Shown: positions 1-64,000 of the stretch, piece by piece
Layout: each line of letters begins with the position of its first letter
Numbering within the stretch: the first letter of the stretch is position 1
From: a virus
Taxonomy: Duplodnaviria; Heunggongvirae; Uroviricota; Caudoviricetes
Length of the DNA: 64,000 bases
Strand: one strand, 5' to 3'
IMG/VR virus record: IMGVR_UViG_3300001798_000005
Made by a program: the position numbers and the translations under genes
The notes under the pieces: generated by a model
Databases searched by the model: none
What the model was told of the DNA's origin: nothing
Seen by the model: the letters and a program-made list of their open reading frames with translations, nothing else

Positions 1-40
1 CTTTGATAATTCAAGTATTATAATTGATTTTTTTGATTTT

Positions 41-320
41 GTAATTCATGAAGTGTATTATTAAGAAAAATATACAACTACAATTGTAGCAATATACATG
101 TGTAATAATATATATATAATATTAATATATATATTATTAATATTATATATAGTATAGATCATCTAGTACACTTCATCAACTTCACGCTTCAACCCCGGTA
201 CTGTCTCAGATACCGGGGTATGGATTTTTGGCTTGAAGCGTGAAGTGTGGGGTTGAAAACTTGTGGGTGATTGACTTTCAGCGATATTGAAATCTGACTG
301 AAACGGGCTGAAGCGTGAAG
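41..320. other. Putative replication origin (AT-rich palindromic core plus TGAAGCGTGAAG repeats)
   Basis: Nearly pure A/T near-palindrome at ~103-150; inverted repeats 49-57/167-175 and 179-192/233-246; hairpin 193-218; lies directly downstream of the primase-helicase gene. Confidence 0.55.
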
Positions 321-321
321 C

Positions 322-2517
322 CTAAACTGGCTGGAAGATCCGCCAAATAGACGTCTTGCCATCATTATCGCATTGGATCTGGTGAGATTCAACCAGGTCA
401 TTCAGAATTTCGGTCCGGCGTCTTTTATTCAAATTTTGGGTTTTTCTCGTCAGGGCGGCCTGGGTGATTCCCTGATGGGCCTCGATGATCCGCAATACTT
501 TTTTCAGCTCGCCCTCGGTTTCGTTGTCGCTGACGTGTTGGCTCACCATGGCCGCCATCCGGTCCGCTGACATCAGGGCGACGTCATTTGCCCAGCTGAT
601 TAGGTCTTTTGTGATTACGCCATCCCAGGAGGCCGTGAGGGCGATTTTAGCCGAATGCTCAAAGGATCTCGACCAACACCCCTCCAGACCTGACTTGAGA
701 CGGATTTCTTCCGCCTGTCTGGCCCGGCAGGCGATCATGAAGTCATCCCAAGCCTTCTGGGCCTCTGGGGTCATGAGGATCACTTGAGGCCGGATGGCTG
801 GTTTGCCCAGACTACTGAGGTCTATCGCGACATGACCGCCCCTCGGGTGGGCATTGGTCGGCATCGCAGCCAGCTCCTTGATGGCGGATACGATCCCCTC
901 TGGGGGTTCCCCGATCCCCTGGCGGCAATGGGGGACGAGTTCAAAGCCTTTTTCTTCAAAATAGAGCCACCGGGCCATAAAGCCATCGCTGGACTCTGAA
1001 CTCGACAGGGCCTCATGGATGTGTTGCGGCACAGAAGTTGCATGAACGTTGAGGCACGGCTGGTCGATATCGGTTCTTCCACGCTTGCCGTCGGCGTTCC
1101 CGTACTCGGTTCCGGCGTAAATCTCGTTTGCCTCGCTGAAGAGCTTCAGCATGAGGGTAGTGATCCCCGCCTGGGGACCGGCGTTTTTTCCCGACATGTG
1201 CTTCAGGGTCCGGCCAAACTCGTCCAATTGCAAAAACGCCCGCCCGTTCCGTTCCGCCAAGGTCTTGAGCAATCCGGCCCCCGAGGCGGGGTCTCCCCCG
1301 ATCAGGCCCGTCAGACCGGCCTCAATCAGAAGAATATTGGCGCATTTTCGATTGTGGTCCTTTCCGGCCCCCGAGGCCGCCATCCCGAGAGTATAAAGGT
1401 TGGTCCTGAGGTCTGATTCGGTCGCGACCCGATGAGCCCGAACGGCTCCCAGCATCGGTAGAGCTGCCGCCATGGCGAGTTCGGCCGACGGCCATGGGGC
1501 TCGGTCCATCATCCACCGCACGATATCGCCCAACAACCCCGGTGCCCGCAGGAGGAGGTCATTTTGGACAATAGGGACTTCTACCCTTGGGAGTATATTC
1601 CCCCCTGGGATGATACAGCCCCGATCTACCGGTGGGGGGGCGGGCTTGACCCAGCCATTTTCATAAGCCCAATAGAAGATCGATTCAATTTTCTTTTCAT
1701 TTCTCTTAAAGGATTTCCACTTGCCCGGCTGACGCTTTTCCTGATACTTCAGACTGCTACGGCTCCACTGGTCCCAGAGGGGGAACCCCTGATCGCCCAG
1801 GTGGGTCTTGAGCGCCATCCCGACCTCGATCCAAGTATTGTAGTCATCCGCTGGAATACAGGACAGAGCGGACTCGATCTCCTGATCTGAGGTCCAACTG
1901 TAGTCTTGCTGGATCGCGTATGCCGCAGCGGGCTTGAAGCGCCGAAAAATATCGTCAACCCTTTCGCAAAAGTCAACCGGCAGTTGGGGAATTTTCTCAA
2001 AATCAACAGTCGTGAGGTCTTCCTCGGTGAGCCAGCGGTATTCTGCCCCGCAGGGGTGGACCGTCGGGGGGAGGACGGTCTGACGGCCATCTGAGAGGAG
2101 TTCAACCACCATATCGCCATGGAGTTTCCACTGGTGGGTTTCCTCCCCGGAATGGAGGTAAAAGGCCGTGAAGCCCTTTTCGCCCATCTTCTTTACTGGC
2201 GAATCCGGCACCATGGCCTGAATCTCTGCGTGGATGCCTTCGGCGTCAAAGTCATAATCCAAGGCCACCAGACACCCCAGCGGCCCGAGGGTCATCCCGA
2301 TCCCGGCGTCGGGCCATTTCTCCCAGGCTTCGATCTCAGACGGACTAGCGAGCCGGTGGCTGTAGTGCTTGGTCCACTCCCGCATCTTGCCCCAACGGTA
2401 TTGCTGGATCTCGGGATCAAAGTAGTAGCTCCCTGGAGCTTTCGTCCCTGGACAGATCGGGATAACGGGGAGGTCCTTTTCAACGTACCGGCGGGCGACT
2501 TGGGCGAATTTTGACAT
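322..2517 (-). CDS. Bifunctional primase-polymerase with PriCT-2 and DUF3987-like helicase/ATPase domain
   Basis: N-terminal Prim-Pol motifs (VIPICPGTKAP, GIGMTLG, ALDYD); PriCT-2 (YNTWIEVGMALK...W..WS); Walker A SGAGKD; LDEFG; C-terminal winged helix. Confidence 0.9.
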   Translation of the reverse strand: MSKFAQVARRYVEKDLPVIPICPGTKAPGSYYFDPEIQQYRWGKMREWTKHYSHRLASPSEIEAWEKWPDAGIGMTLGPLGCLVALDYDFDAEGIHAEIQAMVPDSPVKKMGEKGFTAFYLHSGEETHQWKLHGDMVVELLSDGRQTVLPPTVHPCGAEYRWLTEEDLTTVDFEKIPQLPVDFCERVDDIFRRFKPAAAYAIQQDYSWTSDQEIESALSCIPADDYNTWIEVGMALKTHLGDQGFPLWDQWSRSSLKYQEKRQPGKWKSFKRNEKKIESIFYWAYENGWVKPAPPPVDRGCIIPGGNILPRVEVPIVQNDLLLRAPGLLGDIVRWMMDRAPWPSAELAMAAALPMLGAVRAHRVATESDLRTNLYTLGMAASGAGKDHNRKCANILLIEAGLTGLIGGDPASGAGLLKTLAERNGRAFLQLDEFGRTLKHMSGKNAGPQAGITTLMLKLFSEANEIYAGTEYGNADGKRGRTDIDQPCLNVHATSVPQHIHEALSSSESSDGFMARWLYFEEKGFELVPHCRQGIGEPPEGIVSAIKELAAMPTNAHPRGGHVAIDLSSLGKPAIRPQVILMTPEAQKAWDDFMIACRARQAEEIRLKSGLEGCWSRSFEHSAKIALTASWDGVITKDLISWANDVALMSADRMAAMVSQHVSDNETEGELKKVLRIIEAHQGITQAALTRKTQNLNKRRRTEILNDLVESHQIQCDNDGKTSIWRIFQPV

Positions 2518-2546
2518 CAGGCGACCTTTCTCTATATGGGTTTTTG

Positions 2547-2627
2547 ATCGTACTCTATTGAGTCAAAAAGGTCAAAAAACAATCATTAAAAAATTCACTT
2601 GACCGATCGGATATTCTTTCGTAAGAT
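2547..2627. promoter_or_regulatory. Back-to-back sigma70-type promoters
   Basis: Minus strand TTGACC(2575-2570)-N17-TACGAT(2552-2547); plus strand TTGACC(2599-2604)-N17-TAAGAT(2622-2627). Confidence 0.7.
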
Positions 2628-2683
2628 TTTGGAATCGGAAAGCATCGCTTTTTGATACTTTATGAAAATGAAAAGGAACGCCC

Positions 2684-3511
2684 ATGCTCGATCTTAAACA
2701 GCTCAAGCCAAAAGTAACGCACGATCCCCCCCGGTTGGTCTTCTATGGTCCCCCCGGCAAGGGAAAGACCTACACAGCCGCCCAGGCGGGCGAGCATATC
2801 TTTCTGAATATCAATGATGGCCTCGGGGGCATCCCCCATACGGCTTTCCCGATCCGGGGCGCCGACAAGGGCGATGATATCTTCAAGACCTACGATGAGA
2901 TCATCTGGGCCCTGGACGCCATCCTGAATCAGGATCATGACTTTCGGGTCCTGATCATTGATGGTCTCTCTGACCTGGAGGAGCTCATCCACCGCCAGAT
3001 CTGCGCCGCCTCGGGGGTGAGTACGATCGCCAAGGCCTGCGGGGGATACGGGAAGGGCTACGTTGAGGCCATGAACTCCTGGAATGAGGTCTTGTCCCTC
3101 TTGAGCCAGATTCGGCAAAAGCGGAACATGGTCATTGTCCTGTTGGCCCACTCGAATATCAAGTCCTACGCTGACCCGATGGCGGACTCCTATGACCGCC
3201 ATGTCCTAAAGCTCCATGACGCTGCAGCTTTTCGGATCCGAGAATGGGCGGATGCGGTTTTGTTTCTTGATCAGAAGGTCTATATTGACAAATCCCAAGA
3301 GGGCATGAAGAAAATCGCCAAGGCGAATTCCTTGGGGCTAACGTTTTTCACCTCTGAGAATCCCCGCCATCAGGCTAAAAACCGATACGGGCTGCCCTCG
3401 GAGATCCCTATGTCGTGGCAGGGGCTCATGGCCGCCATGAGCGAAGCCGCGACAAAAGCGAACACCGTAACAGCAAGCGAGAGAGAGAACACACACAATG
3501 GCACGATTTGA
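2684..3511 (+). CDS. AAA_24 family ATPase (Sak4-like annealing protein)
   Basis: YGPPGKGKT Walker A; IIDGLS; GGYGKGY; AKNRYGLP are typical of phage NTP-binding/Sak4 proteins. Confidence 0.88.
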   Translation: MLDLKQLKPKVTHDPPRLVFYGPPGKGKTYTAAQAGEHIFLNINDGLGGIPHTAFPIRGADKGDDIFKTYDEIIWALDAILNQDHDFRVLIIDGLSDLEELIHRQICAASGVSTIAKACGGYGKGYVEAMNSWNEVLSLLSQIRQKRNMVIVLLAHSNIKSYADPMADSYDRHVLKLHDAAAFRIREWADAVLFLDQKVYIDKSQEGMKKIAKANSLGLTFFTSENPRHQAKNRYGLPSEIPMSWQGLMAAMSEAATKANTVTASERENTHNGTI

Positions 3512-3977
3512 ATTTGACGCCACCGGGCAGCCTCAGCGGGAGGAATTCACCATTCTGCCCGACGGGAGCTATTCGGCGGTCTGCACGGCCTCCGAGATGG
3601 TGGCGAATAAATCCGGTGAAGGTCAACACCTTCTTTTGAAATTCAGCGTCTTTGAAGGCCCCCGAGAGGGCGCTTTCGTTTCGGACCGGCTGAATCTCGT
3701 CAACCCCAACCCCCAGACGGTCGAGATTGCCTATAAGGTTCTGACTGACCTCCTGCTGGCCATGGAGGGCGTTCGGGGGACCGCCAAAGTTGAAAATACG
3801 GATGACCTAATCGGGCACCCGGTGGTGATCAAAGTCGGGACCAACAAGGCGACTGAGCAGTATGGCCCCTCTAACAAGATCACCAAGTATTCCCCCTGGG
3901 TGGCTGGGTCTGCCCCGCAGCCCGTGGCCGTTGCGGTCGCGGCAGGACCGCCCGCGAAGGCGCCTTGGGAAAAATAG
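3498..3977 (+). CDS. DUF669 family single-stranded DNA-binding protein
   Basis: LPDGSYSA...LLLKFSV..GP..G..V.DRLNL.NPN pattern; follows the Sak4-like gene. Confidence 0.8.
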   Translation: MARFEFDATGQPQREEFTILPDGSYSAVCTASEMVANKSGEGQHLLLKFSVFEGPREGAFVSDRLNLVNPNPQTVEIAYKVLTDLLLAMEGVRGTAKVENTDDLIGHPVVIKVGTNKATEQYGPSNKITKYSPWVAGSAPQPVAVAVAAGPPAKAPWEK

Positions 3978-3999
3978 CGCAACAGCGCACAAGAAGCCG

Positions 4000-4286
4000 G
4001 GAGCGAAAAGCCAGGCCCCCAGTAAGCATAGCCTTCGGGCCGCTCCTGATCTGGGGAGGTTACTCCACCGTCATGGGCCTCTAGGGTTGATTCGCCCGAA
4101 TGAGGATCTAGACCCAGCGAGGAGTGGATCAAAAGGCTCGGGAAAGCCTTAAGGGGATGCCGTTGGGCAAAATGGCACAGCGGCATTCTCTCCCACCCCT
4201 CACTGGAGCGCTTTGATAAAGCGTGGTCCAGGACAGCCGGAGGCCTGTCGTCTCCCCTGACCCCGGCAGGGTGCGTAAGCGCCGGG
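4000..4286 (+). ncRNA. Highly structured non-coding RNA candidate upstream of the tmRNA-like domain
   Basis: Near-continuous stems including a cUUCGg hairpin (4031-4040), GNRA loop (4273-4280) and a 9-bp core stem 4157-4165/4178-4186; no credible ORF. Confidence 0.55.
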
Positions 4287-4290
4287 ACAT

Positions 4291-4368
4291 GGGGCTGATT
4301 GGATTTGAATGGGTCTAAAGCCGCTTGTCGGAGGGCTCATCACGGCGGTTCGACTCCGCCCAGCTCCA
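4291..4368 (+). ncRNA. tmRNA-like tRNA-like domain (TLD) lacking the mRNA-like domain
   Basis: Acceptor GGGGCTG/CAGCTCC+A with G3-U70; stemless D loop ATTGGATTTGA; P2 ATGGGTCT/AGGGCTCAT capped by a short hairpin; T arm GGCGG-TTCGACT-CCGCC. Confidence 0.85.
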
Positions 4369-4394
4369 ATATTTTGCAAAAAAGGAGACACAAT

Positions 4395-4754
4395 GTGATC
4401 AACCCCGCACCCAATCTTGTCGTGATTGAGCTTGACTATCGCCTCATGACCCACAAGGGCCAGGATGTTGACGTCACGGGCCAGATCTGGATCGACCTCA
4501 ACGACGTTGGGATCATCAGGACTGAAGTCCACAACGGCGAGACCTTCACTACCACTTTTCAGGACAAGCGGAATGGCTCAATCGTTGAACTCGGACCGGC
4601 TGGATCGAAATCATTTTTTGAAAAGTGGGAACGATACTGCGCCGAGAAGGATCTGATCCGCGAGCGGGATCTTCCGGCTCAGAAGACCGGAAGCTTGATC
4701 GCAACCCCCTTGGGGGAATTCAACCCCAACGGGGGACGGATTGTTAAAATATAG
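4395..4754 (+). CDS. Hypothetical protein
   Basis: GTG start after AGGAG RBS; 119 aa. Confidence 0.6.
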   Translation: MINPAPNLVVIELDYRLMTHKGQDVDVTGQIWIDLNDVGIIRTEVHNGETFTTTFQDKRNGSIVELGPAGSKSFFEKWERYCAEKDLIRERDLPAQKTGSLIATPLGEFNPNGGRIVKI

Positions 4755-4783
4755 TTGACACACTTTAAAAAATTTCATAACAT
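4755..4783 (+). promoter_or_regulatory. Sigma70-type promoter
   Basis: TTGACA-N17-TAACAT. Confidence 0.6.
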
Positions 4784-4838
4784 GATAGCACAGCAAGCGA
4801 CCGGACATCTACGAACACGCAAGGGATACGAGAGAGCT

Positions 4839-4866
4839 CCCCGGTCGAGAGATCGGGGATTTTTTT
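4839..4866 (+). terminator. Intrinsic terminator/attenuator immediately before ORF 4867
   Basis: CCCCGGTC-GAGA-GATCGGGG followed by a T7 tract. Confidence 0.7.
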
Positions 4867-5325
4867 ATGGATAGACAGGACTTCAATGCCCTCTTGGCTG
4901 AGATCCTTCATGAAAGTAAGCGTTACGTCGATTGCCGCTCTCGTGGGCTCCTGAACCTCCGGCAAATCGGTCAAGGTGGCGATATTACTCTAGAGGATGG
5001 GATCCTAACCCTTGTGATTTGTGTTCTTGAGCTCCAGGTTGGCCACGGCGGGACGGCTGAAGCCATCCAGGTCCTGGAGGAGTTGACCTCAGAGGGCCGC
5101 ACCCTGATGGATGCCCTCAATAGGGCGCTCCACAGTCCTGACCCACAGGATTGGGAACAGACCAAGCTGATCCTGGACCTCAATTTGCGCTTTGCGGATC
5201 TGTTCCTCTGTGAGGAGGGCTGTCCCCCGAGGCGGTATCACTTCGGCGAGGGTGTCCCGGAAAAGTCCAGACGAGCCCATTTGGCGGGATCGATCTTCCG
5301 CAAGCTCAGAAGGGCTTTCTCATGA
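4867..5325 (+). CDS. Hypothetical protein
   Basis: 152-aa ORF overlapping the start of the next gene. Confidence 0.6.
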   Translation: MDRQDFNALLAEILHESKRYVDCRSRGLLNLRQIGQGGDITLEDGILTLVICVLELQVGHGGTAEAIQVLEELTSEGRTLMDALNRALHSPDPQDWEQTKLILDLNLRFADLFLCEEGCPPRRYHFGEGVPEKSRRAHLAGSIFRKLRRAFS

Positions 5326-6167
5326 CCGCCATTCCGTTGCCGCCGCATGACATTCGGGAAAAGATCTTTGATGCCTGGAAGGCCCGTGAGGCCTCGGCCC
5401 GATCAGATCCTCGGGTCCACCTGGGGGCAAGTGAGATCGGAAAGCCCTGCCTGAGGGCGGCCTGGTACACTTTCCGATGGGCTGATGCGGAAGAGTTTGA
5501 CGGGCGGCTATTGAGGCTCTTCCGAACCGGTGAGCTGGAGGAGGACCGCTTGGCTGATGATCTGATGATGATCGGTTGTGAAGTCGTCCAGCTCGATGTC
5601 AGAACCGGTAAACAGTTTCGGGTCTGGCACCCCTGGGGGCATTTTGGGGGAAGCTTGGATGCGGCAATCCACCACGTCCCCGATGGCGGGGACAAGTGGC
5701 ACGTTGGCGAATTCAAGACCCATAATGCAAAATCTTTTGCTAAATTACAGAAGCTTGGCGTGAAGGCCGCCAAGTGGGAGCATTTTTGCCAAATGGTGAT
5801 CTATATGGGCTTCACTGGGATGGATCGCGCCCTCTATGGAGCAAAGAACAAGGACAACGATGATCTTTATTTTGAGCGCGTCAGATTTGACGAGACGCTT
5901 TTTGCGGATCTTTGCCGCAAGGCCATGTCGGTCATCAGATCCCCAGAACCCCTGGGGCGAGTCTCTGAGGATCCAGAATCCGATGAATGCCGTTATTGCC
6001 CCTTCCGGGCGGTTTGCCATTTCGGGAAGCCGATCAAGAAGTCATGTCGGACCTGCCGACACGCAACTCCCGAGGAGGGGACGACTTGGAGATGTGGATT
6101 TCATCAGCGCGGGATAGCGGTCCCGGAGCAAGCAGTAGGCTGTAGTGAGTGGTGGGAGATCAAATGA
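5322..6167 (+). CDS. Cas4-like PD-(D/E)XK exonuclease
   Basis: HLGASEIGKPC; GSLDA; GEFKT; Q..IYM; C-terminal Cys cluster (ECRYCPFRAVC, CRTC). Confidence 0.85.
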   Translation: MTAIPLPPHDIREKIFDAWKAREASARSDPRVHLGASEIGKPCLRAAWYTFRWADAEEFDGRLLRLFRTGELEEDRLADDLMMIGCEVVQLDVRTGKQFRVWHPWGHFGGSLDAAIHHVPDGGDKWHVGEFKTHNAKSFAKLQKLGVKAAKWEHFCQMVIYMGFTGMDRALYGAKNKDNDDLYFERVRFDETLFADLCRKAMSVIRSPEPLGRVSEDPESDECRYCPFRAVCHFGKPIKKSCRTCRHATPEEGTTWRCGFHQRGIAVPEQAVGCSEWWEIK

Positions 6168-6781
6168 GAGAGAAAGTCAACAAAGGCAAATATGTCATTC
6201 TGCTAGGTGGGAAAATGTATTCCGGCAAGAGCACCGCTGCGGCGGGGATCGCTCAGGGGAGTGAGTTCCGGTGGGCCATCACACCTTTGGCGGGGTGGAT
6301 CAAGAAACTCATCAATCTCTATCATGGCGTGACGCCCGAGGAGGCGCTTTTGAGGAAAGAGGAAATCCGTCCCGATTATCAAAAATTTGGAACTGAGGTA
6401 GTCCGGGACGGCTTTGCGACTGATTTTTGGGTTCGGACCTGCATGAACCAAAACGGCAAGCTGAAAATCATTGATGATTGCCGATATGGGGACGAGATGG
6501 CGACCATTAGGGAAATGTCGGCAAAACTGATCACGATCTGGATTGATGCTGATGATTCAGTCCGACAACGGCGCTGTGAGGCGCAGGGGAGGCAATGGAT
6601 GCCTGAGAGCTCCAGCCATGCGAGTGAGAAAGGTTTTACCGGGGAAGAGGACTTTTGGGATTATCGGCTTGAAAACAACCTAGATAGCGTCTTTCCCCTC
6701 CTTCAGGTCCTTGATCCGATCATTGATCTCATTGATCGGGACGTAGACGATCTGAATATCCGAAAGTCGGCCTTCCGATGA
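6164..6781 (+). CDS. Deoxynucleoside monophosphate kinase-like protein
   Basis: GKMYSGKST P-loop; YQKFGTEVVR; IIDDCRY; SHASE. Confidence 0.8.
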   Translation: MREKVNKGKYVILLGGKMYSGKSTAAAGIAQGSEFRWAITPLAGWIKKLINLYHGVTPEEALLRKEEIRPDYQKFGTEVVRDGFATDFWVRTCMNQNGKLKIIDDCRYGDEMATIREMSAKLITIWIDADDSVRQRRCEAQGRQWMPESSSHASEKGFTGEEDFWDYRLENNLDSVFPLLQVLDPIIDLIDRDVDDLNIRKSAFR

Positions 6782-6945
6782 GCTATTGGGAAGACAAGAA
6801 GTATCACGTTGAGCTTGAGCTGGCCTGCTTGAACCTGGAGCGGCTAAATGCCGCATATGAGCTTAATCGGCTCACTGGGCTGATGGCATCCCTTCATGCG
6901 GAGCTTAACCGCATTAATCTCCGCTTGACACAATCGTCCTGAATC

Positions 6946-7188
6946 TTGCATAATAATTTTATGCAGTTCAGGAGAACAACCGTGGAAATTGTATTTTTAA
7001 TGGTGGGATTAGTTATCGGCGCGATGGCGGTCGGCGTCGTGGCTGGATCGATGATCGATGAAGTCAATTCTGATAAAGAATACCTTCTTGATCTCCTCCA
7101 GCAGTACAATGGCGGCCAGGAGATCCCCCACCGGGATCAGTGGGCCTGGAAGGCTTTTCGAGAAGCCAGAAAGGAATTTAAGGCATGA
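6946..7188 (+). CDS. Small membrane protein
   Basis: Single hydrophobic segment (IVFLMVGLVIGAMAVGVVAG). Confidence 0.5.
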   Translation: MHNNFMQFRRTTVEIVFLMVGLVIGAMAVGVVAGSMIDEVNSDKEYLLDLLQQYNGGQEIPHRDQWAWKAFREARKEFKA

Positions 7189-8540
7189 TGGCGTTCAAGT
7201 ATGACGAATGGTTGGAGGACGAAAAATCCAACTATACAGAGTTGCCGGATGATTTTGCCATGCCGGATCTAATTACAGATTTCGAGTCCCTTTCTGAATC
7301 CCAGCAGGCCGCCATTGAGGCGATTGATCACGGTCACAATATGCTGATCACCGGCCCGGCTGGCTCGGGGAAATCTTATCTAATCGAATATCTGAAAAGG
7401 CACCATCGGGCAACCGTGACGGCCTCCACAGGATTGGCGGCCCTCAACGTGGGCGGGACCACGATCCACAAATGGGCCGGAATCGGGATTGCCGAAGGGG
7501 ATCCTGAAGAGATTGCGGAGAAGATCCAAAACGCCGGTTGGTCAAAAGATATCAAGCGCCGCATTTCGGATGCCAGACTGTTGATCATTGATGAGATCTC
7601 AATGATCAGTGATAAAGTTCTGACCTGCCTGGATGTGGTCTTTCGGCGTATCCGGTTTTCTGATGAGCCCTTTGGAGGGATTCAGATGCTTTGCTTTGGG
7701 GACTTCTTTCAGCTCCCCCCGGTCAGTCGAGCCGGTGAGACCTTTTGCTTCAAAAGCCCAACCTGGGAAAGGTCTGGTTTTAAATATTGTGAATTGACAA
7801 AAGTTTTCCGGCAGGCAGATGGCCCTTTCTCCTCGGCCCTCCAGCGGATCCGGCGGGGAATCTGTAGTCCTGCCGATGCGGCGATTCTGAGATCCCGCGA
7901 TGGCCTGATACCAGAGGGTCTCAAGCCTGTCTATCTCTTCCCCACCAACGCACAAGTGGACGAGATGAACATGCGGGAAATGCTCAAGATTCCCGGTCCG
8001 ACGAGGGTTTACCACCCCAGTGATGTCCTGAACGCCAAATCACCCGCCCAGGAGAAATTGTTTCTCGATCAACTCAACCGGGACTGTCTGGCCAGCAATC
8101 CACTGATCCTCAAGGAGGGCGCTCAGGTGATGTTGCTGAAAAATCTTACCCCATCATTGGTCAATGGCTCCATGGGGATCGTAATCGAGATGGCCGAAAG
8201 CTCTGTCAAGGTTCAATTTACCGATCAGGAGATCTGGATTGAGCCCAAAGAATGGACCCTCCAAGAGGGCAATACCCTTCAGGCCACCCGGAAGCATATC
8301 CCCCTGAGACTCGCCTGGGGGTTGAGTATCCATAAATCACAAGGCCAAAGTCTGGATCGGGTTTACTTGGACTTGACGAAGATTTTTGAAAAAGGACAGG
8401 CCTATGTGGGGCTTTCGAGATGCAGATCCCTGGAGGGGCTGTTCCTGAATGGCTTTCATGAATCCGCCATCCAGGCCCACCCGGACGCAATAGAGTTTTA
8501 TCAACAACAGGAGATGCAAAATGAAACACATCATGCTTGA
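7185..8540 (+). CDS. Pif1/RecD-like SF1B helicase
   Basis: GPAGSGKS; IIDEISM; GDFFQLPPV; LAWGLSIHKSQGQSL; YVGLSR. Confidence 0.93.
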   Translation: MMAFKYDEWLEDEKSNYTELPDDFAMPDLITDFESLSESQQAAIEAIDHGHNMLITGPAGSGKSYLIEYLKRHHRATVTASTGLAALNVGGTTIHKWAGIGIAEGDPEEIAEKIQNAGWSKDIKRRISDARLLIIDEISMISDKVLTCLDVVFRRIRFSDEPFGGIQMLCFGDFFQLPPVSRAGETFCFKSPTWERSGFKYCELTKVFRQADGPFSSALQRIRRGICSPADAAILRSRDGLIPEGLKPVYLFPTNAQVDEMNMREMLKIPGPTRVYHPSDVLNAKSPAQEKLFLDQLNRDCLASNPLILKEGAQVMLLKNLTPSLVNGSMGIVIEMAESSVKVQFTDQEIWIEPKEWTLQEGNTLQATRKHIPLRLAWGLSIHKSQGQSLDRVYLDLTKIFEKGQAYVGLSRCRSLEGLFLNGFHESAIQAHPDAIEFYQQQEMQNETHHA

Positions 8541-9078
8541 TCTCGAAACCCTCAGCGCCCAAACCGATGCCGCGATCGTCTCCATTGGGGCGGTGAAGTT
8601 TAGCCCCAATGGAGCAGACGATGAGGCCACCATGCGGGACCAGGATCGGTGTCTGGACATCAGGATCGATCTTGACTCAGCCATGGCGCATGGCCACGTC
8701 AGCGGATCCACGCTCCAGTGGTGGTTTAAACAGGACGCCATGGCGATTCACAAAACCTTTTCAGATCCCAATAACAAACCCATGAGTCTTCGAGACGCCA
8801 TGGATGCCTTCTATGACTTCAGCCAGGGCTGTGTCTACCTGTGGGGCAATGGGGCGAATTTTGACAATCCCATTATCCGCAATGCTTGGAGTAAGGTCTC
8901 CCAGGCGGATTTTCCGATTGCGTATAACAAGGATCTGTGTTACCGGACCGTGAAGGAGCTGGTGCCGGTAGGCAAGATGCCGATGATCCCTAAATGTGGC
9001 ACGGCCCACAATGCACTTGACGATGCCATCTATCAAGCCCGGCACCTTCAGGCCATGTATGGGGTGATGGAGTGGTGA
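8521..9078 (+). CDS. DEDDh 3'-5' exoribonuclease (Rv2179c/DUF5051-like)
   Basis: MLDLETL; WGNGANFDNPI; HNALDDAIYQA. Confidence 0.88.
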   Translation: MKHIMLDLETLSAQTDAAIVSIGAVKFSPNGADDEATMRDQDRCLDIRIDLDSAMAHGHVSGSTLQWWFKQDAMAIHKTFSDPNNKPMSLRDAMDAFYDFSQGCVYLWGNGANFDNPIIRNAWSKVSQADFPIAYNKDLCYRTVKELVPVGKMPMIPKCGTAHNALDDAIYQARHLQAMYGVMEW

Positions 9079-10859
9079 TCCTCCGCCCCTACCAACAGGC
9101 TGCCATCTCGGCCCTTTATAGCTATTTTGCCGCCCATGACGGCAATCCCTTGATCGTTATGCCGACAGCTTCCGGGAAGTCCCCCACGATGGGGATGTTC
9201 ATCAAGGAGGTCATTCAGTCTTACGATAATCAAAAGATCCTCATGGTCACACATGTTCAAGAACTCATTGAGCAGAATGCGGCGGAGCTTCAAGGGATCT
9301 GGCCCCAGGTCCCCCTGGGGATCTATAGCGCTGGTCTGAATCGGCGGGATACCATATTCCCCATCACGATGGCGGGCATTCAGTCGGTTTACCGGCATGC
9401 TGAAAAATTTGGATTTGTCCACTTGATGCTCATCGATGAGGCTCACCTGCTCAGCAATGAAGATTCATCCATGTATCGAATTTTCATTACTGAATTAAAA
9501 AAATACAATCCAAACCTGAAGGTCATTGGCTTCACCGCCACCCCGTATCGGACCAAGGGCGGCCCCCTGACGGCTGGCGAGAAGGCGTTATTTACAGATG
9601 TCGCGTATGAGGTGGAGATCTCTGATCTGATCCGACAGGGCTATATCTGCCCCCTGGTGAGTAAATCATCAGCCGTTCAGGCTGATTTATCCAATGTCCA
9701 TAAAAGAGGCGGTGAATTCATCGCCAAAGAAGTCGAAGAGGCCTTTAATGTCTTGGACCTCACGGAAAGAGCCCTGGATGTGGTGCTTGACCTCGGACGG
9801 GGCCGCCGGGCTGGCTTGGTGTTCTGCTCTGGTGTCGCCCACGCTCAGGACGTGGCCGAACGGATTCGCCAACGCGGGAAGACCTGTGAGACTGTCACGA
9901 GCGACACCCCGAAGGAAGAGCGAGCCAGAATACTTGAAGACTTCAAGGCGGGGAAATTAGACTTTGTAACCAATGTCGGCGTACTCACCACCGGGTTCAA
10001 CGCTCCGAATTGCGATCTTCTGGTCCTCCTGAGGGCCACCAACTCTCCAGGACTTTTCTGTCAAATGCTCGGAAGAGGCTTCCGCCCCAACGGCAACGGC
10101 ATGGCGGAGTCAATCCAGAACGGCAAGACTGATTGTCTGGTGTTGGACTTTGGCGGGAACCTTATGCGCTTCGGGCCGGTCAATATGCTGGACCCGAAGG
10201 AACCCCGAGTCATCCCCGGGAAAGAATGCCCTGAGTGTGGTGAGGTTTGTGCCGGCTTGGCACTGTACTGTCGGGCCTGCATGTACCGCTGGGGGGAGAT
10301 GCCGACTAAGACATGCCACAAGTGCGGTCAAGAGTGCCATGCTGCAGCCCGGATGTGCAAAAACGAGACAGAAGCCGGGATCTGCAATACTGAATTTCCA
10401 AAGTCAACCATGCATGATGTCTATGCCGCCGATGGGACCATTGTGGCAATGCTCCCCAGTGAGGCCGGGGAAGACTATCCGGTGAGTCACCTGGAGGTGA
10501 TCGAGCATCGAAAATCCAATACCGCCACCCCGTCCCTGAAGGTGACCTATTATTCCGGGACCGACATGCAAAAATTCTCCGAATGGGTCTGTTTTGAGCA
10601 TCAGGGATTCCCGCGCCGCAAGGCAGCCCAGTGGTGGGCCGCCAGGACTGAACTCGGTTCCCCGACTCCCCAGAGTGTTGCGGAAGCCCTGGGGAGAATG
10701 GAGGAATGCTTCCATCCTCAAGTGATCCGGGTCAAGCGGGAAGGTAAATATTTCCGCATCGATCAGGCTCGGGACTTTATTGACCGCCCTTTTGATGTCC
10801 TGATCAAACGGCTCGATCCCCCCGAGGGGCGTCCCTACGCGGACCAGGTTCCATTCTGA
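9072..10859 (+). CDS. SF2 helicase (RadD/YejH-like) with Zn ribbons
   Basis: LRPYQ; PTASGKS; IDEAH; TATPYR; QMLGRGFR; C-terminal CxxC pairs. Confidence 0.92.
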   Translation: MVILRPYQQAAISALYSYFAAHDGNPLIVMPTASGKSPTMGMFIKEVIQSYDNQKILMVTHVQELIEQNAAELQGIWPQVPLGIYSAGLNRRDTIFPITMAGIQSVYRHAEKFGFVHLMLIDEAHLLSNEDSSMYRIFITELKKYNPNLKVIGFTATPYRTKGGPLTAGEKALFTDVAYEVEISDLIRQGYICPLVSKSSAVQADLSNVHKRGGEFIAKEVEEAFNVLDLTERALDVVLDLGRGRRAGLVFCSGVAHAQDVAERIRQRGKTCETVTSDTPKEERARILEDFKAGKLDFVTNVGVLTTGFNAPNCDLLVLLRATNSPGLFCQMLGRGFRPNGNGMAESIQNGKTDCLVLDFGGNLMRFGPVNMLDPKEPRVIPGKECPECGEVCAGLALYCRACMYRWGEMPTKTCHKCGQECHAAARMCKNETEAGICNTEFPKSTMHDVYAADGTIVAMLPSEAGEDYPVSHLEVIEHRKSNTATPSLKVTYYSGTDMQKFSEWVCFEHQGFPRRKAAQWWAARTELGSPTPQSVAEALGRMEECFHPQVIRVKREGKYFRIDQARDFIDRPFDVLIKRLDPPEGRPYADQVPF

Positions 10860-10865
10860 AAAAGG

Positions 10866-11327
10866 GATGAGACTTACGTTGGAGGACGTCGCCGGGGAAA
10901 GCGCGGAAGGGGAGCGGAAGGTAAAACCCCGGTAATCGGCATTGTGGAACGTGGTGGGGAAGTCAAAGCCATTGTGTCCACCGATACTAAAGCCGCAACT
11001 ATACTACCGTTTATCTGCGAAAACGTAGAGCCCGGTTCTCAGATGATGACGGACGAGTACGCATCCTATAGCAGGATCTCATTGAACGGTTTCACTCACC
11101 AGCGCGTGAACCACGGTGTTGGTGAGTACGTGGCGGGCATCGTCCACACAAACACAATCGAAGGATTCTGGAGCCAGTTAAAGCGCTCCATAAACGGGAC
11201 TTATCACTCGGTTAGTCCGCGTTATCTTCAGTCGTATGTGAATGAGTTTGCGTATCGTTATAATCGTCGCCACGTCCAGGAGCATCCTTTTCACGCTTTG
11301 ACTTCAACGGCTGCGCGGCTCGTGTAA
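10866..11327 (+). pseudogene. IS1595-family (ISXO2-like) DDE transposase, N-terminally truncated
   Basis: In-frame DETYVGG...GKTPVIGIVERGG; TDE; VNH; HTNTIEGFWSQLKR; YLQSYVNEF.YRYN; begins 6 bp after the helicase stop with no start codon or Zn/HTH region. Confidence 0.88.
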
Positions 11328-11360
11328 GGATACGATCAAACTCTTCTTCAGTGATCGACA

Positions 11361-12134
11361 TCACACCTCCAACTTATTTATTTGAGTTGCTTCTAAAATG
11401 CTAATGATTTTTTCGCCCAAAGGGGAATTGCGATAGACAGGAGTTGCATAAATCTTTACGGGTAAATTATTCCTAACTTCCTCCTCAAGAAAAGCATTGT
11501 CTTGAATCGCGCACTTATATGACTTAGAAGCACCGTCCAATTCTACAAAAAATCGGCAAGTCCTCTTTTCCCAATCAATACTCCGAAGCTCTCCGGTCAA
11601 TTCTTGAGGTTCTCCGCGCTCTGTTTGAGGCTCTGGAGTCGATATAGGCTCAGCCTCAATAAGTTTAGGCTTAACCTCTTCACTTGAAATTGAATATATA
11701 GGTTCTGGGTTTTCATCTTCAAAGGCTTCAGCGCTCTTTATAAAACCGGCAAGAAATGGGGCGGCAAGTCTATCAGTCACACGTTTAGGCAGACGACTTT
11801 TACGTGTCGTTGTGGTAGTTGTAGTTTCCGTCTGTTCAAATGTATCCATTCCGTTCAGCCGATCATTCACTTCTGTTGCCATTTTTGTCAGGTAACTTTG
11901 AGTTAATGGAAGTACCGTTTGCAAACCTTGAACTAAAAAATCGAATTCCCACGAACCGTGGTAGACATCAATGAGTCGCAATTCAGGAATTGAACCATTT
12001 TTCTGCTCTTCCCTTATAATTATCCCTAGTGTTTCTTGATGCGCCATAAAGAAGTCGCGCAACATATCTATAGAGATGCCATCATTTCCCTCGGGCTCAA
12101 GACGTATCTTTAGTTTGACAGATTCCACACTCAT
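11361..12134 (-). CDS. IS passenger protein of unknown function
   Basis: 257-aa intact ORF, visibly AT-richer than phage genes; TTGACA and TG-N-TACCAT upstream within the IS end. Confidence 0.75.
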   Translation of the reverse strand: MSVESVKLKIRLEPEGNDGISIDMLRDFFMAHQETLGIIIREEQKNGSIPELRLIDVYHGSWEFDFLVQGLQTVLPLTQSYLTKMATEVNDRLNGMDTFEQTETTTTTTTRKSRLPKRVTDRLAAPFLAGFIKSAEAFEDENPEPIYSISSEEVKPKLIEAEPISTPEPQTERGEPQELTGELRSIDWEKRTCRFFVELDGASKSYKCAIQDNAFLEEEVRNNLPVKIYATPVYRNSPLGEKIISILEATQINKLEV

Positions 12135-12531
12135 TTTCCATGACCTGACTCAGTTACTACGAGCGTCATGGTATCACAAACACATACCTGTCAAGAGGGG
12201 ATAGTTACCAATGATCTAGTTAATAAAATCTGCTCCTGAGCCACATCAGGACCTCCCAGAGGGCGATCAGGCAAAGGCCAAAGCCCGCCATCCGCATTCC
12301 CAACAGGGCACCCTCAGGCAATTTTGTAATCCTGAATTGAGCCATTCACCAAGGCCCAATGATCGCCCTGATAGGCCTGGACGGCGTCCATCTGGGCGGC
12401 TTGGATCTGATGATTGATTTCCCGCTTGAGTTCGGGATTAAGTTTGAATTTTCTTTCAATGTTTGCCATATAGTTTTGAAACACTTCTCGATCCTCCTGT
12501 TAATTACATAATATCAGATCGATGTAGGGTG

Positions 12532-13140
12532 TCAATACTTTTTGCCATGCTTATGGGGCCGCCGGGCATTGTATTCAAGCTTTCTGCCGATTGTCTTCCC
12601 GATTGTGCGCTGGTCTGAGTCAGCATGCCCGGTTGAGGCCAGGCAGTCCAAAAGGCGAATAAAGACATCAGCTCCCTCGACCTCCCAGCCCTTGCGGTCC
12701 GGTAGGTGGGAATCCATCAAGTCCTTTCGATCCGCTTCCAGCATTTCAGAAAGCTCACTATGGATCAGGGCAATCATACGAGCACGTCGCATGGGTTCAA
12801 TGATGGGGTGGAGGCTTTCAACAAGCGCGTCCAGATAGGGGACTATGTTGATCGTGGGATCTGTAGCCTCAACCGCAATGGCCCACTTGTTAATAATGGA
12901 ATTAATTTCTCCCCAAGTGTCAAAGCCCTTTGCCTTATTGGCGGCCTGGATCTCAATAGCCCATTGGTCAATGCCTTCAAAGACCTCATAGGCCTCCAGG
13001 GGATCAGTCAGGGAGGCCTCTACACCGGGAGCATTTTTCGGGAAATGCATTACTACTGGCATATCGGCCAGCTTTGAAGCAAAGAAATCACTCATGGCCT
13101 TGTTGGCCTCTGGTGATTTGTCACAAAAGAGATCCATCAC
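12532..13140 (-). CDS. MazG-like nucleotide pyrophosphohydrolase
   Basis: IALIHSELSEMLEADRK...EGADVFIRLLD; C-terminal YNARRPHKHGKKY. Confidence 0.8.
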   Translation of the reverse strand: MMDLFCDKSPEANKAMSDFFASKLADMPVVMHFPKNAPGVEASLTDPLEAYEVFEGIDQWAIEIQAANKAKGFDTWGEINSIINKWAIAVEATDPTINIVPYLDALVESLHPIIEPMRRARMIALIHSELSEMLEADRKDLMDSHLPDRKGWEVEGADVFIRLLDCLASTGHADSDQRTIGKTIGRKLEYNARRPHKHGKKY

Positions 13141-13288
13141 TTTCCTCCATTTTTACGCTGTCATGTTTTTCCCGAATTAATTCCCTCAGCAGGGCCGAGT
13201 ATCGAATCTGCAATTTTTGCTCAAGCCATTCAAGCATTTGGACGGTTTCCCGATCGAGGGAATAGGTTTTGCGAATATGCTTAATCAT
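13121..13288 (-). CDS. Small ribbon-helix-helix DNA-binding protein (not in ORF track)
   Basis: Manual translation MIKHIRKTYSLDRETVQMLEWLEQKLQIRYSALLRELIRE...; 55 aa. Confidence 0.6.
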   Translation of the reverse strand: MIKHIRKTYSLDRETVQMLEWLEQKLQIRYSALLRELIREKHDSVKMEESDGSLL

Positions 13289-13562
13289 CGTCTTCCCTTG
13301 GGCAAAATTGCTCTTGAACGTCTCTGGGGTTAATGTCTGTTGGCCAATTCATGATTTGGCCAGTGTCGATATTGATATCAAAGATCAGGTAATCGCCAAA
13401 ATGCTCCCCTGGGAAGAAGCTCGGCACATATTCATCATCGATGGACCCAATCAGCTCCCCCTGGGCGTCAAAGAGACTCCCGGAAAAACGATCTGAAATC
13501 TTGATGTGCATTTTGAGGATCTTTGCGTCCACTTTTATTTTTTTGTATTGTTCAATTTCCAT
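13281..13562 (-). CDS. Hypothetical phage protein
   Basis: 93-aa ORF coupled to its neighbours. Confidence 0.65.
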   Translation of the reverse strand: MEIEQYKKIKVDAKILKMHIKISDRFSGSLFDAQGELIGSIDDEYVPSFFPGEHFGDYLIFDINIDTGQIMNWPTDINPRDVQEQFCPREDDD

Positions 13563-13676
13563 CAGCGTCCCAGCTCTTTCAATGTGTTTTCAACTTGGTT
13601 GATCATCCCGGCCTTGGCACAATACAGAGCGGCTTCTTGTCCGATCTGAAGGGTGGCCCGAGTGGTGAAGAGAGCA

Positions 13677-14423
13677 TTAGAGACCAATAAGACCAGCAGG
13701 ACTGATGAAATTATTTTCCATTTCTTGATTTGCTTCTCCAGGGCGGTGAAAGTGGCTTCCATTAGGTTTCTCCTTTTCTGCAAAGTCACTACATTTCAGT
13801 TTTGTGATAATCCGATTGCCTGATCGGGTCTTGAGTTCAACAACTGGGCGGGCCACGACGCCTTCAGCCCGGAAGGCCCCTCCATGGGTCCAGGTGGAAT
13901 TGAATCCAACTTTGACAAATTCAACCATTTCCAGCAGATTCCCTCGACCAACGATCGGAACGACCGAAAGGCCAAAAGTAGATGCTACATTTTCCAGATC
14001 AGGTCTTTTGAGCCACCAATTGCCAACTTTGACGTCAAAGAGTACAAAGTCTTGATCGGGGCGATACAGTGCCCCAACTTTTTGGATCTTAGCCCCATAG
14101 CCCTCTCCGTAGAGGACTGCGCCATTTGGAAAATCCTCATTGAGCTTTGCACTCTGATGGAAAAAGAGTTCTTCCAACCTGTTGATCAGGCTTGCTGGAA
14201 TTTGAGCGTTAGCGGTCCGTCCCCCGAAGGATATCCTACCCCCATTGGCGATAGGGTCGACGATGATCCGAATATTGGTCCCATCGACTTTCTCGGTCCA
14301 GACCCAATCCATCAGCGCCAAATATTCAAAATATTCATTACTGTACTGCCCTTCCAGAAGGGCTTTTGATTTATTTTCAATATCCCGCTTGAAGACCGTG
14401 TTGATTTTGTGGTATTCAGACAT
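13677..14423 (-). CDS. RNA ligase (Rnl2-like nucleotidyltransferase domain)
   Basis: EKVDGTN motif I; LYGEGYG; FVLFDV; EGVV; ITKLK. Confidence 0.85.
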   Translation of the reverse strand: MSEYHKINTVFKRDIENKSKALLEGQYSNEYFEYLALMDWVWTEKVDGTNIRIIVDPIANGGRISFGGRTANAQIPASLINRLEELFFHQSAKLNEDFPNGAVLYGEGYGAKIQKVGALYRPDQDFVLFDVKVGNWWLKRPDLENVASTFGLSVVPIVGRGNLLEMVEFVKVGFNSTWTHGGAFRAEGVVARPVVELKTRSGNRIITKLKCSDFAEKEKPNGSHFHRPGEANQEMENNFISPAGLIGL

Positions 14424-15066
14424 GGATTAACTCCTTTCCTGAACAGTTCCAACCGGGATATTCCCGCCGGGCAAATAATTCATATTTCTTTTCAACACCA
14501 GGATACATGGCCTCAATGAGGGGATGGATGTCGGGCTTGCGGGAATGTTCCATGATTTTCTCCCGAATGATCGAGGGGGTCATCCGCTTGCCCCCAAAGG
14601 CCGCAGGCGTGACGCCTTGCCCCCGCGTGGCGATTATGCATATTTCGGCATTGGAAGCAGTATAGTGGCCAGGGCCATATTTAAGCTTTCCAGACCCTTT
14701 CTGTTCCTTTGTCCACACAAAGCCAATGGTCGAGTATTCAAATCCCCACCCCTGGAGGACCGTCAGGGCATCATTGGGGCGGGTCCAGGTCTGAGTGGGC
14801 TTCCAGGAGGGTCGGCGACGCTGGCCATCGTACATCATCGGAAATGTCATCCACATGAACAGGATTGACCTCGGTCCCGCCAGGGCGGGGACGTCATACG
14901 TGATCGCAGGGTTGATGATGTCCTGGGCCTTGAGGCATTCATAATGCCCGTCTGCCCCAGAGCCGAACCGGGTCCGGCCTCCACCGGTTAGGCGGTTGGC
15001 GTATTTCCAATTCGGATCGGCCAAGAGGAGGGTCGCCTCAGGGAGCGGTTTTGTGATTTTAATCAT
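14416..15066 (-). CDS. MT-A70 family adenine methyltransferase
   Basis: LADPNW (DPPW-like); LFMW; WGFEY...FVWTK; EHSRKP; ELFAR. Confidence 0.88.
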   Translation of the reverse strand: MIKITKPLPEATLLLADPNWKYANRLTGGGRTRFGSGADGHYECLKAQDIINPAITYDVPALAGPRSILFMWMTFPMMYDGQRRRPSWKPTQTWTRPNDALTVLQGWGFEYSTIGFVWTKEQKGSGKLKYGPGHYTASNAEICIIATRGQGVTPAAFGGKRMTPSIIREKIMEHSRKPDIHPLIEAMYPGVEKKYELFARREYPGWNCSGKELIHV

Positions 15067-15271
15067 TGTCTATCCTGTAATGGATTCGATTATGGCGCTT
15101 GAGTTTAATGCTTACAAAATAAATCGGACGACTCACTCCCCTGGAGACAATTCAAGCATGCGTATCCCCTTTTATATTTAGGATTGCTGAAGCCTCCCAA
15201 GATTCCGAAAGCACAGACAAAGGAAGAAATTGCCAATATTGTAATCGCGAAAATAGCAGGGCATTCATTTA

Positions 15272-16036
15272 TCATTTCTTCAACCCCATAATGATCGAGC
15301 TATTGCCCGCCACGGTCTCGGGGAGCTTGCCGTCCCATTTCTCGACCCACTTAAGCTCAACCAACTTGGGGGAGTTCGCCAGAGCTTGACTTTGTAGCCG
15401 AATGGACTCGGCCTCGGCCTGAGCCTTGGCAACGGTGATTTCAGCCTGTTTCTTTTCCCGGTCAAGCTCGTACTGCTTCTTTTTAGCGGAAATCTCCATC
15501 TCCTGCTTCTCAATGACAGCTTTCTGGAGCGCCTCCGGCAGCTCAACGTGAGTGATCGGAATATCGATGATCTCGATCTGCCCCTTGATGGATTCTCTCA
15601 CCATGGCCAGAACCTGTGCCTTGATGGCATTCACGCCACCCGTGACGGCCTCGGCCTTGTATTGAGATACGATTTGGCGGAAACTTTCCTGCACCTGCGG
15701 GGCAACGAGGACCTGATAGGGGTCGCCTTGAACGTTTTGAAAAAGGTTAAGGAGTTGCCCCTCTGGGAGCCGGTACTGCACCCGGAACGAGATCGCCAGC
15801 GGTTGTTGATCAGACGTCAGTGGATTGGCCGAACCCTCAACGGCGACCTGTTTGGTCGTGAAGGTGTGGATGCGTTCCGTGAAGGGGTTATACCCGAACA
15901 GGCCAGGGCTGAGGAGATCCTTCTTTACTGCGCCAAGCTCGACTTTGATCCCGCGCTCGCCGGGGTCAATGGTCGCGCAACCAGTCAGCCCCAAGGCCAT
16001 CAGGGCCGTGAGGGGGAAGATTAAACTATTTTTCAT
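15272..16036 (-). CDS. SPFH/band-7/prohibitin-domain lipoprotein
   Basis: Signal peptide with lipobox LTGC; IDPGERGIKV; LTSDQQ; coiled coil; WVEKWDGKLP. Confidence 0.88.
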   Translation of the reverse strand: MKNSLIFPLTALMALGLTGCATIDPGERGIKVELGAVKKDLLSPGLFGYNPFTERIHTFTTKQVAVEGSANPLTSDQQPLAISFRVQYRLPEGQLLNLFQNVQGDPYQVLVAPQVQESFRQIVSQYKAEAVTGGVNAIKAQVLAMVRESIKGQIEIIDIPITHVELPEALQKAVIEKQEMEISAKKKQYELDREKKQAEITVAKAQAEAESIRLQSQALANSPKLVELKWVEKWDGKLPETVAGNSSIIMGLKK

Positions 16037-16191
16037 TTGTGTCCTTTCCGAGTAATTTATCAATGAGTCCCTGAAGGCGCCCCATGCCCTGTAAGATCAC
16101 TGCCAGGGTGACGCCCACGAGCAGGACGGCCAGAAATTCAAATGCAATCATTTTCATAATGCCTCCACCTTACGTAAATTTTATCCCGATG

Positions 16192-16545
16192 TCAAGATTT
16201 CCTTTTCCTTTCTGAGTTCTCTTTTGCAGTCTTGGCCTTGTGGCAATCTAGGCAGAGTGTCTGCATGTTCTCCAGCCCCTTTGATCCTTGATCGATCAGC
16301 GGGATGATGTGATCAAGTTGCCATCTCGGATCATAAGCCCCACAGGCTGCACAGGTCCCCCGGTCGCGCTTAAAGATGATCGTTCGAGCATGGCTGGGCC
16401 ATGCTTGAATTTTGTATTCCTCGACACAAATAGGGTGCCACCCGGCTCGACGATTGATGGTCCCATTCTTGTAAATAATCTTTCCACACCATTTACAATA
16501 CCCGGGTTTTACAGATTTCTTTTTGGGTTTTCGGTGATCAGGCAT
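16192..16545 (-). CDS. HNH endonuclease
   Basis: CAACG; DHIIPL; NMQTLCLDCH. Confidence 0.88.
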   Translation of the reverse strand: MPDHRKPKKKSVKPGYCKWCGKIIYKNGTINRRAGWHPICVEEYKIQAWPSHARTIIFKRDRGTCAACGAYDPRWQLDHIIPLIDQGSKGLENMQTLCLDCHKAKTAKENSERKRKS

Positions 16546-17122
16546 ACTCGACTAGTTCAACAGACTGCTCAAGATTAGAGATAAAGGCATAAATCGAATC
16601 CCAACTATCATGCCTGATGAAGTTATCATATTCGGCGTTATAGGGCTGAGTGAATAAAATGGGCCATCGGTCCTCAACGGGGCGATATTGATCCCAATGT
16701 TGTCGCCACTTCAAGAGGTTCTTACCATGGTCTTCAATCAAGATATCGACATCAATGAGTTCCTTCTTCCAGGTGAAGATACAGTTTTTCTCACTGATTC
16801 GAGGAATATGATTTTTTAACCACTGAAGCTTGCACTCCTGACCGGTCCGGCAGGCGGAGATGATGATAATCTCATGGCCGTCATCGATCAGTCGATTGAC
16901 ATTCTCAACGGCTCCCCTGATGGGCGCCAGATGGCGGAAAAAGCCAGGCTCACAAAAGTATTGAAATACATCCTCACGAGTCGCATTTTTACAATTTTTC
17001 TGAAAATCGTATTTCGTGATATCCTCCACTGACAGCGACTCCCCATGATAGCGATTCAGCTTTTCCACCACTGAGGCCGTAAGGTCACACAAGACCCCAT
17101 CCATGTCAATTCCTATTCTCAC
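16538..17122 (-). CDS. 5'(3')-deoxyribonucleotidase (HAD, NT5C family)
   Basis: IGIDMDGVL; KLQWLKNH; DILIED; QPYN. Confidence 0.88.
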   Translation of the reverse strand: MRIGIDMDGVLCDLTASVVEKLNRYHGESLSVEDITKYDFQKNCKNATREDVFQYFCEPGFFRHLAPIRGAVENVNRLIDDGHEIIIISACRTGQECKLQWLKNHIPRISEKNCIFTWKKELIDVDILIEDHGKNLLKWRQHWDQYRPVEDRWPILFTQPYNAEYDNFIRHDSWDSIYAFISNLEQSVELVEYA

Positions 17123-17208
17123 TGCTGTCTCCTTCTGTGATGATGTGTATTAATTTTTCCAAATAGGGATCACCGGCCCAAAAGCCGCTATAGAGTAATT
17201 CTTCAAAT

Positions 17209-17715
17209 TCAAACAGAGCTGGTGACCAATCCAATGACGATCTCCTTTATGTGTTCCAGGATGGCCTTCGGGGCTGGTCGGCGGGTCAGGATGATGTGAA
17301 TCCCTCTCTTACCCTCTGGCTGCCTGATAGGGCTGAGCCATGGCAGTGGTGCCTCAATCTGCTTATCGTTGACGATAATCCCGGCATCCTGCATGGCATC
17401 CTGGACGGCCTTGAGGTAATTATCGGCGTCTCCTCTCGGTGAAGAACAAAAGAACTCACAGATCATGAAATATCGGTTATCCTTCACGTAAGCGGTCTTG
17501 CCTTTCTCGTCATACCGGAAGGCATGTGTGGCTTCTAGCCAGAGATCTGAAAAGGCAGATTTGAACATTGTCGCCAACGTTTTTTTGTATTCAGTGTACT
17601 CTTTTCTGTTGTAGACATTTTTTACACCCGCTCGGGGCCGGGGCGTCGGCATCGGGTCAATGGGAAAATCGATAAACCATGCATCACGCCGCCTAGGGGT
17701 TTCGATGACCTCCAT
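17209..17715 (-). CDS. RusA-like Holliday junction resolvase
   Basis: PTPRPRA; GDADNYLKAVQDAMQDAGIIVNDKQI. Confidence 0.82.
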   Translation of the reverse strand: MEVIETPRRRDAWFIDFPIDPMPTPRPRAGVKNVYNRKEYTEYKKTLATMFKSAFSDLWLEATHAFRYDEKGKTAYVKDNRYFMICEFFCSSPRGDADNYLKAVQDAMQDAGIIVNDKQIEAPLPWLSPIRQPEGKRGIHIILTRRPAPKAILEHIKEIVIGLVTSSV

Positions 17716-17792
17716 CAGGCTCCGAGGAGCGCAGCGGCGCCAAAATAGGATATTCCGATGATGATCACCAACAGGAATAATTGTCTTAACAT
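17715..17792 (-). CDS. 25-aa hydrophobic peptide (not in ORF track)
   Basis: MLRQLFLLVIIIGISYFGAAALLGA; TGATG overlap with the RusA start. Confidence 0.45.
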   Translation of the reverse strand: MLRQLFLLVIIIGISYFGAAALLGA

Positions 17793-17821
17793 TTCTTCAT
17801 CTCTCCATCGCTGATTTATTC

Positions 17822-17882
17822 ATCATAAGATTAATCTTACATAAGGTCAAGGCTTGACATGAATTTTCAAATTCAATATCAT
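17822..17882. promoter_or_regulatory. Back-to-back sigma70-type promoters
   Basis: Minus TTGACC(17850-17845)-N17-TATGAT(17827-17822); plus TTGACA(17854-17859)-N17-TATCAT(17877-17882). Confidence 0.7.
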
Positions 17883-17913
17883 TAAGGCCCTTATAACTCT
17901 TACTTCTCTTCAG

Positions 17914-17934
17914 CCGCCCTTGGGCGGTTTTTTC
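17914..17934 (+). terminator. Intrinsic terminator (plus-strand U tract)
   Basis: CCGCCC-stem hairpin closing on GGGCGG, followed by T6. Confidence 0.7.
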
Positions 17935-17935
17935 T

Positions 17936-18391
17936 TTAAAAGCGCTTGAACCAATTTAGAGGGAAGAGGATGACGGCCCACTTGTATTTTTCCGCCTCAA
18001 CTCTCGCAATACCGGCGAACTGCGCATCGAGGGACAAGAAGCTGTTCGTGGCCGGAGTATGCCAGGGCGAAAGGTCCGGGTTCCACTCACCCTTGGAGTT
18101 CTGGGTTTCAAAACGAAACAATTCGGGGTGGGGGAACTTCCCTTTCTCTTGCCAGAATCTATCGTGCCAGAGGGATGGGCCATCCCAGGGGCCATCAGGG
18201 CGGGCGACCCCCCAGAGGGGACGAGGGACTGAGGCCTTGTCGTATTCGTAGCCTGCGGCCATAAAGAGGCGTTTTCTGAACCCTACAGGCCCCCACTCTT
18301 GAGTGTAATCCTCATCGAGCCGGTAAAGATTAGTCGCCTCATCGTACTGAAGGACGGGACTTTTGTAATTTTCTTGTGTGCTGTATGTCAT
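17936..18391 (-). CDS. DUF1353 family protein
   Basis: GYEYDKASVPRPLW...GP...PSLWHD. Confidence 0.75.
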   Translation of the reverse strand: MTYSTQENYKSPVLQYDEATNLYRLDEDYTQEWGPVGFRKRLFMAAGYEYDKASVPRPLWGVARPDGPWDGPSLWHDRFWQEKGKFPHPELFRFETQNSKGEWNPDLSPWHTPATNSFLSLDAQFAGIARVEAEKYKWAVILFPLNWFKRF

Positions 18392-18873
18392 AGTACCACC
18401 AAGTCGATCACGGGCGATTCATCAGAAATGCCGCGCAAGACAGCAAATAACTTTTCCACTTGTGCTCTCTCCAGTGGATTACGGCCCAATAGCACGATAC
18501 AGCCAGCCGAGCCCGGCTTGGTATTCTCAGGGTGGAGGCCAATATCGAAGCGCTGATAATTATTGCGCTTGTGATCATAGATTCGTCTGGTATTGCTGGA
18601 ATCGGTGAAGATTTTGAAAAACTCACCAATACCATCATAGTCAGACCACTTCCCGGCCTTGAGGGAATGGAGATCGATCTGATGCCTCCCAAACGGAACT
18701 GGGCTCTTGCCCCTCACCCAATCGGTTCCCTCATAGCCCTTCTGTCCCGAACGGGCCGCCATGCGGTGAAAGAGCGTTCTGGCCTTCTTGGTATCGGGAT
18801 CATAAGCCTGAAGGGTCAGGGCGCCATCAATTGAATGGACCTGCTTGTCAAAATAAAGCGTAAATTTATCCAC
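18388..18873 (-). CDS. Putative endolysin, Tlde1/DUF2778 (YkuD-like L,D-transpeptidase fold)
   Basis: ARSG...SPVPFG...RFDIGLHPENTKPGSAGCIV (H...SxGC); lysis-cassette position; GTG start overlaps the holin stop. Confidence 0.65.
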   Translation of the reverse strand: MDKFTLYFDKQVHSIDGALTLQAYDPDTKKARTLFHRMAARSGQKGYEGTDWVRGKSPVPFGRHQIDLHSLKAGKWSDYDGIGEFFKIFTDSSNTRRIYDHKRNNYQRFDIGLHPENTKPGSAGCIVLLGRNPLERAQVEKLFAVLRGISDESPVIDLVVL

Positions 18874-19123
18874 GCGGCCCAGCCTCACAGTTCTGGCAGT
18901 GACCACAGATCTCCATGATCTTAAGCCGAATATCAGCCAACAGGTCAGGCGTGGAGGCATGGTGCTCCTTCAACGTGATGGCTTCAACGATCAATCGGTC
19001 CATCTTGTCTTCAATCCGATTCATGGCCCCCGACATGGCAAAAACAACCAACAAGGCGAGCCCGATTCTGGAATTAAGGATCTGGCCAATAACTTTAAGC
19101 GTCGCGGGGTTCGGGATCTTCAT
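18866..19123 (-). CDS. Putative holin / small membrane protein
   Basis: One transmembrane segment (IGLALLVVFAMSGAM); between tail fibre genes and the putative endolysin. Confidence 0.5.
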   Translation of the reverse strand: MKIPNPATLKVIGQILNSRIGLALLVVFAMSGAMNRIEDKMDRLIVEAITLKEHHASTPDLLADIRLKIMEICGHCQNCEAGPRG

Positions 19124-19250
19124 TGCTCTTTTCCTGCGTTTCGAGTAAACGTTTCATTTCACCGAGGCGGCGTGTCACTGTATCCAAAGGCCAAAGCCTT
19201 ATCATGCCTTACCCGATCCGTTTTACCTTGGAGGGGTGCTTGGGGTCCAT

Positions 19251-19520
19251 TTAATTACTCTCTGTCGGGGCTGTGAATAAACTTAGCATCTCGTCTCTCG
19301 CCGCACTGAGGGGACCTTCTGCAACAGGCGCGTTTTGGATGATCGCCACGGCGGCAAGTATGTCCCCGGACTCTAGGGCGAGCTTCACTCCGGCCTTCAA
19401 AGGGTAGAACGCCCCCCGCTCTTCTGGAGAGAACGACATAAAGATTTTTTCTAATGCTTCTGGGATCGCTTGGGCGGCTGTAATCTGTTGTGCCTTTTCC
19501 ACGTTGATCTTAATTCCCAT
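19251..19520 (-). CDS. Tail-associated hypothetical protein
   Basis: Start MGIKINVEKA overlapping the previous gene; position after the fibre genes. Confidence 0.5.
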   Translation of the reverse strand: MGIKINVEKAQQITAAQAIPEALEKIFMSFSPEERGAFYPLKAGVKLALESGDILAAVAIIQNAPVAEGPLSAARDEMLSLFTAPTESN

Positions 19521-19782
19521 CAGCGTACTCCCATGCATTTCGGGCGGATCTATCTGTCGGTAGATCCTGAACATCTACAATCTGGAATGGTTTACCGGCT
19601 GGAACATCCTTCATGGCTATATCTTCTGGTGTTACCAACCTAAAGCCGATCGGTAACTCGTCTGTGATTTTAATTAGAGGTATCCATTGACCTGTGATTG
19701 GATTGATAGCGTTGTTAAGTGCTGGAATCAACACAACAACTGAACCATCGTCTAGGGGGTATATAATTCGTTTATTATCCAT
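19510..19782 (-). CDS. Tail fibre assembly-like protein
   Basis: IIYP...VVVLIPA...IAMKDVPAGKPFQIVD..DLP.DR..RNAW pattern common after tail fibres. Confidence 0.65.
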   Translation of the reverse strand: MDNKRIIYPLDDGSVVVLIPALNNAINPITGQWIPLIKITDELPIGFRLVTPEDIAMKDVPAGKPFQIVDVQDLPTDRSARNAWEYADGN

Positions 19783-21008
19783 TATTGATCTCCATAGAAA
19801 GCGGCATATGCACGGGTTTGGTCCTGGGCGCTCCCTGAGGAGTTAAAACAAACCATTCGTATAAGGGAAGCCGTAGGGGTTGTTGCGCTTGAGAAAGCAT
19901 TCCAGCTTCCATCGGAAGCCCCGGTGTTGTATCCCCCAATCACCCCACAATAATTTGCGTCTGAAAAGGCCGTGGTGAAGTTAATGGTGTAGTCGCCTGT
20001 GCCGTTATCCCCAACAGAGCTTACGTTGTAGCTTTTATTAATGGTAACCGTCCCCGTGCCAACAAAATAAACCCAAGCCTTCGCAGCGGATGGGTGGTAT
20101 TGTTGACGCCCTGGGGAGACAAAAGCAGTTAAAGAGCTTCCCGTTTCCTGTTCCGCCTGAGTTGCGGCAGCGTTGGCGCTTTTTCCCACAAAAGCGGTAT
20201 AGTTAGTGCCTCCACTGAAGATAATGGCGCCATCGCCAGTATTGAGCACCAGGGTCGCGGCGCCGTTAATCGTGGAGGTCGTGGGAGTGATCGTCACCGC
20301 CCCAGCGCCGAGGTTGTGAGTGAAATAAGCCCAGCCGGATTCAAACCCCGCCCCGGCCTGAGGAAGCGTGACTGCGATCGCGGATCCGTTGGAGTGGGTG
20401 ACGAGTTTATTTCTGTCGGTTGTCAATACCGTGTAAGTTGTGCCCGTTTGGGCATTGGTGTAATAGGCAGGCGGCAGGCCCCCGAGGAGCATTAAATTTG
20501 TCCCATCATAGGCCTGAAGCTGGAAAGAGGCCGCCGGGAGATCCCCCGAGATCGGGTCATTCCCGTCTGGGCGTTTGAAGGACTTGGCCCCCACGGCGTT
20601 GTAGTTCATCGTGGCCGCGCCGGTGTTGACCGTGTTGAGTTTGGTCAGGACCAGCTCCCCAGTCGTGTAGGCGGTCCGGGCGGGTGAGAGCGTTACCGCG
20701 TAAGTGTCATTTGATCCCGCATCGGCGGCATAATTCCGGGAGCCGTCATACAGGGCGGCAGTCGTGGGGGTAAAGACATTCGTGGTGGAATTGATGGTCC
20801 CCATTGAGATCGAGTCGGTCCCATCATACCAGTTTACTGTCCAGATCGGGTTAGCGGTATCGTCGATCCAAATTGTGCCCGCTTCGGCATAAGCGGGAAT
20901 TGAGCTCCCCTTGTGGTGACACATGAGGGCCTGCTTGCCGTCATTGTCCAATCCCCGATACTGTGTACCGGTTTTCCCAGATCCGATTGTATAAGTCGCC
21001 TGTGGCAT
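19782..21008 (-). CDS. Tail fibre protein
   Basis: Thr/Gly/Ala-rich; C-terminal AKAWVYF.GTG...SYNVSSV.DNGTGDYTINF. Confidence 0.8.
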   Translation of the reverse strand: MPQATYTIGSGKTGTQYRGLDNDGKQALMCHHKGSSIPAYAEAGTIWIDDTANPIWTVNWYDGTDSISMGTINSTTNVFTPTTAALYDGSRNYAADAGSNDTYAVTLSPARTAYTTGELVLTKLNTVNTGAATMNYNAVGAKSFKRPDGNDPISGDLPAASFQLQAYDGTNLMLLGGLPPAYYTNAQTGTTYTVLTTDRNKLVTHSNGSAIAVTLPQAGAGFESGWAYFTHNLGAGAVTITPTTSTINGAATLVLNTGDGAIIFSGGTNYTAFVGKSANAAATQAEQETGSSLTAFVSPGRQQYHPSAAKAWVYFVGTGTVTINKSYNVSSVGDNGTGDYTINFTTAFSDANYCGVIGGYNTGASDGSWNAFSSATTPTASLIRMVCFNSSGSAQDQTRAYAAFYGDQ

Positions 21009-21018
21009 GTTCTACTCC

Positions 21019-24000
21019 CTAGGGGACAATTGCCCCATATCCTTTTGCGATCCAGTCCATGGTCCGCTCGACACCCGTACCGGCAGCATTGAAGAATCGA
21101 ACAGTAAAGCCTGCTGCGGATTTTGATGAAATTGTGACATAATCTCCAGTAGCGAGATCCTGGCCCGTGACGGCAATTGCCGGAATAGCCTTAAAGGCCT
21201 GTGAAAAGGTGATTGTCGATCCGGCTGCGGGACAGACGACATCCTCGGCGGCAATGATCCGATCCGGCATGTCGACTGTAACAGACAAAGCAGTGACGAT
21301 AGGGCTGATTCCATCCTCATATGAATACAGGACAGCCTTAAACTGAAAAGCCCTTGCGGAGTAATCTCCGACAATGAGGGCCGTCCATGCGCTCCAGGTC
21401 GGAGTCCCTGAGGGGTCATCATTTGTTGTCCTGACAAAAATCGTTACTCCCCATTGAGATGCATCGCCGCCATCCCAGTTTGTGATCGCATCAATATCAT
21501 TTCTCAGATCCATGTTATCGTACAGATCAGACCCACTGGCGGTTATCGATCCTGTTAAACGACTGGTATAGACACTTCCGAGATCCAAATATGTCAACCC
21601 GCCCGGATAGGAAGAGAAATCATAAGTCCCGATCGTGGTAATTCCCGCAAGCCCAATATCCCAATTCAAAATATCGTCTATATTAGTCCAATCATCTACA
21701 GTATCGGCACCGGTGAGCTGGAGCGCCCCATCGAGGGTTGAACAGTCAGTGCAGGTTCCGGTGAATCCGGGATCCTCCTGCAGGGTTACGATAACATTCA
21801 ACCCCTGCAACTCGGCCACATTCGTGATAATCTCGGTGGCGTTATCGGATTCAATACCTGAAGTGTCAACTGCCTTAATGAGATAGGTTCCAATCAACAG
21901 GGGAGCTGATATCCCAGTAGCGTCTCGGGAGACTTGACTGATTAGGATATTGGACGTCCCCCAGGTAGCGCTGCCGTCGGTCAGGGGGGAAAATCGAATG
22001 ACGTAATGATCCAAGTCCAGGTCTGTCACGGCATCCCAGGACAGATATGCGGCATCATTAATGACCTGCATGTTGAAATTATCTACATCCCCCGGTGGCG
22101 CCAAAAGCCCAGTAGCGGAACTCGTGGACGTAATATAAGTTGATCTCAGACTTCCCAGCCCCCCAATGGCCCTGACCCTGAAGTCATATTGTCCCGGAGC
22201 GGTATCGAGAAGATCAATTGAATTCCCCGAAGTCGTCCCGATCAATTGATAAGTGCTTGAGGATGCGGCCTTATAGCCGACTTCATACCGTTCTGCCCTG
22301 GCGTCAGAGCTGAAGGTCCACGATATAGTAATTGCTGATCTGATGTTGGCCCCAGATTGATAAAGATATTCCAGAAATTGCAAATCAGCCGGAGGTAATA
22401 GCGCTCCAGTGGGTAATGTCGAATAGCTCGGCGTCTCAAGCGTAATATTGCCTTCAACCCGATCATATTTATCGGGGTCATAGAAGAGAGCCGAGACTTC
22501 AATAATGTGTTTATCAGTCTCCCGAACGGCTAAAACGCGAAATTGCCTCGGGAGAACATCAGTCCCAGTGATGACCCAAACCGCTCCCACGATAGGGGTT
22601 TGGGAAAAAACACTTTCAATCGTCAGTGCCGTGTAGGTCCCTGCTGCGTCGGTAATGTCGCGGTCCTCGATCGTTCCATCTGGCATCGTGACGGAAATTG
22701 AATAAGTTTCCCCAACGGCCAACACGACAGAACTGTCAAGGGTAACGGTTGTGCTGGCAATTGCGGATAATCGACCACCGTAGCGGATTCCAGCATAATG
22801 GGGATCCTGGACTTTGATAATCTGACCTGGCCGGATATCAAAATGGTCCATCCCAGCCCTAAAGGTAACAGTCTCGGTTTCATATTTTTCGCTATCAAGG
22901 ATCCATTTCCCGACCCGGTATGCCTGCCCCTTGGACGTGCAGCCATAAGCGACTGTATCGATTTGTCGCCATCCGAATTGCGCGATCCCATCTGGGTCTT
23001 CAATGACGACAATATCGGGTTTATAACCGGTATCGGGGTTGATGTAGGAAATTGCCGCGACAGTATGACGAGCCTTCAGGGCTGCTCCAGAGTATTCGAG
23101 ATTGCCCCCAATGACGTTGGATCTCGTAACAAGCTTACTGACATCCGTAGGGGCATCCATGGCGGCAGTGATGGATGCCGTTGCCCAATAGGTCATACCC
23201 CTGAAGCATGATGAAAGCGCCGTCAAGACATTAAAGGCCTCTTGTTGGGATGAAATTACGCCATTGAAAGTAAAGCGTGGCTCGACCCCACCGAAGCCAT
23301 CATCAATCATTTCATCACAATAAACCCCAATGGCATACAGGGCCGCTTTATCGATCTGAGATGCGGAAACATTTTCCCCACATCCATAACGTTTATTGAC
23401 GATCATGTCATATAGGACCCATGCGGGATTATTTGAATAGGCGATTGTAAATGATCCACCCCAAACGCCCGAATAAGTTCTCAGGGTCGGATTATAGTTG
23501 TCAGGAACCTGAATTTTAATTCCCTTGATCTCATAAGCCCTTGCGGGCAAATTGGATCCAAATTGGCTGGAGTCCACCGTCAGGCCAACAAGAGCGGTAT
23601 CGTTATGCTTTAATTTAACATCTTTAATAATTGTATAACTTGACCAAAAGCTTTGTCCCTGTTGTCCCGATCCCGGCTCTGCATTGGCGCGTGTGACTCG
23701 AATATCCCAAGGGTTGCCCCCTGCGGGGAGATTAAGCCTATAGCTCACCTCGTATGGAGATGTTGTTTTCCCATTGATCTCTACTGGATTAGTGACATTT
23801 GTCATTGAGGCCAGGACATAACCGCCTCCATTGCTCTGGACTTCAAACTGAATAAATACTTGAGAACCATAAACGTTCCCGGTGGCGGTATCCTGACTGT
23901 ATAGTGCCGGAATTCTGATCTTGATCCGTGCAGCATCGGCTTCAGAATCGGTTATCTGTCGGACCACTGGGGTCCCGAAAATGACTTGAGTCCCTACGGT

Positions 24001-24345
24001 GACTTCAGTTTCAACCCCGCTATAGCCCGGAAGGGGATCCTGGTCCGCTACCCCGGTCAATTCAGAATAAGACACCCCTGAAAAATTGTATGTCCCGCTT
24101 GAGTCCTGTAATGGGGTTTCGTCCAGGAAGATAGATTTCGCCCCATTGACGAGGCCAGAAATCTCCCCCTCGGAGAGGACATCAATCAGTCTGGCTGTTG
24201 TTTTACTCTGGAGGGTGTTTGGCGCTTCTATGGGGGTCTGGACTGATGTTGCAAGATTGCTTTCCCGGCGCTGTTTCCCTCCCCCGGAGCCATAAACGCC
24301 CCATAATTGAGATTGGCGCCTTGCATGTTTTTTAGACAGCTTCAT
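21019..24345 (-). CDS. Tip attachment / host-specificity protein J
   Basis: NTLQS...LIDVLSEGEISGLVNG.KSIFLDETP; YSNNPAWVLYD; EPRFTFN; FN3-like repeats. Confidence 0.93.
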   Translation of the reverse strand: MKLSKKHARRQSQLWGVYGSGGGKQRRESNLATSVQTPIEAPNTLQSKTTARLIDVLSEGEISGLVNGAKSIFLDETPLQDSSGTYNFSGVSYSELTGVADQDPLPGYSGVETEVTVGTQVIFGTPVVRQITDSEADAARIKIRIPALYSQDTATGNVYGSQVFIQFEVQSNGGGYVLASMTNVTNPVEINGKTTSPYEVSYRLNLPAGGNPWDIRVTRANAEPGSGQQGQSFWSSYTIIKDVKLKHNDTALVGLTVDSSQFGSNLPARAYEIKGIKIQVPDNYNPTLRTYSGVWGGSFTIAYSNNPAWVLYDMIVNKRYGCGENVSASQIDKAALYAIGVYCDEMIDDGFGGVEPRFTFNGVISSQQEAFNVLTALSSCFRGMTYWATASITAAMDAPTDVSKLVTRSNVIGGNLEYSGAALKARHTVAAISYINPDTGYKPDIVVIEDPDGIAQFGWRQIDTVAYGCTSKGQAYRVGKWILDSEKYETETVTFRAGMDHFDIRPGQIIKVQDPHYAGIRYGGRLSAIASTTVTLDSSVVLAVGETYSISVTMPDGTIEDRDITDAAGTYTALTIESVFSQTPIVGAVWVITGTDVLPRQFRVLAVRETDKHIIEVSALFYDPDKYDRVEGNITLETPSYSTLPTGALLPPADLQFLEYLYQSGANIRSAITISWTFSSDARAERYEVGYKAASSSTYQLIGTTSGNSIDLLDTAPGQYDFRVRAIGGLGSLRSTYITSTSSATGLLAPPGDVDNFNMQVINDAAYLSWDAVTDLDLDHYVIRFSPLTDGSATWGTSNILISQVSRDATGISAPLLIGTYLIKAVDTSGIESDNATEIITNVAELQGLNVIVTLQEDPGFTGTCTDCSTLDGALQLTGADTVDDWTNIDDILNWDIGLAGITTIGTYDFSSYPGGLTYLDLGSVYTSRLTGSITASGSDLYDNMDLRNDIDAITNWDGGDASQWGVTIFVRTTNDDPSGTPTWSAWTALIVGDYSARAFQFKAVLYSYEDGISPIVTALSVTVDMPDRIIAAEDVVCPAAGSTITFSQAFKAIPAIAVTGQDLATGDYVTISSKSAAGFTVRFFNAAGTGVERTMDWIAKGYGAIVP

Positions 24346-25000
24346 TTGTCAACCCCAAGCTTACCACCACTGAGCCGGTGCGGATTTGGCCATAAACGAC
24401 CGGAACAGGAGAGCCTTGCTCAAATCTATTCGTCGGTGCATTGAGGAGAAATGATGGGCGCTGATCGGCTAATTCTCTAGTGTCGTAATTCTCCTTTCCT
24501 GGCTTGAGATCCAACCTGGGGGCCGTGACGGCACTAATACCGGCAATGGTCAGTCCGGCGCCAATCAGCGCGATTGTCCCATAGGACAGAGTCGCCCCCG
24601 CGATGCTGACACCAGCCGATAGCCCCGCCCCAAAACCTGCCGCAGCCCCTACGGCCCCAAAGGCGGCAAATCCCAGACCGGTCGCCAGTAGCGCGACCCC
24701 GAGGACGAGTTTAACAATTCCCCCCGCTCGGCTGCCACCGCCCGCGCCAGCCACCCAGGGGATGATGTGCAGTTCTGAAGCGCTTCCGAAGCTAAGCTCT
24801 AATTGATCTTCAGAAAGATCAGGACCCGCTTCAGGCTTGCCGTAGACGAGCCTGAAAGTCCCCGGTTCAATGGCGGCCCAGAAGCCCTTAAGCTGATGAC
24901 CTAGCATCGATACTGCCATACGGGCATTGGGGATCTCGAATTCAAATTCAGATCCGAATTTTTCCGCCAAATAGCCGTGTAGAAAAACTTTTTTCTTCAT
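24332..25000 (-). CDS. Tail assembly protein I (lambda gpI-like)
   Basis: VFLHGYLAEKFG; LHIIPWVAGAG; GSPVPVVYG..RTGSVVVS. Confidence 0.88.
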   Translation of the reverse strand: MKKKVFLHGYLAEKFGSEFEFEIPNARMAVSMLGHQLKGFWAAIEPGTFRLVYGKPEAGPDLSEDQLELSFGSASELHIIPWVAGAGGGSRAGGIVKLVLGVALLATGLGFAAFGAVGAAAGFGAGLSAGVSIAGATLSYGTIALIGAGLTIAGISAVTAPRLDLKPGKENYDTRELADQRPSFLLNAPTNRFEQGSPVPVVYGQIRTGSVVVSLGLTNEAV

Positions 25001-25721
25001 GATCTCTCCCTTTATGATCATAAGTCAGGAAATGACTGATCGTTTTTTCCCAATGGCCATAAAGGCTTTGCCGGGATTGGTGATCTTGAATTTGGTGCAA
25101 AATGTGCGCCGAGGAGGTAATGATTCCGACGTGATTCGTCACGGGAGAATGGACTTTCATGAGCACAATGTCATGGATTTGTAGATCATTTTGTTCAATT
25201 TCTCTGAACCCATACTGGGTGAAATTTTCAACAAATAGATCTTCACCCTTCTCCCACCAGAGGAATTCTCTCGGATACTCTGGTAAAGTGATTGATAGTT
25301 GAAGCTTGTAATAATCCTTCAGGAGCGCGAAGCAATCCCCACCCCCATCGGTTCCGCTTGGCCCCCATCGGAAGTCCCGCTCGATCAATTTTGGAATCGG
25401 GACTCCGTCGCCGTAAAAGAATAAATAGGGTTTTCGGCCATCGCTAGGCATCACGACAATCCCCCACGGGACCGCAGTCCTGATCTGGCCCGCCTGATCG
25501 TCGATAGTCGGATATGGAGTCCCGCAGGGGTGAGAATGGACGACGGCCTGAAGACCCCTCAAGGGGCAATGACTGTCAGGAATTTCAAAATAATTTCTGG
25601 GGTCAGGATGGACATTGGGGGCGGGGATATATTGCCCATCGACAATAAAACCACATGACTCCTCTTTCCCGCACGAGAGCGCATGAGTGATGATCTTTTG
25701 CTCTACGTCTGGCCCAAACAC
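24948..25721 (-). CDS. Tail tip protein K (JAB/MPN plus NlpC/P60)
   Basis: EESCGFI; VHSHP...D (JAB); DCFALLKDYY...NHVGI (NlpC/P60). Confidence 0.88.
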   Translation of the reverse strand: MFGPDVEQKIITHALSCGKEESCGFIVDGQYIPAPNVHPDPRNYFEIPDSHCPLRGLQAVVHSHPCGTPYPTIDDQAGQIRTAVPWGIVVMPSDGRKPYLFFYGDGVPIPKLIERDFRWGPSGTDGGGDCFALLKDYYKLQLSITLPEYPREFLWWEKGEDLFVENFTQYGFREIEQNDLQIHDIVLMKVHSPVTNHVGIITSSAHILHQIQDHQSRQSLYGHWEKTISHFLTYDHKGRDHEEKSFSTRLFGGKIRI

Positions 25722-26428
25722 TATAGGGCACCAATTCCAGGGAAGCCCCCAAAGGGGAGATCCCCGTGTTGGCCAAATCTCAACCGGCAAGCTGAAAGTG
25801 TTTTGTTGCAAATATCATTTGCCTCGGTGGTCGCGACCCCATCGCGTGTAAAGTAACTCGCTCCTGCGTACGGGCATGGCATGACCGCCGAAACGTCAAA
25901 AGAGCTTCCATTCCATCTCCGATAGCGGAGATTGCAAAAGTTTTTGAAAATTTGGCGCCCAGGGAGCATTTTCCCCTGCTGGTCAAGTGATGATGCCAAC
26001 TCCCATTCAATCTGATTGCTATTTTGAGAAGACTTTCGATCAACTGTATAGACGTCAAGGGGGAGTGTATGATTACCAGGGTTAGACCCCCCGTCGAGGA
26101 ATTCCCCAAAAGTCCTCATCCGGGTCAAGGTTGCGCCCAAGAGATCAGAAAATTCAATTGCCGCCGCCTGCGCGACTTTATTGACATTGGAAATTTTTAT
26201 TCTCGGTCGGGGCTGAGGGCCTTTTCCGCTATATTCAAATCCAGTTGCTTCAAAGTCAATCGGCGTATAGTCCTGCCCCTGAAAGGCGATCGGAGCCCCC
26301 CCGAGATCAGTGGAGGTAAAATAAAAAGTTGGCCCACCGGCAAAATTACTGGCATCCAAGATATACAGTGCCACCAATTCACCTGGCTCAAAGCGTTGAA
26401 TTCGATTTGCAATAGTCGAATCCGTCAT
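25721..26428 (-). CDS. Minor tail protein L
   Basis: Y.PIDFEATGFEYSGKGPQPRP.I.ISN; Cys cluster C..RYR...C...D.C.K.LSAC.LRFG; FGGFPG. Confidence 0.92.
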   Translation of the reverse strand: MTDSTIANRIQRFEPGELVALYILDASNFAGGPTFYFTSTDLGGAPIAFQGQDYTPIDFEATGFEYSGKGPQPRPRIKISNVNKVAQAAAIEFSDLLGATLTRMRTFGEFLDGGSNPGNHTLPLDVYTVDRKSSQNSNQIEWELASSLDQQGKMLPGRQIFKNFCNLRYRRWNGSSFDVSAVMPCPYAGASYFTRDGVATTEANDICNKTLSACRLRFGQHGDLPFGGFPGIGAL

Positions 26429-26775
26429 ATCAGATCGAATTCCTCCAGGAATGTTGCCTGAACGGTCAGTCCGCCCGGTGCTGGGGTGGCTTGGGTCCAG
26501 TGGTCACAGGTGAACAGGATTGGCGTCGATTCGTTAGGGGGGGTGTAGTAAAAGGATGTATAACCCGCCCGGGCGGTCAGGAAAGTAACAAGATCATCAG
26601 ATTCGGTTTGGGTCAAGCCCTTCCAGGTAAAATTATATTTCCTCTGTAGCCCATTCAATCCATCGGCTGCTCTTTGGGAATACCCATCTCCAAATTGGGC
26701 TTTCAGGATCCTGGCTTGGGTATCCTTGTTTGAATCAGTCGATGGTGCGACAGTTGTCGTTAGTGTAACGGTCAT
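26425..26775 (-). CDS. Minor tail (distal tail) protein M
   Basis: AQFGDGYSQRAADGLN; FYYTPP. Confidence 0.9.
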   Translation of the reverse strand: MTVTLTTTVAPSTDSNKDTQARILKAQFGDGYSQRAADGLNGLQRKYNFTWKGLTQTESDDLVTFLTARAGYTSFYYTPPNESTPILFTCDHWTQATPAPGGLTVQATFLEEFDLI

Positions 26776-29700
26776 GAGGCAATTCCCGGATTAAGTTGAC
26801 CACCTTGACGGAGATTTTCTTGAATTTGCTCCTGGATGAGTCCTTTCATGGTTTCATGAACGGCTTTGGCGACCTGATCCCCCATTGCTTTGTCCCTATT
26901 GGGATCTCCAGAGCCAGATCCTCCCTGAACGGTGACATTAATCTGAGGAGCAAAGACATTCCCTCTGCCAGAACCAACGGCCCTGACCCCCAGGGACCCG
27001 TCAGACATCCTCTTGAGGGGCATTATCGCTTCAGTGCCACGCTCGCCCATCAACCCGGTTTTTCCGCCGCCCATCGGGAACGCCGTTGCGCCACTGGTCA
27101 GTCCGCCCTGGGCGAAGGGGATAACGTTTCCATTGCGGAAGGCCCCACCGCTGGCGAAACCCGAGGGGGCCGCGATACTCCCAAGGGAGAGCGCCCCCGG
27201 CCCGGCACCCAGGAGGCCCCCGGCCCCGGTTGACACGCCAGCCACTCCACCGAATAACCCATTCAGTGAGGCGTAGATGGCTTTTTGAATCAAGGCCTGT
27301 AGGATCATTTTGAATATTTGTTTTGAAAGGTTGCCTAAGATGTCTGAAACCTTGGCTGAACCGGTGGCGATCTGATCAAAAGCGTTCACGAATGCATCCC
27401 CGAGGGACTTGGCCAATTGGAGCATTTTCTCTTGTTTTTGAATTACGCCATCAAGAGATAGTTGAGAATTCTCGGTCTTGCGGGCATCCGCAAGGGCGGC
27501 AAGTCCACTAGTGGAATTAAGATCATAGCCCTGATCGGCCAAAGACTTACGCCGGTTCTGTTCCCGCTGGGTCTCCTCATATGAGAAGAAGCTCATCTCG
27601 CCCGTAAAGGGATTTCGGGAAAGCCCCTGCTGGCGGGCTGAGATGAGGGCAAGATTATTTTCAATCGTGACCTGATTTTCCATTTGCCGATTAAGGTCTT
27701 CCCTGGCGAATTTCTGATCCGAAAGTGCTTTCGTGATATCCCGGATTGATTGCGCGTGGGCTGAATTCTCACTTATCCCGAGTCTAATGATCTCAGCATT
27801 TGCGCTATTGAGAGCCTCGGCGTCCCTCAGGGCATGGTTGCCCTTCAGCCGTGCCTCATAGAGGCCCTGCTCAACATCAATGGCTTTCTTTTGGGCATCA
27901 ACATAATGTGCCACTTCATCCTCAAGTGATACCGCCTGGCCGCGCATCAGGGCGGAGGACAATAGCCCTCCTCTTTTGCTCTCGGGGCTGATGCCTTTGG
28001 CCTTGAGGGCGTTTTCGATTTCTTGTCTGTTTTTGGTTTCCCGAAGCCCAACAGTGCCGCCGGTCTGGAATGCCTCAAGACGAGCGGCAGCCTGTAAGGT
28101 CGCGTCCTGGGCGGCCTGAATGGCCGACACCTCCTCGGTGGCCCTACTGAGTTCTTTGGTTCGGAGAATCTGTTCCACCAGAGCTTCTGTCTGGGCCTTT
28201 GTGATCTTCAGATGGGCTTGTCTAACTTTGTCCTCAGCCTCTATGCGGTCTTTCATTTTTTGGGAAGCTAGATCCCCACCTTGGATTTGAGCATTCAGGA
28301 GCCTTTGGGCTTCGGCTTCCCTGGCGTTGGAGTCCTCGATGAATTGGCGGATCTTTTTGGCGTCGGCTGATTCTTTACCGGCTGCGCCGGGGAAAGATTT
28401 AATTTTATTATCACCCCCGAGGTCTGATTTAACCCCCCTCAGTGGGGTTTCCATTGCCGCAGCCAATTGAACTAAAGATCTCTTTCTGGCCTCACCTCGG
28501 GCTTTCCATTTATTGGATACGGCAGCCTCGGCAGAATCAAACGCGGCCTCTCCGAGGTTGAAGGCATCGCTCCCAAATGTCCCATTTTTAATACTCTCAA
28601 GGGTGAAGACAAATCGCTTCATCGCAATTCCACTAATGGTTATGCTGGTTGACAATCGGTCAAATAACCCTGACACCTCGGCAATGAAACCCGCCACCCC
28701 AAGGGTTAGCATTTTCCCCAGATAGGAAAGGAGCTGACTCATAGAGCCCCCCGTGAGATTCCCAATGGCTTTATCGAGCCTCATTACAGAATCCACGGCT
28801 TCTTGGAATATTTTCCCAAATGGCTCCCTGATGCGCTGTAGCCATTTATCCAGATCCGCAATGCTTTTCGATATCCCCTCCAGTCCCGCGCTCGCGAGCG
28901 CCGTGACGTGGAACATTCTATTCAACGTATCGATCAATAGCAAGCTGGAATTTTGGACCTTGCCGAATGCTCTCTCAACTGAAGCTGGAAGATTTTTGAA
29001 CTGCTCCTCAATTAATTTTTCATTTTTCAAAATACCATTCAGGACCACATCAGAAGTTATCTTGCCGTCGGCGGCAGCCTTCTTGAATCTCCTGAATGCC
29101 TCTTCTGAAGTTTCCCCGGTTTTTCGGATCTGCTCACTTAACATGCGGGCAACTTTAGGCATTCCCTCCATGACTGAACGGAGTTCATCCCCCCGGAGGG
29201 TTCCAGAGGCCAGGCCTTGCGACATTTGGATCATGGCGTTCTTGATCTCTTCCGCTGTAGCGCCGGAGACAATACCGGCCTTGAGGAATGTTTCCTCAAA
29301 CCGCAAGAGCTGATCCGTGGACGCGCCGATCGATTGAGCTGCGGGCGCTAACCGCGTGAAGGATTGAGCGACGCTTTGGATCGATATCCCTGTTTTGTCA
29401 GAAATCCCAATCAGGCGGGCCATGGTGCCGTCGAACTGGTCGAGATTGGGAAGAACGTTTTTAACCTTTGCTTGTAATTGATTAAACTCATCTGCAAGTG
29501 AAACGATTTTTAAAAGCCCAAGAGTTGCAATTAAACTCGTCAAAGCGCCAATGATGGCCTGGAATCCTCCCTGCATGGAAGAAAGTGTTGCGCTCATACC
29601 CTTTAGGCTTGAATTGCTTTTATTCTGTGCATCATTTAATCTCTTAAGCTGTTCCTCCAGCCTTTTTGCGGCAAGCTCTTGGCGCTTAATGGCATTTTCG

Positions 29701-29900
29701 GCCTTCATCTGCTCAGCAATCAGCTTTCTGGTTGAATTGGAATTTTTTTCAAAGGCAAGGACATTTCTCTCCCAGGCCCGCTGCGTCTTTTGGGTTTGTA
29801 GCTCAAGTTTCTGACCAGCATCGGTCAGCTTTTTGAATTCTACCGTTGCCTTCTTGGCTGGCTCAGAATTAATGGTAACTTGTAAATTGGCGAGGTCCAT
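26772..29900 (-). CDS. Tape measure protein
   Basis: 1042 aa, helical; QMSQGLASGTLRGDELRSVMEG; C-terminal FASGG...GERGTEAIMPL. Confidence 0.95.
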   Translation of the reverse strand: MDLANLQVTINSEPAKKATVEFKKLTDAGQKLELQTQKTQRAWERNVLAFEKNSNSTRKLIAEQMKAENAIKRQELAAKRLEEQLKRLNDAQNKSNSSLKGMSATLSSMQGGFQAIIGALTSLIATLGLLKIVSLADEFNQLQAKVKNVLPNLDQFDGTMARLIGISDKTGISIQSVAQSFTRLAPAAQSIGASTDQLLRFEETFLKAGIVSGATAEEIKNAMIQMSQGLASGTLRGDELRSVMEGMPKVARMLSEQIRKTGETSEEAFRRFKKAAADGKITSDVVLNGILKNEKLIEEQFKNLPASVERAFGKVQNSSLLLIDTLNRMFHVTALASAGLEGISKSIADLDKWLQRIREPFGKIFQEAVDSVMRLDKAIGNLTGGSMSQLLSYLGKMLTLGVAGFIAEVSGLFDRLSTSITISGIAMKRFVFTLESIKNGTFGSDAFNLGEAAFDSAEAAVSNKWKARGEARKRSLVQLAAAMETPLRGVKSDLGGDNKIKSFPGAAGKESADAKKIRQFIEDSNAREAEAQRLLNAQIQGGDLASQKMKDRIEAEDKVRQAHLKITKAQTEALVEQILRTKELSRATEEVSAIQAAQDATLQAAARLEAFQTGGTVGLRETKNRQEIENALKAKGISPESKRGGLLSSALMRGQAVSLEDEVAHYVDAQKKAIDVEQGLYEARLKGNHALRDAEALNSANAEIIRLGISENSAHAQSIRDITKALSDQKFAREDLNRQMENQVTIENNLALISARQQGLSRNPFTGEMSFFSYEETQREQNRRKSLADQGYDLNSTSGLAALADARKTENSQLSLDGVIQKQEKMLQLAKSLGDAFVNAFDQIATGSAKVSDILGNLSKQIFKMILQALIQKAIYASLNGLFGGVAGVSTGAGGLLGAGPGALSLGSIAAPSGFASGGAFRNGNVIPFAQGGLTSGATAFPMGGGKTGLMGERGTEAIMPLKRMSDGSLGVRAVGSGRGNVFAPQINVTVQGGSGSGDPNRDKAMGDQVAKAVHETMKGLIQEQIQENLRQGGQLNPGIAS

Positions 29901-29901
29901 T

Positions 29902-30231
29902 TTACTTCTCTGTCATGATTCGGATAAAACGATTATCAAGATCCCGAATGATCCGCAATTCCCACCGGTGGGGGTGGGTCAGGAAACATTCCCTCCATGC
30001 CATGATATCACTCCAACTAATCGGCTGAGGACCCGACATAGAGTATTGGCGGCCCTCAGAGAGTTCCTCGAACCATTGAACGATATAAAACAACTCCCTG
30101 GGGGGATCTGGCATATCGAGTTCCGGGACATCGATCCCTTGGGAGGCGACTTGCTCCAGATGATCCCTAACCGAACCCCCACCGTCTTGTGGCCTGGAGA
30201 GGCGGAAGAATGCTTCTGCCCATTCCAGCAA
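29902..30231 (-). CDS. Tail assembly chaperone, gpT part (via -1 frameshift)
   Basis: The -1 frame is open from the slippery site at 30249-30258 into this ORF. Confidence 0.75.
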   Translation of the reverse strand: MLEWAEAFFRLSRPQDGGGSVRDHLEQVASQGIDVPELDMPDPPRELFYIVQWFEELSEGRQYSMSGPQPISWSDIMAWRECFLTHPHRWELRIIRDLDNRFIRIMTEK

Positions 30232-30236
30232 CTCAC

Positions 30237-30644
30237 TTATGAGGGATTGAAAAAATTTGAGCTTTCGGCAACAAAATCAGCTACCTGGCGACGAATCCAA
30301 GGGAATTCAGAAAAGAGTTTTGTCGCATTGGCAGCCGTGAAGGTTAAGGCTTCACCCGATACCGTGATATTTCGGAAGTCCACCACGCAAGCGGTAAGTT
30401 TAGCCAGTTCCTCTTTATCAAGCTCCTCAATGGTTACTTTATCGGCCTTCTGTTTAGCCCGCGCTTTATTGAGTCTCCGATTCAATAACTCTCGTTCTTT
30501 TTGAATAAACGGATCACTGTCGGTCCCGACAACCGTTAAACCAATAGACTCCCCCGCCTCCGTCTTGAGGACTTCATCGGTTCCGGGATGACGCAGCTCC
30601 ATGAACACCGGCTCATTGGCGGTTGAAAATTGATTGAGATCCAT
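30237..30644 (-). CDS. Tail assembly chaperone gpG
   Basis: Between tube and tape measure genes; MELRHP.T.E.L; GITVVG.DS-like motif. Confidence 0.8.
   Translation of the reverse strand: MDLNQFSTANEPVFMELRHPGTDEVLKTEAGESIGLTVVGTDSDPFIQKERELLNRRLNKARAKQKADKVTIEELDKEELAKLTACVVDFRNITVSGEALTFTAANATKLFSEFPWIRRQVADFVAESSNFFNPS
30249..30258 (-). promoter_or_regulatory. -1 programmed ribosomal frameshift site
   Basis: In-frame A AAT TTT TTC contains two overlapping X XXY YYZ heptamers just before the gpG stop. Confidence 0.75.
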
Positions 30645-30665
30645 TATGTGTGTCCCCTCTGTTGA

Positions 30666-31574
30666 TTATGATTTAACAACTTTAATCGTGGTGGCGTCGC
30701 TGGCATTATATAAGGCGTGGAAGGGCATCGTGATGATCCGGCTTTGTTCATTCGCCAGCGGGACGTCTCCACCTGTGTATTTGACAGTCCCCATTGTGAA
30801 GGTATAGGTGTTACCGGTTGTGGAATCCGTCACGGCGATCACAAGGGAGCTGGATGTTTCATTCAGGAATTTATTTAACATCGTCGCATCCTGATAATAG
30901 AGTTGCATAGAGCCGGTCACTTTAGCCCGACCATATTCGAGTTGTGGGGTCGTCGAGGATCCAATTACAAAAGTGGGCTGCAGGGAATTGTCAATCGTCA
31001 TATCGAGTGAGGTCACAATGGCAGAAGCTCCGCCGCCCTCAGTCAGGACAGCCGTGAAGGAATCAAAAGGTTCATTAGTCGAGGACGACGTAATGGTGGC
31101 ATCAACAGAGGTTCCGCTCTGGGCCATATTTTTACCAATGAGGCCAAATGTCCCTTTGACGATTGCATTTGGATTTACTGACATTGAAAAAGTATTGACG
31201 GCGCAGCCGGTAAAGAGTCGATATTGGGCAATGTCGAGAGCCCGATCTTCAATGGAAAAATATTGAGGAGTCGTTCCAGCTTTCAGGACGCCAGCGGTGG
31301 TGAATTGGCCAAAGAAAGCGCTTTCGAGAAAGTCATCAAAATCATCAGCTCTGAGGTCGACCGCAATGTCACCTTGAACTTTCCGGTTCCCATGTCGGAG
31401 TAATGCGATCTGTCGGTCAGGTCTAATCTCGTCAGACTCGATCCCTTCCTTTATCAGGGACAGCGAATGGCTATTGATCGGCAGCGATAAAAATACCGGA
31501 GTCGCGGGAGTGGTCCCGAAGGTCGATTCCACCATGTAGGATAAGCCAGATCGGCTACCTTGTGCGAATGCCAT
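30666..31574 (-). CDS. Major tail tube protein
   Basis: ESTFGTTPATP; SDEIRPDRQI...RHG; GDIAVDL; Phage_tube_2-like. Confidence 0.88.
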   Translation of the reverse strand: MAFAQGSRSGLSYMVESTFGTTPATPVFLSLPINSHSLSLIKEGIESDEIRPDRQIALLRHGNRKVQGDIAVDLRADDFDDFLESAFFGQFTTAGVLKAGTTPQYFSIEDRALDIAQYRLFTGCAVNTFSMSVNPNAIVKGTFGLIGKNMAQSGTSVDATITSSSTNEPFDSFTAVLTEGGGASAIVTSLDMTIDNSLQPTFVIGSSTTPQLEYGRAKVTGSMQLYYQDATMLNKFLNETSSSLVIAVTDSTTGNTYTFTMGTVKYTGGDVPLANEQSRIITMPFHALYNASDATTIKVVKS

Positions 31575-31624
31575 TTTTTATCCCTCAAATCTCAGGGGGG
31601 TTTCCCCACGTCACTAATATAATT

Positions 31625-32032
31625 TTAAACCCCGAATGCATACCACCCGATATAAACGGTCCGCATGTACCAATCAGGATCCTCTCCCGGCTGCGGTGCG
31701 GGTTCACAGTACGCGATATGGACAGACTGACCGGATGCGGTCAGGATCGTGCCTTTCGGGAATGCGGTCCTGATGTTTCCCATCATCGTCTCAGCTGCCT
31801 GGGATCCCGCATTGGGGGGATAGAAGAGATCAAGGATCATCACGCCATCGGCGCGATCCGGTATCCCGACCCCCACGCCCGCCGTGCGGACCCGTGCGGT
31901 CATGACAGTACAGCTCAGCCATGGCGTCCCCGGCGTGGGTCGGTAAACGACATTTTCATATCTGATTGCCGGAACACTTGAGACGGTTGCCAACTGAGTC
32001 TCCAGAGCGGTGCGGACCTGTAGGATCGTCAT
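31625..32032 (-). CDS. Tail terminator (DUF4128-like)
   Basis: IRYENV.Y.P..GTPWL; G.MILDLFYP..AGS. Confidence 0.75.
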   Translation of the reverse strand: MTILQVRTALETQLATVSSVPAIRYENVVYRPTPGTPWLSCTVMTARVRTAGVGVGIPDRADGVMILDLFYPPNAGSQAAETMMGNIRTAFPKGTILTASGQSVHIAYCEPAPQPGEDPDWYMRTVYIGWYAFGV

Positions 32033-32472
32033 AACTTGTTCAAGACCTCTTGCGCGATCTGTTGGGCCTCTGCGAGCGTGACAGCCACCATGCCCGCAGG
32101 GGCCTGCTGGGAGTGACCCTTTTCAAGGGCCTGGATGTATGAGGCATTGTTGGCCAGGATGATGACATCGCCCATCTTGGCTTGGCCGATTGTGACCGTC
32201 AGGGCCGCAAAAGGTGTCGAGACACTCCCCGCCCCCCCGGTTTTCCCCTTATAGGTTTCCCATTGGGGCTGGTTGGGATGCCCCCCAAGATTGCCCAGGC
32301 TGGCCCACCAGGAGGCTCGGGAAAATCCAGTCTTCACTGGGTTACGGGTAATGATCCGTAGGGCTATCTCCTGAGAGACAGTTTTTAGAAACGCATCTGC
32401 TTTTTTCTCAACCTTATTGAAAAATTTCGTCAGGTCTGCTGTAAAGGTCTGGGTCATGACTTCACCACACAC
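32029..32472 (-). CDS. HK97 gp10-like neck/tail completion protein
   Basis: PVKTGFSRASW; NNASYIQALEKGHSQQAPAGMV. Confidence 0.8.
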   Translation of the reverse strand: MCGEVMTQTFTADLTKFFNKVEKKADAFLKTVSQEIALRIITRNPVKTGFSRASWWASLGNLGGHPNQPQWETYKGKTGGAGSVSTPFAALTVTIGQAKMGDVIILANNASYIQALEKGHSQQAPAGMVAVTLAEAQQIAQEVLNKL

Positions 32473-32801
32473 ACATAAGCGATCACGGTCGTCCCCTCGG
32501 TGAGGGTCTGGACATCCTCGATCGAATAACTGACGCTGCTCTTGATGATCAGATCATTGATCGTCGGCGCAACCGACAAGCCCTGGCCGGATATGATTAT
32601 TTTTTTCTGGCCCGCCTGGGCGAGGCCCTTCCCTTTAGCGTAATCTGAAAATTCAATCAACTTGGCCGTGACGGTATAGTCTGTATTTGTTGGGGTGCTG
32701 GGGCCGGTTCCGGCAGTATAGGTTCGATTGCCCAATTTTCTCAACGTCAAGCTCTCCCCCTTGAGGAGGAGCAATCTATAGACCGGATACGTCAGATCCA
32801 A
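32454..32801 (-). CDS. Head closure / head-tail adaptor
   Basis: Position and size; beta-rich pattern. Confidence 0.6.
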   Translation of the reverse strand: MDLTYPVYRLLLLKGESLTLRKLGNRTYTAGTGPSTPTNTDYTVTAKLIEFSDYAKGKGLAQAGQKKIIISGQGLSVAPTINDLIIKSSVSYSIEDVQTLTEGTTVIAYVCVVKS

Positions 32802-33460
32802 TAGGCCCCCCAGGGGTCACCATCAAAGAGCTGATGGGGTTTTGGGTCGCCGTGGAAATAAACGATCCGTGCGTCTGCAGTTGGGCCGTTCTGGTCCCGA
32901 ATGTCAGCCTTGTAGGACAGAATCTGACCAGGGAATTCGTCCTGAAGGATGATGGTTTCCGAGATCGGAATATTGCCATCCAGCCAGATCATATCAGAGA
33001 CGCAATTCATCATCTGAAAGCGGTTTTTGTTCACATCTGATTGAAATTTTTCGTAAATCTCTTGACCCTTCTCGACTGAAAAGCTCATCACCCCACTGGC
33101 CCGCCGGGGGAAGTAAGGATCCCGGATCATCGCAAAGTCAGGGCGAAATTCAGCAATGTGATCAATGTCGCCAGTGATAATGGTATCCAGGCCCATAAAG
33201 AGCCGATGCCCGCCTCCGTAGGACCCCCGGAGGGCTTCCAGGAGGCAGAACATATTTCTGAAATCATTTTCAAACCGAACGGGACGGATATCCTCCTTGA
33301 AGTCATAATCCTGATCGACCAGACAGACAAACTCAAAATCATCACAAAAGCGATTAATCCCCCGGTAGAGCTTATCGGCCCAAGTGGCGTCAAAGATATG
33401 GCGGGAATGTTGCGGGACGTCTTGGCCCTGATATAAGGCGGTCACGATGGTAACTGACAT
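32792..33460 (-). CDS. GT-A-fold glycosyltransferase-like protein
   Basis: FVCLVD; LFMGLDTIITGDIDHI; SGVMSF; D..WL; IVYFHGDPKPH. Confidence 0.75.
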   Translation of the reverse strand: MSVTIVTALYQGQDVPQHSRHIFDATWADKLYRGINRFCDDFEFVCLVDQDYDFKEDIRPVRFENDFRNMFCLLEALRGSYGGGHRLFMGLDTIITGDIDHIAEFRPDFAMIRDPYFPRRASGVMSFSVEKGQEIYEKFQSDVNKNRFQMMNCVSDMIWLDGNIPISETIILQDEFPGQILSYKADIRDQNGPTADARIVYFHGDPKPHQLFDGDPWGAYWI

Positions 33461-34080
33461 AATTCCTCCAGGGTGATTTTCTGAAAAGCTTCAACCCGAC
33501 TCTCCGGGGAGGCGTTCATGACTATTATCCCAGCCCTTTCGAGAGGCTCTTTCGTCGCCATGAAGTCTTCAGCCCATCCCTTATAGAGTCTATCCTGCAT
33601 GGGGGAATCCCAATGATAGCCCCCGTGCCAGTGCGATTGCTCCCCGATCCCCATATCGATCCCGAGGAGGATAATCCTTGCCGCGCCTTTAGAGTATGTG
33701 ATATTGAGCGCTCCATGACCGGTATTCCGACCCGCGACATCAGGGGGTTCCGTCAGACCCTCGGCGCGGGATCGCCGGAGATAATGAGCACCTTCGACCT
33801 TTTCCCCATCACATCCATGCCCGGGGTCATTCGCGGGGCTAATGATCAGGAACCGATCGCCCGGAAAGGCAATCAATTCTTTCTTCATGTTGTTGATGAA
33901 ATTATGGTCCATCGAAACAATGCCATCACACTTGGCGGCTGGCATGAGCCCCGAGGCGTTACAGCCAAGGCGATAACCTGGCGGCAATCGATCGAAGTCA
34001 AAGCCCCTCAGGGAGTCTCCGCCGCCGATGATAAAAACTGTTTGGCCTTCCCAGGACCTATCCAGAACCGAATAACTCAT
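33442..34080 (-). CDS. DUF115/MptE/Maf-like (glycosyltransferase-like) protein
   Basis: VFIIGGGDSL; LGCN; NTGHGALN....GAARIILLGIDM...SHWHGGY. Confidence 0.65.
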   Translation of the reverse strand: MSYSVLDRSWEGQTVFIIGGGDSLRGFDFDRLPPGYRLGCNASGLMPAAKCDGIVSMDHNFINNMKKELIAFPGDRFLIISPANDPGHGCDGEKVEGAHYLRRSRAEGLTEPPDVAGRNTGHGALNITYSKGAARIILLGIDMGIGEQSHWHGGYHWDSPMQDRLYKGWAEDFMATKEPLERAGIIVMNASPESRVEAFQKITLEELCQLPS

Positions 34081-34513
34081 CTGCCTGTTCTCCACTGGGC
34101 GGATTGTGGAATTTATCTCGACTGAAGGCCGCCGCCGGTCGGTCTGTGTCTTCCCTGACGTTCTCGATTTCGGAAATCGACACCCCTCCGACGTATGGCG
34201 ACCCAAGGCCACCATAGAGAGAGTTTTGCGCCGCTTGGGTCGTCAGGATGCCAATCAGGCCCCTGTAGTGTTCATATTGCTGATTGGCCGATACCCTGAC
34301 GGATTCGATCGCGGTATCGCACAACCGAGAATATTTAGCTGCCAATGATTGAGCGCAAAATATCGCCGCTGTATACTTGTCAGAAGTGGCCGCAATGGCG
34401 AAATTGATCTCAGCGTCTTGGAGCTGTTGATCATTGGTATCAGTGTCACCGATCAGAAACCGAACCGCCGCCAACGTGGAGGCTGCTGGGTCTCCGGCGT
34501 AGGTCCAGGTCAT
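34058..34513 (-). CDS. Head-tail connector protein
   Basis: MTWTY...AVRFLIGDTD...QLQDAEI. Confidence 0.72.
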   Translation of the reverse strand: MTWTYAGDPAASTLAAVRFLIGDTDTNDQQLQDAEINFAIAATSDKYTAAIFCAQSLAAKYSRLCDTAIESVRVSANQQYEHYRGLIGILTTQAAQNSLYGGLGSPYVGGVSISEIENVREDTDRPAAAFSRDKFHNPPSGEQADELFGSG

Positions 34514-34515
34514 CG

Positions 34516-35055
34516 TTACAACTCGACGTAATGAATGTAAGCGTATCCGGCGATCGCGGTCGCGGCCCCGGAGGCCACAGAACCCGTGATGGCTTGAGTG
34601 GAGGTGAAGAGCTTAATGGTCTTGCCATTGGAGCCCGCATTGGCGATGTTGGTGAAAATCCCTGAAGAGACTCCAGTGGAGGCGGCTACGTTGGCCCCAT
34701 CGATGAGCGAATCACTCAAGGTGGTCTCGTCAGTCGCCACTCCTACATCAACCGTACAGGCGGCAGAGGTCAGGGTAGTGATATTCAGGACCACCAGGTG
34801 GACATATCCGGCCACGCCGGGCGTGAAGGCAAAAACACCGCCAGCGGTCCCGACTGCCGCCAAGGCGACTTTCTTAACCTTAATGGGTCGTTTGGTCCCC
34901 GTGCTGGGCATCGCTAAATCGGCAGCCGTAACGGTTCCGGCACTCGTGATCCCTTCGGTGATGGTCAAAAGGCTAGAAGATGACCGGGCAACGGTTTTGA
35001 GGCATTCCATTATTTTCTGGACCGCATCAGATCCGGGTACTCTGTAACCGGGCAT
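34516..35055 (-). CDS. Putative virion structural protein
   Basis: Ala/Thr/Gly-rich, beta-like; in the head operon. Confidence 0.55.
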   Translation of the reverse strand: MPGYRVPGSDAVQKIMECLKTVARSSSSLLTITEGITSAGTVTAADLAMPSTGTKRPIKVKKVALAAVGTAGGVFAFTPGVAGYVHLVVLNITTLTSAACTVDVGVATDETTLSDSLIDGANVAASTGVSSGIFTNIANAGSNGKTIKLFTSTQAITGSVASGAATAIAGYAYIHYVEL

Positions 35056-35336
35056 TATTTGACCTCTTTCTTTTCAGCCGACTTTTTGACAGGTTTTTCA
35101 AGTTTAACTTCAGGAGCCCCGATCAGCTCTGGTTCTGGTTCAGAAACCAACGCCGGGATATCGGGGTGATCGATGAATCGGTGATCCCACAGTTGGGTCA
35201 TCCGGCGGGTATTGACCGCCAATTGTCTCCAGGGGAAATCTTGCCCGATCCCCATCGGGTGCCCGTTGGCCGTAAAGGCCTTGCGGACCACGAATGTTTT
35301 CTTTAAATCAAAATCTATTCTGGCGCGAGGGCGCAT
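35055..35336 (-). CDS. Hypothetical head-module protein
   Basis: ATG after GGAGG RBS; 93 aa. Confidence 0.55.
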   Translation of the reverse strand: MRPRARIDFDLKKTFVVRKAFTANGHPMGIGQDFPWRQLAVNTRRMTQLWDHRFIDHPDIPALVSEPEPELIGAPEVKLEKPVKKSAEKKEVK

Positions 35337-35354
35337 AAGACCTCCAAGGGGGAG

Positions 35355-35379
35355 AAGCGGGGAACAGAGTTCCCCGCTT
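35355..35379 (-). terminator. Strong hairpin after the major capsid gene
   Basis: AAGCGGGGAAC-N3-GTTCCCCGCTT, 11-bp perfect stem; poor U tract. Confidence 0.5.
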
Positions 35380-35382
35380 GCT

Positions 35383-36369
35383 TTAAGCCACGATACTGGT
35401 AAAGAAATATCCCAGGTTTGCAGAAATGAGTTTTTGATCAAAAGCCATTTCACCTTCAACGCGGTCAGAGGCTTCTTTCTCAATTCTGAATTTTTTAATC
35501 CGAAGCCCATTAGAACCGGCGCCGAACATACCCTTCCAGGAGAAGGTATAACCACCACTGGGGGTCATCAGGCCCGGACGAGGGGCGCTGTAGACCAAGA
35601 GGGCAGTTTTGCCGGTGATGAAGGCATGACTGTTGGTCACGGTTTCAGCCGCCGAGTTGTAGATCGCCGAACCGACAAGGATTTCGTCAAGTTCAAGGAT
35701 CTGGGCAACAGCTTCCTTGGAGACCATTGCGGGTCTTCCGGCGGTTTGGCCGTATTTGACCCGATCGATGATGTCGGGGTGATCAACCAATTTGTCCCAG
35801 ACTTCTTGACCGAGCACCAATTTATTAGGGCGGAATCCGGTGGATTTGTGAACCACAGTCGCTCCCGCCCGAACGTCACTCAAGGGATCGGAGTTAGTGT
35901 AGTCACTCCACTGGTAGAGTTGACCAGTCGTCGGGGAAGCGGCACCGGTTTTGTCAGTCGTCCAGACGGAAGTCGTCATGAAAGAAGAGACGAATTTGGC
36001 TTCCTTCCTGATCAGCAATTTGGTCGTGACAAACTCAGTAGCTTCCATGTCGAGGTTCAACGGCACATCAGCGTTAGCGCGGATCTGATCCGGCACGTCT
36101 TTGTGCCAAGCCCAGACGTTGGCGAAATAGCTGGGGGTATTGTCGATCCGGTAATCACCTCCGGCAGATTCAGCCCCAGGGGCCCGTACACGAGCTTCAT
36201 CCCGGTTGAAATCCCCACGGTCGTATGTGAAAAAACGATCGGATTGTTTGTCTACAGGGATATTAGGGAAGACCTTATCGGCGATAAAGGCATCCTGGTT
36301 TTGCAAAAACGCGACACTGATCATTGTCAGCGGGGCGTTTACGTGGACATCTGATGCGGTAGGGTTCAT
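35383..36369 (-). CDS. Major capsid protein
   Basis: 328 aa; HVNAPLT.ISVAF.Q...FIADKVFP.IPVDKQS; FRPN.LVLG; position after scaffold and decoration genes. Confidence 0.9.
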   Translation of the reverse strand: MNPTASDVHVNAPLTMISVAFLQNQDAFIADKVFPNIPVDKQSDRFFTYDRGDFNRDEARVRAPGAESAGGDYRIDNTPSYFANVWAWHKDVPDQIRANADVPLNLDMEATEFVTTKLLIRKEAKFVSSFMTTSVWTTDKTGAASPTTGQLYQWSDYTNSDPLSDVRAGATVVHKSTGFRPNKLVLGQEVWDKLVDHPDIIDRVKYGQTAGRPAMVSKEAVAQILELDEILVGSAIYNSAAETVTNSHAFITGKTALLVYSAPRPGLMTPSGGYTFSWKGMFGAGSNGLRIKKFRIEKEASDRVEGEMAFDQKLISANLGYFFTSIVA

Positions 36370-36394
36370 TCCCTAAATCTCCTCTTACTTCTAA

Positions 36395-36775
36395 TTACGC
36401 GGTGGCGGATGCGGCTTTGGCGCGGGGGTGGAACAAGATGGCGATCACGTTACCGCTTGCGCCAGTCTCCAGAGCCTCACCGAGGATCACGTCATTGGTC
36501 GCACAAGCGACCGCTTGACCATTAGTGTCACTCGCGACGGGGTTACCTTTAGTGATCGTGCCCGCGCAGGAGACCTTGGTGATTCCGCCGACACAAACCG
36601 AGGCCGCCCGACCGGCAGCCGCAGGAGTGTTTTGCAAAACCCCAATAGCGAATAGGCCATCACCGGCGGGATCGACTTGACCGTCAGACGAGACGTCAAC
36701 AAAGTAATATTGCTTGGCTGACAGATCTGCACCCGCTTCAAAGTCAACGATTTGCATATTTTGCGAAAAAGACAT
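36395..36775 (-). CDS. Capsid decoration/cement protein (DUF2190-like)
   Basis: FEAGADLS.KQYYFV...G...IGVLQN.P..G.AA.V...G.TKV. Confidence 0.78.
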   Translation of the reverse strand: MSFSQNMQIVDFEAGADLSAKQYYFVDVSSDGQVDPAGDGLFAIGVLQNTPAAAGRAASVCVGGITKVSCAGTITKGNPVASDTNGQAVACATNDVILGEALETGASGNVIAILFHPRAKAASATA

Positions 36776-36797
36776 TCTCTTACTCTCTCCTCAGCTC

Positions 36798-37574
36798 TTA
36801 AACGACAGGATTCAATTTGTCGTAAAGTTTCACACCCTCATCTGAAAACAGCGCTTTCGTGTAAGCTTGCTCAAAAGTTAGGCTTGGGTTTTTATCAACA
36901 ATTTCTTTCGCCATAGCGGTTAGGCGGTCCTGAGGGGCTTTTTTCTCAACAGAAGCCTTGCCGACTTCCTTAAAGGCAGAACCCAGGGACTCATTGGCGG
37001 ATTTCAAAACCTGAAGGGCGTATTCTTTATTATCGCCATCGAGGCCAGCCAAGGCTTTCAACAGTTGAGCCTTTTGGACTTCATCCCCAGGGAGGTTGGG
37101 GATTTCGGCATTTGCCTGTTTGGCAAATGCATTCAATTCCAGGACTTCCTGTTGGGACTTCAGGGTTTTGGCCATTTCAAGATTTTGTTTCACAACAGCT
37201 TCAAGCTGTTTCTGAATGGTTTCCGAAAGCCCCTCTTTGGCAACTTCAGCGGCCTTGGCCTCAGCGGCCTCCTTGTCGGCGATCGCTTTAGCGACTTCCT
37301 GGGCGGCATCGGCTTGAGATTTGGCGAGTTTGTCCTCAGCGGTTTTTTGATCCGCCTGGGCCTGCTCAAGAGCTTTTTGCATTTCTTCCAAGGTCATTTT
37401 AGGGACTCCCTCATTAAATTCTGCATCTGTTTTAATTTCAGATTCCTCGATCATAGCATCCGAATCACACGATCCGTTTTTTGTCAACAGCATGTTGGCA
37501 AATTGATTTGCTCCAATGGTGACATTTGATACTTCAGTGAGGATCAGCTTGTGACATTTCTTTTTAGCTTTCAT
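36798..37574 (-). CDS. Capsid scaffolding protein
   Basis: L.EVS.V..GANQ.A N-terminus; long Ala/Lys/Glu coiled coil. Confidence 0.7.
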   Translation of the reverse strand: MKAKKKCHKLILTEVSNVTIGANQFANMLLTKNGSCDSDAMIEESEIKTDAEFNEGVPKMTLEEMQKALEQAQADQKTAEDKLAKSQADAAQEVAKAIADKEAAEAKAAEVAKEGLSETIQKQLEAVVKQNLEMAKTLKSQQEVLELNAFAKQANAEIPNLPGDEVQKAQLLKALAGLDGDNKEYALQVLKSANESLGSAFKEVGKASVEKKAPQDRLTAMAKEIVDKNPSLTFEQAYTKALFSDEGVKLYDKLNPVV

Positions 37575-38577
37575 CTAATTTTTCCCATACGGCATTGCCG
37601 CCTATTGAAAACATTTTGAGGTTGCCATCCTTGATGGATTTCCAAACCTCTGAATCGTCAATCTTCACACCAATCAGCCAGCCGACCTTTTTTAGATCAA
37701 TCCCTAAAACCTTCTGAAGCTCTTTAGTGAACATCATCGATTCAACAATGGTTCCGGTGGATTCACCGACGTGCATTGTTTTATTGGATCTGGAGTCCTG
37801 CATGAATTCCACAACCGCATCAGCCAAAACGTCTTCCGGGATGATGTCACCATGTTGGTCGATGACTTCTTTCCCGTCTTTCTCCACCACAGAGGCCCAC
37901 CCATAGACGAGCTGTTTGTCAGTAGCGCCGGTCTTGATGATCTCCCCCTCCATCTTGAGGGTATCGGCCCAGTCGGTCCGGTAGGGCATCACTTCTTCCG
38001 CCTCGAAGGAAAGCTCAAAAGTCGGGAGCTTTACTTTAGAAAGATCAAAATTAAGTCCCACATTATAAGAGACCGTCACATGTGGCTCCCGGTATTCCGC
38101 CCAATCGAAATCCATCCCGAGGGCAATTGCCTTCGTGTTTTGTTCATCTACCTCATGGCAGGGGAAGCTCAAAACCAAGGCCTCACGGTTTGGCCCAACG
38201 AACTTCAGAGAGTAAGGGGGGTATTCGTCATTTAACCCAATCTGTACCCGGATAGGGTTAACGAGCGGTTCATACCCGGCAAAACCATCAGGGGACCTGA
38301 TGACGGTACAGTGAAGGAGTTCAGCCGGGACCGGGTTGGGGATCTTATTCTCTTCCGCCCATCTGGAAAGATTCACCTCAGTGGTGGCGTCGGGTTTCAT
38401 CCATGAATAGATGCCGGCCGATTCCTTCCAGGTCCGTTCAGGAGATAAAAAACCCTGCTTCTCGACGGCGATCCAAGCGGCAAAGGATCGGTGGATCTCC
38501 CCCTGGTTGGGGGCAGCCAGGTAAGCCTTGTAGAAGGCTTCACGGGCTGGCATGTTGGGGATTTGGTTAAAGTCCAT
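37564..38577 (-). CDS. ChaB-like + Acb1-like 2H phosphoesterase + XkdF-like prohead protease fusion
   Basis: AAW.AVEK (ChaB-like); H89-C-T and H166-V-T 2H motifs with NPVP and SYNVG; LVYGWASV...D.HGD...FSIGG (XkdF). Confidence 0.85.
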   Translation of the reverse strand: MDFNQIPNMPAREAFYKAYLAAPNQGEIHRSFAAWIAVEKQGFLSPERTWKESAGIYSWMKPDATTEVNLSRWAEENKIPNPVPAELLHCTVIRSPDGFAGYEPLVNPIRVQIGLNDEYPPYSLKFVGPNREALVLSFPCHEVDEQNTKAIALGMDFDWAEYREPHVTVSYNVGLNFDLSKVKLPTFELSFEAEEVMPYRTDWADTLKMEGEIIKTGATDKQLVYGWASVVEKDGKEVIDQHGDIIPEDVLADAVVEFMQDSRSNKTMHVGESTGTIVESMMFTKELQKVLGIDLKKVGWLIGVKIDDSEVWKSIKDGNLKMFSIGGNAVWEKLDES

Positions 38578-39584
38578 CAGTCACTCAAATAATCAATTTT
38601 GTAAAATACCGTACAGCGGCATTGCACCGTCAGGGCCGCAGGGGCACGGGGATCGCCCGGATATTGGATCAGATATCCCCCAGGGGCCTTGAAGGGTTCC
38701 CGGAGCCCCACCCCGTCGGGGTTCAGAGCCGGAATCCCCCCATGGGCATGCGCGGGTCTGGTTTTCCCATCTTTAGTATAAATCCACAAACGGCGGATCC
38801 GCTTTTCCTCAACCTGGCCCTTCTCTGCCATATCTTCCCAGAGGGCCTGGCCGGACATGCTGAGGGATCGGATCGATTCCGTGCGGGCGATGACTTCAGA
38901 TCTGTACTTCAGATACCGGTCCCGATACCGGGCCGTCATTCGGTCAATCTGTTCACCCTTCAGGGCCTTATCTTTTAAATTCAGAATCGTCCGATCAAAC
39001 CGTTTATCCCGAAGCGCTCTGTTAAGCGCTTCGGATGGCTTGTTGATCAATGCCTGCCGGTAGTTCGATACTGCCCGATCCTGTGATGCCGTCAGGCCAA
39101 TGTGATTTTTTATCTCCCTGGCGGTCTCGATGGGGTTGATCCCACCCTGGAGGGAGCGGGATACAATCTGCTCAATCGTGGTTCGGGTTTCATCCGTCAG
39201 GCCACGGATCAGGGACCTCTTATACTGATCCAGCACCCCGGTCAGTTTTGGGTTTGCCTGATCGAAATAAACATGGGTGTCGACCCGAACGCCCTGCCCG
39301 AATGGATCCCGCGCTTGCGGGAGCGCCGGAACTTCTGCCGCGATAGCCTTCCCGGAAGTAACAAAGCTTTCACTTATCTGCTCCCCAAAGGGCTGAAAGG
39401 CGGCTGAAATGTTGGTTTCACTGATCTCCCCCAGTAGGAGATCCACTCGGCCCCGGCTGAGGAGATCCGTTATCTCAGTTTCCGGGATGACGGCTTGAAG
39501 GCGATCGAGGGAAAGCAAAAATGAGGCCGCCAGTGCTTTCTCATTTGCCGATTGAACGGTCTGGAGGTTCTGGCTTTGGTCCAT
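38577..39584 (-). CDS. Head morphogenesis protein (SPP1 gp7/Mu gpF family)
   Basis: IARTES; W....D..TRPAH; YPGDP.AP...TVQCRCT. Confidence 0.88.
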   Translation of the reverse strand: MDQSQNLQTVQSANEKALAASFLLSLDRLQAVIPETEITDLLSRGRVDLLLGEISETNISAAFQPFGEQISESFVTSGKAIAAEVPALPQARDPFGQGVRVDTHVYFDQANPKLTGVLDQYKRSLIRGLTDETRTTIEQIVSRSLQGGINPIETAREIKNHIGLTASQDRAVSNYRQALINKPSEALNRALRDKRFDRTILNLKDKALKGEQIDRMTARYRDRYLKYRSEVIARTESIRSLSMSGQALWEDMAEKGQVEEKRIRRLWIYTKDGKTRPAHAHGGIPALNPDGVGLREPFKAPGGYLIQYPGDPRAPAALTVQCRCTVFYKIDYLSD

Positions 39585-40974
39585 TTTGTTCCCCTTGTTG
39601 TAGCGCTGGAGGTGTCATCTGGTCCCGATAGGTCATGATGTCTTCCGGTTGAATCTCCTCGGGGAGATCCGCCGCCTGGCGGAGAACCTTTTCAGTCTCG
39701 ATGTCACCGCCAAAGACCATCCCGGCGGAAGCGAGCTTAGAGACGTAATCACCGAGTTCAACCAAATCTTGAGGGGCAATCTGTCCCGGGGTGAAGATCG
39801 GCAAAAAGATCGGATCAAACCCATTGATCCTCCACAACTTCGGCAGGAGATCGCGGTTAATGGTGTCGGCAATCCCCTTGACCATGCCCTCAATGGCCTT
39901 AATGAAAAGCTGAGTCTTTGATTTCGAGAGCGCAAAGGACCCCGCGTCAGTTGAGCCAAGCATGATAAAGTCAGCTAAAAAGGTTGTCGCGATCGCGCGA
40001 TTGTACCGGAGGATAGTGTCATTAGTGTTAATCGCCCGTGAGCCGCCAGAGGTGATAAGGCTGACGTCAACCATTGGGGTGCTGCTCAAACTCCCATCTT
40101 CATTGGACCACAGATCGGAGGGGATCACGATCCCGCCTTGCTCGTTAAACTTCATGTCCCGAGCCATCTTTTTATAAAGCGCCAAGGCGGCGGAATTGAT
40201 CGGATTGGTGATGATCTCCGACGGGATGCGGATAACCGGCAAGCCAGCCAGATCCCGCTCAATCCCGATTGCCTCGGTCCATTCAATATTCTTTTTAAAG
40301 TACCAAGGCCGGTAGCAGTTTCTCAGAAGGGATCGGCCTTCTGGGTTGTCCTTACGGGACGTGGTGCGGAACAGGATAGCCTTCTCCATGGGGATATAGA
40401 TATTAGGGGCGCCATTGGGGTCTTGTTGATAAAATCCCAAGATATCCCCATTGGGTGCCCGTTCCCATCGGTCGATACTTTCTTGACCCCGAGGGGCGAG
40501 TTTGTGGAGGCCGATCCGGCCATCTGAATAATTGCTCGCCGCCATCCCGGCAGCAGGGCTTAACCCGTCCCGGCGCTTATAGACGGTTTCAAAGACCGAA
40601 AATCCAAAAACATTCTGAGTCAAGACCTCTGCCAAGAATTCACTCAAAGGTTGGTCCATATCGGATAAACACTCATCGGTGAACTCCGCATATTCGCCCG
40701 ACGTGTCGGCCCCGCTGGGGCTAGACTTCCAATCGATGGCCTGAATGAGCCGCTCAATTCCGTTCAGGACGGCGCCGATGACGTCATCGTTATCAGCCAT
40801 CTCACGATAAGTCTTTCGGCCACGGTCGCCCTGAAGTTCTGGGACAAATTCCTCCCAGATATACCCATTGGCGATCCTCAGACCCGTAACGCCCATTTGG
40901 GCCGTCGGGTCAATCGGAGGGGTTGCCTCGACCGGTTGGGCTGGCTTTGGTTTAAAGAAAGACATAATATCCAT
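39541..40974 (-). CDS. Portal protein (DUF935/Mu gp29-like)
   Basis: FGFSVFETVY; NPEGRSLLRNCYRPWYFKK; ERDLAGLP; GSFALS. Confidence 0.9.
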   Translation of the reverse strand: MDIMSFFKPKPAQPVEATPPIDPTAQMGVTGLRIANGYIWEEFVPELQGDRGRKTYREMADNDDVIGAVLNGIERLIQAIDWKSSPSGADTSGEYAEFTDECLSDMDQPLSEFLAEVLTQNVFGFSVFETVYKRRDGLSPAAGMAASNYSDGRIGLHKLAPRGQESIDRWERAPNGDILGFYQQDPNGAPNIYIPMEKAILFRTTSRKDNPEGRSLLRNCYRPWYFKKNIEWTEAIGIERDLAGLPVIRIPSEIITNPINSAALALYKKMARDMKFNEQGGIVIPSDLWSNEDGSLSSTPMVDVSLITSGGSRAINTNDTILRYNRAIATTFLADFIMLGSTDAGSFALSKSKTQLFIKAIEGMVKGIADTINRDLLPKLWRINGFDPIFLPIFTPGQIAPQDLVELGDYVSKLASAGMVFGGDIETEKVLRQAADLPEEIQPEDIMTYRDQMTPPALQQGEQNGPKPEPPDRSIGK

Positions 40975-40983
40975 GAATCTATT

Positions 40984-42426
40984 CTATCTCGCGTATGGGT
41001 TGTAATGGGTCAGACCACTCTGGAGATCATTGTCCCGAAGCGCCCTAGGGGCCTGCTGTTCATTCCCGGTCGTGATAGGGCCACAGGTGATCGCTTTTGG
41101 CTGACGGGACCATTTCATGATACGGCTCAAATATTGCGACATCGCGTCAACGTCATCATCATGAGTCACGTTGGGGAAATTGCACCAGTTCGCCACCGTG
41201 GCCTTTACCCATGGCTTGTTCCTGGGGACAAAGACCTTTCCGGCCTCAAAGTACGTTGAGACAAAATTGACCCGTTCGGTCTTGCTCATCCCCATGTTCT
41301 TGCCGGGCATCATGGCGATCACCGGGATGGCGGAATCGGCCCGCATGTCCTGAATGAGCTGTTGCCCTGAGGCCTTATCCTCAATGAGGGCCTCCAGGGC
41401 GGGGTATTGTCTCCATTGGTCCCTGAAGGTCTTCTTAAGCTCCGGGTATGGCATCTTACGCTTAACCTGCTCAACCAGATAATGCCCATTGTCGCACTCG
41501 GCCCAGAGCTGACCGACTGAATAGTCATTCTCCTGTTTTTCCTTGATCGCGGTGTCCCAGGACCACCGGAAAGCCTTCACGGGCGGAAGCTCATCCCAGT
41601 ATTGGATCCATTCCGGTAAGAGGATACCCTTGCCGGGGCTGACATTCCAGTTTCCCCCCAGGAGTTGCTCTCGGTCGATTCTCGGCAGGGCCATCAGGTT
41701 AGCGAGATAGCCGGGATCTTTTTCCATCAGGATCTTATTGTCATAAATGGAGGCCGCGATAAAGGTGAAGGACTTGGGAAGCGTTGGAAGTTCTGGGGTT
41801 GAGGGATACTTTTCCAAAAGTTCTTCAGCAGTGTCGCCCCAGAGGAATTCGTCTTCTCTGACGATGAACCACCGGATTTTACCCGACCGCTCTGGAATCG
41901 GCAGGCCATCTTCGCCGATCCACCAATCAATCAACTCCCTGACAAATGAATCCGAATCAGGGTTGCAGGTGGCCCGGATGTAAGGTTTGACCCCACAGGT
42001 GGAGCGATTCCGAGAAAACATATAGAAGAATTGCCCCCGGGTGAAGTGGGTCAACTCATCGAAACCCATCATGGGCAGCTCAGACCCCTGATAGGACAGC
42101 TTGTCCTTCTCGTGCTCCATATGGGCGAAGGTCACGCTTGCCCCGCTGGGGAAAGTCCACTGAAGCTTGGAGATCAAGGGCTTCCCGCCCAGTTGGGGAA
42201 ACATGGCTTGGCTCTGATCCCAGAGTGAACCTTGTTTTTTGATCTGTGGAGAGGTCCTGCGGAATATGACAGCGCCGAAGTTGGGGTTATCGGTGTTGCG
42301 AAATGACTCAGCGAGAAGGCTCCAGGATTTTCCACCCCCCGCCGCCCCGCCATAAATGGCTACGTCAGCGGATGTTGACAAGAATAACTCCTGCGGGCCT
42401 GGCTGAGGGGACATCTCTATAGTCAA
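40984..42426 (-). CDS. Terminase large subunit
   Basis: GGAAGGGKS; GFDEL; RATCNP; WDTA...DYSV; HDDDVDAMSQ. Confidence 0.95.
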   Translation of the reverse strand: MTIEMSPQPGPQELFLSTSADVAIYGGAAGGGKSWSLLAESFRNTDNPNFGAVIFRRTSPQIKKQGSLWDQSQAMFPQLGGKPLISKLQWTFPSGASVTFAHMEHEKDKLSYQGSELPMMGFDELTHFTRGQFFYMFSRNRSTCGVKPYIRATCNPDSDSFVRELIDWWIGEDGLPIPERSGKIRWFIVREDEFLWGDTAEELLEKYPSTPELPTLPKSFTFIAASIYDNKILMEKDPGYLANLMALPRIDREQLLGGNWNVSPGKGILLPEWIQYWDELPPVKAFRWSWDTAIKEKQENDYSVGQLWAECDNGHYLVEQVKRKMPYPELKKTFRDQWRQYPALEALIEDKASGQQLIQDMRADSAIPVIAMMPGKNMGMSKTERVNFVSTYFEAGKVFVPRNKPWVKATVANWCNFPNVTHDDDVDAMSQYLSRIMKWSRQPKAITCGPITTGNEQQAPRALRDNDLQSGLTHYNPYAR

Positions 42427-42433
42427 AATAGCC

Positions 42434-42601
42434 TCACTTGTTGAGCCTCTGAGATAAGGTTTTTCCAGCTTTAGGCTTCTGTTGTTCAAAAACGCTCGAT
42501 AGTTCCAAGAATTCCTTCAACCCCGGCAAGGTCTTAGCGGGCTCTTCCAGAGCCTTACAGAATTTTTCCCACGCCTCTGCGTCTAACCTTGCCTCGCTCA
42601 C
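42434..42601 (-). CDS. 55-aa protein resembling the DUF1778/TacA C-terminus (not in ORF track)
   Basis: Manual translation MSEARLDAEAWEKFCKALEEPAKTLPGLKEFL...; GTG overlaps the upstream stop. Confidence 0.45.
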   Translation of the reverse strand: MSEARLDAEAWEKFCKALEEPAKTLPGLKEFLELSSVFEQQKPKAGKTLSQRLNK

Positions 42602-42804
42602 AATACCCTCAGATGGCTTTCTTTTTTTTTGTAAAAATCACAATTCCTGACCCCGAAGGCATCGTCAATAAAGACCACCTGGGTCACTAGGGCCTCCAGG
42701 AGGGGGCAGAGAGGCTCCTCCTCTGTTCTTTTTCCGCCATTCGTGCAGGTCCCGCACTGGTCATCTTTTTCGATACAGATTTGGCCATTATCGCCCAAAA
42801 ACAT
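42598..42804 (-). CDS. Small Cys-rich protein
   Basis: C...C..C...C...C..C pattern; coupled to the A1-like gene. Confidence 0.55.
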   Translation of the reverse strand: MFLGDNGQICIEKDDQCGTCTNGGKRTEEEPLCPLLEALVTQVVFIDDAFGVRNCDFYKKKESHLRVL

Positions 42805-44369
42805 CAGCCCCTCCAGCGGTTACCAGAAATGAAAAATATAGTCGTCGCCCCCGAGGGGTACATCCCGACATGAGCTTTGGCCCAAGTACTATAGCCCATG
42901 TTATACCCGAGATTGTATTGACTTGACGTCCCGGCCTGGATGGCTCGGTTCTTCTTTCCTGGTCCGTGGCCGTGGCCCCCTGAGGCGGCCCTGCCGGTCT
43001 TGGCCATCCCGGCCAGACTCCCCCGGGAACCATTGACGCCCTTGTCGAAGTGTTGGTTAAAATCCACCCCAAGGATTTCTACTTTTTCAGATCTGTCATG
43101 AAAGATGACACTTTCGGGATTTCGGATTCGTGATTCCATATAAAGCTTCAGCGGATGGGGGATAGAGATCTCCATTCCCCGGCAGGTGATCCCCTGGAGG
43201 ACTTGAAGATTTAGCTCGTGATAGATCAGGGCATTCTCGGGATCCTGCCTGATATCGGCTTCTTTGAGCCACCGCTGAAGGGCGTCATTGTGGTTTGAGG
43301 GGACGATGTGGTAAATCGTATCGGGTCGATTCAGGCAATCAGAAAAGAAGTCCACCAGCCGGGTAAGCTCATCATCGACTGAATTTAGCCCCCAGTGGTG
43401 CTTGGCGAAGTTCAGATGAACATCCCCCCGGTGGTGGTGATTGGCTGAGAAGAAGTCCAAGACGTCATGATGGAATTCATGCTCGGGGTTCAGGACCTCA
43501 GTGATGGATCCCGCCCCCCAGGTGGCGGCCTTCACGCCTGGATCGATAAAGTCCAAATGGGTATCCCCGCAACTTAACGCCTTGAGGCGATGCTGCCCAG
43601 TAGTGCCATCAGGAGAATAGTAGCTATCAAGATCGTAGAATCCCCCATGGGGGTCGGCCTCAATATTCCTTAACCAGAAGTCTTCTCCATCTCGCTCCAC
43701 CACCACGGCCCCACAGGCATGGCGGGCTGTGGCCTTCATGCCTGCGACTGATTCACTGTAGCGGGATTCCGTCACGGCGCCGGTGGTCATGAAGATCCGG
43801 GGGTTGTCCCCGACAGGGCGGGCGGCGGTTTTAGTCTCGATCGTGGGGTGGCCGATGACAAAGCTCCTCTGGGGGTCCAGGATATCCAGACCCGCCAGGG
43901 GGCTGGCGGCGGTGGCCTGGATGAAGGAATTGCCCATGATAGTCAACAAACCATTCACCTCGAATGAGTCAAGATGGATGTCATCCCGGAGTTCTCTGGC
44001 CCACCAGGTGGCTCCATCCTGCTTGGCCAAGTAGGCGGAAACGTTCTTATACCGGATGGGGATCACGAGGAGCTTTGCCCCCCGGTGCTGGCAGTATTGG
44101 CGCAAGCTGGCCAGAAATGGCTCATTAATGGCGGTATTGTTAATCGCGCAAGTGACGATGAAGATTGATTTTTCATTATTGACAATGGGGGTCTGGACGC
44201 CCGGGGAGCTGAGTCGGGTTTTCTTCTTTATATTTAATTCTGAAATCCAATCGAAAAAAGTAGACTTTGCGACGCCGAGGAGCTTGGCGGCCTTTCTGAC
44301 AGACCCGGCTCTCTCTAGAGCCTCGATGATTTCGCCAGTAGGAGGTTTAGCCGTTTTTGGACTTGACAT
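42804..44369 (-). CDS. T5 A1-like protein (N-terminal HTH plus metallophosphoesterase/nuclease)
   Basis: TCAINNT..N..FLASL; GDTH; HDVLDF..NHH; SNHND.L.RWL; G.NGSRG; GHGH; GYN.G.S.W, as recalled for T5 A1. Confidence 0.75.
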   Translation of the reverse strand: MSSPKTAKPPTGEIIEALERAGSVRKAAKLLGVAKSTFFDWISELNIKKKTRLSSPGVQTPIVNNEKSIFIVTCAINNTAINEPFLASLRQYCQHRGAKLLVIPIRYKNVSAYLAKQDGATWWARELRDDIHLDSFEVNGLLTIMGNSFIQATAASPLAGLDILDPQRSFVIGHPTIETKTAARPVGDNPRIFMTTGAVTESRYSESVAGMKATARHACGAVVVERDGEDFWLRNIEADPHGGFYDLDSYYSPDGTTGQHRLKALSCGDTHLDFIDPGVKAATWGAGSITEVLNPEHEFHHDVLDFFSANHHHRGDVHLNFAKHHWGLNSVDDELTRLVDFFSDCLNRPDTIYHIVPSNHNDALQRWLKEADIRQDPENALIYHELNLQVLQGITCRGMEISIPHPLKLYMESRIRNPESVIFHDRSEKVEILGVDFNQHFDKGVNGSRGSLAGMAKTGRAASGGHGHGPGKKNRAIQAGTSSQYNLGYNMGYSTWAKAHVGMYPSGATTIFFISGNRWRG

Positions 44370-44430
44370 TTAAAATCCTCATGCTACCCATGGCACAATA
44401 GTATCATTTTAAAAACAAACGATCAAAGGA

Positions 44431-44458
44431 TTGACAAATATAGAATGTGATGTAAGAT
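44431..44458 (+). promoter_or_regulatory. Sigma70-type promoter antisense to the late operon
   Basis: TTGACA-N16-TAAGAT. Confidence 0.55.
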
Positions 44459-44464
44459 ATATTT

Positions 44465-44730
44465 AACTGAACGGTTGGTGGGCTGATTAATACCAGTAAG
44501 CCAATCAGTAAATCCTGCTCTTGAGTCGAAAAGGGATCGCCCCGTGCCTTCAGGGGGTATCGTTTCTGAAGGCGCCAGTCTTGGCTGATTGACTCTCGCG
44601 CCGGTTTACGCCGGAATCTGATGAAAGAAGCCGAAGTCCCTTGGCTAGGGGGACTTGATACCCTAGCCACCTTTTACTTTGGCGTCTGGACCTTGTAACT
44701 CCCGACAAGAGTAAATGCCGGCTTTTCTTT
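44465..44730 (+). ncRNA. Structured non-coding RNA candidate
   Basis: Promoter upstream; stems 44546-53/44566-73, 44642-50/44661-69 and long-range 44624-33/44719-30; U-rich end. Confidence 0.45.
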
Positions 44731-44905
44731 ATTCTTCATACCTTGTCCCCCGGCAGGACCGACAGACTATCCAGATCTCCATCCCGGCGGGCCAGTGCTG
44801 AAGCTCCCAGGCCGACAGGAGATCAGCCGGGACACACAAGACCTCAAGGATCTTGCCCCGCCCACCGCAGTCCTGACACCGTCTGGCCTCAACGTTTTTT
44901 CGCAT
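44729..44905 (-). CDS. Small DnaJ-type Zn-finger protein
   Basis: CQDCGGRG...CRSCRGT. Confidence 0.55.
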   Translation of the reverse strand: MRKNVEARRCQDCGGRGKILEVLCVPADLLSAWELQHWPAGMEIWIVCRSCRGTRYEE

Positions 44906-45029
44906 CCTTCTTGGCCTTCTGGTTTGCAACTTTTGCCGCCTTCTTGGCTTTATTGATCGCCTCAGTCCCGTTCGCCTTATAGGCCTTACACTTCTCCTTG
45001 TTCCGGCCCTTTTTCGCATTGCCCGCCAT
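44889..45029 (-). CDS. 46-aa Lys/Ala-rich basic protein (not in ORF track)
   Basis: MAGNAKKGRNKEKCKAYKANGTEAINKAKKAAKVANQKAKKDAKKR. Confidence 0.5.
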   Translation of the reverse strand: MAGNAKKGRNKEKCKAYKANGTEAINKAKKAAKVANQKAKKDAKKR

Positions 45030-45402
45030 TGTTGGATCTCCCATTGTCGGGCAGATACAGGGTTACCCTGGTGGCCCCGTCTCCGCCGGTTTCTGTCACT
45101 TCATGTTTTTCAGACCAGTTAGCCCGGTTCTTCATGTTGAGTTCCCAAACCTTGGTGTTGAAATTTTTGATCTTGCCAAACATGGCATTCATCCCGGCGT
45201 TCTCCATCATTAGAAGATACTCTGCTTCCCCGAACTCTTTTGCCTCGGCGAATTCGGGGACAATTTTCAACCAATTGTGCATTGTCGCCATCTTGACGCG
45301 AATCACAGCGGCGAAGGATGAGAAAGATTTACCTTTCTTCATATGCTCAATGAGCTGTTCCGCATATTCGCGCCTGTAAGTATATGGCTTCGTGGGTGGC
45401 AT
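44986..45402 (-). CDS. Terminase small subunit
   Basis: Y..EYAEQLI.HM..GKSF.SFA..I.V...T...W....PEF.EA; LPDNGR C-terminus. Confidence 0.8.
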   Translation of the reverse strand: MPPTKPYTYRREYAEQLIEHMKKGKSFSSFAAVIRVKMATMHNWLKIVPEFAEAKEFGEAEYLLMMENAGMNAMFGKIKNFNTKVWELNMKNRANWSEKHEVTETGGDGATRVTLYLPDNGRSNNGGQCEKGPEQGEV

Positions 45403-45419
45403 TTTGCCTCCTAGAGAAA

Positions 45420-45437
45420 CGCGGGCCTAAACCCGCG
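45420..45437 (-). terminator. Hairpin/terminator ahead of the terS RBS
   Basis: CGCGGG-N6-CCCGCG followed by TTTCTCT on the minus strand. Confidence 0.45.
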
Positions 45438-45472
45438 AGGAACAACAGTGGAAAGGAAAGGACACAATTCTA

Positions 45473-45784
45473 TTATAAATCCTCGCTGACACTCTGCCAG
45501 CCTTCATCCCAAGCCCGATGCTCACTGCTAGCCTCCGGGTAGGGGTTCCAAACCCTTTGGGCGTTATGTTCGCTTCGGCTGACATAACCTTCCCGGTGGG
45601 CTTTGGCGATCGGGTCGGGGCCGGTGGCCTTGATCTCAGGAGTCTCTTCACCCATGAGCATTTTTTCAAACCCCACCATGGAAACCTGAAAGTCGCCATC
45701 ATCTCTCATCTGGTCCAGGAGGGTGATGATGATGTCTGTGGCGTACATGGTTTTGGGCATTTTTTCAAGATCGGGTTTCATCAT
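45473..45784 (-). CDS. Hypothetical protein with a C-terminal Rmf/CrpP-like motif
   Basis: AHREGY...NPY......RAWDEGW. Confidence 0.5.
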   Translation of the reverse strand: MMKPDLEKMPKTMYATDIIITLLDQMRDDGDFQVSMVGFEKMLMGEETPEIKATGPDPIAKAHREGYVSRSEHNAQRVWNPYPEASSEHRAWDEGWQSVSEDL

Positions 45785-45976
45785 CCATCCTTTCGGGGCC
45801 GACTCATTATAGAGTCAGCTAAAATACTAACATCCTTTTGCATCTCGACCAAGTGCGTCGATAGCTTAATCGCCTGCTTGGTGTGGGGGCCGATCTGTTC
45901 CTCAAGCTCCCTTATTCGGATCAATAGAGCCCCCAGGCGAGACGTCAAAGCCACTAACCAAATAATGACAATCCAC

Positions 45977-46801
45977 TCAAACACTCAAGGCCTCCTTCCG
46001 GCCCAGGAGGTTATAACATTCTTCCCGCTCGGTTCCTTGGGGCCACGGAGACAGCTTCCTGAAAGATTGGCCTTTCTTGATATTGTAAACCGTTGATGCC
46101 GATATCCCGGTTAATTTTGCAATTGTCTTATGATCGGAAGTAACTTCCAGAAGCGTCTTGACATTTCGGGCGAGATTCTCATCCAGGCGTTTTTCGATAA
46201 AACTGCGTTCCCGATGGGGAGCATTAGTGCATTTTTGCGGTTTCATCCCAACCCTGTAGAGTGTTCCGCCATACCGGCGATCCTCTTTAATGTAATTGAC
46301 AAAATCAATGCGACATTGCCCTATTGGGGGAATGGTGTAAATCTTGGCCCCATTCTGGCTAACTGAAGTCACCCCAGGGCAGATCTTCCAAAAGAATTTA
46401 CTGAAAGGAGTCTGACCGATTGGTGAAGTGATCCCAGTTTGGGACTTGTGGGCATAATCAGCATACAGGTTTTGAAAGGATACTTTAGAGCCGAAAATAG
46501 GATCCAAGTCATTGTTCAATAATGATTCCCACCATGATTTTACGCCAGAATAAGTTAAGGTGATGTCTGATAATGCCCCAGATGTGCAATTTATTTTCAT
46601 AAGAGGCGCTGTAATCTTCCTATTCTCAAGGGACTCCTCAAGGCCTTGAAAGATTTGACTCTTGAGGGCTTCCTGAATCCGATCTTTTTCGCTGCTCATG
46701 CGATCATCGAGATACGATGAATATTTTTCAAATTTTTCATTTATTTTTGCGTCAATCTTTTTGTCAATTGCTTCCCAGATTTTATCCCATGGAAAGATCA
46801 T
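45977..46801 (-). CDS. DNA-binding protein (D5-type winged helix plus C-terminal HTH)
   Basis: VSFQNLYADY...FSKFFWKICP; IAKLTGISASTVYNIKKG. Confidence 0.55.
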   Translation of the reverse strand: MIFPWDKIWEAIDKKIDAKINEKFEKYSSYLDDRMSSEKDRIQEALKSQIFQGLEESLENRKITAPLMKINCTSGALSDITLTYSGVKSWWESLLNNDLDPIFGSKVSFQNLYADYAHKSQTGITSPIGQTPFSKFFWKICPGVTSVSQNGAKIYTIPPIGQCRIDFVNYIKEDRRYGGTLYRVGMKPQKCTNAPHRERSFIEKRLDENLARNVKTLLEVTSDHKTIAKLTGISASTVYNIKKGQSFRKLSPWPQGTEREECYNLLGRKEALSV

Positions 46802-47025
46802 TCATTTTCTCCTTCAACTGTTCTGCTCTCTGCTTTAATTTCTCTAGTGCGGGGCCGGAGGCCAGCATGGCATCACCTGAAAGTCGGCCTTCCTCACGGG
46901 CCTCCAGGATATCGCAATAGGTCTCCCGCAAGAGACGTAAATATTCATTATCGTTCATTTGTCCAGTATTGCACATATGGGAATGTTATGCAACAATAGC
47001 GGCAATGGTAAGTTTGGGAGTAAAA

Positions 47026-47361
47026 ATGAAAAACCACGCGGAAATTTATCAAGCACTTTTGGATGGAAAAAAATTGACGTTCTCTCAAAAATCCTACGTC
47101 TGGCTCGAAGACGGAACCCTTGTCAATCAGGCCGGCAACTGCCCAGAGAGCAACTTTTTATTCCCGGAAGACTGGGAAATCTACAAAGAGCCCAAAAAGA
47201 GCCTGACTTATGAGGAAGCGATTGCTTGCCGAAAGGTGAGGATCGTGTGGCCGAATGGGTGTGGGCAGGTTGTGGACCGCAATTCTGGAATGGATTGGGC
47301 GCTGACTCGCTTTGACCTTGCCGAGCGCCGTGGGTATTTGATGGAGGAGGAGGTGGAGTGA
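47026..47361 (+). CDS. Hypothetical protein, paralogue of 51848-52192
   Basis: GKKL...DGT...EDWEIY.EP...T.E...FDLA.R.G shared with the paralogue. Confidence 0.7.
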   Translation: MKNHAEIYQALLDGKKLTFSQKSYVWLEDGTLVNQAGNCPESNFLFPEDWEIYKEPKKSLTYEEAIACRKVRIVWPNGCGQVVDRNSGMDWALTRFDLAERRGYLMEEEVE

Positions 47362-47507
47362 TAATCTGTGATTTTTGCTTTAAATCGCAGTACGCAGTCA
47401 AACTGCTTATAGCAGGGCCAAATGTGATGATTTGCAATGCATGTGTGGATATTTGCAATGAAGTTGTGGCGGAACACGCCAAGGAAGGGACGAAAACCAA
47501 TGACTGA
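47358..47507 (+). CDS. Stand-alone ClpX C4-type zinc-binding domain protein (not in ORF track)
   Basis: MIICDFCFKSQYAVKLLIAGPNVMICNACVDICNEVVAEH; GGAGG RBS; GTGA overlap with the upstream stop. Confidence 0.88.
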   Translation: MIICDFCFKSQYAVKLLIAGPNVMICNACVDICNEVVAEHAKEGTKTND

Positions 47508-48027
47508 CAAGATGACGCCGGAAGAAGATTATCAACATTGGCTTGAAAGTCTGTCTGGTTCAGATCTTCATGAGGACTGCTATTTTGTGACAAGTGACGA
47601 GATTTTGGAGCTAGATACAATCATCGTCAATGAACGCGCCCAGGCCGTGGAGGAGTATCGACAAGATCTAATCCGTCGTGGCATTAGTGCGCTAGAGGAC
47701 ACAGATCGCAATCCTGCAATGATCCTCGTACTAGAGATCTATCGCGCCTTTGGCTGGCAAGGTGGCACAATCCATCAAGTGATCGCCGAGATAAAAAGGC
47801 TTCGTGAGGTGGGAAAAGGCCACCAGTGGCAGCCGATTGAGACCGCGCCGAAAGATACCAGCCAATATATACTTGCCTCCAGAACAACCGGAAGAGCATA
47901 CTGGATTGTGTTTTGGCACCCAATGAAGGACGGCTGGTTTATCCCTGGGGCAAATACAAGCGTTTGTCCCACCCACTGGATGCCGCTGCCAGAGCCGCCA
48001 CAGAGTCAGATGAAGGAGGGGATCTAA
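47500..48027 (+). CDS. DUF551-domain protein
   Basis: C-terminal WQPIETAPKD...PTHWMPLPEPP. Confidence 0.78.
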   Translation: MTDKMTPEEDYQHWLESLSGSDLHEDCYFVTSDEILELDTIIVNERAQAVEEYRQDLIRRGISALEDTDRNPAMILVLEIYRAFGWQGGTIHQVIAEIKRLREVGKGHQWQPIETAPKDTSQYILASRTTGRAYWIVFWHPMKDGWFIPGANTSVCPTHWMPLPEPPQSQMKEGI

Positions 48028-48377
48028 TGCCTTTTTACGAGTTACCCGGCCCAAAGGTTGTTGAAAAGTACACTGAATATCTTCGTATAGCAAAGGCAGA
48101 CCCAAATGGTGAATGGAATTCAAATGAATATTGGATGAGTTGTGGCTTTAAGGCCGCCTGCACAATGTTTTTTGGCACTGTGTACGCTGGCTCTCTTATA
48201 ATGCAGTCCGATAGTTTGCTTGAGGAGGAGACAGCCCAGGCCGTCCAGACCTTCCCTGAGGCCTACGAGGGCGCCAAGGCCAGACAGCCACTAGTGGGCG
48301 AGATTCTGCAACTTTCCCCGATTCCGGGAAAGTTGGATGTGCCACGCTTCTCCAGCACAGATGAGCCGGGGGTGTAG
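48027..48377 (+). CDS. Hypothetical protein
   Basis: ATG after GGAGG RBS. Confidence 0.55.
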   Translation: MPFYELPGPKVVEKYTEYLRIAKADPNGEWNSNEYWMSCGFKAACTMFFGTVYAGSLIMQSDSLLEEETAQAVQTFPEAYEGAKARQPLVGEILQLSPIPGKLDVPRFSSTDEPGV

Positions 48378-48381
48378 GCGG

Positions 48382-48951
48382 ATGAAGGTACTTGTTGGCT
48401 GCGAATTCAGTGGGATTGTGCGGGACGCCTTTCTGATGGCTGGTCACGAGGCTGTATCCTGCGACCTTCTTCCCACGGAAAGCCCAGGGCCTCACATTCA
48501 AGGTAATATTCTGGATCATTTGGATGACGGGTGGGACCTAGGCATTTTCCACCCGCCTTGCACCTACTTATCGAATAGCGGGGTCCGCTGGCTGCATTCC
48601 GACCCGAAGCGGTGGGAACTTATGGCCGATGCGGCTCATTTTTTCAACACGATCTTGTCCGCTAATATCCCCTCGATCTGTGTCGAAAACCCGATCCAAC
48701 ATAAATACGCGCGGGCGCTTATCCCATTGTATCAACAGATCATACACCCGTGGCAGTACGGACACCCGGAATCAAAGACGACTTGTCTTTGGCTTAAGAA
48801 CCTACACCCCTTAGTGACAACAAGAATCATGGAGGAGCGGGAACAAAGGCTTTGGAAGCTGCCGCCCAGCCTAACCCGCTGGAAGAAGCGCAGTGTTACT
48901 TATGCCGGAATCGCTCAGGCGATGGCAGAGCAATGGAGCAAGTATGCATAA
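48382..48951 (+). CDS. Short C5-cytosine DNA methyltransferase-like protein
   Basis: VLVGCEFSG; HPPC; ENP; KTTCLWLKNL. Confidence 0.8.
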   Translation: MKVLVGCEFSGIVRDAFLMAGHEAVSCDLLPTESPGPHIQGNILDHLDDGWDLGIFHPPCTYLSNSGVRWLHSDPKRWELMADAAHFFNTILSANIPSICVENPIQHKYARALIPLYQQIIHPWQYGHPESKTTCLWLKNLHPLVTTRIMEEREQRLWKLPPSLTRWKKRSVTYAGIAQAMAEQWSKYA

Positions 48952-49396
48952 TAATAAATTTTTACAACGGGCAATGCCGCAAAAATTGATTGAACAGAAG
49001 GAGGACCCCCAACCGTGACCAAATTTAGCGCCCACCTGGATCGCGTATCAGCCATTGTGGACAAGTGGCCCGAATGGAAACGTAATATTTTTGGAGGAAA
49101 CGAGAAAAATGACACATTTATTTTGGGAATCCTATGAGTCCGAAATAAGCCCTGAAGGCTATCGTATTGTGCAACTGGAGGGCGAGGTTGAGCGGCTGAA
49201 GGAAAGCGTAAAGTGGTATGACAGCCATTTAAGCGCCGTCAATGTGGTTTTTTTATCCAAAAGGGGGCGGGTAGTTGCGTCTATTTTCTGAGATGCTGGT
49301 ACACCCTCGTCCAGGCCTACTGGGACGTCAGGCAGGGACACGAGCGGGCAAAGCTTTGGCAACGTATTGGTAAGGATTTGAAGGAAAAGAACAAAA

Positions 49397-49813
49397 ATGC
49401 TGACAAATGAGGAATTAAATGCGATTCACAAGCGCTACCCGTTTAATCAGGATGGGGATATCTGGCATTTGCTGGCCCACATCACCGAGCAGCAGGAGGC
49501 CATTGAGAAGCTGCGGGAGGCGCTGAAGTGGTACGACTTTAAAGACATTCCGGGCAAAGAGAGCTATGATCAGTGGAAAAATAGGACTAAAGTCAAAGCG
49601 GGAGAGATTGCGGAAACGGCCCTCGCCACCCCCATCGCCCAAAAGGCCCAAGCGGAGGCGAGGGTGCTGGAAGCGGCGAAGGGGATGGTGGCGGAGATGG
49701 AAAGACGCGGGATTGACACGCACGGGGAGAGTTTCAATCCTCTTTATCGGCATATTGTTGATGCCGTCGAAGCCCTCCGGGCGCTGGAAGGGGGCGGTAG
49801 ATGCTTTGGATAA
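49397..49813 (+). CDS. Ead/Ea22-like hypothetical protein
   Basis: MLTNEEL.AI and LLAHITEQ shared with 50102-50575. Confidence 0.6.
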   Translation: MLTNEELNAIHKRYPFNQDGDIWHLLAHITEQQEAIEKLREALKWYDFKDIPGKESYDQWKNRTKVKAGEIAETALATPIAQKAQAEARVLEAAKGMVAEMERRGIDTHGESFNPLYRHIVDAVEALRALEGGGRCFG

Positions 49814-50101
49814 ATCAGATTTTTTGTAAGCACAAATGGGAATACAGGGGTGAATGGAAAAACTTCTTCGGGGCCACAGCAACACGATACCAATGCAAAC
49901 ATTGCAAAAAAATCATTCACGAGGAGGGATAGAAATGCTGTTGAGACTCCTTAAATTCTTGATTGGCTGGGAACCTTGCCGACATCAATATGAAAAGGTG
50001 GCAAATGTTTTTGAGGATGGTGATTACACCCTTCCCATACATATCAAATATCGCTGTGTCCATTGTTGCAAAGTCAAAAAAGTTTAGGGAAGGATTAAAA
50101 A

Positions 50102-50575
50102 ATGCTGACAAATGAGGAATTGCAGGCGATAGCCGAGCTTGAGGAAAGAGCCACTAAAGGGCCTTGGTTTATAAAAACCGACTCCTGTGATTGTGGAGAC
50201 GGCTATGGATGCTCTCACAGGGCGTGGGGCTATGAGCTTTATCGTGTAGATCCAGAACCAGATCCCGAATGGGGAGACATGGAAACAAAAGCCCGCCAAT
50301 GCCTTTCCGGTCTATATCAGCGTCCGGTTGCTGAAGATATTATAATAAGCGTTGATGATGGTGAATTCTGTGCCACCGCCCGCACAAACATCCCCGCGCT
50401 CCTGGCCCACATCACCGAGCAGGCGGAGACCATTGGGAAGCTGAGGGACGTAATCAGAAAATCTACCACCTATCGATACCAGACGTGTGATGGCACTTGG
50501 TGTACAGGGTGCTGGAAAGACTTGGCACGCGATACCCTCGCCGAAACAGCCGCGTTTGAGACCAACAATGTTTAA
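50102..50575 (+). CDS. Ead/Ea22-like protein
   Basis: L..I.ELEERATKGPW...D.EF.A.AR..IPALLAHI. Confidence 0.72.
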   Translation: MLTNEELQAIAELEERATKGPWFIKTDSCDCGDGYGCSHRAWGYELYRVDPEPDPEWGDMETKARQCLSGLYQRPVAEDIIISVDDGEFCATARTNIPALLAHITEQAETIGKLRDVIRKSTTYRYQTCDGTWCTGCWKDLARDTLAETAAFETNNV

Positions 50576-51146
50576 AAAAGCTAAAATAGATCTCAACACT
50601 TATCTGATCGCTGATCTCCATCTCGGCCATAAGGGAATTATCAAATTTTCCAGAACTGAATTCGAGACCCTCGACCAGCACCACGCGGCCATTGTTGAGA
50701 GATGGAACTCAGTCGTTTGCCCCAATGACAAAATACTGATCCTGGGCGATCTAGCGTTTACGATCCCTGAGCTTGAAATCCTCCATGACCTGAAAGGGAG
50801 CAAGATCCTCGTCATGGGGAACCATGACCTTAACAGCGCCTCCAGGTATTTGAAGTATGTCGATGACATCGGAGGCGCAGTCAACTGCACCATAGGGGAT
50901 AAACGGCTGATCTTCACCCATATCCCGATTCACCCAAATTGCATGCGATGGGATCTCAATATTCACGGCCACCTCCATGGGGGGCAGATTTTGGATCATA
51001 CGCAAGTGGACAAGCCAAGGGATTTGCGATATTATTGCGTAAGTTGGGAGATCCTAAACGGATATCCCGTGAAGTTAGGAACAGTACTGGAAAGGATTGA
51101 TAATGAAAATCACCATCCCGGCGGAATTAATCCCCAAGAGCATTGA
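50568..51146 (+). CDS. Calcineurin-like metallophosphoesterase
   Basis: ADLHLGH; LGDL; GNHD; THIP; NIHGHLH. Confidence 0.9.
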   Translation: MFKKAKIDLNTYLIADLHLGHKGIIKFSRTEFETLDQHHAAIVERWNSVVCPNDKILILGDLAFTIPELEILHDLKGSKILVMGNHDLNSASRYLKYVDDIGGAVNCTIGDKRLIFTHIPIHPNCMRWDLNIHGHLHGGQILDHTQVDKPRDLRYYCVSWEILNGYPVKLGTVLERIDNENHHPGGINPQEH

Positions 51147-51360
51147 AATTCAATGCAACCCGGATGGGTCCCTCTCTCCACTGGTGACAATAAGATTTGC
51201 CATCTCGCCACAACGGGAAGGCGTCTCTGGGAGAGAAAGTATCTACACTTATTCAAATTTCATTTCTGCCGCCCTGGTGGGGAGGCTCGTTGAAGAAATC
51301 ACCCAAGGGGTTGAGGAGAAGCTCATAAAAGATCTTTCAGAAGACCTGGGGGAGGAATGA
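51097..51360 (+). CDS. Hypothetical protein
   Basis: 87-aa ORF in the operon. Confidence 0.5.
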   Translation: MIMKITIPAELIPKSIEIQCNPDGSLSPLVTIRFAISPQREGVSGRESIYTYSNFISAALVGRLVEEITQGVEEKLIKDLSEDLGEE

Positions 51361-51790
51361 GCCATCCTGAGCCGAGAATCAATATAGCGCCCCTCAGGGA
51401 TGCCGGTTATACCTTTATTTTGCGCCAGAGCAACACGGATGGACACTGGAAGTATAAAAACGGCCCCCTGATGAGTACTGCCAATGCCCTGAAGGACCTA
51501 GAGAAGAGGAAAATTGCTATCCATAGCCGCAAAGTTATGAAGCGACCCGCCTGGGAGGGGATTTAACCAGCAGGGAGGATAATGGAGGAAGCAATGTCGT
51601 TTTCCCGAGGTAACCATGGTCAGCGCCATTTATGTCTTCACCGGTGATCGGACCACCTATGTCTACCTCCCCCAGAGGGGGCTGCCCAACGGGGCTGCGT
51701 TGGCGGAATGGGTTTTCAGATACCTACATGAATATTACTATTTATTTACTTTATAGATCCATGGTGGATAACATGGAGGGTTAGGGATTA

Positions 51791-51819
51791 TTGACACCAG
51801 GTGGAATTTTAGATAAAAT
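51791..51819 (+). promoter_or_regulatory. Consensus-like sigma70 promoter
   Basis: TTGACA-N17-TAAAAT. Confidence 0.75.
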
Positions 51820-51847
51820 TACGTAATATCAGCAGAAGGAAACAGCA

Positions 51848-52192
51848 GTGAATTATAAAGAATTTATCACCCTGGCCAGTCAGGGGAAAAAGCTCCGAGA
51901 TAAAACTTGGGGTAAGGAACTGTGGATCCAGATGAGGGATGATGGGACTTTTATCAGCTCGGACGGTCGGGCAATGCACTATCAGGCTGGGGCAGACGTT
52001 TCTGAATTTGAGATCTTTATCGAGCCCGTGACCTTTGAGGCATGTCTGGCTGCGCAAAGTGTCAATATTATATTTCCCGGCGGAAACGGATCTTCTGATG
52101 ATAGCTATACTCAATCAGGCGGTTGGACCCTCCAGGAGCTTTCAGTTTTTGATCTCGCCATCCGGTATGGTTGGGAAATCGAACTCTCATGA
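51848..52192 (+). CDS. Hypothetical protein, paralogue of 47026-47361
   Basis: Shared motifs with 47026-47361; first gene after a strong promoter. Confidence 0.7.
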   Translation: MNYKEFITLASQGKKLRDKTWGKELWIQMRDDGTFISSDGRAMHYQAGADVSEFEIFIEPVTFEACLAAQSVNIIFPGGNGSSDDSYTQSGGWTLQELSVFDLAIRYGWEIELS

Positions 52193-52899
52193 TCGCCATC
52201 CCCGACATTCATGGCCGCTATGATCGCCTTCAGGCCATTCTGAAACTGTTAAAAGAGGCCGGAAAGGCCGATCCCAAAAATATGATCTTCCTCGGGGATT
52301 ATGTAGACCGAGGCCCGGAGTCGGCCCAAGTGGTCTCGACCCTGCGGGAGTTTCAGCGCCAAGGGGCTATTGTCCTTAAGGGCAATCATGAGGGGCTGAT
52401 GTGTGATGCGGTTTTAAAGGGCCACTTTGAAGCAACTTCCCTTTGGGAGATGAACGGCGGGGGTGAGACAAGGCGATCCTATCATGCGACCTATCAGGAC
52501 CCCAGCGCAGCCCTGAGGTATGATGCCAAGTGGCTGCAGGATCTGCCGCTCTATCACGAGAACGAAACGGAGTTCTTCTCTCACGCGCCCCTGCCACCGC
52601 TGTTAGAAAAATCTTCTCAATTCCCAGATTGGCGCTTGGCGCTCCTGAATGAGCAGATTATGACCTGGAGCTACTTCCAGCCAGAGAATGCCGCCTTCAA
52701 GGTGCCGGGCAAGGATGCCTATTGCGGCCACGTCCACGCCCTCCGGGCCAATATCTGGTTACCTCGCTTTTATGAACGCTATGCCTACCTGGATGCCGGG
52801 TGCGGTTGCCTCCCTGATGCTAAACTGGTGGCTTTCGATACTGAAGAAAAGAGACTTTATGTTGATGACCTGGAGAAACAATATGGAACCTTTGAGTAA
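52189..52899 (+). CDS. Ser/Thr protein phosphatase-like metallophosphoesterase (NinI/PrpA-like)
   Basis: DIHG; GDYVDRGPES; KGNHE; GHVH. Confidence 0.9.
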   Translation: MIAIPDIHGRYDRLQAILKLLKEAGKADPKNMIFLGDYVDRGPESAQVVSTLREFQRQGAIVLKGNHEGLMCDAVLKGHFEATSLWEMNGGGETRRSYHATYQDPSAALRYDAKWLQDLPLYHENETEFFSHAPLPPLLEKSSQFPDWRLALLNEQIMTWSYFQPENAAFKVPGKDAYCGHVHALRANIWLPRFYERYAYLDAGCGCLPDAKLVAFDTEEKRLYVDDLEKQYGTFE

Positions 52900-53257
52900 A
52901 GACAAAGAACTAGCGGAAGACTGGCGGGAGCTGGCGGAGGCTTTTCTAAAATTGCAGGATGTGGCCCAGAGGATGGTACCATTAGTGGTCGATCATGCTG
53001 AGGACCTGAAAAAGCGCCTTGCCCACAAGAGCGCCTCTTGGTCTGCCCTGAAGCACAAGGGCAAGAATCAGCGGCACGAGCTGGATCGTCAGCAAAGGAG
53101 GCTCCAGAAGCAAAAGCGAAAAATCGAGGAATTGACCCTTGAGAACCAAGGATTGAAACAGCTCATCACCATTAGGGCGATGGACAGTATGGGCTATAAA
53201 GTTGCCGAGGCTTTTTCACCGGACTCTGGCAGGTCCCCTGAAGGCATTGACGATTGA
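52883..53257 (+). CDS. Coiled-coil hypothetical protein
   Basis: Heptad-rich helical sequence. Confidence 0.5.
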   Translation: MEPLSKDKELAEDWRELAEAFLKLQDVAQRMVPLVVDHAEDLKKRLAHKSASWSALKHKGKNQRHELDRQQRRLQKQKRKIEELTLENQGLKQLITIRAMDSMGYKVAEAFSPDSGRSPEGIDD

Positions 53258-53487
53258 AAGACGACATTGCAGCCGCCATGGAGATTGTCCTGAAGGGGGG
53301 CGGAAGTATCCCGACATTGCTCTTTATCCCCGGGCACGGATTCTTGGACGCTCAGGGGATCCGGGATCTCCTGATGGGGCTCAATGATTCTTCTTTAGAT
53401 TTTCTCAAAAAACTCCAAACCTGTCACCCAGTAAGGGTTTTCAAAGGCAAGTCTCAGCCGATCCCCGGCGGCGGCTTCGGGGGAAGG

Positions 53488-53856
53488 TTAAAGCTCAACC
53501 GCCTCAGCGACAAAAAGGATCCCTGACGTCAAGGCCCCAGAGGACTGGATGACCAACGCAGCAGCGGATTCGGTGGCGAGGATGAAGCTATCGACGTCCC
53601 CACAGGGGACCGAAACCTGTAGGCCATCATTGGCGGCCAGCTCAGGGATGCAGAGCGTGGTGGAGCCGCTTTTGAACGTAATGTTCATCGCGGTGCCATC
53701 GCTGATCCAGGCTCCGACGAGAAAGATTTTAGCAACCCCGGTGGGGGTTCGGATGGTCAGATCTGCCCCGGTGGTGTCGATAACGACTTTATACCCGTAG
53801 ACGGTGGCCTTGCCCCGGCGGGTAATGGTGCTGACGAGTGTTGCTGAATTGGCCAT
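53488..53856 (-). CDS. Hypothetical beta-rich protein
   Basis: 122-aa ORF with RBS; composition resembles virion proteins. Confidence 0.55.
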   Translation of the reverse strand: MANSATLVSTITRRGKATVYGYKVVIDTTGADLTIRTPTGVAKIFLVGAWISDGTAMNITFKSGSTTLCIPELAANDGLQVSVPCGDVDSFILATESAAALVIQSSGALTSGILFVAEAVEL

Positions 53857-53970
53857 AAGGATCTCCCTGTCTGTTTATTTGATCATAAGCCATGGATCTG
53901 CTATGATGACTCCACCATAGCTAAACCTTTATCCTTATCTGGCCGCAAGAAATTGTGGCTTTTCTTTGTG

Positions 53971-54036
53971 AATCCTCATTTGACTGTCATTTGATTCTGG
54001 TATTATAATTGTATACCAGAAAGGGAAAGAGGAACG
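53971..54036 (+). promoter_or_regulatory. Repeated promoter/operator, copy A
   Basis: AATCCTCAT...TTCTGGTAT-TATAAT-TGT-ATACCAGAA; 44 bp identical to 56514-56557. Confidence 0.8.
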
Positions 54037-54040
54037 ACAG

Positions 54041-54265
54041 ATGAACAGCCCGAAAACGAAACCAGAACGCCTTCAAGAAGAACTTGAACTTTCCCTGGAT
54101 GTCCTTGACTCACTCCAGGAGAAAATTGCCGCAATGCGGATCCTCTTGGAAACCGGCAAGGCTGATCAGTATGCTGGCCGAGAGCTTCGATTCGCTGAAG
54201 CGTCCCTGCCGGGGGCTGAGTATGATATCCGGCGGTTTCAAGAAGCGATTGCCCTTTCAGCTTAG
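54041..54265 (+). CDS. Hypothetical protein
   Basis: Follows motif copy A and a GAGG RBS. Confidence 0.6.
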   Translation: MNSPKTKPERLQEELELSLDVLDSLQEKIAAMRILLETGKADQYAGRELRFAEASLPGAEYDIRRFQEAIALSA

Positions 54266-54901
54266 GCTGAAGGGCTCGCCGTTGCGGGTGATCGGGAGGG
54301 TGGGGTAAACTCTTCTAACTTTATAGAGCATCTCATCACACGCCTGCGGGCTGCCAGAACCAACAATGAGCTGGTGTGTGCCTATGTCAAAAATATCACC
54401 CGGTTGACAAAATCCAGTTTCAGGCGCCTGTGGGGGCGGGGCCATTGGAGCTTCCAACTCCTCAACGGATTCCCCCAAGTCCAGATCGGGGAAATTGATC
54501 TCATCCAGCAATTCTGAAAGATCTATATCCTCCACGAAGGCGTCAAAGCTCTCCTGGGTGATGGTGCCGTGCTCGCTTGATGCCTGGAGGACCAGGGCCT
54601 TCGCGCCTTCGATGGACTCGGCCCATATCTCGACAACCGGGAGGTCTGGCACGGTATAACCTTCGGCCTCTAGTTCCGCCAAGGCCTTGCAGCGCCCAGC
54701 GCCGTCGATGATGAGGCGGTGATCGGCCCAGACGTAGAAAGGAAAGCAGAATCCACGGTTGACTATTGCGTTTTTGAGTTTTGAGATATCTCGGTCCTCA
54801 ACGGCCTTGAGGGTATTGGCCTCGAAGGTCTTCAGCTCCCCCCAGGAGAGGGTTGGAACGTTTTGGACCTGAATGGGGAAGGTCTTTTGTTTCTTGGCCA
54901 T
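54257..54901 (-). CDS. ParB/Srx-like protein (methyltransferase domain absent)
   Basis: L.NAI..RGF..P...W....IIDGAGRC.A; ends just after the PGDIFDIGTHQL linker motif. Confidence 0.75.
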   Translation of the reverse strand: MAKKQKTFPIQVQNVPTLSWGELKTFEANTLKAVEDRDISKLKNAIVNRGFCFPFYVWADHRLIIDGAGRCKALAELEAEGYTVPDLPVVEIWAESIEGAKALVLQASSEHGTITQESFDAFVEDIDLSELLDEINFPDLDLGESVEELEAPMAPPPQAPETGFCQPGDIFDIGTHQLIVGSGSPQACDEMLYKVRRVYPTLPITRNGEPFSLS

Positions 54902-54909
54902 GTGTGTCT

Positions 54910-54932
54910 CCAATTAGGAAGTTCCTAATTGG
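54910..54932. promoter_or_regulatory. Perfect 10-bp inverted repeat over the ParB-like RBS
   Basis: CCAATTAGGA-AGT-TCCTAATTGG. Confidence 0.6.
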
Positions 54933-54974
54933 ATTTTACTTGCCAGATGGGCGAAGTTATGTAACAATTGGAAT

Positions 54975-55124
54975 ATGAAACAATTCCTTTCCAACCGGCA
55001 AAAATCCCGCACCCCGAGAGGTGGCGGCTTTTGGTGCGTGAATTGTGATCGATGTATCGTTTCAGCGGGGCAGAGATGTCCTGTCTGTAGAGTCAGAAAC
55101 GGAAAAAAGAGAGATAAGCCTTGA
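54975..55124 (+). CDS. 49-aa Zn-ribbon protein (not in ORF track)
   Basis: WCVNCDRC...CPVC. Confidence 0.55.
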   Translation: MKQFLSNRQKSRTPRGGGFWCVNCDRCIVSAGQRCPVCRVRNGKKRDKP

Positions 55125-55477
55125 AGATAATCGTTTGTGGCGGCAGAAATTACACCGATAAGTCTTTTGTCTTTGAGTGCCTGGATGAGCTGAACGCGAC
55201 AGGATTTATTGATCAGATCATTAATGGCGGAGCCAATGGCGCTGACGCCTGGGCCGAACTATGGGCAAAAGAACGGGGCAAGGATTGTGTCACTATCCCG
55301 GCCAATTGGCTAAAATTTGGCAACCAAGCCGGGCCAATCAGAAACGCGCAAATGATCCAAATGAAGCCGGATCTCGTGGTGGCGTTCCCAGGGGGTAAGG
55401 GCACGGCCAACATGGCCCGGCAGGCAGTCTCGGCAGGTATAGAAGTCTGGAAAATGGAAAGGGATAAAAGTGACTGA
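55121..55477 (+). CDS. DUF2493/YspA SLOG-family protein
   Basis: IIVCGGRNY; GGANGAD..A..WA; AGPIRNAQM; AFPGGKGT.NM. Confidence 0.9.
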   Translation: MKIIVCGGRNYTDKSFVFECLDELNATGFIDQIINGGANGADAWAELWAKERGKDCVTIPANWLKFGNQAGPIRNAQMIQMKPDLVVAFPGGKGTANMARQAVSAGIEVWKMERDKSD

Positions 55478-55603
55478 ACCTTACAATTCCCATAAAGCTG
55501 GTAAAGATTTGGCCGCCAAGGTTAGGCCCTTATTCCGGGCGGGCCTTCTTGGCAGCCATGGAATCTTTCCCGGCTACAAGAATTATCTTTTGGTTCGATA
55601 ACT

Positions 55604-55670
55604 GATAATCCTCATACAATTCCATAAATCGTTTTAGTATAATAACCATATACCAGACAACAGAGGAACG
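55604..55670 (+). promoter_or_regulatory. Repeated promoter/operator, copy C
   Basis: GATAATCCTCATA...TAGTATAAT...ATACCAGA...GAGGAACG. Confidence 0.7.
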
Positions 55671-55674
55671 CTCA

Positions 55675-55836
55675 ATGATTCTTTACGCCGGAACCCTGCA
55701 CCAAACCCCCGCCATCAGCTCTACTGATGCCCAACCGTGCCCGCACTGCGAAGGTTCCGGGGTCATCTGGGGCGGGGAAGATGACCTGACCTGCCTGGAC
55801 TGTGATGGCTTGGGCCATCGGGTGGTGGAGCTGTGA
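55675..55836 (+). CDS. 53-aa DnaJ-type Zn-finger protein (not in ORF track)
   Basis: CPHCEGSG...CLDCDGLG. Confidence 0.6.
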   Translation: MILYAGTLHQTPAISSTDAQPCPHCEGSGVIWGGEDDLTCLDCDGLGHRVVEL

Positions 55837-56123
55837 AGGTCGTAATTTCTGAATGTCATGGGGGCTTTGGGTTGTCTGAGGCCGCCCAGATGTGGATCGC
55901 GGAAAAGGGATTGAACCCTGATGCCCTCTTGGCCCAGTGGACCGCTGGGGAGCTGCGGGGGCTCCAGGTCCTAGTTGATTGCGTGGAAGCCCTTGGGGAG
56001 CGGGTCAACACCTCTTTCTCAAAGCTCTCCGTGATAGAGATCCCCGAGGGGGTGGATTTTGAGATACTGGATTACGACGGCTGGGAGTGGGTGGCGGAAC
56101 GCCATCGGCGGTGGCCTGGATGA
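55833..56123 (+). CDS. Conserved phage hypothetical protein
   Basis: MKVVI..CHGGFGLS...IEIP.GV..EI..YDG.EWVAE.HR.W. Confidence 0.7.
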   Translation: MKVVISECHGGFGLSEAAQMWIAEKGLNPDALLAQWTAGELRGLQVLVDCVEALGERVNTSFSKLSVIEIPEGVDFEILDYDGWEWVAERHRRWPG

Positions 56124-56199
56124 CTTGGTTTGAGGCTTTTCTCTGGACCCTTGCTGGGATCTGGATTGCAGAAAATTTAACAAAAAGAAAGGAAACAAA

Positions 56200-56481
56200 A
56201 TGCAAACAATGAGTTTTGAAATTCCCCTCGGGAGTGACGTTCAGGATGTCGTGACCGGCTTTAAGGGGCGGATTGATTCGGTTTGCCTGTGTCTAAATGG
56301 CTGCATCCGCTACAGTGTGACGCCGATGGTCAAAGATGGCGGCATCGGGGAGGGCTATTGGTTTGACTCCCAGAGGATCGAACTCCTCGGACCAGGCATT
56401 AACGCCACCAAGCCCCAAGAGCAAACGGGGACCGGTGGGCCGATGACACGGAGCCTAATGGAAAAATCAGCCCGGGGGTGA
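56200..56481 (+). CDS. Conserved phage hypothetical protein
   Basis: D.VTGFKG...L.GC..Y.V.P. Confidence 0.65.
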   Translation: MQTMSFEIPLGSDVQDVVTGFKGRIDSVCLCLNGCIRYSVTPMVKDGGIGEGYWFDSQRIELLGPGINATKPQEQTGTGGPMTRSLMEKSARG

Positions 56482-56487
56482 GAATAT

Positions 56488-56557
56488 GATAATACTCATA
56501 GAACTCCCTTATGGATTCTGGTATTATAATTGTATACCAGAAAGGGAAAGAGGAACG
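56488..56557 (+). promoter_or_regulatory. Repeated promoter/operator, copy B
   Basis: GATAATACTCATA followed by the 44-bp block identical to copy A. Confidence 0.8.
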
Positions 56558-56561
56558 CCCA

Positions 56562-56867
56562 GTGAACGCCATCGAAACTGCCCAAGCCATCATCGCCAAA
56601 GCCCAAGCCACCCTGGCAGATCCCAGTGCTGAACGCGCCAAAGGCGAGGCTTATGTGGACGCCTTGGCGGCTTCGGGAAATCAAGTCAACCAAGCCCTGG
56701 CGGCTGGGCTTGACCGGCACCACAGCGCCAATATCATCGCCCAAACGGATTTTGAATTTGATCGCCGGGACGCCTTCGGGCCTAAAGGAACCGTTCAAGA
56801 TAGCCGAGAAAACCGCATTGAAGCGGCTGACCTCTTGGACGCCTTCGAAGAGGAAATGGGCTGGTAA
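56562..56867 (+). CDS. Hypothetical protein
   Basis: GTG start after motif copy B. Confidence 0.55.
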   Translation: MNAIETAQAIIAKAQATLADPSAERAKGEAYVDALAASGNQVNQALAAGLDRHHSANIIAQTDFEFDRRDAFGPKGTVQDSRENRIEAADLLDAFEEEMGW

Positions 56868-56967
56868 AAAAATAAATATACCGATCGGTAGATTAATTTC
56901 TACCATAATAGAAGTATAAACTATGCCATAAGTATATACTATTGAGTTAATATGTAAAGGGGAAGTC

Positions 56968-57342
56968 ATGCCAAAAAACAACCCAGAGCCCAGGACGGCG
57001 CACATCTTCTCAATTCCGGATCGTGAATTTCAAGCCCTCAAGAGCTTGGCCGCCCAGGCGGGGGTTTCGATTGCTCAATACTGTGAGGACCTAATCATGC
57101 TCAATCCCGATATTGAGATTGAGAGAAAAGAAAAGTGCAAAAACAGAAATATCAACATGTCGGCCACCACCTGGGCGCGGCTCAAAGAGCGGGGAGACCA
57201 ACTTGGAGTTTCGGCTTGCTCGGTCCTGAGGGGGTTAATCGGCCCAGCGGCCTTGGTGGATGTCAGATTCATGCAGAATGGTATTCATGTTGTGGCCTCC
57301 CCGATGGTCAAGAAGGTGGTCTATAACGCCCCAGGGGGGTAG
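56968..57342 (+). CDS. Tandem ribbon-helix-helix DNA-binding protein
   Basis: Two RHH-like units: HIFSIPDREFQALKSLA..AGVSI and NINMSATTWARLK.RG..LGVS. Confidence 0.6.
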   Translation: MPKNNPEPRTAHIFSIPDREFQALKSLAAQAGVSIAQYCEDLIMLNPDIEIERKEKCKNRNINMSATTWARLKERGDQLGVSACSVLRGLIGPAALVDVRFMQNGIHVVASPMVKKVVYNAPGG

Positions 57343-57536
57343 ATAAAGTCACCTGGAAGGCGAACCTAGACCCCTTAACTGGACCTCAGAAACCATTGCG
57401 CGGGCTCCCGCTCCCCCAAATGACACCAGGATACAAGCCAGACATTTGGATGATGGGGGAAGCTTATCCTTCTTTGGAATAATTTTATTTACACAATACC
57501 CCTTAGCGAGCGCCAATAGGCGCTCTTTCCTTTTGT

Positions 57537-57599
57537 GATAATCCTCATAGAAATATTGATCAAAACTATGGTATAATATCCTCATACCAGAAAGAAAAG
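57537..57599 (+). promoter_or_regulatory. Repeated promoter/operator, copy D
   Basis: GATAATCCTCATA...TGGTATAAT-ATCCTCATACCAGAAAG. Confidence 0.7.
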
Positions 57600-58107
57600 T
57601 TTATCAGTGCCCCTGAAAGGAGCCTACCGATGCCTACCCCAACTCAACTCTGCCGCCTTAAAGGTCACTTAAAGGAACAATTCCTTCAGGCTCCAATCAC
57701 GGTCATCACCGGAGAGGCAAGCGAGGCTTTCCCTCACCGGTGGGTGGCGGAACGTTATCCTGCTTCAATTTGCTTAACCTGGCAGGCCAAAGTAGATTAT
57801 TGCCAAGAATGCTTTATTGAGCTTCCCGCCTAAAGCGGCTCAGCCGCACCCCTGCGTGCCTCGCAACAAGCGGGGCACTTTAGGTTTTCACCCTTTCGGG
57901 CTGGCCACTCCTTGGCGGCTGAGTTGTAGTGTTCGTCCCAGTGGGTCGGGATCACACCTGAGGGGTTGGCTCTGGTCTTTTGACGATTGCCGCCCTGACC
58001 GTCCAGTTGGTCCTCGGCTGATGCCTCCATCTTGCGGGTCTGTTGGGTCTTGATGTGTCGAGTATTCCAGTGGTGACAAACCCGAGGGTTGCGACGGGTA
58101 CGGCTCA

Positions 58108-58434
58108 TCAATCCCACCAGTGGTTGCCGAGTCGGGCCACCATTTGCCAGATCCGATCCCAGTGGTATTTTTCCAGTTTTTCAGAATTTTCATACTGGGC
58201 ACGCGCCAGTAACGCTTCACCGAAGCGCTTTTCAATCTTCCAGCCGTCAGGATCTTTAATACAATCCAGCTCCACCACTCCTGTACACAGCCACGGTGAA
58301 TTCTGGTATCGATCAATATGGGTCCTCATTATGGCGATCTGTTCCGCCCTTTTGGCCCCATCGAGCCTGTAGCCGTCCTGGACCGAGGCCTCTAGACGTT
58401 TCAGCTTAAAAGACATTATAGGCAAAATTGCCAA
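58108..58434 (-). CDS. Hypothetical protein
   Basis: 108-aa ORF. Confidence 0.5.
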   Translation of the reverse strand: MAILPIMSFKLKRLEASVQDGYRLDGAKRAEQIAIMRTHIDRYQNSPWLCTGVVELDCIKDPDGWKIEKRFGEALLARAQYENSEKLEKYHWDRIWQMVARLGNHWWD

Positions 58435-58501
58435 AAAGTCAAAGTCATTATCTCACCAGATAATCGGTAGCCAATCCCAGGTTCGGCTTCTCTAATTCTC
58501 T

Positions 58502-58915
58502 TCATCTCCTGACCCACCCACGCGGTACAGGGCGGCCCTCTGATCTAAAGTAATAGGGTTGGACCCCCAATATTGAAATCATGTGCCTTAATGCCTCGCT
58601 GGGGGTATGGAAAAATCTCTTTACGTTCTGGAAGACCAGAATATTCCGATCCCGATAGTGTTTTCTTGCTTTTGGATCCCGATAGCCTCTTTTGACCTGG
58701 AGGCGTTTTGTGCGGATCTGATCGACGTCGAGGTATTCGATTTTGAAATCAAAGCCACTCCCGTCCTCAATAGAACCCATACGGGACCGCCGATAACGGA
58801 TCAGATAGTCCCGATCCTGAGCCCGTCCCAGGAGGGCCTCCACGAAGTGCTCAGCCGCCAGGCCGAGCTGGCTAATGGGATCGTCGTAATTATGTTTAGT
58901 TTTGGTTTTCTTCAA
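58502..58915 (-). CDS. PD-(D/E)XK nuclease-like protein
   Basis: G..AE..V; D..GFDF; LQVK. Confidence 0.55.
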   Translation of the reverse strand: MKKTKTKHNYDDPISQLGLAAEHFVEALLGRAQDRDYLIRYRRSRMGSIEDGSGFDFKIEYLDVDQIRTKRLQVKRGYRDPKARKHYRDRNILVFQNVKRFFHTPSEALRHMISILGVQPYYFRSEGRPVPRGWVRR

Positions 58916-59069
58916 TGACCCATAACCTCGGGAAGCCGTCTATGAGGAGTTTCTGACCTTCAGAATCCCACCAGAGGGAGAAGGTAAAGAACTCTATTAC
59001 TTCTGTAACTGTTTTTTGCATCATGTGGATATTTTATTATTTTTCTGAAATTTACGCAAGATGACCCAG

Positions 59070-59219
59070 CTACTGCCGGGCCATCTGCTCAATTTTTTCC
59101 TTATTGGCTTTGATCCATGCGTGTGCCTCGCGGGACATCCGGTGGCCGTAGATGACCTTCACCTCCTCTGGTGGCTTGGGTGGGCGGCCACGAGGGCGCT
59201 TGGGGGTTGAGTCAGGCAT
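59070..59219 (-). CDS. 49-aa AT-hook/BrnA-like DNA-binding protein (not in ORF track)
   Basis: MPDSTPKRPRGRPPKPPEEVKVIYGHRMSREAHAWIKANKEKIEQMARQ. Confidence 0.55.
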   Translation of the reverse strand: MPDSTPKRPRGRPPKPPEEVKVIYGHRMSREAHAWIKANKEKIEQMARQ

Positions 59220-59574
59220 CGCGCTCAACCTCTATGCTAAGGCTCTCGCATAGGGCTAGTAGCTTTCTGGGCGGGGTATCCCCCTTCTTATTCCGCTCTG
59301 CTAGCGTGGCCAGTACCAGTTTTTTAAAAGCCTCTTTGCAGAGCACAGTTGATCTCCTGTATGTCAGTATGCCTGTGGACGGGCAATAGTCAATGTCTCT
59401 GACTAGAGGATCAGCTTCTAGATGAGAGGTCTGTGGGGGCTGGTATCCGAAGCCAACCAACCATTCAGCGTGGGTTATTTTGACAGAATCAAAATGGTAT
59501 GACTCTCCGACACGCACAGCTTCATATATACAGCCAGCTCTGTGTTGGCCCCTCTTGATGGCCTTTTTGCTCAT
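59212..59574 (-). CDS. Hypothetical protein
   Basis: 120-aa ORF. Confidence 0.55.
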   Translation of the reverse strand: MSKKAIKRGQHRAGCIYEAVRVGESYHFDSVKITHAEWLVGFGYQPPQTSHLEADPLVRDIDYCPSTGILTYRRSTVLCKEAFKKLVLATLAERNKKGDTPPRKLLALCESLSIEVERDA

Positions 59575-59705
59575 TGGGTTACGTCCTTTCTGGCGGGATT
59601 GCCCGCAGCTCTTGGGTATGTAAGTATTATCGTCGAGACGGGAAAGAAATGCAATAGTTTTTTGTCGTTACGTTTAATATTTCTTAAATTTTTGTTCTGT
59701 AAGAT

Positions 59706-60029
59706 CTATTTAGACAGGGGGAAGAAATAGGAAGCACGTGCTCTTGTCTGGACTTGTATTTTTTGCTCATCGATTAATTGATTAATCAAGCTATTTCGTT
59801 GGCTCTTATTTAGCCATTGAGTCTTTCTAGTTAGATCCATTTTGTAAATTCCACAATTATCTGAAATTATTTTATAAATTTTATCTTTCTCACTGTGCCG
59901 AGTTGGCTTAAACTCCCCCCTGGTGGTTATTATTTCAATTATTTTATCCAGCTTCTCCTCCAGGGTGGTTATTTTGCTTAAAATGAAGTCAACAGTATCC
60001 ATATATGGCAATCTCCTTTGATAATTCAA
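59706..60029 (-). CDS. Winged-helix protein paralogous to the primase-helicase C-terminus
   Basis: DLTRKTQWLNKSQRNSLINQLIDEQKIQ vs ALTRKTQNLNKRRRTEILNDLVESHQIQ. Confidence 0.7.
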   Translation of the reverse strand: MNYQRRLPYMDTVDFILSKITTLEEKLDKIIEIITTRGEFKPTRHSEKDKIYKIISDNCGIYKMDLTRKTQWLNKSQRNSLINQLIDEQKIQVQTRARASYFFPLSK

Positions 60030-60336
60030 GTATTATAATTGATTTTTTTGATTTTGTAATTCATGAAGTGTATTATTAAGAAAAATATACAACTACAATT
60101 GTAGCAATATACATGTGTAATAATATATATATAATATTAATATATATATTATTAATATTATATATAGTATAGATCATCTAGTACACTTCATCAACTTCAC
60201 GCTTCAACCCCGGTACTGTCTCAGATACCGGGGTATGGATTTTTGGCTTGAAGCGTGAAGTGTGGGGTTGAAAACTTGTGGGTGATTGACTTTCAGCGAT
60301 ATTGAAATCTGACTGAAACGGGCTGAAGCGTGAAGC

Positions 60337-62532
60337 CTAAACTGGCTGGAAGATCCGCCAAATAGACGTCTTGCCATCATTATCGCATTGGATCTGGTGA
60401 GATTCAACCAGGTCATTCAGAATTTCGGTCCGGCGTCTTTTATTCAAATTTTGGGTTTTTCTCGTCAGGGCGGCCTGGGTGATTCCCTGATGGGCCTCGA
60501 TGATCCGCAATACTTTTTTCAGCTCGCCCTCGGTTTCGTTGTCGCTGACGTGTTGGCTCACCATGGCCGCCATCCGGTCCGCTGACATCAGGGCGACGTC
60601 ATTTGCCCAGCTGATTAGGTCTTTTGTGATTACGCCATCCCAGGAGGCCGTGAGGGCGATTTTAGCCGAATGCTCAAAGGATCTCGACCAACACCCCTCC
60701 AGACCTGACTTGAGACGGATTTCTTCCGCCTGTCTGGCCCGGCAGGCGATCATGAAGTCATCCCAAGCCTTCTGGGCCTCTGGGGTCATGAGGATCACTT
60801 GAGGCCGGATGGCTGGTTTGCCCAGACTACTGAGGTCTATCGCGACATGACCGCCCCTCGGGTGGGCATTGGTCGGCATCGCAGCCAGCTCCTTGATGGC
60901 GGATACGATCCCCTCTGGGGGTTCCCCGATCCCCTGGCGGCAATGGGGGACGAGTTCAAAGCCTTTTTCTTCAAAATAGAGCCACCGGGCCATAAAGCCA
61001 TCGCTGGACTCTGAACTCGACAGGGCCTCATGGATGTGTTGCGGCACAGAAGTTGCATGAACGTTGAGGCACGGCTGGTCGATATCGGTTCTTCCACGCT
61101 TGCCGTCGGCGTTCCCGTACTCGGTTCCGGCGTAAATCTCGTTTGCCTCGCTGAAGAGCTTCAGCATGAGGGTAGTGATCCCCGCCTGGGGACCGGCGTT
61201 TTTTCCCGACATGTGCTTCAGGGTCCGGCCAAACTCGTCCAATTGCAAAAACGCCCGCCCGTTCCGTTCCGCCAAGGTCTTGAGCAATCCGGCCCCCGAG
61301 GCGGGGTCTCCCCCGATCAGGCCCGTCAGACCGGCCTCAATCAGAAGAATATTGGCGCATTTTCGATTGTGGTCCTTTCCGGCCCCCGAGGCCGCCATCC
61401 CGAGAGTATAAAGGTTGGTCCTGAGGTCTGATTCGGTCGCGACCCGATGAGCCCGAACGGCTCCCAGCATCGGTAGAGCTGCCGCCATGGCGAGTTCGGC
61501 CGACGGCCATGGGGCTCGGTCCATCATCCACCGCACGATATCGCCCAACAACCCCGGTGCCCGCAGGAGGAGGTCATTTTGGACAATAGGGACTTCTACC
61601 CTTGGGAGTATATTCCCCCCTGGGATGATACAGCCCCGATCTACCGGTGGGGGGGCGGGCTTGACCCAGCCATTTTCATAAGCCCAATAGAAGATCGATT
61701 CAATTTTCTTTTCATTTCTCTTAAAGGATTTCCACTTGCCCGGCTGACGCTTTTCCTGATACTTCAGACTGCTACGGCTCCACTGGTCCCAGAGGGGGAA
61801 CCCCTGATCGCCCAGGTGGGTCTTGAGCGCCATCCCGACCTCGATCCAAGTATTGTAGTCATCCGCTGGAATACAGGACAGAGCGGACTCGATCTCCTGA
61901 TCTGAGGTCCAACTGTAGTCTTGCTGGATCGCGTATGCCGCAGCGGGCTTGAAGCGCCGAAAAATATCGTCAACCCTTTCGCAAAAGTCAACCGGCAGTT
62001 GGGGAATTTTCTCAAAATCAACAGTCGTGAGGTCTTCCTCGGTGAGCCAGCGGTATTCTGCCCCGCAGGGGTGGACCGTCGGGGGGAGGACGGTCTGACG
62101 GCCATCTGAGAGGAGTTCAACCACCATATCGCCATGGAGTTTCCACTGGTGGGTTTCCTCCCCGGAATGGAGGTAAAAGGCCGTGAAGCCCTTTTCGCCC
62201 ATCTTCTTTACTGGCGAATCCGGCACCATGGCCTGAATCTCTGCGTGGATGCCTTCGGCGTCAAAGTCATAATCCAAGGCCACCAGACACCCCAGCGGCC
62301 CGAGGGTCATCCCGATCCCGGCGTCGGGCCATTTCTCCCAGGCTTCGATCTCAGACGGACTAGCGAGCCGGTGGCTGTAGTGCTTGGTCCACTCCCGCAT
62401 CTTGCCCCAACGGTATTGCTGGATCTCGGGATCAAAGTAGTAGCTCCCTGGAGCTTTCGTCCCTGGACAGATCGGGATAACGGGGAGGTCCTTTTCAACG
62501 TACCGGCGGGCGACTTGGGCGAATTTTGACAT
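60337..62532 (-). CDS. Primase-polymerase/helicase (repeat copy)
   Basis: Identical to 322-2517. Confidence 0.9.
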   Translation of the reverse strand: MSKFAQVARRYVEKDLPVIPICPGTKAPGSYYFDPEIQQYRWGKMREWTKHYSHRLASPSEIEAWEKWPDAGIGMTLGPLGCLVALDYDFDAEGIHAEIQAMVPDSPVKKMGEKGFTAFYLHSGEETHQWKLHGDMVVELLSDGRQTVLPPTVHPCGAEYRWLTEEDLTTVDFEKIPQLPVDFCERVDDIFRRFKPAAAYAIQQDYSWTSDQEIESALSCIPADDYNTWIEVGMALKTHLGDQGFPLWDQWSRSSLKYQEKRQPGKWKSFKRNEKKIESIFYWAYENGWVKPAPPPVDRGCIIPGGNILPRVEVPIVQNDLLLRAPGLLGDIVRWMMDRAPWPSAELAMAAALPMLGAVRAHRVATESDLRTNLYTLGMAASGAGKDHNRKCANILLIEAGLTGLIGGDPASGAGLLKTLAERNGRAFLQLDEFGRTLKHMSGKNAGPQAGITTLMLKLFSEANEIYAGTEYGNADGKRGRTDIDQPCLNVHATSVPQHIHEALSSSESSDGFMARWLYFEEKGFELVPHCRQGIGEPPEGIVSAIKELAAMPTNAHPRGGHVAIDLSSLGKPAIRPQVILMTPEAQKAWDDFMIACRARQAEEIRLKSGLEGCWSRSFEHSAKIALTASWDGVITKDLISWANDVALMSADRMAAMVSQHVSDNETEGELKKVLRIIEAHQGITQAALTRKTQNLNKRRRTEILNDLVESHQIQCDNDGKTSIWRIFQPV

Positions 62533-62698
62533 CAGGCGACCTTTCTCTATATGGGTTTTTGATCGTACTCTATTGAGTCAAAAAGGTCAAAAAACAATCA
62601 TTAAAAAATTCACTTGACCGATCGGATATTCTTTCGTAAGATTTTGGAATCGGAAAGCATCGCTTTTTGATACTTTATGAAAATGAAAAGGAACGCCC

Positions 62699-63526
62699 AT
62701 GCTCGATCTTAAACAGCTCAAGCCAAAAGTAACGCACGATCCCCCCCGGTTGGTCTTCTATGGTCCCCCCGGCAAGGGAAAGACCTACACAGCCGCCCAG
62801 GCGGGCGAGCATATCTTTCTGAATATCAATGATGGCCTCGGGGGCATCCCCCATACGGCTTTCCCGATCCGGGGCGCCGACAAGGGCGATGATATCTTCA
62901 AGACCTACGATGAGATCATCTGGGCCCTGGACGCCATCCTGAATCAGGATCATGACTTTCGGGTCCTGATCATTGATGGTCTCTCTGACCTGGAGGAGCT
63001 CATCCACCGCCAGATCTGCGCCGCCTCGGGGGTGAGTACGATCGCCAAGGCCTGCGGGGGATACGGGAAGGGCTACGTTGAGGCCATGAACTCCTGGAAT
63101 GAGGTCTTGTCCCTCTTGAGCCAGATTCGGCAAAAGCGGAACATGGTCATTGTCCTGTTGGCCCACTCGAATATCAAGTCCTACGCTGACCCGATGGCGG
63201 ACTCCTATGACCGCCATGTCCTAAAGCTCCATGACGCTGCAGCTTTTCGGATCCGAGAATGGGCGGATGCGGTTTTGTTTCTTGATCAGAAGGTCTATAT
63301 TGACAAATCCCAAGAGGGCATGAAGAAAATCGCCAAGGCGAATTCCTTGGGGCTAACGTTTTTCACCTCTGAGAATCCCCGCCATCAGGCTAAAAACCGA
63401 TACGGGCTGCCCTCGGAGATCCCTATGTCGTGGCAGGGGCTCATGGCCGCCATGAGCGAAGCCGCGACAAAAGCGAACACCGTAACAGCAAGCGAGAGAG
63501 AGAACACACACAATGGCACGATTTGA
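62699..63526 (+). CDS. Sak4-like AAA_24 ATPase (repeat copy)
   Basis: Identical to 2684-3511. Confidence 0.88.
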   Translation: MLDLKQLKPKVTHDPPRLVFYGPPGKGKTYTAAQAGEHIFLNINDGLGGIPHTAFPIRGADKGDDIFKTYDEIIWALDAILNQDHDFRVLIIDGLSDLEELIHRQICAASGVSTIAKACGGYGKGYVEAMNSWNEVLSLLSQIRQKRNMVIVLLAHSNIKSYADPMADSYDRHVLKLHDAAAFRIREWADAVLFLDQKVYIDKSQEGMKKIAKANSLGLTFFTSENPRHQAKNRYGLPSEIPMSWQGLMAAMSEAATKANTVTASERENTHNGTI

Positions 63527-63992
63527 ATTTGACGCCACCGGGCAGCCTCAGCGGGAGGAATTCACCATTCTGCCCGACGGGAGCTATTCGGCGGTCTGCA
63601 CGGCCTCCGAGATGGTGGCGAATAAATCCGGTGAAGGTCAACACCTTCTTTTGAAATTCAGCGTCTTTGAAGGCCCCCGAGAGGGCGCTTTCGTTTCGGA
63701 CCGGCTGAATCTCGTCAACCCCAACCCCCAGACGGTCGAGATTGCCTATAAGGTTCTGACTGACCTCCTGCTGGCCATGGAGGGCGTTCGGGGGACCGCC
63801 AAAGTTGAAAATACGGATGACCTAATCGGGCACCCGGTGGTGATCAAAGTCGGGACCAACAAGGCGACTGAGCAGTATGGCCCCTCTAACAAGATCACCA
63901 AGTATTCCCCCTGGGTGGCTGGGTCTGCCCCGCAGCCCGTGGCCGTTGCGGTCGCGGCAGGACCGCCCGCGAAGGCGCCTTGGGAAAAATAG
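63513..63992 (+). CDS. DUF669 SSB (repeat copy)
   Basis: Identical to 3498-3977. Confidence 0.8.
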   Translation: MARFEFDATGQPQREEFTILPDGSYSAVCTASEMVANKSGEGQHLLLKFSVFEGPREGAFVSDRLNLVNPNPQTVEIAYKVLTDLLLAMEGVRGTAKVENTDDLIGHPVVIKVGTNKATEQYGPSNKITKYSPWVAGSAPQPVAVAVAAGPPAKAPWEK

Positions 63993-64000
63993 CGCAACAG

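Follow-up and report, generated by a model that had tools for sequence, protein, structure and literature searches.

The question raised by this locus is whether the 78 nt at positions 4291-4368 of a viral DNA sequence of 64,000 nt (hereafter the window, meaning the whole stretch that was analysed) encode the tRNA-like domain (TLD) of a tmRNA from which the mRNA-like domain is missing, as a preliminary description made from the sequence had claimed, and, if so, how such an RNA would act on its host. The 64,000 nt wrap around a sequence of about 60,015 bp, bases 1-3985 being repeated exactly at 60016-64000 (3985 bp), and the phage genome is either circular or terminally redundant. Its terminase is distantly related (44% identity) to the terminases of Rhizobium phages, and its replication module includes genes for Prim-Pol, AAA_24, DUF669, PD-(D/E)XK nuclease, Pif1-type helicase and SNF2-type helicase proteins. 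Given the terminase and the replication module, the element was rightly called phage-encoded. Directly after the SNF2-type helicase gene, an ORF of 127 aa (10944-11327, + strand) retains only the C-terminal part of an IS1595-type DDE transposase domain (PF12762, E = 2e-34) and is a truncated IS remnant.

The element is composed of the following parts, given here with the basis of each assignment:

4291..4368, + strand, the whole TLD-only ("mini") tmRNA gene, 78 nt from G1 to the discriminator A73, matched over its full length (1-78/78) by the models R2 (75.0 bits) and R1 (77.8 bits)
4291..4297, + strand, 5′ strand of the acceptor stem, GGGGCTG, with G3 at 4293, pairing with 4361-4367
4298..4308, + strand, stemless D loop ATTGGATTTGA with the tmRNA-type GGNUUYGA motif, aligned to the family consensus aauGGUUUCGA and unpaired in the family consensus structure
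4309..4316, + strand, 5′ strand of helix P2, from a constrained fold, with compensatory changes in all seven modelled family P2 pairs
4317..4332, + strand, A-rich internal loop TAAAG and 3-bp hairpin CCG-CTTGT-CGG, matching the conserved family motif uAAAgCCgcAugcGGaa
4333..4340, + strand, 3′ strand of helix P2, from the constrained fold and family covariation
4341..4343, + strand, 3-nt linker CAC, by alignment to the family, with family consensus gAC
4344..4360, + strand, T arm GGCGG-TTCGACT-CCGCC, from sequence reading, a local RF00023 match and the R2 alignment
4361..4368, + strand, 3′ strand of the acceptor stem, CAGCTCC, with U70 at 4365, and the discriminator A4368, from sequence reading

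The acceptor stem is a helix of 7 bp (4291-4297 with 4361-4367) that includes the wobble G4293·T4365, corresponding to G3·U70; together with A4368 this makes up the alanine identity set, both parts of which are present. The D loop, unpaired on direct reading at 4298-4308 and containing GGATTTGA, is of the stemless GGAUUUGA type, and this tmRNA-type loop is combined with a canonical T arm (GGUUCGANUCC). Helix P2 joins A4309-T4316 to G4333-T4340 by 8 pairs, 3 of them G·U, and closes on itself through the short hairpin CCG-CTTGT-CGG at 4321-4331, where a full tmRNA would have its pseudoknots and tag frame. At most 24 nt separate the two P2 strands, and the mRNA-like domain with its resume codon and stop-ended tag frame is absent; there is no anticodon arm, tag frame or pseudoknot anywhere in 4291-4368, and A4368 is followed by AATATTTT, so that CCA is not encoded. 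What is present is a complete TLD in standard order, with a length in the class of about 75-81 nt of the DS6A type described below, which deviates from its family in the linker (CAC versus GAC) and in the D loop (GAA versus GAC). Direct reading bears out the anatomy first proposed for this element (acceptor stem, G3-U70, discriminator A, stemless D loop, P2, hairpin, linker, T arm, no CCA). The coordinates proposed with it are right to within one base, the 3′ strand of P2 occupying 4333-4340 and not 4332-4340.

Relatives were sought in viral contigs with a first pattern consisting of an acceptor stem and a T arm at mini-tmRNA spacing, with G3·U70 fixed. Two sets were retrieved: tRNA-Ala genes of 73 nt, and dozens of elements of 75-84 nt with the anatomy of the window element. 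Every one of the latter has the same architecture in constrained folds. The acceptor stem and T arm of the window element do resemble those of the 73-nt tRNA-Ala genes, but it is barely conceivable that it is an aberrant tRNA-Ala gene itself: an anticodon arm cannot be drawn, D stem and cloverleaf are absent, and ARAGORN calls no gene in the window. Nor did ARAGORN call a tRNA for any of the 152 listed family elements, whether or not CCA was added. A confident canonical tRNA fold, which the preliminary description had named as grounds for abandoning its reading, was thus not returned for the window.

The relatives form a real RNA family. In the consensus of a MAFFT alignment (A1), all 7 P2 pairs and the outer T-stem pairs show compensatory changes, and a broader pattern yielded about a hundred further elements, all confirmed by R1. 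Among 81 distinct sequences, 97.8% of cells are paired, versus about 50% with slid partners, and compensatory changes are found in 14 of the 19 pairs, including 7/7 of those in P2; the alignment of these 81 sequences was fitted to the model, and alignment A1 agrees with it. P2 and the T stem therefore covary across the family. The union of all scans of viral contigs comprises at least 152 distinct elements in at least 212 viral loci, and 27 of the 152 listed elements encode CCA.

The window element belongs to this family by an independent score. Covariance model R2 was built from 97 other viral elements, with neither the window element nor that of phage DS6A in the training set, and it matches the window element end to end with 75.0 bits (E ~1e-14 in 125 kb), compared with 15 bits for the opposite strand; R1 gives 77.8 bits for the window element and 62.2 bits for that of DS6A. 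The element is more than a chance fold. A custom TLD model, proposed at the outset as a check, has in this way given a strong match. Existing tmRNA models, the companion check, miss the element. Rfam at gathering thresholds finds no match in the window, and RF00023 (tmRNA) gives only a local match of 17.1 bits to the 3′ T arm and acceptor strand; the element neither reaches the gathering score of 47 nor has the pseudoknots PK1-PK4. On the mitochondrial side no tmRNA match was reported, and RF02544 had no match to the window in Rfam scans, one of which omitted lower-scoring overlapping matches of the same clan. The unconstrained MFE fold of the element prefers another pairing of the D-loop region and has a z of only -1.9, so the support for the fold is comparative, not thermodynamic.

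Since the first patterns had fixed G3·U70, an unbiased pattern with only the D loop and T arm fixed was also used. It yielded 80 distinct elements, of which 79 have a perfect 7-bp acceptor stem; G3·U70 is present in 79/80 and A73 in 80/80, while acceptor positions 4-7 take many covarying forms. Fixed G3·U70 and A73 amid varying neighbours are what selection for charging by AlaRS would be expected to leave. Patterns specific to the window element found no close copy of it in metagenome contigs or viral contigs, and blastn searches of cultured phages with the region or the element as query returned only short T-arm matches, with no relatives of either and no close relative of the phage; blastn against E. 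coli genomes gave no match. The relatives of the upstream DUF669 gene (four loci, L119-L122, 36-38% identity) have no mini-tmRNA. Since no close relative of the exact element was found, selection is supported at the level of the family and not for the lineage of the window.

Related elements also occur in contigs assigned to bacteria. Mini-tmRNAs of the phage type, scoring 55-85 bits, are found in genome contigs (L221-L294) of Patescibacteria, Saccharibacteria, Actinomycetes, Nostoc (3 assemblies), Treponema, Christensenella, Muribaculaceae, Achromobacter and others, and presumably belong to prophages or mis-binned phage contigs. A TLD-like variant of 72-73 nt, scoring 34-49 bits with R2, is seen in many chromosomal MAG contigs of Eremiobacterota/Vulcanimicrobiota (L223-L300). 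It often lies in tandem arrays of units of about 310 bp, with at least 4 copies in one contig (L265:1300-2700); the copies differ from one another by compensatory changes in P2 and share a conserved GCCGC after the discriminator. At one locus (L006:7371-7673, − strand), ARAGORN calls a "tmRNA" of 303 nt with an odd repetitive tag (VPIMGLIV...), the 3′ end of which is a 75-nt mini-tmRNA; this call is probably a false extension of the mini-tmRNA.

The type is known from one phage. In PMC4131195 and PMC11915505, Mycobacterium phage DS6A is listed as having a "TLD only" tmRNA (tmRNA Website tmID 11587, Phage__Mycobacterium.9), and the same sources cite Mao et al. 2009 for a similar TLD-only molecule that strongly inhibits E. 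coli tmRNA, reportedly with no need for charging. Titration of SmpB was suggested as the cause of this inhibition (PMC4131195, citing Mao et al. 2009). The preliminary description, which knew of no such RNA in a phage, was therefore mistaken on this point, and its idea of SmpB titration had likewise been put forward before. In the DS6A genome the element is an unannotated stretch (JN698994 28478-28557) flanked by gp33 and gp34. Its inner hairpin motif is that of the window element, and R2 matches it over its full length with 68 bits. By these model scores and the shared anatomy, the window element is a homologue of the published DS6A TLD-only tmRNA.

The two RNAs (80 nt in DS6A, 78 nt in the window) share an acceptor stem with G3·U70, A73, a stemless D loop, a P2 helix closed by a AAAACCGCACGCGG-type hairpin, a short linker, a T arm and the absence of CCA. 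One model set matches both; both lie in a neighbourhood of replication genes, and both are unannotated in their records. They differ in acceptor pairs 6-7 and in the sequences of P2 and the T stem, all compensatorily, and the D loop of the window element is 2 nt shorter; the phages are unrelated, and the window RNA is preceded by a structured leader of 313 nt, whereas the DS6A RNA begins 10 nt past gp33. As to the extent of what is published, the 2025 tmRNA database counts 79 phage tmRNAs and no more than 9 sequences of the kind "Standard, no CDS" (PMC11915505), and no paper describing a large TLD-only family was found in a literature search. A TLD-only phage tmRNA is thus already published for one phage, DS6A, and the window adds one more unannotated member. 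The core of the initial claim, a phage-encoded tmRNA TLD without an mRNA-like domain, stands, on an anatomy that fits the family consensus and on homology to DS6A by covariance model.

The element also retains features of standard one-piece tmRNA (RF00023; E. coli ssrA), with which it has in common G3·U70, A73 and the GGAUUYGA D loop, and from which it differs in the absence of pseudoknots, resume codon, tag frame and encoded CCA. Apart from a 2-nt gap, its 5′ end is identical to nt 1-20 of E. coli ssrA at 17 of 18 aligned bases; its 3′ T arm and acceptor strand are identical at 22 of 27, with four T-stem differences that keep both pairs. The inner-loop motif of the window element, AAAGCCGC, is present in E. 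coli ssrA as well, shortly upstream of the tag frame: the conserved family form uAAAgCCgcA (window 4317-4325) matches the ssrA stretch UAAAAAGCCGCA (L427:259-270), which we take to be the 3′ side of pseudoknot 1. There is a hint here that the mini-tmRNA family may have arisen by an internal deletion that kept this stretch.

Could the element then be a mere relic of a host gene? The 3′ end of ssrA is a common integration site for phages, which carry the corresponding fragment (PMC9004378, PMC10865867), and an RNA that is unannotated and has no CCA might be a non-functional remnant, either a decayed ssrA fragment or an attP core that dates from integration into the tmRNA gene of a host. An att core comprises no more than the 3′ part of the gene, whereas the window has the 5′ acceptor strand, the D loop and P2 with all pairs intact, as well as an end-to-end match to a covarying family, and a Pfam scan of 30 window proteins revealed no integrase. 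The decay to an attachment-site remnant that had been foreseen as the undoing of the tmRNA reading is not what the locus shows, both acceptor strands and the D loop being present and the family helices covarying. This explanation is largely refuted by the anatomy, and we regard it as very unlikely.

Two-piece tmRNAs exist in nature (PMC9004378), and the element might accordingly supply only the acceptor half of a split tmRNA, the tag being encoded by a second piece at another place in the phage genome. Like the permuted two-piece tmRNA of phages and Alphaproteobacteria (RF04321; phage Melnitz, PMC9004378), it is a phage-borne, tmRNA-derived gene; those genes, however, begin with the 3′ acceptor strand and include a coding piece, whereas the window element has the standard order, a distinction that had been correctly drawn in the preliminary description. 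An RF04321 match in the window (16.4 bits, E = 0.21) was rejected, since the partner that it assigns to the T arm is a spurious site within the following ORF. P2 is self-closed by its hairpin and leaves no free strand for a coding piece; ARAGORN and Rfam find no tmRNA in the window, the upstream leader has no tag-like frame, and only five frames genome-wide end in a tag-like tripeptide (LAA, AAA etc.), one of them short and antisense to a gene. A split gene is, on these grounds, highly improbable. In having little beyond a TLD and no tag frame, the element rather resembles the CDS-less tmRNAs of jakobid and oomycete mitochondria (RF02544) and the forms of about 65 bp in Mallomonadaceae plastids (PMC11915505). 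The organellar RNAs are presumed still to work with SmpB; unlike the window element, which has the standard order and belongs to a phage, they are usually permuted and A+U-rich and have a dedicated nuclear SmpB.

The genes and sequences next to the element bear on how it would be made:

3498..3977, + strand, upstream gene for a DUF669 protein of the replication module (PF05037, E = 2.2e-8)
3978..4290, + strand, structured non-coding leader of 313 nt, G+C-rich, between the DUF669 gene and the mini-tmRNA (MFE z = -3.3 for the + strand, -2.9 for the − strand)
4382..4754, + strand, AAGGAG ribosome-binding site (4382-4387) and downstream gene for a protein of 119 aa, from GTG at 4395 to 4754, by sequence reading and ORF

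The 119-aa protein matches no Pfam family. Its start codon follows the 3′ end of the mini-tmRNA by 26 nt, and the interval 3400-4754 yielded neither a sigma-70-like promoter nor a + strand terminator; the RNA must therefore be processed from a longer operon transcript. The leader is probably co-transcribed with the mini-tmRNA, and it is uncertain whether it should be counted as part of the same feature. It belongs to no Rfam family, is similar to none of the loci compared, and has neither a tag-like frame nor a sarcin-ricin or GTPase-centre (rRNA-mimic) motif; the first three of these results led us to reject it as the missing mRNA-like domain or as a known RNA. Further downstream, the interval 4755-4866 holds a near-consensus sigma-70 promoter (TTGACA, 17-nt spacer, TAACAT) and, about 55 nt past it, a 9-bp terminator-like hairpin with a T run that reaches as far as the start codon of the next gene (ATG at 4867). 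The interval may encode a small RNA or an attenuator-type leader.

Across phages, the mini-tmRNA gene is mobile in position. At least 23 loci have it between the prohead protease and HK97-type capsid genes, and in a large subgroup (L005, L075, L170 and about 20 other viral loci) it occupies a fixed slot in the order portal, S78 prohead protease, mini-tmRNA, HK97-type capsid. In another group (L011, L049 and L086) it precedes scaffold-like and capsid-like ORFs, assigned by position only. tRNA genes lie within 300 nt of 34 of the 152 listed elements, some of which are inside tRNA arrays.

Such placements, together with the short distance to the next start codon and the missing promoter and terminator in the window, are consistent with a tRNA-like punctuation mark, that is, an RNase P or 3′-processing site, or a stabiliser, that would divide the transcript into an upstream part, with the 313-nt leader, and the downstream mRNA, and would do nothing on the ribosome; differential mRNA processing is plausible between prohead protease and capsid genes and ahead of scaffold and capsid genes. 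Yet any tRNA-like fold would do for processing, whereas a D loop of the tmRNA type, G3·U70 and A73 are specifically retained in the family, and relatives are also free-standing in tRNA arrays. We consider punctuation unlikely as the function of the element.

On balance, we think it somewhat more likely than not that the window RNA, a TLD-only, tag-less tmRNA homologous to that of DS6A, competes with host tmRNA and thereby diverts or blocks host trans-translation. The RNA would be transcribed within the + strand replication-module operon and excised in the manner of a tRNA, by RNase P at G1 and by 3′ trimming, after which the host CCA-adding enzyme would supply CCA; tRNA-like expression is consistent with the placement of listed elements near or inside tRNA arrays. 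Host AlaRS would then charge it with alanine via G3·U70 and A73, and host SmpB would bind it through the tmRNA-type D loop and T arm. The SmpB has to be that of the host, given that no SmpB gene was found in any of five other carrier phage records and that tblastn with an E. coli SmpB query, a search of low sensitivity, gave no match in the window. Lacking a resume codon and tag frame, the RNA would be a rival of host tmRNA in binding SmpB and EF-Tu and in entering the empty A site of stalled ribosomes, with the net result that nascent chains would not receive the ssrA degradation tag. Such competition, or a sponge for SmpB, is the most likely reading given the homology, the conservation of the identity elements and the E. 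coli experiment cited above, from which the biochemical steps are extrapolated.

The conservation of the alanine identity set, although inhibition reportedly needs no charging, argues that the RNA reaches the ribosome, and suggests more than passive titration of SmpB. This favours a productive, tag-less rescuer, in which the alanyl-TLD·SmpB complex would enter the stalled ribosome, accept the nascent chain and add one or, in repeated rounds, several alanines, after which drop-off, Pth or ArfB-type release would free the ribosome. The phage would gain from the recycling of ribosomes, with no degradation of its own truncated proteins, and not from inhibition itself. A passive sponge would not need the identity that the family keeps (G3·U70 and A73) while other acceptor pairs vary, many family members lie in highly expressed late operons beside capsid genes, and the CDS-less tmRNAs of mitochondria and some plastids are thought to help with incomplete mRNAs (PMC11915505). 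However, no mechanism is known for the release of a peptidyl-TLD on a template-less ribosome, the sole experiment cited in the literature concerns inhibition of tmRNA and not rescue, and the data presented here fit competitive inhibition equally. We regard productive rescue as a serious rival, if on the unlikely side.

One further gene in the window touches on the same pathway as the competition with host tmRNA that we favour:

47358..47507, + strand, gene of 49 aa for a free ClpX zinc-binding domain (PF06689 zf-C4_ClpX, E = 1.3e-13)

The zinc-binding domain of ClpX docks the adaptor SspB, which delivers ssrA-tagged proteins, and a free copy of it could interfere with this adaptor-mediated delivery. 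The gene is a possible functional companion of the mini-tmRNA in the ssrA-tag/ClpXP pathway, a link that we draw from these functions. The pairing is not general: PF06689 has no match in five other mini-tmRNA phage records, and tblastn gave no convincing match to a ClpX zinc-finger gene near other mini-tmRNAs, a weak match in L086 lying inside the capsid-like ORF.

It is tempting to speculate that the strictly kept alanine set means that the RNA is charged and acts on the ribosome by adding untemplated alanine, that the ClpX domain is a second prong directed against the ssrA-tag/ClpXP pathway, and that the 313-nt leader might be a third RNA component; this combined picture is offered as a doubtful one. 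Bacteria rely mainly on trans-translation for ribosome rescue and quality control, and a phage RNA that hijacks or blocks it would be a compact, protein-free means of reprogramming host translation. The useful part of the finding is the view that it gives of a family of at least 152 elements that conserve alanine identity and recur beside capsid genes and in tRNA arrays; ARAGORN calls none of the 152 listed a tRNA, and it detects neither the window element nor that of DS6A. This view raises the question of whether charging matters, and with it whether these RNAs would serve as sponges or as active tag-less rescuers.

Follow-up and report, generated by a model that had tools for sequence, protein, structure and literature searches.

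Acb1 (T4 gp57B; FBB1, PDB 7T26/7T27; Hobbs et al. 2022, PMC9117128) is the characterised enzyme closest to the protein described here, with which it shares the 2H fold, the HxT/HxT motifs, an N-terminal Tyr, the aromatic residues and the lid Trp. The lid function and the residue roles of the T4 and FBB1 enzymes were assigned in the same study (PMC9117128). Characterised Acb1 proteins are free-standing, are ~150 aa long and come from T4-like myoviruses, whereas the present domain lies inside a head protein of 337 aa, with a protease joined directly to its lid. Moreover, Iyer et al. 2017 (PMC5512222) described fusions of 2H domains with MuF and portal proteins among the "polyvalent proteins" and predicted that they counter nucleotide-activated defences and are packaged. 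These fusions, together with a portal-Acb1 of Rhizobium phage RHph_I72 considered below, likewise place an Acb1-type 2H domain on a procapsid-internal protein; their carrier is MuF or portal, whereas here it is the XkdF prohead protease, a carrier that could itself perform release.

Prohead proteases such as T4 gp21 activate CBASS by cleaving CD-NTases (Hobbs & Kranzusch 2026, bioRxiv 10.64898/2026.03.04.709575). This work and an earlier one (10.1101/2023.05.21.541620) back the statement of the initial annotation of this DNA that CBASS is triggered by protease and capsid proteins. In T4, the trigger gp21 and Acb1 are encoded by separate genes, whereas here a prohead protease and an Acb1 domain lie on one gene. 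We found no literature in which both "Acb1" and "XkdF" occur.

The window, i.e., the whole stretch of DNA that was analysed, is 64,000 nucleotides long, and the source genome of the fusion gene is a circular phage genome of 60,015 bp. The fusion ORF has exactly the coordinates, strand and length that were initially annotated (Table 1). It belongs to a head module of the Mu/lambda-like type, in which it is flanked by the MuF and scaffold genes and occupies the protease slot in the order portal-MuF-protease-scaffold-cement-capsid. Its ATG overlaps the stop codon of the upstream MuF gene (TGATG), indicating that the two genes are translationally coupled. An independent 57.5-kb contig encodes an identical 337-aa protein next to neighbours that are likewise identical in kind, and homologues from other samples, with 84% and 69% identity, have an unchanged domain architecture; the ORF is thus not an assembly artefact. 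A search of the phage sequence found no tRNAs, and no match to the head module was obtained when it was compared by megablast with 50,697 phage records.

Table 1. Position of the fusion gene, its parts and the neighbouring genes in the window.
Feature	Coordinates	Strand	Remarks
Fusion gene, 337 aa	37564..38577	minus	One ORF for a ChaB-like remnant, Acb1 and the XkdF prohead protease
Two-helix N-terminal region, residues 1-46	38440..38577	minus	Putative degenerate, truncated ChaB-like domain
Acb1-type 2H phosphodiesterase domain, residues 55-208	37954..38415	minus	Matches Pfam PF23474 and PDB 7T26/7T27
First catalytic motif, H89-C-T91	38305..38313	minus	Equivalent to T4 Acb1 H44/T46
Second catalytic motif, H166-V-T168	38074..38082	minus	Equivalent to T4 Acb1 H113/T115
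C-terminal lid DWADTLK, residues 202-208	37954..37974	minus	W203 = T4 W147
Linker, residues 207-217	37927..37959	minus	pLDDT <50; between the lid and the first protease strand
XkdF-type (Peptidase_S78_2) prohead protease domain, residues 213-337	37567..37941	minus	PF14550, PHROG
Scaffold-like gene, 258 aa, coiled-coil	36798..37574	minus	Downstream; relatives with the same synteny
Scaffold residues 1-34	37473..37574	minus	Contain the conserved ...LTEVSNVTIGAN... segment
MuF-like head morphogenesis gene	38577..39584	minus	Pfam PF04233; phrog_3517, E 1.8e-69; upstream of the fusion

Judged by its sequence, the central part of the protein is an intact Acb1-type 2H phosphodiesterase domain. Residues 55-205 match the Pfam family Acb1 (PF23474; E 1.6e-18, 67.3 bits for a cut-off of 27) over profile positions 2-143 of 144, and PDB 7T26 is matched with phmmer (E 3.4e-9). 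Using VIA, the domain was aligned with FBB1 Acb1 (7T27_A) over 137 of 140 residues with a Z of 17.9 and an rmsd of 2.1 Å, ahead of a phosphodiesterase of Burkholderia phage BCSR5 (Z 14.4) and of the LigT-like 4QAK (Z 11.0). Foldseek ranked them in the same way (7T26, E 1.6e-9; LigT, E 7e-4), and CPDase and Usb1 structures also fall clearly below Acb1. The BCSR5 enzyme (PDB 9Q2Y/9Q2G, lid open/closed), second-best structure with a Foldseek E of 3e-7, is also a phage 2H enzyme with a lid, but it shares 14% identity with the domain and ranks below Acb1; we found no literature on it. Pfam gave no match to LigT (PF02834) or 2_5_RNA_ligase2 (PF13563) in the fusion protein at E<=1, and phrog_755, which is labelled "RNA ligase", also matches the Acb1 domain. 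Acb1, the identity first proposed, is therefore the top match by HMM, Foldseek and VIA, and it is ahead of the LigT-type 2H clade in both sequence and fold, the comparison that the initial annotation had set as a possible refutation.

The likeness to T4 Acb1/57B given in the initial annotation proved to be real. Fusion protein and T4-like Acb1 (57B) share ~31% identity over 156 residues in tblastn (E 2e-6), and MAFFT places their IPNPVP, PH(V/I)T(V/L)SYNVG and DWAD(T/D)LK segments in register. T4-type Acb1 ends precisely at ...DWADDLK in the alignment with the fusion protein, and the DWADTLK lid thus corresponds to where stand-alone Acb1 naturally ends. The fusion protein has both 2H motifs, as claimed. 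Among the 70 fused relatives presented below, the first motif retains its His in 69 and its Thr in all 70, and the second retains its His in 69 and a Thr or Ser in 69.

Eight of the nine functionally mapped residues of the T4 and FBB1 enzymes are retained or conservatively swapped (Y57, H89, T91, Y119, W159, H166, T168 and W203). T4 Y12, W74, F107 and W147 align with Y57, Y119, W159 and W203, two of these being conservative aromatic swaps, with an alignment that is approximate near W74. The Glu that contacts adenine N6 in T4 (E141) is Met197 in the fusion and is Glu in 29 of the 70 fused relatives. The base preference may differ from that of T4 Acb1, since the adenine-contacting Glu is replaced; Met197 thus suggests an altered preference and no loss of membership in the Acb1 family. 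It should be noted that the position of T4 E141 is a specificity determinant, which varies across the Acb1 family and does not define it. The end-to-end colinearity with T4 Acb1 described in the initial annotation stands, but Met197 argues against a simple copy of the T4 enzyme. Overall, we consider that the Acb1 domain is probably an active signal-degrading enzyme.

The region preceding the Acb1 domain, with predicted helices at residues 9-20 and 27-40, had been called ChaB-like, a label that holds in part. A profile-profile comparison (hhalign) with the ChaB domains of relatives gave a probability of 75.8% (E 2.3e-5, 38 columns), and a Pfam-significant ChaB is found at the same position in 11 of the 70 relatives, but Pfam ChaB (PF06150) matched nothing in residues 1-60 of the fusion protein and its two closest relatives, even at E<=10. 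The VIA comparison with ChaB 1SG7 (Z 4.5) falls among many helical rows and is therefore non-discriminating. With moderate confidence, we interpret residues 1-46 as a degenerate ChaB-like helical hairpin. As ChaB-XkdF is a common architecture and Acb1 is placed between both parts, it is fair to speak of an "embedded" Acb1.

The C-terminal part was likewise correctly recognised as an XkdF protease. Residues 213-330 match Peptidase_S78_2/XkdF (PF14550; E 3.8e-18, 66.1 bits for a cut-off of 24), PHROG families of head maturation proteases match the domain with E values of 5e-14 to 8e-8, and the gene sits in the protease slot of the head operon. D240, H269 and S324 are invariant in alignments of 48, 70 and 50 sequences, the alignment of 70 being that of the fused relatives, from which we infer that they are the candidate catalytic residues. 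In VIA, the domain matches T4 gp21 (5JBL_A) with a Z of 9.1 (rmsd 3.6 Å, 110 residues), with lower values for the next unrelated row (5.4) and for VZV protease (5.3); the Foldseek match to gp21 is non-significant (E 0.29). The His and Ser are 55 residues apart, the same spacing as in gp21 (H85/S140). The XkdF domain resembles gp21 in its putative gp21/assemblin-type fold, the His...Ser spacing and the role in the head operon, but it belongs to a different family with ~10% identity, and it is for gp21 that CD-NTase cleavage is known.

The linker that joins lid and protease is short and poorly conserved, and its predicted disorder makes it a candidate release site for Acb1. No conserved cleavage motif was found in it by eye in the alignments. 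M209 was considered as an internal start of a protease-only product and rejected, because Leu occupies this position in the closest relatives.

The last 11 nt of the fusion gene are shared with the start of the scaffold gene, which is read in the +1 frame. A programmed frameshift joining both genes was rejected, since the scaffold frame is +1 and not -1 and a canonical slippery site is absent; in one relative, the called scaffold gene is found 177 nt further on. The scaffold N-terminal motif LTEVSNVTIGAN is present in 6/6 loci examined, one of them XkdF-only. When protease residues 209-337 were combined with scaffold residues 1-60, complex prediction reached an ipSAE of 0.70, compared with 0.01 for the best of three controls; solved complexes attain this mark in 51 of 78 cases and mismatched pairs in 2 of 108, but the score may reflect likeness to solved proteases that hold the equivalent strand in cis, and it says nothing on affinity or cellular occurrence. 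The runs agreed in at least 91% of contacts, with a partner pLDDT of at least 61. By this prediction, the N-terminal peptide of the scaffold would lie as a strand alongside the one in the protease that bears Ser324. The EVSxV...GAN motif of the scaffold may be what forms the C-terminal strand in HK97-type S78 proteases. Of 184 XkdF proteins, none continues in frame into this motif, which likewise speaks against the frameshift; Pfam S78 gave no match on six scaffold N-termini.

The fusion is not confined to this genome. The proposed survey of XkdF fusions revealed a recurrent arrangement, with 70 diverse metagenomic relatives of identical domain order, all matching PF23474, which diverge to ~30% identity with both active sites still conserved. 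A tblastn with the whole fusion protein matched 813 records, none covering >=80% of it, and the one with 71% coverage, from Salmonella phage SHP1, is no fusion but the usual stand-alone Acb1 of the T4 type, extended by chance; thus, no Acb1-XkdF fusion was found among cultured phage records. The cultured Rhizobium phage RHph_I72 (MN988554.1) carries Acb1 on the capsid-facing C-terminus of its portal protein (PF23474, E 1.9e-30). A scan of genome contigs with 12 closer rows returned only XkdF-only relatives, mostly in Alphaproteobacteria MAGs, a weak hint at the host. In a tree rooted on LigT-like domains, the clade of characterised T4-like stand-alone Acb1 is nested within the fused domains. 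Metagenomic stand-alone Acb1 proteins are absent from this tree (none was found by a word-index search that used just the Acb1 domain), so that it does not give the direction, fusion or fission.

Other domains are found on the same carrier. Some relatives add ADP-ribosyltransferase or ParB-like nuclease domains to Acb1 and XkdF, and XkdF proteins without Acb1 carry ParBc_2, His_Phos_1, MuF or PBECR1 domains. In two of these proteins (P0046 and P0082), LigT-like or 2_5_RNA_ligase2-type 2H domains take the place of Acb1. The N-terminal extensions of XkdF proteins range from 2 to 117 aa or more, with very varied content. At this locus, a conflict-effector domain is fused to a head-internal carrier among packaging and head genes, which is what characterises a polyvalent protein.

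Taken as a whole, the explanation that we favour, and hold to be probable, is that this late-expressed head-assembly protein ties a catalytically competent Acb1-type enzyme covalently to the XkdF prohead protease, with tethering or packaging as the outcome. From what is known of the family, the Acb1 domain would cleave cyclic di- and trinucleotide immune signals (those of CBASS, possibly cA3) by metal-independent HxT/HxT acid-base catalysis. Comparative and modelling evidence suggests that the protease domain binds the conserved scaffold N-terminal peptide, by which the whole fusion would be drawn into the procapsid core; a tether of this kind to the scaffold or core seems reasonably likely from the models. 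The protease would then free Acb1 at the disordered linker, and the freed enzyme would stay in the head as an internal protein and be ejected with the DNA. Meanwhile, unassembled molecules would degrade cytoplasmic signals at the very moment when protease activity can trigger CD-NTases. The tether could serve either to time Acb1 with the protease trigger or to load it into the virion, and true virion packaging and delivery of Acb1 is proposed more tentatively, as slightly less likely than not.

T4 offers a precedent for such a route. Its Alt and internal proteins IPI-III are packaged via a capsid-targeting sequence and trimmed by gp21. The proposed logic is shared with them: an effector enters the scaffold core, is cut by the protease, is kept in the head and is ejected with the DNA. 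Moreover, relatives of the fusion include ADP-ribosyltransferase domains like that of Alt (summarised in PMC5512222). The targeting element would differ: T4 uses a short peptide at the N-terminus, whereas here the whole protease domain, C-terminal to its cargo, would do the targeting. The initial annotation envisaged packaging or a release at ...DTLK, and both are compatible with the disordered linker, the predicted scaffold docking and the relatives with domains typical of packaged effectors. The uncleaved fusion could be impaired, because the protease domain follows the substrate-closing lid after ~8-10 residues. Prohead proteases are usually degraded or expelled at maturation, and the Acb1 passenger might therefore be lost too. 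A capsid-sequestered enzyme could not act on late cytoplasmic signals.

Alternatively, the fusion might serve timing and stoichiometry only, each CBASS trigger (the prohead protease) being made with one Acb1 that acts solely in the cytoplasm late in infection, whether still fused or released, with nothing functional packaged. Phages can escape Type I CBASS through mutations in a protein that fuses protease and scaffold (10.1101/2023.05.21.541620), T4 Acb1 activity coincides with late CBASS onset (PMC9117128), and translation of the fusion gene is coupled within the late head operon, all of which agree with such a role. However, adjacent genes would suffice for co-expression and need no covalent link, and the signals diffuse, so that proximity brings no obvious gain. 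Timing also leaves unexplained the Acb1 fusions to the portal C-terminus and to MuF, neither of which is known as a protease-type trigger, as well as the nucleases, ADP-ribosyltransferases and phosphatases on the XkdF proteins of other phages; we regard it as an unlikely sole explanation.

The chemistry itself could be read otherwise, since HxT/HxT catalysis is common to all 2H enzymes: the domain might act on RNA ends (as a LigT-like 2',3'-cyclic phosphodiesterase in RNA repair), as a Usb1-like RNase or on 2'-5' oligoadenylate-type signals and not against CBASS. The label of phrog_755, the 2H domains of P0046 and P0082, the RNase option raised for phage 2H domains by Iyer et al. 2017 (PMC5512222) and the lost equivalent of T4 E141 can be quoted in its favour. 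Such a role is nonetheless highly improbable, given the clear margin of Acb1 over LigT-like, CPDase and Usb1 matches in HMM, Foldseek and VIA, the retention of the Acb1-specific lid Trp and base-stacking aromatics, the lack of a LigT Pfam match at E<=1 and the absence of an RNA ligase or polynucleotide kinase among the ten largest non-structural ORFs, which were those scanned. We give still less credence, indeed very little, to a fusion without mechanistic meaning, in which the XkdF N-terminal region is a permissive fusion site and Acb1 works as if alone. The varied extensions and the poorly conserved, short linker would suit it, but the domain order and both active sites persist in 70 relatives diverged to ~30% identity, and the passenger domains form a non-random set typical of conflict effectors.

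To our knowledge, the Acb1 described since 2022 was always the small, free-standing enzyme of T4-like phages; it is now seen built into a capsid-maturation protease across a large and diverse set of uncultured phages. If a phage welds a signal-destroying enzyme to the kind of protease that triggers CBASS, this would attest from nature that the trigger is relevant outside the laboratory. Moreover, the fusion may carry an Acb1-type enzyme into the capsid. The partners of Acb1 (protease, portal C-terminus and MuF) are all procapsid-internal and, together with sister proteins bearing Alt-like ADP-ribosyltransferases or nucleases, they point to anti-signalling enzymes delivered by the virion; for cyclic-nucleotide nucleases, counter-defence of this mode is, as far as we know, yet to be demonstrated. 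The predicted docking of the scaffold N-terminus also suggests how the poorly studied XkdF protease family gets recruited into proheads.

In a broader and more speculative reading, which we think somewhat unlikely, XkdF proteases would be a general cargo-loading device that docks on the conserved scaffold peptide by strand addition beside its putative catalytic Ser, brings N-terminal cargo into the procapsid and cuts it free. If this is true, the cargo would include Acb1, ADP-ribosyltransferase, ParB-like nuclease, PBECR RNase and histidine phosphatase, and the link between protease trigger and Acb1 antidote would be secondary. Virions would then contain counter-defence enzymes made in advance, which would enter the next host along with the DNA, and in many uncultured phages Acb1 would be an anti-signalling enzyme that is loaded beforehand and injected.

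The fusion gene lies exactly where the initial annotation had placed it, and two strong, non-overlapping Pfam matches bear out the reading that Acb1 and XkdF domains share one ORF. PHROG profiles concur, with phrog_755 (the family of T4 57B, which bears the label 'RNA ligase') on residues 53-205 and several 'head maturation protease' families on residues 206-335. The AlphaFold2 model, built from a 48-sequence alignment (mean pLDDT 84.5), has three domains with low-confidence linkers between them at residues 47-49 and 207-217; just ~8-10 residues separate the Acb1 lid from the protease domain.

Coordinates of the fusion protein, its head module and related features in the window and in relatives
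Feature	Position	Strand	Details
Fusion ORF	37564-38577	-	337 aa
Acb1, PF23474	residues 55-205		E 1.6e-18, 67 bits (cut-off 27), profile positions 2-143 of 144
Peptidase_S78_2/XkdF, PF14550	residues 213-330		E 3.8e-18
T4 Y12	Y57		base stacking
T4 H44 / T46	H89 / T91		catalytic tetrad
T4 W74	Y119		base stacking; alignment approximate
T4 F107	W159		base stacking
T4 H113 / T115	H166 / T168		catalytic tetrad
T4 E141	M197		adenine N6 contact
T4 W147	W203		lid
Head module	35.4-42.5 kb	-	order: large terminase, portal, MuF-like, fusion gene, scaffold-like, cement, major capsid
Portal	head module	-	Mu-type, PF06074
MuF-like protein	head module	-	PF04233; phrog_3517 E 1.8e-69
Scaffold-like protein	directly after fusion gene in module order	-	coiled-coil
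Cement protein	head module	-	PF09956
Major capsid protein	head module	-	lambda-E-type, PF03864
Conserved scaffold segment	37473-37574	-
Conserved scaffold segment, other loci	L004 ~6924-7040; L005 6911-7030; L006 7038-7130; L007 6340-6440; L008 5781-5880
Calcineurin-like metallophosphoesterase	52171-52899	+	PF00149 E 6.7e-14
Portal-Acb1, Rhizobium phage RHph_I72 (MN988554.1)	L009 3618-5453		gene EVC26_034, annotated 'putative portal protein'
Metagenomic relative P0181			Acb1-ADP-ribosyltransferase-XkdF
Metagenomic relative P0157			ChaB-Acb1-XkdF-ADP-ribosyltransferase
Metagenomic relative P0206			ChaB-Acb1-ParB-like-XkdF
~110-aa insert, metagenomic relatives	P0010 residues ~217-330; P0020 ~75-185		also P0101, P0152

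By sequence a single solved structure was matched, 7T26 (Erwinia phage FBB1 Acb1; E 3.4e-9), and T4-like Acb1 genes share ~31% identity with residues 53-217. The alignment to T4 Acb1 given in the initial annotation proved correct, as did the nucleotide coordinates proposed for the domain (37954-38415): in a multiple alignment, stand-alone Acb1 terminates exactly at DWADDLK, facing DWADTLK of the fusion protein (residues 202-208). FBB1 Acb1 also ranked first in Foldseek against the PDB (E 1.6e-9, TM by target 0.73-0.75), followed by the Burkholderia phage BCSR5 phosphodiesterase (E 3e-7) and then E. coli LigT (E 7e-4). The VIA structure search, which is independent of Foldseek, returned 7T27_A (Z 17.9, rmsd 2.1 Å, 137/140 residues, model residues 54-204), the BCSR5 phosphodiesterase (Z 14.4), LigT-like 4QAK (Z 11.0), and CPDase, Usb1, AKAP18 and viral 2'-5' phosphodiesterases (Z 6-10.5). 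No LigT-type Pfam family matched the fusion protein at E≤1. Acb1 is therefore the best match in the HMM, Foldseek and VIA comparisons alike, ahead of other 2H clades such as LigT.

Functional residues of T4/FBB1 Acb1, with roles taken from PMC9117128, were mapped onto the fusion protein through the alignment. Among these roles a single one is changed: the T4 enzyme has E141, whose adenine contact explains its adenosine requirement (PMC9117128), whereas the fusion protein has M197. Judged by sequence, the chemistry of the domain looks intact, and given this substitution its base preference may differ from that of T4 Acb1. Acb1 cleaves cyclic di-/trinucleotide signals 3' of adenosine, independently of metal and via a cyclic phosphate intermediate (PMC9117128); with the caveat on base preference, the fused domain would be expected to cleave such signals as its family does.

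A quick maximum-likelihood tree built on 78 domains (70 XkdF-fused, 5 stand-alone T4-like, 1 portal-fused and 2 LigT-like outgroups) confirms that the fused and the characterised Acb1 are members of one family. The window's domain falls in a well-supported 14-member clade (SH-aLRT 99), and, in this tree without stand-alone metagenomic Acb1, the T4-like clade (SH-aLRT 99) and the portal-fused domain nest within the XkdF-fused diversity. Deep nodes are weak (80-89), and the tree does not settle whether the ancestral state was fused or stand-alone.

Three separate alignments (48, 70 and 50 sequences) all keep Asp240, His269 and Ser324 of the protease domain without exception. Using a model of the protease domain only (pLDDT 83.8), VIA found T4 gp21 (5JBL_A) as the single outstanding match (Z 9.1, rmsd 3.6 Å, 110/129 residues); the next unrelated row scored Z 5.4 and varicella-zoster protease Z 5.3. 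Since this Z score stands beside a Foldseek E of 0.29 for gp21, below significance, we regard the gp21 fold match, a moderate one, as supportive but short of conclusive. The His-to-Ser spacing is 55 residues, as in gp21. The fusion polypeptide holds intact Acb1-type and intact XkdF-type active sites.

Residues 1-46, initially described as ChaB-like, form two helices that Pfam ChaB leaves unmatched even at E≤10. The description finds support in a profile-profile comparison of this segment from four relatives with true ChaB from five XkdF proteins (75.8% probability, E 2.3e-5, 38 columns), and, among the matches listed, Pfam-significant ChaB stands at the N-terminal position in 11/70 fused relatives and 15/68 longer XkdF proteins without Acb1. 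The segment can fairly be called a ChaB-like remnant, and the order ChaB-[Acb1]-XkdF genuinely recurs (e.g., P0010 and P0157).

We searched 5.8 billion proteins with a word-indexed method and 1.84 billion cluster representatives exhaustively with HMMER (3,709 matches at E≤1e-3, the best 150 of which were used), together yielding 221 distinct proteins. According to alignment-built domain HMMs, 70 of the 221 carry both domains among the matches listed, giving at least 70 fused relatives (PF23474 in 70/70, PF14550 in 67/70), with identity to the window protein down to ~30%. Acb1 is always N-terminal to XkdF, which is nearly always at the extreme C-terminus. The Acb1 catalytic His/Thr residues are kept in 69-70/70 and the protease Asp/His/Ser in 70/70. 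Conservation of both active sites across 70 diverged relatives is the pattern expected when selection keeps two functional enzymes joined. Relatives of XkdF are present in MAGs of Alphaproteobacteria, and among cultured phages Roseobacter phage CRP-6 gives the best XkdF match; together with a Rhizobium phage portal-Acb1, these only hint at a host range.

The genome is 60,015 bp, and the window runs past its own start (bases 1-300 recur at 60016-60315). The genome is circular or terminally redundant, and the window contains the features of its first 3,985 bases twice. No tRNAs were found in the window. Another phosphoesterase of this phage, calcineurin-like, is located in the early/replication region. 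The minus strand carries a complete head module, in which Pfam detected no second protease, and an independent 57.5-kb assembly has an identical fusion protein with the same neighbours. At its start the fusion gene overlaps the stop of MuF, and at its end it overlaps the start of the scaffold gene; it belongs to the late head operon, from which it is expressed via translational coupling.

The scaffold-like gene that follows XkdF starts with a conserved segment (h-x-h-x-E-V-S-x-V-x-x-G-A-x-x-G-A) in all six loci examined, which include one XkdF-only phage and loci without gene overlap. This motif occurs in frame within none of 184 XkdF proteins, which finish ~13 residues past the catalytic Ser. 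Complex prediction for protease residues 209-337 with scaffold residues 1-60 reached an ipSAE of 0.70 (best of three controls, 0.01), a mark attained by 51/78 solved complexes and 2/108 mismatched pairs; runs shared at least 91% of contacts, with partner pLDDT of at least 61. In the predicted complex, the protease strand that holds Ser324 (residues 322-330) pairs with scaffold residues 9-18. The model supports binding of the scaffold N-terminus to the protease domain, and its score may be due in part to likeness to solved proteases with an equivalent strand in the same chain. The protease seems tied to the scaffold; as the conserved segment is absent from XkdF and is modelled next to the strand with Ser324, the scaffold may complete the XkdF protease in trans, or recruit it.

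Acb1 is linked to more carriers than the protease alone. Cultured Rhizobium phage RHph_I72 encodes a 612-aa portal protein with Acb1 at the C-terminal end (PF06381 at residues 40-386, PF23474 at 460-607, E 1.9e-30), an experimentally accessible head-internal Acb1. Fusions of phage 2H domains to MuF and portal proteins were noted by Iyer et al. 2017, who predicted that such fused domains degrade defence nucleotides (PMC5512222). Conversely, in the 68 longer XkdF proteins that lack Acb1 the additional domains include, among the matches listed, ParB-like nuclease (9), histidine phosphatase (5), MuF (5), LigT-like 2H (3) and PBECR1 RNase (1). N-terminal or flanking XkdF partners comprise ADP-ribosyltransferase exoenzyme, ParB-like nuclease, His_Phos_1, MuF, PBECR1 RNase, VapB-like and Hva1_TUDOR domains (P0181, P0157, P0206, P0072 and others). 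Such cargo is typical of effectors that are packaged and injected, as T4 Alt is; that XkdF proteases bear so many other domains suggests that they are general carriers of conflict effectors. In several relatives a conserved ~110-aa insert with a partial DUF5824 match and the motif ...GIARARDLSNGK...RMKAYFDRHEVDK... lies between the ChaB or Acb1 part and XkdF. In T4-like phages (Edwardsiella phage PEi26, Citrobacter phage CF1), stand-alone acb1 (57B) adjoins ipI, the gene for a packaged, injected internal head protein, an arrangement that weakly recalls, by position, the association of Acb1 with proteins inside the head.

As to what the fusion achieves, comparison and modelling suggest that the protease domain would dock on the scaffold N-terminus and so draw the fusion protein into the core of the procapsid. 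Linker 207-217, being disordered, is the evident candidate site for releasing Acb1, which could then remain in the head and leave with the DNA on ejection. It is also quite possible that the fusion merely guarantees that trigger and antidote appear jointly, which is simpler and fits the activation of CD-NTases by prohead proteases (bioRxiv 10.64898/2026.03.04.709575); this does not account for fusions to portal and MuF proteins or for the remaining cargos of XkdF. Because tethering and loading also explain these, we favour them over timing alone, and the two are not exclusive. A role of the 2H domain in RNA repair is mildly disfavoured, because the ten largest non-structural ORFs, which are replication genes, include neither an RNA ligase nor a polynucleotide kinase.

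Of 50,697 cultured-phage records, none covers ≥80% of the fusion protein, and our literature search found no paper with both 'Acb1' and 'XkdF'. The fusion is unmentioned in Hobbs et al. 2022, the 2026 protease-trigger preprint (bioRxiv 10.64898/2026.03.04.709575), the 2023 Type I CBASS escape preprint (10.1101/2023.05.21.541620) and a 2025 survey of anti-signalling fusions, and is apparently undescribed in the literature searched. It is a real, correctly identified feature, recurrent in uncultured phages and a new architecture of a known counter-defence enzyme, and it connects, clearly and testably, with ongoing research into phage sensing by CBASS.
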